Part shown: one piece after another, positions 1 through 20,000 of the stretch
Numbering within the stretch: the first letter of the stretch is position 1
Layout of the letters: each line of letters begins with the position of its first letter
Virus record (IMG/VR): IMGVR_UViG_3300014039_000035
Source: an uncultured virus (IMG/VR IMGVR_UViG_3300014039_000035)
Taxonomy: Duplodnaviria; Heunggongvirae; Uroviricota; Caudoviricetes
Direction: 5' to 3' (one strand)
DNA length: 20,000 nt
Position numbers and translations under genes: made by a program
The notes under the pieces: generated by a model
Database searches by the model: none
Seen by the model: the letters and a program-made list of their open reading frames with translations, nothing else
Told to the model about the DNA's origin: nothing

Positions 1-2794
1 TCACACGGAAATAAGTAGTGTAGAACCCGGAGAAGTAAAAGTTTCCGATGCCGTCGTCCGAATCCGCGAGTGCGTTGGTGTCTGCCGTGATGCCGTCGTG
101 GTAGATGCCCATGCAGATGTCATCCAAGGCGACCATACCAATCTCGCCTTCCTCCAAGTGAAGGTAGATGACTCCGGAGTTCAGCATGTTGCCGTCAGCG
201 TCATAGTCCGGCTCCACACGCTCGATAATGCCGCCTCCCGAAGCGTTCCACCTGTTTCCTATCTGTATTGAAACTCGGTTGTACCGTAGTTCCGGAACTT
301 CAAGGAAATGCCGTATGGTCAGCTCGTCCAACTCGCCCCGTCCCTTGGAATCAATTTTGCCGCCGAATCCGGTGATTCCGCTCGCATAATCGCCGAAAGA
401 CGAACCCTGCTGCATCGTGATGTGTCCCACGGCAACGTCATCCTTCTCCTTTGAAAGATACACCATAGGCAGCATGGCGTTCTGCTGCTGAATCTTGTTG
501 ACCGTGGATTCAAGGTTCGCTATGATGGTCTCCGGCGACAAGGTGGAAGAGCCGGAAGACCTCGCCAAGACATTCTCGGAAAGCACCACATCGACGGTTG
601 GAAGCATCACAGTGTCGTTCGCCCACGTTATCGTCATTGACCGTATGGCAAGGAAAAGAATCTGACCGCCAGAGAACCGCTTGTCGTATATCTGCATCAC
701 AACGCCTGTCCCAAGGCGTGACATCAACGTTGCAGTCTCATCGCCGACAAGGGTATTGATTCGTATCTTATCCAGCTGAACCGCCCAAGTTGGGTTGGTG
801 TAAGCCTTGCTTTCCAAGGCGGTCTGCTTCTCTTTGTTAAGTTTCTTCTCGGCCCACTCTACATAGATGTGCGGCATATCTATGCCGATGAAGTAGAAAT
901 GGTCACCGCCGACAGGCTTCGGGCTTGTTGCGTTCGGAAGGTATTTTCCGGTAGCCTCGTAGTCCACGTCGGATTTGGCGAGTGTGAGCATCCACTCTGA
1001 GGAAACGCCGTCGATAGTCTTTGTCCTATCCACGGTCGGCCAATCGACAATGGTGAACTCATAGTCGCTGCTTGCGGACATCCAGCCGTCGGAGAAAACC
1101 AATTTGGCCTCATTCCCCACACGGTCGCCAAGGACAGGCTCCCACACACGCTTCATATATTGCAGGTCGGTCTCGCTTGTGCCCTGCGTGGTCTGGAACA
1201 CGTTCTTTATCCAGACGTTGAAGGTCTGTGCAGTGTCTGCGCCGGATGCCACCTTGACGGAGGATGTCAAGGTTATGTTCTTGAATCCCACTTCTCTTGT
1301 GGCGCTCACCTCACCGCGAAGAATGGTATTGATTGACACGACGAACTTTACCTTCAAGTGATAGCTCGTTCCTCCGGGAATGCTGCTAACATTGAACAAA
1401 GTGCCGTCACTGTCACGGACCGCGAATATCTCGGTCTCTTTCGGTTCATAAATAAAAGCAAAATCACGTGCATTTTTCCGCTCGACATAAGGCGAATAAT
1501 CAATCTGCCCAATGAACCCTTCTGGAACACTGAAAGACGCCCCCTCTATTGTGACTGAATCTGTGACATTGCGGTTAGGCGTATAGGACTTGTTACTGGT
1601 CAAGTCAGCAAGCATATCCGGAAGTGATGTCTTCTTTTCGCCGCTCTCATCCGTCTCTACGCCGTCGCTTCCGTCGGTAATAGAACCCACGGCCACAATC
1701 TCGTCAATCCTGCCGTAAGGGTCAACAGTAACATTCTGGATTGTCGGGTAGATGTCGTCGTTGTCATCCAGTTTTCCCTGCCGCACGCCGTACTTGGCTA
1801 TGGAATCGTCATCCTTGACATACTCCACGGGACGGAACTTCTCGTCTGTCAATCCTTTCTGATATGCCCACGAAGACGTGACCTCATCCGGCTCGGTTGT
1901 TGTAGGCACGGGATAATCGGCGTTCGCCGGGCGGTTCGGATTCCGCAGCCAACCTTTGACGTAATAACGGAAGTTGATGTCCAGAAGCCTCTCGAAATAG
2001 ACCGTGGATAACTCGGCGCAAGCATCGGGGTCTCCGGCAAAGGCGGTGTTGTTCGGGTCTTCCTTCTTGAAGTATCTGTAAGGCAGATTCTTGTCGCCGC
2101 CACGGCCAAGAAGCTGGTTGTAAATATCCGCGTCCTCTATCTGCCTTTCGATGCGCGTGAGACCGCCTTGGTAGCCGTATTGGAATACATGGTCTTGTAT
2201 GGTCTGCATCTGACCACCAACGGTTATGGTGTAGCCGTTCACGTCCTTTGTGACGTGCCAAGTCAGACCGTAGATGTCGTAGAAGACCGGAAGCACATCC
2301 CAAAGGTAGGTGTATTCTATCGACACGTCCTTGACCTCTGGGGAAAGCTCGATGCCCTGCGCCGCCACGATTCGGAACTTGTTCGACCCGAAGTAGTAAT
2401 CCAGCACACGGTTGAAGGCTGTGATGAAATCGGTCACGTTCAGACGCAGCGACGCTATGTATTTGTCAACGATGACCGTGCCCACCTCGACCTCGGAAAT
2501 CTCGATAAAGAAGTACCGTTTCAACTCGGACTCTATCGAGGAAATAAAGGTAAGGTCAAGTATCGACTTCTGCGTGGTCGTGTCCTTCGTCGCCTGCGGA
2601 GTCTTGGTGTTCAGTATGAACTCCTCGCCGTTGTAGACCAGCTTCCACTCCTTGCTCTCGAAGTCGGGCGTCACGCCGCCGTCTATCTTGACCTGTGTGG
2701 TTATGGTGCGGCTGCCCATCTCCTCCAAGGAGACGGTCGCCTGACTCAACGTCGCATAGGACGGAAAATTGACCTCTGTAATGCCTTTAATCAC
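1..2794 (-). CDS. Large tail tip / central tail protein (Tal-like hub plus downstream domains), partial: runs off the left edge of the window
   Basis: Not in the ORF track. Manual translation gives an uninterrupted frame from GTG at 2794 (overlapping the upstream gene's stop) to position 2, 931 codons: MIKGITEVNFPSYATLSQATVSLEEMGSRTITTQVKIDG...YGYQGGLTRIERQ...LLGRGGDKNLPYRYF...GDHFYFIGIDMPHIYVEWAEKKL...GFGGKIDSKGRGELDELTIRHFLEVPELRYNRVSIQIGNRWNASGGGIIERV. These motifs resemble Bacteroidales phage tail proteins, and the position after TMP/Dit fits. Confidence 0.85.
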   Translation of the reverse strand, partial: MIKGITEVNFPSYATLSQATVSLEEMGSRTITTQVKIDGGVTPDFESKEWKLVYNGEEFILNTKTPQATKDTTTQKSILDLTFISSIESELKRYFFIEISEVEVGTVIVDKYIASLRLNVTDFITAFNRVLDYYFGSNKFRIVAAQGIELSPEVKDVSIEYTYLWDVLPVFYDIYGLTWHVTKDVNGYTITVGGQMQTIQDHVFQYGYQGGLTRIERQIEDADIYNQLLGRGGDKNLPYRYFKKEDPNNTAFAGDPDACAELSTVYFERLLDINFRYYVKGWLRNPNRPANADYPVPTTTEPDEVTSSWAYQKGLTDEKFRPVEYVKDDDSIAKYGVRQGKLDDNDDIYPTIQNVTVDPYGRIDEIVAVGSITDGSDGVETDESGEKKTSLPDMLADLTSNKSYTPNRNVTDSVTIEGASFSVPEGFIGQIDYSPYVERKNARDFAFIYEPKETEIFAVRDSDGTLFNVSSIPGGTSYHLKVKFVVSINTILRGEVSATREVGFKNITLTSSVKVASGADTAQTFNVWIKNVFQTTQGTSETDLQYMKRVWEPVLGDRVGNEAKLVFSDGWMSASSDYEFTIVDWPTVDRTKTIDGVSSEWMLTLAKSDVDYEATGKYLPNATSPKPVGGDHFYFIGIDMPHIYVEWAEKKLNKEKQTALESKAYTNPTWAVQLDKIRINTLVGDETATLMSRLGTGVVMQIYDKRFSGGQILFLAIRSMTITWANDTVMLPTVDVVLSENVLARSSGSSTLSPETIIANLESTVNKIQQQNAMLPMVYLSKEKDDVAVGHITMQQGSSFGDYASGITGFGGKIDSKGRGELDELTIRHFLEVPELRYNRVSIQIGNRWNASGGGIIERVEPDYDADGNMLNSGVIYLHLEEGEIGMVALDDICMGIYHDGITADTNALADSDDGIGNFYFSGFYTTYFRV

Positions 2795-3281
2795 TTGTCT
2801 GTGCAGTTAGATTGAAATCACAAAGACTTGGTTTAGTCACACGTATTTTCCACTCCACGACCACCACATCGTGCCACTCACCCTTGGAATCGCGCCAGAA
2901 GTCCGTGGCCTCCGATATGGGGTAAGGATAGCCGACAATCAAAGTCTTCTTATAGTCGTTGTAGAACCACACCCGCTTGAATGTCTTCACGCCGTTATCA
3001 TCCTTGTCGAACAGCGCGGCGTTGAATGCAGCAATCTTCTGGTTTGCGTTTTCAAGGCTGCCCTCAGCCTTGACGTAGAACTTGACCTTGTAATCGAACG
3101 CCGCGTCAACCGTCTTGGTCAGAAGATGCTCACCCTCCTCCTCCGGGTAGGCCGTGGACTCGAAAGCCTTGATGTCCGGGCCGAGGCGGTTGTCGGCTGA
3201 CACATAGACAAGGCCATAGGTCTCGTCCGTGTAGACCGGGCTTCCGTCACCGTCCCCTATTTTAAGACGCACTCTCAGCAT
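2787..3281 (-). CDS. Probable distal tail (Dit-like) protein, 164 aa
   Basis: ORF with AAGGAGG 6 nt upstream of ATG; beta-rich, aromatic sequence (STAYPEEEGEH, FYNDYKKTLIVGY). Lies between the tape measure and the large tail tip gene. Function is inferred from gene order. Confidence 0.55.
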   Translation of the reverse strand: MLRVRLKIGDGDGSPVYTDETYGLVYVSADNRLGPDIKAFESTAYPEEEGEHLLTKTVDAAFDYKVKFYVKAEGSLENANQKIAAFNAALFDKDDNGVKTFKRVWFYNDYKKTLIVGYPYPISEATDFWRDSKGEWHDVVVVEWKIRVTKPSLCDFNLTAQTSD

Positions 3282-3651
3282 CGTCTTCCTCCTTTTTCAG
3301 ATGACAGGTGTCGCAATCCGGCGATTCGTCATACTTCTCCTCAAGAAGAAGCACCGGACAGCCGTCACCCATATTCGTGTACTTGCACTTGCTCGCCCGT
3401 CTGATGCACTTGGACTTCTTGTCCAGCTTCGCCTCAAGACGCTTGTTCATCGCCCTTGTCTCCTCAATCGTGCCCTGCTGCTCCTCAATATATTTCTTCT
3501 GGAGTCCGAGAATCTGCGTCACATTGTCGAGGACGTCCTTGTCCTTCTTCTGACGGCTGCGCCAGACGTTACCGAACCACCCCATGATGCCCGTGACCAA
3601 CGGAAGTCCGAGGTTCTGCAATATGTCCGAAAGTATTGGTGTCTCACCCAT
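3262..3651 (-). CDS. Membrane-anchored coiled-coil protein with Cys-rich C-terminus (holin- or spanin-like), 129 aa
   Basis: Likely start is ATG 3651 (MGETPIL...), 2 nt after the upstream stop, rather than 3681. Hydrophobic N-terminal segment (ILQNLGLPLVTGIMGWFGNVW), basic patch (RSRQKK), coiled coil, then C-x6-C...GCPV...CDTC. Confidence 0.55.
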   Translation of the reverse strand: MGETPILSDILQNLGLPLVTGIMGWFGNVWRSRQKKDKDVLDNVTQILGLQKKYIEEQQGTIEETRAMNKRLEAKLDKKSKCIRRASKCKYTNMGDGCPVLLLEEKYDESPDCDTCHLKKEEDDAESAS

Positions 3652-3653
3652 AA

Positions 3654-4136
3654 TTATTTGGTATTTAGATATTTCAGACAATGCAGTCTTGCAGACTCCT
3701 CGGCCTCAACCTTGCTGTCACCATAGATGTAAAGCGGAACCCGGACAGGGTACGGCATATTGTCTGCGTTGCAGCTCTCCACTTTCATGTCGCATCCGTT
3801 GGCGAAATGCAGCATAGGGATTATCGCCTTGTCAACGTTCAGCCCCGTGCGAATAGTCCCGGTGCAGTTGTGGAAGACATAGACCTGCTGGTCATCAAGG
3901 ACCTCGCCGTCAAAGTGGCGGTCAACGAATACACCGGAGGCGTCGGCGTCGCTGAAATGGCGGCGTATAATCTCCAAATCGGGATAACCCTCCTTTATCG
4001 CCCAGTCCACGGTTTTCTTGTATAAGGCGACGGCCTCCACCTTGGACTGCACCTCCGAAAGCGCCGCGCGGTTCTCCCCGCACATGTGGTGCAGGGAGGC
4101 CTCGTGACGCAGCTGTTTTTTCCAGTCTTTCTCCAT
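3654..4136 (-). CDS. Conserved phage hypothetical protein, 160 aa
   Basis: Well-formed ORF in the operon direction with its own upstream -7 promoter box. The pattern HMC..N...LYKKTVDWAIKEGYP resembles proteins found next to tape measure genes in Bacteroidales phages. Function unknown. Confidence 0.75.
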   Translation of the reverse strand: MEKDWKKQLRHEASLHHMCGENRAALSEVQSKVEAVALYKKTVDWAIKEGYPDLEIIRRHFSDADASGVFVDRHFDGEVLDDQQVYVFHNCTGTIRTGLNVDKAIIPMLHFANGCDMKVESCNADNMPYPVRVPLYIYGDSKVEAEESARLHCLKYLNTK

Positions 4137-4140
4137 GTCG

Positions 4141-4172
4141 CAAAGGTACGAAAATTAACTCTTTGTGCCAAC
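4141..4172 (-). promoter_or_regulatory. Bacteroidetes sigma-A type promoter (-7 TACCTTTG; GTTG as -33-like box)
   Basis: Minus strand reads GTTG-N20-TACCTTTG-CGAC-ATG, matching the TTTG-N19-21-TAnnTTTG consensus; -7 box at 4141-4148. Confidence 0.7.
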
Positions 4173-7100
4173 ACAATGGGTGTTGATATTGGCCGACTTC
4201 GGCGTTATCACGCTGCGGATCATCTGGTATATCCCGGCGACGTTCTCGTCTATCCTGCTCATCTGCCCACGGAACGTCTCGTCGCCAAACTGAACAGAGG
4301 TGGCCTGCGGCGTGGCCACGGTGTTAGGTGTAGAGCCACCCTGTATCGCCACAAGGATAGCGGCGACGTTTCGGTCTATGTTCGGCATATAGGACATATA
4401 GAAGTTCTGCGTGTTGATGCCCGCCGCAAGGGCGTTGATGGACTCCTCGGAAGCACCGGCGATGTCCTTGGATATTCCGGAAAGGGTTGAGCCGGTGGCA
4501 CGGATATTCATTCCGGCTGCGGTGAATCTGTCCATCAAGGCGGTAAAGGATGTCTGTATATCCTCGTTTACCGCCGTGGTCAACTCCGCGATTTTTGCTA
4601 TATCATCCACGGAAAGCTCACCATCCTCAGAATAATCCTCAATGGCATCAAACACCGGCTTCAAGATTTTCTGCATCATCTGCCCGGCGACTGACTTCAC
4701 AATCATGTTGTCTATCATCTCCTTGAACTTGTCCTTCATGGCCGATGTTGTGCTTGAGAACTCACGGTACGCGTCAATCCAAGATTGCGCAAAATCCTCA
4801 GCCGCGGAAGTCAAGTCTGTACCCGAAAAGAACTCGCTGAGCTGATGCTTCATCTCATCCATCTTCTCCAAAACGTCATCCATACTCTCTTCGTATTCCT
4901 TTATCTTGTCATCATCGGCCTTGTGCCCCTTGCTTCTTTCAGCGTCAGCCATCTTCTGATAAGCATCGGCCTGCGCTTGGAGGTTCTTCATCTGCTCTTG
5001 GTAGTTGTAGATGTAGTCTGAGCCGAATGAATCCTCCATAGCCTTCTCCAACCTCTTATACGCCTTTTCAAGATTGTCCACTATCTCTTGTTGATTCTCT
5101 ATCTCGCGGTTCGCCTTGGCGGTGGACAGATTGCTCATTATCATGCCCAGTGCGGCGACAGACGCAATTATGGCGGAAATAGCAAGAACTACCGGGTTGG
5201 TCTCCAAAAGGGTGAACATTGCGTTGATGAACACAAGGGCCGTGCCAACCATAGTAAGACCGGCGGCGATGCCTTGCAGTACTGCTTCACCGTCAGAAGC
5301 TTCGTCAAGGTTCAGAATATCGGAAACAGAACTTACGATTGAAGAAAATGTATTGAAAGTAGTGCTGACATCATTTACCGATTTCTCGGTAGATTTCATA
5401 GCCTTGCGCATAGAGTCTTGCGCTTTCTTATACTCTTGAGTACCTTTCTTACCCTCTTTCTCCAATCTGTTTGCCGTCTGCTTGGCCTTGATATAATCCT
5501 TTATACCTTTTATCGCGCCTTGGTAAGGATTTCTTTCCGTAATCTGCGCCTGCGCCTGCTCTAATGCCTGGACAGCCGCCTTCAACGACTCCGGAGCGTC
5601 ACCGGAATCCTTCCACTTGTCGATGTACGAGGTCAGCAAGGCGATGAGGTTGTTCAGCGTTGCCGTTGATACGTTATCCATATCCTCGAACGCCTTTGTC
5701 CACTCGTAAGTGGCTTTCAACGCCTCCATTTCGATATTGGACACCTCCTTCGCCTCCTTGCTGGTTGAAGCCGCCTGCATCTGCGTCGAAGTGGCCTTGA
5801 CCTTGGCTTTGGCGGCGGTTTTCTCCTCGGTGGTCTTGGTCGAATCCTTGTCTATCGCCGCAATCTGCTCCGCCTCCCACTGCTGAATCTCAACCCGTTT
5901 CTGTGCCTCACGCTGCTGCGTCTCGGTGATGCGCTCCTCGAAAGTTTTGTGCTTCTGATACGAGGTGACCAAATCTTTCAGCCATTGGGCGTTGTACTGG
6001 ATTGAACTGTTGGCGGCATCTTGCAGCACCTTCTGCCACTCCTGCGAGAACTTGTCCAGATTGGAGAGGATATACCCGAAGTCCTGCGTGTCTATGGCCG
6101 CCTTCATCTCCGGGGTCTGGTCGGCTTCCGAAAGGCTCGCGAAAGCCTTGTCCAGCTGCGACTGAATCCGGCCCTTGAAGTCCTTTCCGATGTCGCCGTA
6201 GACCGAGACGGTCAGCGTCGTGGCGAGCTGCTCGTCTCCTGTCTGGCCGAGGATGTCGTTGTAGAAGTTGCGTGCAGCCTCGCTGTTCTTTAACTCGGTG
6301 CTGAGCTGTTTTATCGCCTTGTCAAGGTTCTTTGACATCTGAGACGTGTCTATGTCAGTCTTTGCGTCAAAGATGGACTGTATCAAGGACTGATATTCAC
6401 GAAGCACACCGGAATCAATTTTCAAACCGAGGAAATCCAGAACATCACCTTTCGCGCCCTTCTTTTGCGCCTCGGCAAAAACCGTCTTCTTCAAGTCCTC
6501 GAACCAGCCGGAAAGGTCGGTCGCAGCGCGTTTCTGTTCAGCCGGGTCAATTCCCAAGGCCACACCACGCCCCTGCATAATGCTTCCCTCTTTCTGCAAA
6601 GCGGATGAAGCCGACATAAATTTCAGTAGGGATTCATAACCCTTCTGGAAATCCTTCATGAACTTGATACGATTCTGCATCAATAGGATGAAAGAATCCT
6701 TTGTCGTGCCACCGCTGCCATTTGAAGCCGTCAGATACATCGCATTATTGTCGGTCAGTATCTTTGTGTACATGGCAAGCTGCGCCTTTGCGTCAGCAAG
6801 GGCTGCGGCCATCTGTTCTTTCTTTCCTCCTGTAGCCGCACCATAAGCGTGCTGATAGAACTCGACTGCCTCTTTCTGTTCTTTATAGCCTTTTGCCGCA
6901 TCATCGAGAGCGTCTTTCAGCGATGTGAAGTTCTCAATCTGCTCGTTGGTGAAGGCGCGGACCTTCTGACCGGTGCTTGACATCGTGTATGCGTAGCCAG
7001 TGAGGGACAGCCGCCATTTGTCATCAAAAAAGTCCAACCAAACGCCAACCTCACCGGAATAGCCTTCCAACTGTTTATTCGCGTCTTCGACTAACGTCAG

Positions 7101-9386
7101 ATACTGTTTTATCTCGGCTTCTAGTTCGGTGATACGCCGTCCACGTGCGGCCCGCTCTTCTTCGGTTAAATCATCTTCGTATTGTGTGTTATAAGGACCA
7201 AAACGAGTGATTTTACCGCGCTCCAGCTCGCGCGCTATCTTGTCACGTTCAACCTCGCGTTTTGCAAGTTCGGCCTCGGCACTTGTCTTATCTTGCATCA
7301 AGGCTAATTTTATAGCTTCTTTAACCGCGTCGTTGTTGGCTTGTATCGCCTTGGTATTTATCTTCAAAGAACCTGTCTGTGCATCCACACCAGCCACAGC
7401 AGATGGATAAGCCTTTGCCAAATCCTTGGTGATTCGAGTCAATTTTTTTTGCTCCTCCGCAGTCTTGTCCGTCTTCTTGCTTAACTCGTCATAAGATGTA
7501 CACAAATCATCAATATCCTTGGCGTGGGACTTTGACTGCTTGAAAGATTCCAAAGACTTCTCGAAATCATCAACGCTTATCTTCGCCTTGTTGGCATTGG
7601 TCATCAACTGATACAAGCCATACCCCAACGCCGTTATCCCCGCTATCGCCAGAGCATAAGGGTTTTTAAGCAAAGCCGCCGTCATCTTGTAGAACGCCTT
7701 GGTGAACAGGTTGGTGGCAGCGGCCTCCCGTGTCTTCGCCGCCACATAGGCGTTGCTCAAGGCTATCTGCACCTTCTTCGCAGCAGTCTCGCCGAAAATC
7801 AAAGTTATGGTCTTGCTTATGCCAACCTGCTTTTGCCACTCAATCTTTAACTCGGCCAATTTCGCAGCAGTAAGTGCCTTGGTTGCCATTGAAGAAGCAA
7901 TAACCGCCACTTTATATGCCGTCATAGACGCGATAACCCCGCCAAGAACCTTGCTGACCGTTTGCCAATTATCCATCAATGATTTTGCAGATGAAATCAT
8001 AAATTCCATGGCTTTATGAACAACCTTTGTGTTACCTATCTCATCATACATGATAGCGACGGAATCCTTCAAGTTCATCCATTGGCCTTGCAGAGTCTCG
8101 GACTGCTTCTCCTGCATTTTGTAGAATATACCGCCGGCATTGGTCATATCCTCAAATATCTCCTTGACCATCTTGAAGGACACGGCGCGCTTAGATATAA
8201 GGTCAAAAACCTCTGCCGTGTTCACCATACGCCCGGAAAGCTGTGTGAACTTGTCGGCCAGCAACTCCACTAATGGGATTCCTGCCTCGGTGAACTGCCG
8301 CAGTTCCTGTCCACGAAGCACAGAAGCAGCACGGACCTGACCATAGGCAAGGATTATACGCCCCATATCAACACCGAGACCGGAAGATATGTCTGCTAAG
8401 CGCTGTGTCGTCTCAAATAACTGGTCTGTCTCTATTCTGTACGCAGAAAGCTGCTTGGTGTAAGACACCAAGTCTTTGATTTCAAAAGGAGATTTGATAG
8501 CTGCGGCCTTAATCTGTTTAAAGAGTTCGCTCGCCTTGTCACTATCCTGTATGATGCCGCCCAAGGCTACCCTCTGCATCTCGAACTCGGCAGTCACGGC
8601 ACGGATGTTACGAAGAAAGTTCGTCACTTGATGCAACGCAAAATAGGCTGCTGTACTTTTTATCAAGGTGCCGAGCCGTGAATGGCTTTTTGACAACTCC
8701 GTGTTATAGGTCTTCTGCTCACTTGTAGCTGACTTTATCTTAGCACGCACATCCGTCAGACGGGTCTCGTAATCCTTAAAGGCCGTAGAACCTATCGCCA
8801 CCTGCCCCATAGCCGCCGACAACAAAGATTCCTGCTTACGGAGTTCATTCAGCGTATTTGCCGGAGCGGACATCATGAGTTTAGCGGGCATCATGAGTTT
8901 ATTGTCACGTGTAGCCTGCGCACGTTTGGCGAGCTTGTCCTGCTCCGCCGCCCAGCGCGAGGTCAGCGATGCGTTCTTATCCAACGCCTTCGCTATCCGC
9001 TTGTATTCATTGTACAGCTCCTTGGCCTCAGCGGTCAATGCACCCCTCGCCGTGAACTTCTGTGCGCTGCCCATTTCCTCCCACCTGCGGTTCACCGAGG
9101 CGAGGTCGGCGGTCAGTTGCTTAATGCTTCCGTCGTTGGCAGACAAACGCCGCATCTTGTCGTTCGCCACGTCAAGCGACTGCGCAAGACCCTGCACCCA
9201 TTTTGTCGCGTCTTTCCAGTCCTGACTGTCTATCGGCGCCTCGGCCATAAGTTGACGCGCCATGTTCAGTTCCTGTGACAGCTGCTCTATCGTGTTCTTC
9301 AACGGACGCATCGCCGAAGGCAGCTTCTTTATGGCGTCGTCAAACGCCTTGTCAATGTCAATGACTACCGGTATCTCCACCGCCAT
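4155..9386 (-). CDS. Tail tape measure protein, 1743 aa
   Basis: Very long Ala/Lys/Glu-rich helical ORF with a tape-measure domain signature (AIKSPFEIKDLVSYTKQLSAY...LADISSGLGVDMGRIILAYGQVRAASVLRGQELRQFTEAGIPLVELLA) and hydrophobic segments. Follows the tail chaperone genes. Confidence 0.95.
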   Translation of the reverse strand: MAVEIPVVIDIDKAFDDAIKKLPSAMRPLKNTIEQLSQELNMARQLMAEAPIDSQDWKDATKWVQGLAQSLDVANDKMRRLSANDGSIKQLTADLASVNRRWEEMGSAQKFTARGALTAEAKELYNEYKRIAKALDKNASLTSRWAAEQDKLAKRAQATRDNKLMMPAKLMMSAPANTLNELRKQESLLSAAMGQVAIGSTAFKDYETRLTDVRAKIKSATSEQKTYNTELSKSHSRLGTLIKSTAAYFALHQVTNFLRNIRAVTAEFEMQRVALGGIIQDSDKASELFKQIKAAAIKSPFEIKDLVSYTKQLSAYRIETDQLFETTQRLADISSGLGVDMGRIILAYGQVRAASVLRGQELRQFTEAGIPLVELLADKFTQLSGRMVNTAEVFDLISKRAVSFKMVKEIFEDMTNAGGIFYKMQEKQSETLQGQWMNLKDSVAIMYDEIGNTKVVHKAMEFMISSAKSLMDNWQTVSKVLGGVIASMTAYKVAVIASSMATKALTAAKLAELKIEWQKQVGISKTITLIFGETAAKKVQIALSNAYVAAKTREAAATNLFTKAFYKMTAALLKNPYALAIAGITALGYGLYQLMTNANKAKISVDDFEKSLESFKQSKSHAKDIDDLCTSYDELSKKTDKTAEEQKKLTRITKDLAKAYPSAVAGVDAQTGSLKINTKAIQANNDAVKEAIKLALMQDKTSAEAELAKREVERDKIARELERGKITRFGPYNTQYEDDLTEEERAARGRRITELEAEIKQYLTLVEDANKQLEGYSGEVGVWLDFFDDKWRLSLTGYAYTMSSTGQKVRAFTNEQIENFTSLKDALDDAAKGYKEQKEAVEFYQHAYGAATGGKKEQMAAALADAKAQLAMYTKILTDNNAMYLTASNGSGGTTKDSFILLMQNRIKFMKDFQKGYESLLKFMSASSALQKEGSIMQGRGVALGIDPAEQKRAATDLSGWFEDLKKTVFAEAQKKGAKGDVLDFLGLKIDSGVLREYQSLIQSIFDAKTDIDTSQMSKNLDKAIKQLSTELKNSEAARNFYNDILGQTGDEQLATTLTVSVYGDIGKDFKGRIQSQLDKAFASLSEADQTPEMKAAIDTQDFGYILSNLDKFSQEWQKVLQDAANSSIQYNAQWLKDLVTSYQKHKTFEERITETQQREAQKRVEIQQWEAEQIAAIDKDSTKTTEEKTAAKAKVKATSTQMQAASTSKEAKEVSNIEMEALKATYEWTKAFEDMDNVSTATLNNLIALLTSYIDKWKDSGDAPESLKAAVQALEQAQAQITERNPYQGAIKGIKDYIKAKQTANRLEKEGKKGTQEYKKAQDSMRKAMKSTEKSVNDVSTTFNTFSSIVSSVSDILNLDEASDGEAVLQGIAAGLTMVGTALVFINAMFTLLETNPVVLAISAIIASVAALGMIMSNLSTAKANREIENQQEIVDNLEKAYKRLEKAMEDSFGSDYIYNYQEQMKNLQAQADAYQKMADAERSKGHKADDDKIKEYEESMDDVLEKMDEMKHQLSEFFSGTDLTSAAEDFAQSWIDAYREFSSTTSAMKDKFKEMIDNMIVKSVAGQMMQKILKPVFDAIEDYSEDGELSVDDIAKIAELTTAVNEDIQTSFTALMDRFTAAGMNIRATGSTLSGISKDIAGASEESINALAAGINTQNFYMSYMPNIDRNVAAILVAIQGGSTPNTVATPQATSVQFGDETFRGQMSRIDENVAGIYQMIRSVITPKSANINTHCVGTKS
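8871..8901. repeat. 13-bp direct repeat, 18-bp period (catcatgagttta x2), in-frame within the tape measure gene
   Basis: Copies at 8871-8883 and 8889-8901; the protein reads KLMMPA-KLMMSA. Confidence 0.85.
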
Positions 9387-9687
9387 TTTTTTGTTCCTCC
9401 TTGATTATGTATGACTGTAAATCCTCTTCGCCTGTCGGCAACCCAAAGTTACGAAGAATATTGTTAACCTCGGCCTTTGACTTGCGAGTTCCCGAAACGG
9501 TAAGTAGCTTGTCCTCCTGCTCATAGTCGTAGTCGTAATACCCCTTGTCCACCATCCACATCGTCACGAGGTTGGCGGAGTCCAGATACCAGTAACGCAG
9601 CCACGACCAGAAGTTGTAGTTCCCGTAGACGTTCTTTATCCGCTCGTTGTGCGTCGAGGTCTCAAAGGCAGACCCTACTTGTCTTCC
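9358..9687 (-). CDS. C-terminal extension of the tail assembly chaperone (gpGT-like), expressed via -1 frameshift
   Basis: The -1 frame from the slippery site reads GRQVGSAFETSTHNERIKNVYGNYNFWSWLRYWYLDSANLVTMWMVDKGYY...GGGDTGSH* (109 codons) and includes track ORF 9358..9567. Fused product is about 281 aa. Confidence 0.8.
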   Translation of the reverse strand, partial: GRQVGSAFETSTHNERIKNVYGNYNFWSWLRYWYLDSANLVTMWMVDKGYYDYDYEQEDKLLTVSGTRKSKAEVNNILRNFGLPTGEEDLQSYIIKEEQKNGGGDTGSH

Positions 9688-10202
9688 TTTTTTATCCCCA
9701 AACCGTCCTTCTCCAACATATTTAGTGTATTCTCCAGCCGCTCGCGCGCTTCTTTGGCGGCTTCGCCAACCGGCCTCATAAACAGTTCGCGTTCCTGCCT
9801 TGAGAGCTGCCAGTTGGCTTTGGAAAAACCCACGTCCTCGCTCACGGCCCCCGCCCCGTTTATCTTGAACGTCACCTCATCGCCACGGAGCTGCAACAGC
9901 CGCCACTTTATAGCCCAGAGCCAAGGACAGAATATCGCCCAGTTACCCAAAAGGTAGTAAGCCGCCTTCTTCGAGTGCAGCGAATAGAGTTTCTTTGTCA
10001 GCCGCCTCGCCGTCTTGCTGTCAACGCCCATCTTGCCTTTCGCCTCAAGCACCTGCGCCTCCTGCTCAAGCAAGGCTATCCGCTCCTTGACCGCCTGCGC
10101 CACCTGCCTGACCTTGTATTTCCGACCGCCAGCCTCTATCACGCACGGCGCCTGCATCACGGTCTCGTACTCGCCGGATATGAATTTGTCCGATTTTTCC
10201 AT
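9675..10202 (-). CDS. Tail assembly chaperone (gpG-like), 175 aa
   Basis: Lies between the major tail protein and tape measure genes and ends in a slippery heptamer; AT-rich translation start (AATTAGAACAATTATG). Confidence 0.8.
   Translation of the reverse strand: MEKSDKFISGEYETVMQAPCVIEAGGRKYKVRQVAQAVKERIALLEQEAQVLEAKGKMGVDSKTARRLTKKLYSLHSKKAAYYLLGNWAIFCPWLWAIKWRLLQLRGDEVTFKINGAGAVSEDVGFSKANWQLSRQERELFMRPVGEAAKEARERLENTLNMLEKDGLGIKKEDK
9687..9693 (-). other. Programmed -1 ribosomal frameshift slippery heptamer A AAA AAG
   Basis: Minus strand GGG ATA AAA AAG GAA GAC AAG TAG; the heptamer is in the correct X XXY YYZ phase, three sense codons before the chaperone stop, at the canonical position between major tail and tape measure genes. 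Confidence 0.85.
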
Positions 10203-10229
10203 AATTGTTCTAATTTTCCTTTTTTATCG

Positions 10230-10262
10230 AAAAAAGGGGACGGAACAAAACATTCCGTCCCC
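10230..10262 (-). terminator. Intrinsic (rho-independent) terminator after the major tail gene
   Basis: Minus strand GGGGACGGAA-TGTTTTG-TTCCGTCCCC-TTTTTT: perfect 10-bp stem followed by U6. Confidence 0.9.
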
Positions 10263-10291
10263 GCGATTCGCTCCTCGAAAGAAGGATACCA

Positions 10292-10939
10292 TTAACCGCC
10301 GTCTTCGCCTGCTGTGCCGTCAAGGGTCGCCGCAGTGATGCTGCCATCAGCGTAGTCAACGCTGGTTGTAGAAGACAGAATCATGCAGGTCTTGAGGGTC
10401 GCACTGTCCATGAACTCAGCTGTGGCCACAACGTGAAGCCTCCAAAGGTTGTCGCTCCAAGAAAGGGAGGCCGCCATCTTCGCCTTAGGGAAGAAGATTG
10501 CCCTGTTGCCCTCGTCGTTGGTAATCATGAGAGGACGCACCTTGACCGGAAGTTTGTGTCCGAAGCCGTAGCAGGTAACGGTGCCGTCCTTGAACACAGC
10601 CGTAGCGCCACCAGTAGCCACGGTGATTGATTCCGCGCCAAGGAACGCCGCAATGAAGTCAGCCTCAAGGTCGGCAAGGTCGAAGGACACCTGATGGGTT
10701 CCGTTGGTAGCCCTTGAGGTGATTACGTCGCCCTGCTCGTCAAGAATCTGACTGAAAGACACCTGCTCGCCGTCCCACGAGGTTGAGTCCTGTACGACCT
10801 GCCCAAGGCTCGCGCCGTTGGTCAGAACGTTGGCAAGCGTGGTGGAGGAGGTATAACCGCCGGCTGGCGCGCTGAACACGATGATGTCGCCCTGTCCGGC
10901 AAGAAGCTGCTGTGAGCCTCCAAGATTTTTTACTGCCAT
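10292..10939 (-). CDS. Major tail (tube) protein, 215 aa
   Basis: Size, Gly/Thr/Ala-rich beta-type sequence (LGQVVQDSTSWDG, AIFFPKAKM), position before the chaperone/TMP genes and a terminator directly downstream. Confidence 0.75.
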   Translation of the reverse strand: MAVKNLGGSQQLLAGQGDIIVFSAPAGGYTSSTTLANVLTNGASLGQVVQDSTSWDGEQVSFSQILDEQGDVITSRATNGTHQVSFDLADLEADFIAAFLGAESITVATGGATAVFKDGTVTCYGFGHKLPVKVRPLMITNDEGNRAIFFPKAKMAASLSWSDNLWRLHVVATAEFMDSATLKTCMILSSTTSVDYADGSITAATLDGTAGEDGG

Positions 10940-10941
10940 AA

Positions 10942-11394
10942 TTATTGCTTGTTAAAATTGTTGTTCGTATGCCACCTCAAATTGAGGCTTGTGACTGAAT
11001 AGCCCGAAGTCTGGTTCGGTGATGTAGGGGTTATGAAACGCTCCATGTCGTATCGGTAGACGTAGTTTTCCGTCACCGCTCCCTCCACGAGTTTGTCGAA
11101 CTGCTCCAGAATCTTCTTGACGCGGTTGGCCTTGACCGATCCGTCATCATTCAGTTTGGAGTAGAGACTCACAAGAAGGTAGCCCGATGCGTAGTCCACT
11201 TTCGCACCTACGCCCTCGATGTCGCCGTTCACGTAGATGACTATGAAATCCGCGGGCAGTCCGTTGGTCGGGCGCTCCCAGTCGCTGTAAACAGTGACCT
11301 TCTCCGTCTTGCCGCCGGGCTGGCCAACGCTTATCTTGCCGTCAAGCAGCGCTTTCAGCTCCGTGTCCGGGTTTATGTGCGATGCGTGCATCAT
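10942..11394 (-). CDS. Probable tail terminator/completion protein, 150 aa
   Basis: Immediately upstream of the major tail gene; size and pattern (VYSDWERPTNGLPADFIVIYVNG...LLVSLYSK) are consistent. Inferred from gene order. Confidence 0.55.
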   Translation of the reverse strand: MMHASHINPDTELKALLDGKISVGQPGGKTEKVTVYSDWERPTNGLPADFIVIYVNGDIEGVGAKVDYASGYLLVSLYSKLNDDGSVKANRVKKILEQFDKLVEGAVTENYVYRYDMERFITPTSPNQTSGYSVTSLNLRWHTNNNFNKQ

Positions 11395-11918
11395 ATATTA
11401 CCGTCTTTTGACAATCCAAGGGCAGGAAGCCTTGATTCCAGTGTGTTGTTGAACGTCTCTTGCAGCCAATCCAGATAACCCGGCTTCGAGCTGTCCTCGT
11501 CAGCGGCTCCGGCGTAAGGCACGGCGACGATAAGCGTCGAGCCGATGCCTTTCGACAAAGGCTTGCTGTCCCGGACAGCCTTGATGGCCTCACGATAACC
11601 CCAGATTTTCTTGTAGCGGCTTTCGCCGTTGTCGGTCTTCGGGGCGCTTATCTTCGTGACGTGCTGCGGCTTTGAGGCAAGCTGTGGCATATAGCAGGCC
11701 CTTATTACTCGGCCGCTCTTCGACACATACGCGGCGATACTGTCATGCAGGTTGCCGGTGTAAACCGGGATGGATTCCCGATTGCGGTCAACAAACGCCA
11801 GAAAGGACTGCGTTGCGTCGGTCATAAGCCTTTCAGCCCTGCGGTTGAAGCCCTTGGCCGATTTCAGCAGCTCCTCCTGAAATTGTCTCTGCGTTGTGTT
11901 CCACTTTGTCCTTGACAT
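11391..11918 (-). CDS. Neck/tail-completion protein (HK97 gp10-like), 175 aa
   Basis: Basic protein with IPVYTGNLHDSI (PVxTGxLxxSI motif) and VAVPYA, both typical of this family; located in the head-tail joining cluster. Confidence 0.7.
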   Translation of the reverse strand: MSRTKWNTTQRQFQEELLKSAKGFNRRAERLMTDATQSFLAFVDRNRESIPVYTGNLHDSIAAYVSKSGRVIRACYMPQLASKPQHVTKISAPKTDNGESRYKKIWGYREAIKAVRDSKPLSKGIGSTLIVAVPYAGAADEDSSKPGYLDWLQETFNNTLESRLPALGLSKDGNI

Positions 11919-11920
11919 GG

Positions 11921-12256
11921 TTAATCCCCCTGCGCCTGTTTCAGTTCAACCCTTGTACACTGCAAATTGGCTCTCCAAGGCATGTTTATGTCCCTGACTA
12001 TCTCCGCAACCCCCGTGATTTCACGTCCCTGCTCGGTCGTGACCGAAACAGAGTCGTTTATCATCACCATAACCTCATTGCCCGGCAGATAGACGGAAGG
12101 AACCCTCGTCACGATTGACCGTGAATATCCGGTGCCGCCCTCCTCGTAGAGGCACGGACCAGAATAGACCACGGAACGCTCCGGGTTGTCCCATTCGTCC
12201 TTCTTTCCCGTCAGACGGCTTATGGTGCATTTGTCGCGGAAACCTATCAGTCGCAT
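11921..12256 (-). CDS. Probable head closure (stopper) protein, 111 aa
   Basis: Small beta-rich protein (CTISRLTGKKDEWDNP...VVYSGPC) directly after the adaptor gene. Confidence 0.6.
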   Translation of the reverse strand: MRLIGFRDKCTISRLTGKKDEWDNPERSVVYSGPCLYEEGGTGYSRSIVTRVPSVYLPGNEVMVMINDSVSVTTEQGREITGVAEIVRDINMPWRANLQCTRVELKQAQGD

Positions 12257-12259
12257 GAA

Positions 12260-12691
12260 CTACTTGCTCCTCAGATAACTTGCGTCATACATTTCGCTGG
12301 AGGACTCATCCTCCTCGACGTCGAGACCCCACTTCAAGCGGAGCGCGTCGCCCATCGCCTTGAACCTCGCGCGGTCTGCCATCGTGATGGTGTAACCGCC
12401 TCTGGAAGCACGGACGTCGCCGACCTGCTCGGAGTAGCCCCCGCCAGCGAAAACCCCCAACACCGAATAGTAGATTGTCGAAGAGGCATAGTCCAGACGC
12501 TTCTGGAAATCCTCGTCCTTCGAGCGGTCGGACACCACCTCGCCGTCCTCACCATAGACGTAATCAACATCCTCCGTGAGGGTGAGGCGGTCAAGCCCTA
12601 TCTCGATGGGACTCCTTGCCGCGCGGGCAACAACTGTGTCCTGCAAGTCCAAACCTTGCACCAAACTACGCAGATACTCTTCGACAGTCAT
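12260..12691 (-). CDS. Probable head-tail adaptor protein, 143 aa
   Basis: First gene after the major capsid; helical N-terminus (MTVEEYLRSLV) and a GGYSEQVGDVRASRGG hairpin-like segment typical of adaptors. Confidence 0.6.
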   Translation of the reverse strand: MTVEEYLRSLVQGLDLQDTVVARAARSPIEIGLDRLTLTEDVDYVYGEDGEVVSDRSKDEDFQKRLDYASSTIYYSVLGVFAGGGYSEQVGDVRASRGGYTITMADRARFKAMGDALRLKWGLDVEEDESSSEMYDASYLRSK

Positions 12692-12706
12692 ACTTCGGTT
12701 TTATTT

Positions 12707-13921
12707 TTAGCTCGTGTAAGTGATGAGATAGTACATCTCCTTCGGACGGGTCGGAACGCAAAGCGCGTTCAGCTCTGACCACCAGTCCTGTGTCCTCGAA
12801 CGCTTGTCGTAATCGTACTGGATAAGACCCCTGCCGTCGAAGAACTTAGCGTAGATTGCGCTGTCATCCGGTGTGAGAGCAAGCGTGGTCTTGATTGTTC
12901 CGATAGGACCCGCAGGATAGAACACGTAGGTGTTCGCGTTGAAGGTCCTAAAGGTCTTGCGCACGAGCTTGGCGTCAGGGCCCTTGCCTTCAAGTGTCTC
13001 CACTCCGGCAAGACCCTTGCGCAGATGCACGTTTGCAGCCGGGATGCCGATGACCTTGGCGAAAAGGCTCACAAGCTCCTCGTCACCAGCCGCGTTGCCG
13101 ACGGCAAGGGCGTTGGAGTCGTTGTTGCCAATCACAAGGTCAGGACGGAGAATGTAGCCGAAAGCGGTGCGCCACTTCGGATGATCCATGTCCTCGAGGA
13201 ATGAGATGTAGTCTACCTCGCAGACGATGTCCATGTAACCGGCTCTCTTCATCTTGCGGATGATGGCCTTAACGTCGCTTACAGGGTCTGCGTCAGTGTT
13301 GGCGTTAGCCGTGGTCTTCTCGGTGTCGCTGTTGAACCATCTCTTCGCCTTGGCGACGGTGGTCACGTTGGCGGCAGGAACGTCAGCCTCGAACACGAGA
13401 CCCTTGATGCCCCTTGGGTTGTTTTTGGCGTCAAGCGACAGCTTCCTGTTGGAAACCATCTGGTCGCGCTGGTAGGTCATTGAAAGTTCGTGCGCGCTCT
13501 GGATGTCCTTCATTCCGTTGAAGAGAAGGTCAAGAGCGTACTGCTTCGCCGTCTTGTCCTGGAAGTCAAGGTCCTGAAGGGCGGCGAGGTACTTGCGGTA
13601 GTCGTCAGCATCCCAGAGGAAGCGTGCCTTCATCGTAGGCACAACGCCGCTTGTCTCCTCGAATCCCTCCGTGCCGAAAGGGATCGCCTCGGAGTCCTTG
13701 TCGGTGTAGGTGGCCATCACCTTCACGCGGTTGGACATCACAAGGTTCTTGAAGTCGAAAGTAAGGGATGAATATTCGTCCCAGTTGAAGCCGTCAAGGT
13801 TGAGTCCCTGAATGTTGTTGAACCCAACCACGTCGTTGATGTAGAGACCAAAGCTCTTGGAGGACAGGATACCCGCCTCGCTCATCAAGGTGTAGAAACC
13901 TTTTGCGTACTTGTTTGCCAT
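12707..13921 (-). CDS. Major capsid protein (HK97 fold, lambda gpE-like), 404 aa
   Basis: Size and motifs (VMATYTDKDSEAIP, G.VPTMKARF, KRW...DADPVSD, ELNALCVPTRP); strong SD AAGGAGG; follows the scaffold and decoration genes. Confidence 0.85.
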   Translation of the reverse strand: MANKYAKGFYTLMSEAGILSSKSFGLYINDVVGFNNIQGLNLDGFNWDEYSSLTFDFKNLVMSNRVKVMATYTDKDSEAIPFGTEGFEETSGVVPTMKARFLWDADDYRKYLAALQDLDFQDKTAKQYALDLLFNGMKDIQSAHELSMTYQRDQMVSNRKLSLDAKNNPRGIKGLVFEADVPAANVTTVAKAKRWFNSDTEKTTANANTDADPVSDVKAIIRKMKRAGYMDIVCEVDYISFLEDMDHPKWRTAFGYILRPDLVIGNNDSNALAVGNAAGDEELVSLFAKVIGIPAANVHLRKGLAGVETLEGKGPDAKLVRKTFRTFNANTYVFYPAGPIGTIKTTLALTPDDSAIYAKFFDGRGLIQYDYDKRSRTQDWWSELNALCVPTRPKEMYYLITYTS

Positions 13922-13938
13922 ATTCTATTCCTCCTTTT

Positions 13939-14571
13939 TTAAGCGGTCTCGTTCTCGAATGTGATTCCAGGCATCGCCGCCTTGTAGAAGTCAGGCACAG
14001 CAGCGATTCTGTCGCCAAGAATCTGGCCCTTGGTAACAACCGCCACAGTACCCTTGCCGCCCTCGGCGTCAACGTAAATCTGTCTCCAAGACAGTCCGTC
14101 CGGAAGCACGGCGGCCTTGTTCTCGCCAGCCTCGGACACGATGTAGAGCTTATCGCCCTTGGCTAATGTGCCGAGTGCATTGGCGGTGATAGTGAAAGTG
14201 TAAACGCCATCCGCAACGGACGGTGTTCCTGAAAGAGCCGCTGCAAGGGCAGCCTTCCCGGTAGAGTCGCACTTGCCGAGGATAAGGCCAGCCTTAGGCA
14301 CAACAGCACCGTTGAGTGGCTTTATCTTCAATGTAGTGGCGGAAGCGGACACGGCGGCCTCGACCTCAAAAGTCTCAAGGAACTTCGCCTCGCCGCCCAT
14401 GGTCTTGAGCGACACAGGAATGCCGAGAGGTATCAATGTACCCTTCGCCACGCCCGTAAGGTCAACGGTTCCACCCGCGACCTTGCGCTCCTTCACCTCA
14501 AGCCACACCGGCATCGTAGCCGCGTCGTACTGCTTTGAGTCGGAGCCGTAGAAATTTCCAAAATTGCTCAT
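13939..14571 (-). CDS. Probable head decoration/cement protein, 210 aa
   Basis: Ala/Gly/Thr-rich protein between scaffold and capsid genes (lambda gpD-like position); GTLIPLGIPV motif. Confidence 0.6.
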   Translation of the reverse strand: MSNFGNFYGSDSKQYDAATMPVWLEVKERKVAGGTVDLTGVAKGTLIPLGIPVSLKTMGGEAKFLETFEVEAAVSASATTLKIKPLNGAVVPKAGLILGKCDSTGKAALAAALSGTPSVADGVYTFTITANALGTLAKGDKLYIVSEAGENKAAVLPDGLSWRQIYVDAEGGKGTVAVVTKGQILGDRIAAVPDFYKAAMPGITFENETA

Positions 14572-14596
14572 TTGTTAAACATTTAATGGGTTGATG

Positions 14597-15307
14597 TCAC
14601 TTTGTGTCGGGAAGCAGACCCTGCGCCTTCTTCCGGGCAATCTCTGCGCTCCAGTCAACCGTGCCGTCCTCCTCGTTCTTAGGAGGGTCAGCCTTGAACG
14701 GCTGCGACGTGTCCACGCCGAGACGGGACACCGCCTTGTTGAAGTAGCCGGACGCCTTCGCCGAAAGCTCCTCAGCGGTCATCTTGCTTCCCGTCGCCTC
14801 GTTCAGCTCCACGGCGCGCTCCCATGCCTCGTCCGCCTGGTCCTTGTACTTCTTGGCGTAGTCGCCGTTGAAGAAGGACTCGTGCGCCGCGCTGAGGGCA
14901 GCCTTCGCTGTGTTCGAGGTCTCCAGAGCCGTAATCTTCTCGTTGAGCGGGGCGACTGCCTCGGCTATGGCCGCCTTGACTATCGATGCGATGTCTGGCG
15001 AGCCTTCACCCTCTTTGCCTTCATTACCCTCGCCCCCCTTGTCCTTGTCTGGCTCCGGGTGCGCCGCCTTGTAAGCCTCAAAAGCACGCTGAGACTCGCT
15101 GTTCCTCTGAATAGCCTGGTCACGCTGCCTCTGAATCTCCTTGGCAATCAAGTCCAACGTGGTCGCGTCAGCAACCGCTCCCTCGATGTCCTCCTCCTTC
15201 TCGACAGTCTTTTCACGAAGCGACGCAATCCTGTCAAGAGCGTCGTTGCTCAATCCGTATGCCTTGTACTTCGTCTTGAGCGCCTCTAAAATCTGTTCTT
15301 TCAACAT
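14597..15307 (-). CDS. Probable capsid scaffolding protein, 236 aa
   Basis: Acidic, Ala/Glu/Lys-rich helical protein with a low-complexity linker (PEPDKDKGGEGNEGKEGEGSP) and an MKEQILEALKTKYKAYGLS-type N-terminus; first gene of the head operon. Confidence 0.7.
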   Translation of the reverse strand: MLKEQILEALKTKYKAYGLSNDALDRIASLREKTVEKEEDIEGAVADATTLDLIAKEIQRQRDQAIQRNSESQRAFEAYKAAHPEPDKDKGGEGNEGKEGEGSPDIASIVKAAIAEAVAPLNEKITALETSNTAKAALSAAHESFFNGDYAKKYKDQADEAWERAVELNEATGSKMTAEELSAKASGYFNKAVSRLGVDTSQPFKADPPKNEEDGTVDWSAEIARKKAQGLLPDTK

Positions 15308-15324
15308 ATTTCCAACTTTTTATG

Positions 15325-15332
15325 CAAAGTTA
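15325..15332 (-). promoter_or_regulatory. Bacteroidetes -7 promoter box (TAACTTTG) driving the head-tail operon
   Basis: Minus strand TAACTTTG-CATAAAAAGTTGGAAT-ATG-like arrangement, with the box 17 nt upstream of the scaffold start codon. Confidence 0.7.
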
Positions 15333-15365
15333 TAAGGATTTTTCTAAAGTTTGGCATAATTTGTG

Positions 15366-15373
15366 TAACTTTG
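15366..15373 (+). promoter_or_regulatory. Bacteroidetes -7 promoter box (TAACTTTG) driving the structured leader and nuclease gene
   Basis: Exact TAnnTTTG match; a TTTG at 15350-15353 gives an atypically short 12-nt spacer. The box sits about 5 nt before the first hairpin of the leader RNA. Confidence 0.65.
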
Positions 15374-15377
15374 TTCC

Positions 15378-15473
15378 GTGTCGAGGTCCAGACGACAAAA
15401 GAAGAAAGTTATACGTCCCCCGTGCGAGTACGTCTGTGCTGGACCCACCGACCGAAAACACGAGGGACTTTTT
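15378..15473 (+). ncRNA. Candidate structured leader / small RNA: kissing-loop hairpin pair with loop-E-like module and U-tract
   Basis: Hairpin 1: TGTCG 15379-83 / CGACA 15393-97, loop AGGTCCAGA. Hairpin 2: outer stem GTCCCCCGTG 15415-24 / CACGAGGGAC 15459-68 (9/10 bp), internal loop containing AGTA and GAA, inner stem GTCTGTG 15432-38 / CACCGAC 15446-52 (6/7 bp), loop CTGGACC 15439-45, which is the exact reverse complement of GGTCCAG 15385-91. TTTTT follows at 15469-73. Confidence 0.65.
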
Positions 15474-15481
15474 GTGTTATC

Positions 15482-16654
15482 ATGGGTATACGAAAAACTC
15501 AAGAGCAATTCATCAAGGAAGCCTATGCACTCCACGGAGACCATTATGACTTCTCAAAAGCCGTCTATACGAACAGCAAAGACAAAATGTCAGTCTACTG
15601 CAACATTCACCACAAATTCTTCTCGACGACGCCAAATCAGATATTGCGTGGTTCGGGTTGCCCGGAGTGCGGACTTGCGTCGAGAATAGCAAAAAGAACC
15701 GACACGACAGAATCTTTCATTGCGAAAGCAAGAAAGGTTCACGGTGACAAATATGATTACTCTAAAGTTGTCTATGAAAAATCAGACATACCGGTGACAA
15801 TCACATGCAAAAAGTGCGGAAAAGACTTCAAGCAGTCACCTAACACTCATCTGATGGGCCACGGATGCGAGGCTTGTTCTTACAAGGAAAGGGGAATCCG
15901 AAGAGCAAAGGGGATTGATATTTTTACGGCCGAGGCAAGAGCTGTATGGGGCGAGGCTTATGACTATTCATCGGTTGTTTACAAAAACAGCAAAACCAGA
16001 GTAGATATAATATGTCCAAAACACGGCGTTTTCTCTACTACACCATATCAACATTTGAAAGAAGGCGTGGGGTGTCCGCAGTGCAAAAGAGAATCCCGGT
16101 TGCTATATGGTATCGCTGTGAACGATGTGCCAAACTGCAATCCTAAATGCTTACAAACCTGGGTTGGGATGTTGCATAGATGTTATTATGAAAAAGAACT
16201 GGAGCGCCATCCGACATACCGTGGATGCTCCGTGTGTGAAGAATGGCTTAGACTGTCTGGATTCGTGCCGTTCTGGGAGGCAAATTATCGCCCAAAATAT
16301 GAGTTGGAGAAAGACATCCTTGTGAAAGGCAATAAAGTGTACAGTCCGGACACTTGTTGCTTTGTGCCACGACGGATTAATCTCCTACTTACAAACAGAA
16401 AGCGATTCCGTGGAAATTTGCCCATCGGGGTGTCACTCTCTGAAAGCGGACTTAGATACAAGGCTACCTATGACAGAGACGCGAAAGCAACACTTGTTGG
16501 GTATTTCGACACGGTAGAAGAAGCATTCCTCGCATACAAAAAAGCAAAAGAAGAATATATCAAGAAGGTGGCGCAAAAATACTACGATTCCGGTAAAATT
16601 GGCCAAAAGGTTCACGAAGCCCTTCTTCGTTATCAAATCGAAATCACCGACTAA
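15482..16654 (+). CDS. Putative homing endonuclease: 3 zinc-ribbon (DUF723-like) repeats + HNH-type nuclease domain + AP2 DNA-binding domain, 390 aa
   Basis: Start taken as ATG 15482 (MGIRKTQEQFIKEA). Three ~70-aa repeats F...A...HG..YD(Y/F)S...Y......V...C..H..F...P..(H)L.G.GC..C, then W..ML.RCY...PTY.GC.VCEEW...LEKDIL.KGNKVYSP.TC.FVP..IN (phage beta-beta-alpha-metal nuclease family), then LPIGVS...YKA...VGYFDT.EEAFLAYKKAK (AP2-like). Confidence 0.85.
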   Translation: MGIRKTQEQFIKEAYALHGDHYDFSKAVYTNSKDKMSVYCNIHHKFFSTTPNQILRGSGCPECGLASRIAKRTDTTESFIAKARKVHGDKYDYSKVVYEKSDIPVTITCKKCGKDFKQSPNTHLMGHGCEACSYKERGIRRAKGIDIFTAEARAVWGEAYDYSSVVYKNSKTRVDIICPKHGVFSTTPYQHLKEGVGCPQCKRESRLLYGIAVNDVPNCNPKCLQTWVGMLHRCYYEKELERHPTYRGCSVCEEWLRLSGFVPFWEANYRPKYELEKDILVKGNKVYSPDTCCFVPRRINLLLTNRKRFRGNLPIGVSLSESGLRYKATYDRDAKATLVGYFDTVEEAFLAYKKAKEEYIKKVAQKYYDSGKIGQKVHEALLRYQIEITD

Positions 16655-16680
16655 TTTATGAATACCGCAGAAATATTTGC

Positions 16681-16688
16681 TATTTTTG
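16681..16688 (+). promoter_or_regulatory. Bacteroidetes -7 promoter box (TATTTTTG) immediately before terL
   Basis: TATTTTTG-CGGT-ATG in the 38-nt gap between the nuclease gene and terL. Confidence 0.6.
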
Positions 16689-16692
16689 CGGT

Positions 16693-18435
16693 ATGTTTAG
16701 ACTTCTAAAAGAACATAAACCCTTTCCCACACAGTATGACCATATTGTGCGCAAAAATCCCACAAAAAACAGCAAGGGATATGACAAAATGGTCGGACCG
16801 GAAGGGGAGTTTTATCTTCGGGACAAAATAGACTTTGCCCCACAAAAAGGTCTTCAAGAAAACGCTTGCCGTGACGATTCTGATGTAATATTCCTTGCCG
16901 GTGCCATTCAGATGGGCAAAACATATTTGCAGATGCTCAAAGCGCTATACGGTATAGACAAACCGGGGTATTCCGGCAGGTTCATTTCAGTAAGACTGCA
17001 AGACTCGAAAAAAGGTAGCTCGCTTTATCGTGACGCCGTGGAGATATGGGGAAACTTTGCGGATTGTCAATACACATCAAGCGATTATCCGGCTTTCACT
17101 TGGCCGCAGACCAATTCAAGTATTCTGATGACGCACTCGAATTTTAATGTGGACAATCCATCGGAATACCTTGATTTTAAGGAGTTTGCCAAGAAGAATA
17201 GTGCCAGTTTTATCGCAGTGGACGAATTTTCAGACATGAGCTTCAAAATGTGGACATATTGGTTCGGGCGAAATCGCGATGCCTCTGGTATGAAACCTTG
17301 TATGATAGCGAGCTTCAATCCCGAATATCAACATTTCTCTACACAGATGCTGCTTGACGGCGGCTATATCGGGAGCGACTACTTCGTTATCCCCGAAATG
17401 GTCGGCAAGCAACGCTTCTTCTACATAGACGGTGACGAACCAGAAAACATCATCTGGGGCGACACAAGAGCGGAAGTGGCTTCAAGAGCCAATATCGTGA
17501 TAACCGAAAAGGAAGCAGCGGCGGGTATCACACCGGAGGATGTGGTCAAATCATTCAATTTCTATACTGGTGAGGCCGCTGACAACTTGAAGCTGTTGAA
17601 TGCCACAAGCGGAGGTGCAATCGCTAATATGCACGCTGTCGGTGGTACGCAAAGAAAAGTCCTTAAACAAGGCTATTTCGGACCTGTGGACAATCTGAAT
17701 CTTACGGTGTCACGAGCGATGATAAGGGACTTGTTTACGAATCCGATATACGGTGAGGAAATGTATGCCACCTTGGATGTCAGCGGTGGCGACACAAATT
17801 CCGACAACTGCCCTATGATAATCTGGGAGGGTCTGCGCATAATAGCAATAGAAATGTTCAAGGGAACGGCAAAGGAGCTTGTTGACTGGATAGGCAGGAT
17901 GCTGAAAAAATACAACGTTCCTATTTATAACTTTTGCTATGACAGTACAGGTATCGGAGGATTCTTGAAATCATATACGGCTGGCGTGCCTATTACAGCG
18001 AATAAGGCGGCTTTCCAAGAATATGATGAGAACGGCAATCCAGTCACAAGCGAATTGTTCTTCAATGTGAGGAGCCAACTTTTGGGGCGAATGAAGGTGC
18101 TAATAGAGACCGGGAAAATCAGCATAGGACTTGCGCCGGAATATCGTCTCTTATACGGCAAAAAAGGCGAGAAACAACGCCTTATAGACATTATCTATAC
18201 AGAAATGGACTTGTTTGCGGTGACAACCAAGAACAAGAGAATTTACTACGAAAGCAAGGATATTTACAAATCTCGCCATCAGAAGAACTCGCCGGACCTT
18301 ATGGACTCCATTTGCCTGCGTGCATACTGGGAGTTGGACGCCCGTCCGAAGAAGCAGCCGTCACCGGAGGTTGAGGACGACGCGTATTTCGGGCTGTACG
18401 AGCAGTGTAACGGAAGGGACGCAATTTGGATATAA
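16693..18435 (+). CDS. terL: Terminase large subunit, 580 aa
   Basis: Q-motif (APQKGLQ), Walker A (GAIQMGKT), Walker B (FIAVDE), coupling motif (ASFNP) and RNase H-like nuclease acidic motifs (YATLDVSGG..SD, CYDSTGIG, SPDLMDS); followed by the portal gene. Confidence 0.93.
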   Translation: MFRLLKEHKPFPTQYDHIVRKNPTKNSKGYDKMVGPEGEFYLRDKIDFAPQKGLQENACRDDSDVIFLAGAIQMGKTYLQMLKALYGIDKPGYSGRFISVRLQDSKKGSSLYRDAVEIWGNFADCQYTSSDYPAFTWPQTNSSILMTHSNFNVDNPSEYLDFKEFAKKNSASFIAVDEFSDMSFKMWTYWFGRNRDASGMKPCMIASFNPEYQHFSTQMLLDGGYIGSDYFVIPEMVGKQRFFYIDGDEPENIIWGDTRAEVASRANIVITEKEAAAGITPEDVVKSFNFYTGEAADNLKLLNATSGGAIANMHAVGGTQRKVLKQGYFGPVDNLNLTVSRAMIRDLFTNPIYGEEMYATLDVSGGDTNSDNCPMIIWEGLRIIAIEMFKGTAKELVDWIGRMLKKYNVPIYNFCYDSTGIGGFLKSYTAGVPITANKAAFQEYDENGNPVTSELFFNVRSQLLGRMKVLIETGKISIGLAPEYRLLYGKKGEKQRLIDIIYTEMDLFAVTTKNKRIYYESKDIYKSRHQKNSPDLMDSICLRAYWELDARPKKQPSPEVEDDAYFGLYEQCNGRDAIWI

Positions 18436-18448
18436 GTTATTGATAATT

Positions 18449-19990
18449 ATGAACGTATCAAGTTACATCAACCCTGCGAAGAAGAAGCAGTGGACAAGGC
18501 GTGTGGCGATGGACACCGCCGCCGGACAGAACATGAAGCCGGGGAGGGGCTGTGACCAGGTGGTCATGACCCAGGACGATTTCCTCAACGAGATTTCCCC
18601 GGCTGCTCACAACATCAACTCGCCGTATATGTCGAAGCGGCCAATCTACGGCCCGACTGACGAGAAGGACGCCAACGGCAAGACGAAGTGGAAGATAACC
18701 GGCTACGACGACGTGGAGACGGTTGCCCTCGGTTTGCAGGAGTGCATCATCGGGAAGAAGATTTCGCACTTCGCCTCGGACGGCTTCTGGCTCGCCAACG
18801 AGACGAAGGACAAGGAGCGCTTCGAGGTGCTGCGCTCGCAGATGGACATCACCGGTTTGAAGGAGGCGGCGTGGACGGCTCTTGTCAGAAGCGTATTCCG
18901 CACCGGGGACGGGGCGATATACCTGTACCAGACCGAGGACGGCATAGAGTACGAGGTGTACGGCTACGAGGAAGGCTCCACACTTTATCCGTTCCTTGAC
19001 GCCGAGGGTCACGAGTGCGTGGCGAGGAAGTACAAGTACGAGAACCGGGAGGCCGTGGACATCTTCACCTGCGACTATGTGGAGACATGGATGCAGTACC
19101 CCGCCGAGGAGGTCATGGGCAGGGAGCAGAGCGAGGACGGCTACACCCTTGTAAGAAGGAAGAAGAACCAGGCGGGTGCGGGTCGATGCCAGTGCATCTA
19201 TTTCCGTGTTGATGACATCCCGACAGGTCCGGCGCAGCTCAGCATAGAGTCGCTTGAGAACGCCTGCACATACCTCGGCGAGGAGTTGAAGAACAGCGCG
19301 TTCCCTATCCTCTTCTTGAAGTCCGAGAAGATAGTCAACCTGCCGCCGTCGAAGATGAACGGAAAGACCATAGGCGTCAAGGGAACGGCGGAGTCCATTC
19401 AGAACGCCGACGCCAAGTTCCTTGCTCCGCCGGACGCAAGCAACATCGCCGAGACACACCACGAGACGCTCTGGAACAACATCGTCCGCACAAGTATGTC
19501 GGCGTTCATAGAGCCGGACATCCTCAAGGCGGGTTCGGATTCAAGTACCACCATCAAGATTCTTTTCGCCCCGGAGATTCAGTGGTGCAAGAACACATGG
19601 CCGTACTTCTTCAAGGGTGTCAAGAAGATGGTCAACGTCTTCAAGGCGCTTGTCGGAAAGGTCGAGCAGGACATTGCGGGCTACGAGAGCCTCAAGGTGT
19701 CCGTGGGTCAGAACATCTGGCTTCCGCAGAACGTGTCCGAGCTTGTCAAGAACGAGTGCGACCAGGTTTACGCAAGGATAAAGTCAAGGGAGGCCGCCAT
19801 GGAAGACCTCGGTTCGGCGCACATTGACGACTACGAGACTATTCAGAAGGAATGGGAATATGAATTAGAAATAAAAAGTTCAATCCCAGCTAAATACAGC
19901 ACAACCGCCACGACAACGGTCACGGAAGAGACCAACCCCGAAAAGACACCGGTTGACAACAACGCTTCCGGAAAATCAATACAGAACTAA
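18449..19990 (+). CDS. Portal protein, 513 aa
   Basis: Start taken as ATG 18449 (MNVSSYINP) after an AT-rich leader, rather than 18320. Directly follows terL; has portal-like segments (SVFRTGDGAIYLY, AFPILFLK, DAKFLAPPDAS, SSTTIKILF, WLPQN..E, IKSREAAME). Confidence 0.85.
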   Translation: MNVSSYINPAKKKQWTRRVAMDTAAGQNMKPGRGCDQVVMTQDDFLNEISPAAHNINSPYMSKRPIYGPTDEKDANGKTKWKITGYDDVETVALGLQECIIGKKISHFASDGFWLANETKDKERFEVLRSQMDITGLKEAAWTALVRSVFRTGDGAIYLYQTEDGIEYEVYGYEEGSTLYPFLDAEGHECVARKYKYENREAVDIFTCDYVETWMQYPAEEVMGREQSEDGYTLVRRKKNQAGAGRCQCIYFRVDDIPTGPAQLSIESLENACTYLGEELKNSAFPILFLKSEKIVNLPPSKMNGKTIGVKGTAESIQNADAKFLAPPDASNIAETHHETLWNNIVRTSMSAFIEPDILKAGSDSSTTIKILFAPEIQWCKNTWPYFFKGVKKMVNVFKALVGKVEQDIAGYESLKVSVGQNIWLPQNVSELVKNECDQVYARIKSREAAMEDLGSAHIDDYETIQKEWEYELEIKSSIPAKYSTTATTTVTEETNPEKTPVDNNASGKSIQN

Positions 19991-20000
19991 AAAAAAGAAG

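Follow-up and report, generated by a model that had tools for sequence, protein, structure and literature searches.

Self-limitation of the expression of free-standing homing endonucleases is known mainly from T-even phages. The homing endonucleases of these phages have been described as being held down by hairpins and weak terminators located 5' of their genes (PMC2988022). For the guanidine-IV RNAs, it has been proposed that two kissed hairpins stretch the linker between them so that the outer pairs of the terminator cannot form (PMC7736828), and single-molecule data describe a kissing loop in competition with a lengthening stem (PMC11611296). In addition, the tables of Fremin et al. 2023 list unnamed candidate RNAs upstream of HNH, NUMOD4 and AP2 genes (PMC10690425). 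The locus described here contains a leader RNA of two hairpins with complementary loops, situated between a promoter and a gene for an HNH/AP2 nuclease.

Genome setting and anatomy of the leader

The DNA analysed (20,000 nucleotides, hereafter the window) represents the final 20 kb of a virus record with a length of 66,465 bases, with genes for tape-measure, capsid, portal and terminase identified by domain and PHROG profile searches. Its terminase was found to share 39% identity with those of Parabacteroides phages PF672P1 and PF672P2 and 23% with that of LoVEphage. The terminase ORF of PF672P1/P2 (L467 and L471, 1777-4617) encodes 946 aa, approximately 370 aa more than that of the window, with the extra part lying near the N-terminus and possibly being an insertion such as an intein. 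Several genes of the window have upstream boxes of the form TAnnTTTG, the Bacteroidetes -7 promoter consensus (PMC7366714).

The leader and its nuclease gene are located between a divergent head operon (start 15307, minus strand) and the gene for the terminase large subunit, terL (16693..18435, plus strand; PHROG 979, E 2.1e-24). The first gene of the operon, which forms the other flank (14597..15307, minus strand), belongs to PHROG 5824 of unknown function, and its position suggests a scaffold-like product. A TAACTTTG box on the minus strand (15325..15332) is the putative divergent promoter of this operon, while the same box on the plus strand (15366..15373) is the predicted promoter of the leader transcript. 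The terminase gene is directly preceded by a separate promoter box, TATTTTTG (16681..16688, plus strand), with a similar box being present in most terL loci, whether filled by a leader and nuclease or empty. This box lies just 3-6 nt before the start codon (window 16681-16695, and most of the terL loci L162-L204), suggesting a leaderless mRNA; such mRNAs are rare in Bacteroides (PMC7366714). An AAAGTT(T/C)GGC...TTTGC-like motif also recurs between the divergent promoters, at 15345-15363 of the window and in the empty-site loci L173, L178, L185 and L200. It is present in both filled and empty loci and is a possible regulator site, with the cassette just downstream.

The whole element covers window positions 15379-15473 and consists of a hairpin (P1), a 17-nt linker, a second hairpin (P2) and a tract of five U residues, with the TAACTTTG box 5 nt upstream and the ATG of the HNH/AP2 gene (15482) 8 nt downstream. 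P1 (15379..15397) is formed by a 5-bp stem (TGTCG 15379-15383 / CGACA 15393-15397), of which all 5 pairs are changed on both sides among homologues, with 98% of alignment cells paired. Its loop carries the 7-mer GGUCCAG (15385..15391), the 5' strand of the putative kissing helix, and, owing to an A-A closing pair, is 9 nt long in the window (A-GGTCCAG-A), compared with 7 nt in most relatives. The A-rich linker (15398..15414) contains a conserved AGAAA (15403-15407) and was found to be 17-21 nt long in 49/49 copies (median 18). P2 (15415..15468), which is supported by covariation, comprises an outer terminator-like stem (15415-15424 / 15459-15468, 9/10 paired), an internal loop, an inner stem (15432-15438 / 15446-15452, 6/7 paired) and a terminal 7-mer, CUGGACC (15439..15445), which is the reverse complement of the loop-1 7-mer and would form the 3' strand of the kissing helix. 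The U5 tract follows (15469..15473), part of what is predicted to be an imperfect terminator tail across the family.

Between its two helices, P2 places AGUA (15427-15430) opposite GAA (15454-15456), the sequence signature of a loop-E or bulged-G motif (15427..15456), and this is at least 90% conserved, a figure partly imposed by the searches since most patterns required these letters. We regard this internal loop as a candidate loop-E/bulged-G/sarcin-ricin module, presumably with the corresponding non-canonical geometry. The sequence-only reading had described the promoter, both hairpins and their stems, the loop-E letters, the U5 tract and the spacing to the ATG, all of which were found in place; its 5-bp P1 and loop 7-mer likewise held, with the difference that the loop comprises 9 nt.

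Considered singly, the window sequence is unremarkable. It was no more stable than shuffled versions (z = +0.33), the proposed fold merely tied the minimum free energy (-21.7 kcal/mol), an extended duplex of loops 1 and 2 was predicted instead when longer context was included, and a terminator scan of the window detected none at the element. Six homologues folded one at a time gave z values of -2.0 to -4.6 and the two-hairpin fold. Evidence beyond chance is comparative. Two single contigs related to this region were observed to differ from it: one departs from the window at 15376, after the promoter, and carries a different P1 hairpin with the loop GGGCCAG, while in the other, at window position 16658, an apparent leader 3' end directly abuts the terL promoter, an arrangement that resembles a deletion of the nuclease. 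Five sequencing runs were also considered (shares of 0.05-0.07); contigs from four of them represent relatives, three are probably DNA, and the element was left uncovered.

The gene behind the leader (15482..16654, plus strand) is predicted to encode a free-standing homing-endonuclease-like protein of 390 aa with matches to PHROG 953 (E 1.4e-67) and PHROG 559 (E 2.3e-67), both annotated as HNH endonuclease. Pfam comparison identified three DUF723/CapR/DUF4379 zinc repeats, an HNH-like core and a weak AP2 domain (E 0.004, below the Pfam cut-off), with a weak AP2 match (E 0.088) being the only one obtained against solved structures. Two further HNH-related ORFs of the same genome have no leader (G000:C1:13854-14288, minus strand, and 28923-29240, plus strand), one being degenerate-looking and the other short and CapR-like. 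In other phages, HNH/AP2 genes at the corresponding position beside the head operon (L006:2960-3090, L010:2910-3000) were observed to follow a different conserved leader, located after a TATATTTG box, which gave no match to the covariance model of the present family.

Homologues, covariation and distribution

The first homologue of the leader was obtained through relatives of the nuclease, and a pattern with a free loop then yielded a compensated variant, GGACCAG/CTGGTCC. Further copies were collected from loci of related terminases and nucleases, with a structural descriptor and by three collection scans. The earliest collection pattern fixed both loops and returned mostly chance matches (collagen-like and RNA-virus genes), together with at least three distinct true elements. 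The least biased pattern, in which both the outer stem and the complementarity of the loops were left free, returned 106 distinct matches. The upstream complement was present in 28/31 of those with 8-9 of 9 outer-stem pairs, the three exceptions being a copy truncated at a contig end and two bacterial-genome matches due to chance, and in 2/75 of those without such a stem, both of which are true members. Covariance models (R1/R2), which omit the pseudoknot and leave the kissing pairs unscored, recovered copies with six loop codes not seen before, every one of them complementary.

In the final set, all 63 distinct complete copies were found to have exactly complementary loops, with 15 different 7-mers. 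In an alignment of 50 distinct rows fitted to the stems and not to the kissing pairs, 348/348 cells of the kissing helix were paired, without a G-U pair and with 6/7 pairs compensated. An unfitted MAFFT alignment gave 217/217. All four helices covary, P1 and the two P2 helices being 94-98% paired (outer helix 94%, with 6/8 pairs compensated; inner helix 94%, 6/8), and slid controls gave 37-44%. The frequent G-U pairs in the stems point to an RNA, transcribed from the plus strand. A tree built without the loops contained 17 code changes, of which at least 13 are needed (58 rows, with few columns and many forks open). Across the family the two-hairpin element is 79-87 nt long, the box precedes P1 by 4-13 nt in 48/48 copies and P2 ends 10-16 nt before the ATG in 45/47. 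Conservation of the unpaired AGUA/GAA and AGAAA nucleotides is at least 70-90%, in contrast to the loop 7-mers, in which every position is variable. On this comparative evidence the leader is a real RNA family, structured and conserved, with a covarying loop-loop helix. It could be assigned to no named family, as had also been the case in the sequence-only reading; Rfam returned no match to the element (E <= 5; E <= 10 over 261 nt), nor to the leaders of eight homologue loci.

A strict TAnnTTTG box was identified within 25 nt upstream of 59/63 copies; two of the remaining four have TAACTTTA, one is cut off and one is without a box. An endonuclease-like ORF lies downstream of 57/63 copies, and scanning of 50 + 14 proteins showed these to be of the NUMOD4/HNH_3, DUF723/HNH/AP2, CapR/HNH and zinc-finger types. 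Identical or near-identical leaders were found to precede different ORFs (L431 and L440; L489 and L475). At least seven insertion sites are represented, with one site carrying up to four codes and one code occurring at two sites; the codes are tied neither to site nor to nuclease family. Of 42 terL loci, nine have a nuclease directly upstream, with the leader present in each, and in ten the head operon adjoins terL with neither leader nor nuclease; the others have different genes before terL or reach a contig end. The promoter, leader and nuclease, being jointly present or absent at the terL site, behave as one inserted cassette.

The leader model matched 27/46 records of the phage group and 11/13 near-complete ones, many of these having been chosen as carriers. 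A second copy in the same genome, outside the window (G000:C1:9142-9238, minus strand; L466:3143-3239), carries the code GTGGAAG/CTTCCAC and precedes a gene for a 189-aa NUMOD4/HNH_3/NUMOD1 protein. In an additional 39 phage records, whose selection did not rest on carriage of the leader, three divergent copies were found in as many records, all upstream of ORFs other than nucleases (L506:1501-1598, minus strand; L502:1501-1598, plus strand; L503:1501-1597, minus strand). The L506 copy differs entirely in its code (CTTGCAC), has a loop 2 of 9 nt and is followed at normal spacing by a gene for a DNA polymerase processivity factor. These three copies are either orphans or signs of a wider use of the leader. 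Three more copies are without an intact nuclease: nothing of one follows in L429, a 3' remnant follows in L459, and in L341 another ORF has been inserted. In the last case, a 357-aa ORF that appears transposase-like by eye was observed after position 96, replacing the nuclease start. An intact nuclease start is missing downstream of 6/63 copies, and the association of the leader with nucleases is therefore not absolute.

In a bacterial genome collection the loop complement was present in 0/39 pattern matches, and the covariance model gave 0/4 and 0/151 on sampled bacterial genomes. Comparison with annotated phages by blastn yielded a single 24-nt chance match, and the model found nothing credible on PF672P1, PF672P2, LoVEphage, C3_41T2LP and Dulem virus 40 (best E 0.14), so that the carriers identified include no cultured phage. 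Among the sequences searched, the family was found solely in phages.

In RNA-guided systems of the HEARO/OMEGA kind, an RNA is obligately linked to one nuclease family and a guide within it matches the target. As the leader adjoins both the nuclease gene and terL in the window, it could in principle serve the nuclease as a guide or as a cofactor, the latter being a role that the sequence-only reading had itself held to be less likely, or act as a packaging RNA for the terminase; we regard this as highly improbable. Relatives of the window nuclease were present at 80 loci, of which 75 gave no match to the model, the remaining five being known carriers, and four nuclease architectures share the RNA. 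A guide role was rejected, the codes neither recurring in the flanks nor being enriched downstream, and with it a HEARO/OMEGA-type RNA-guided HNH. A packaging RNA was likewise rejected: the leader is missing from the ten empty terL loci, most copies lie far from terL, and the leader tracks the nuclease and not terL.

Proposed attenuator model and alternative readings

The reading favoured here, held with somewhat better than even confidence, is that the ~95-nt leader acts as a leaky, ligand-free transcription attenuator in cis, in which competition between kissing and the terminator sets read-through and keeps the nuclease scarce. Transcription would start just before P1, which would fold first and be followed by the upper part of P2, so that intramolecular pairing of loops 1 and 2 could precede formation of the lower P2 stem. 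Closure of the lower stem and of the AGUA/GAA loop would pull the ~18-nt linker nearly taut, and the kissed state would thereby compete with closure of the terminator. The race between the two would set a small read-through fraction with no need of a ligand, most transcripts being released at the U-tract with a length of ~95 nt. Within this model, kissing is somewhat more likely than not to favour read-through; alternatively, kissing together with docking of AGAAA to the loop-E motif would help the terminator to fold.

By a crude A-form estimate, each linker step would span 1.6-1.8 A while the outer stem is open and 4.4-4.9 A once it has closed, which suggests that with P2 closed it would be strained, though not impossibly so, and that kissing with a closed P2 would not be forbidden. 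The tail of the family contains 3-7 U in its first 8 nt (median 5). Positions -14 to -3 of leader genes average 7.2 T, compared with 3.0 for 56 mechanically called ORFs of the same genome, whose starts are A-rich, unlike the U-rich leader tail. The U-tracts are interrupted, some having 3 U in 8, and often start 1-4 nt past the stem, and P2 with its tail is predicted to be an imperfect intrinsic terminator. These tract features weigh against the model, as do the miss by the terminator scan, the extended duplex predicted for the window copy, the six copies lacking an intact nuclease start and the two HNH-like ORFs that have no leader. The tight spacings, the U-rich tail, the guanidine-IV topology and the linker strain lead us to favour a ligand-free attenuator, and the repression of T-even endonucleases (PMC2988022) supplies the motive. 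A cis-regulatory attenuator had already been proposed for this locus; a structured RNA does lie between promoter and start codon, for which attenuation is the simplest reading, with termination and switching as its predicted parts.

The narrow P2-to-ATG distance, 10-16 nt in all but two of 47 copies, could also reflect an element that acts after transcription, in which the folded pseudoknot would tune ribosome loading, or protect or destabilise the mRNA, with termination being incidental. An A is present at -3 in 32/47 copies, and seg43(25) has been described as having a stable hairpin immediately 5' of its RBS (PMC2988022). The same spacing would be fixed equally by a terminator, however, the start codon lies outside the stem, and forcing the kissed state shifts the predicted accessibility of the start merely from 0.43 to 0.49. 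Pairing of the linker with the tail is without covariation, its energy being -3.43 kcal/mol for own, -3.42 for crossed and -3.47 for shuffled combinations (45 copies), and a translational switch by such pairing was rejected. An action after transcription is judged quite unlikely.

The conservation of the unpaired AGUA/GAA and AGAAA nucleotides, among loops that vary freely, would suit a switch in which these nucleotides are bound by a small molecule or by a protein of phage or host, with a resulting shift in the balance between kissing and terminator, and the architecture matches that of a ligand-gated class, guanidine-IV (PMC7736828). Ligand binding by guanidine-IV involves loop nucleotides that are highly conserved (PMC7736828), whereas no position of the leader 7-mers is fixed. 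No metabolite is suggested by the downstream genes, control of the leader by its own nuclease is difficult to reconcile with four unrelated nuclease architectures, and the search patterns account for part of the AGUA/GAA conservation; gating by a factor is considered improbable.

The diversity of the codes raises a further reading, which extends the attenuator by feedback in trans. Released ~95-nt leaders would capture loop 1 of transcripts with the same 7-mer, block the kiss in cis and force termination, so that a cassette would be active on entry into a naive cell but silent in one that already contains its code. The occurrence of 15 codes without a mismatched form is consistent with this, as are the independence of codes from site and nuclease family and the precedent of the P4 CI RNA for termination triggered in trans (PMC4825925). 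A shared code was found in 0/29 within-genome pairs from 11 multi-copy phages, near-duplicate records having been merged or dropped and sites assigned by hand. This distinctness is not significant, however, with 2.3 shared pairs expected when codes are drawn freely (P 0.08) and 0.55 when drawn by site (P 0.55), and the earlier suggestion that the loop pair is a specificity code was not borne out by it. In addition, one base is all that separates 3/24 co-resident pairs, the narrow range of linker lengths favours a geometry in cis, and the own code recurs in 0/49 downstream stretches of 300 nt, with 1.0 expected. Feedback in trans is held to be unlikely. The same doubt attaches to the fuller proposal that these are selfish endonuclease cassettes with an RNA-only, self-addressed switch, in which the kiss in cis antiterminates and the terminated leader blocks leaders of the same code in trans. 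Were it true, the cassette would sense its own kind in the cell, and a minimum of 15 naturally occurring, interchangeable addresses for attenuators would be available.

Comparison with known RNA systems

The lysine riboswitch (RF00168) is a five-way junction aptamer found upstream of lysine genes. It had been put forward as an analogy on the strength of its loop E and kissing loops, but was rejected: the leader consists of two hairpins spanning 79-87 nt, has no Rfam match and is closer in architecture to guanidine-IV. Among catalogued candidates, DNAVirus_8377 of Fremin et al. resembles the leader in being 105 nt long, in carrying a terminator flag, in lying upstream of HNH_3/NUMOD4/AP2/GIY-YIG genes and, where hosts are assigned, in having Bacteroidetes hosts (PMC10690425). 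It is merely listed there, with 3 covarying bases, and the likeness is one of description and not of alignment. With DNAVirus_8377 compared by description, the family appears to be uncatalogued. No description of the leader RNA was present among the listings returned by literature searches. The parts of the main text consulted mention neither HNH nor kissing in PMC5737381 and neither 'kissing' nor 'HNH' in PMC10690425, and six motif spellings of the leader were not found in the three PMC10690425 files searched.

The P4 CI RNA (seqA/seqC) and the P1 C4 RNA (RF01695) also have short complementary boxes in a promoter-proximal leader that precedes a potentially harmful gene (PMC4825925, PMC3632133, PMC2864571). 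The leader differs in showing no evident processed internal antisense RNA and in the genes regulated, and the Rfam C4 models gave no match to it (E <= 5; E <= 10 on 261 nt) or to the leaders of eight homologue loci. P4 has the seqA/seqC layout (PMC4825925), and in this class target boxes lie on either side of the antisense RNA, whereas the leader code is not repeated downstream in any of the 49 copies, for which reason a C4/CI-type organisation, as originally suggested, is not supported.

The T-even genes I-TevI/II/III, segB, mobE, segF and seg43(25) likewise have RNA structure 5' of a homing endonuclease gene, with expression thought to be limited by it, and mobE shares the weak U-tract of the leader (PMC2988022). 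As described in the part of that source used here, the T-even elements are either simple terminators or single hairpins in which the RBS is masked and a late promoter is embedded, with a loop-loop helix not being described (PMC2988022). In the leader, structure is again found 5' of a free-standing endonuclease gene; a hidden start with an embedded promoter is not, the whole RNA lying downstream of its promoter and its stem ending 10-16 nt before the ATG, which leaves the start uncovered.

The nearest working analogue is the guanidine-IV RNA (GGAM-1 or mepA motif, with the Gd4v variant; PMC7736828, PMC11611296, PMC9788692), in which, as in the leader, a 5' hairpin loop kisses the loop of a second, terminator-based hairpin within a 5' leader, with a linker that closure would stretch. 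The kissing architecture is present in the leader in that stems and loop-loop helix covary, its terminator role being predicted. Differences lie in the AGUA/GAA internal loop of the leader P2 and in the genes that follow, guanidine-IV preceding transporters of the sugE/mepA type or acetyltransferases and the leader an endonuclease-like ORF in 57 of its 63 copies, the other six being without a transporter. The loop nucleotides of guanidine-IV are highly conserved as a ligand pocket, whereas among the 15 loop 7-mers of the leader just the pairing is kept, and the leader is probably without a ligand, unlike guanidine-IV. The leader belongs to none of the families tested. Its 15 codes form a natural variant set of a guanidine-IV-like geometry of kissing loop and terminator, apparently ligand-free, which makes the proposed stretched-linker mechanism directly testable, and its variants could supply compact regulatory parts for Bacteroides. 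Set beside the T-even elements, the leader would represent a different and portable solution in Bacteroidetes-type phages, with one RNA fold used by four nuclease architectures at many sites.
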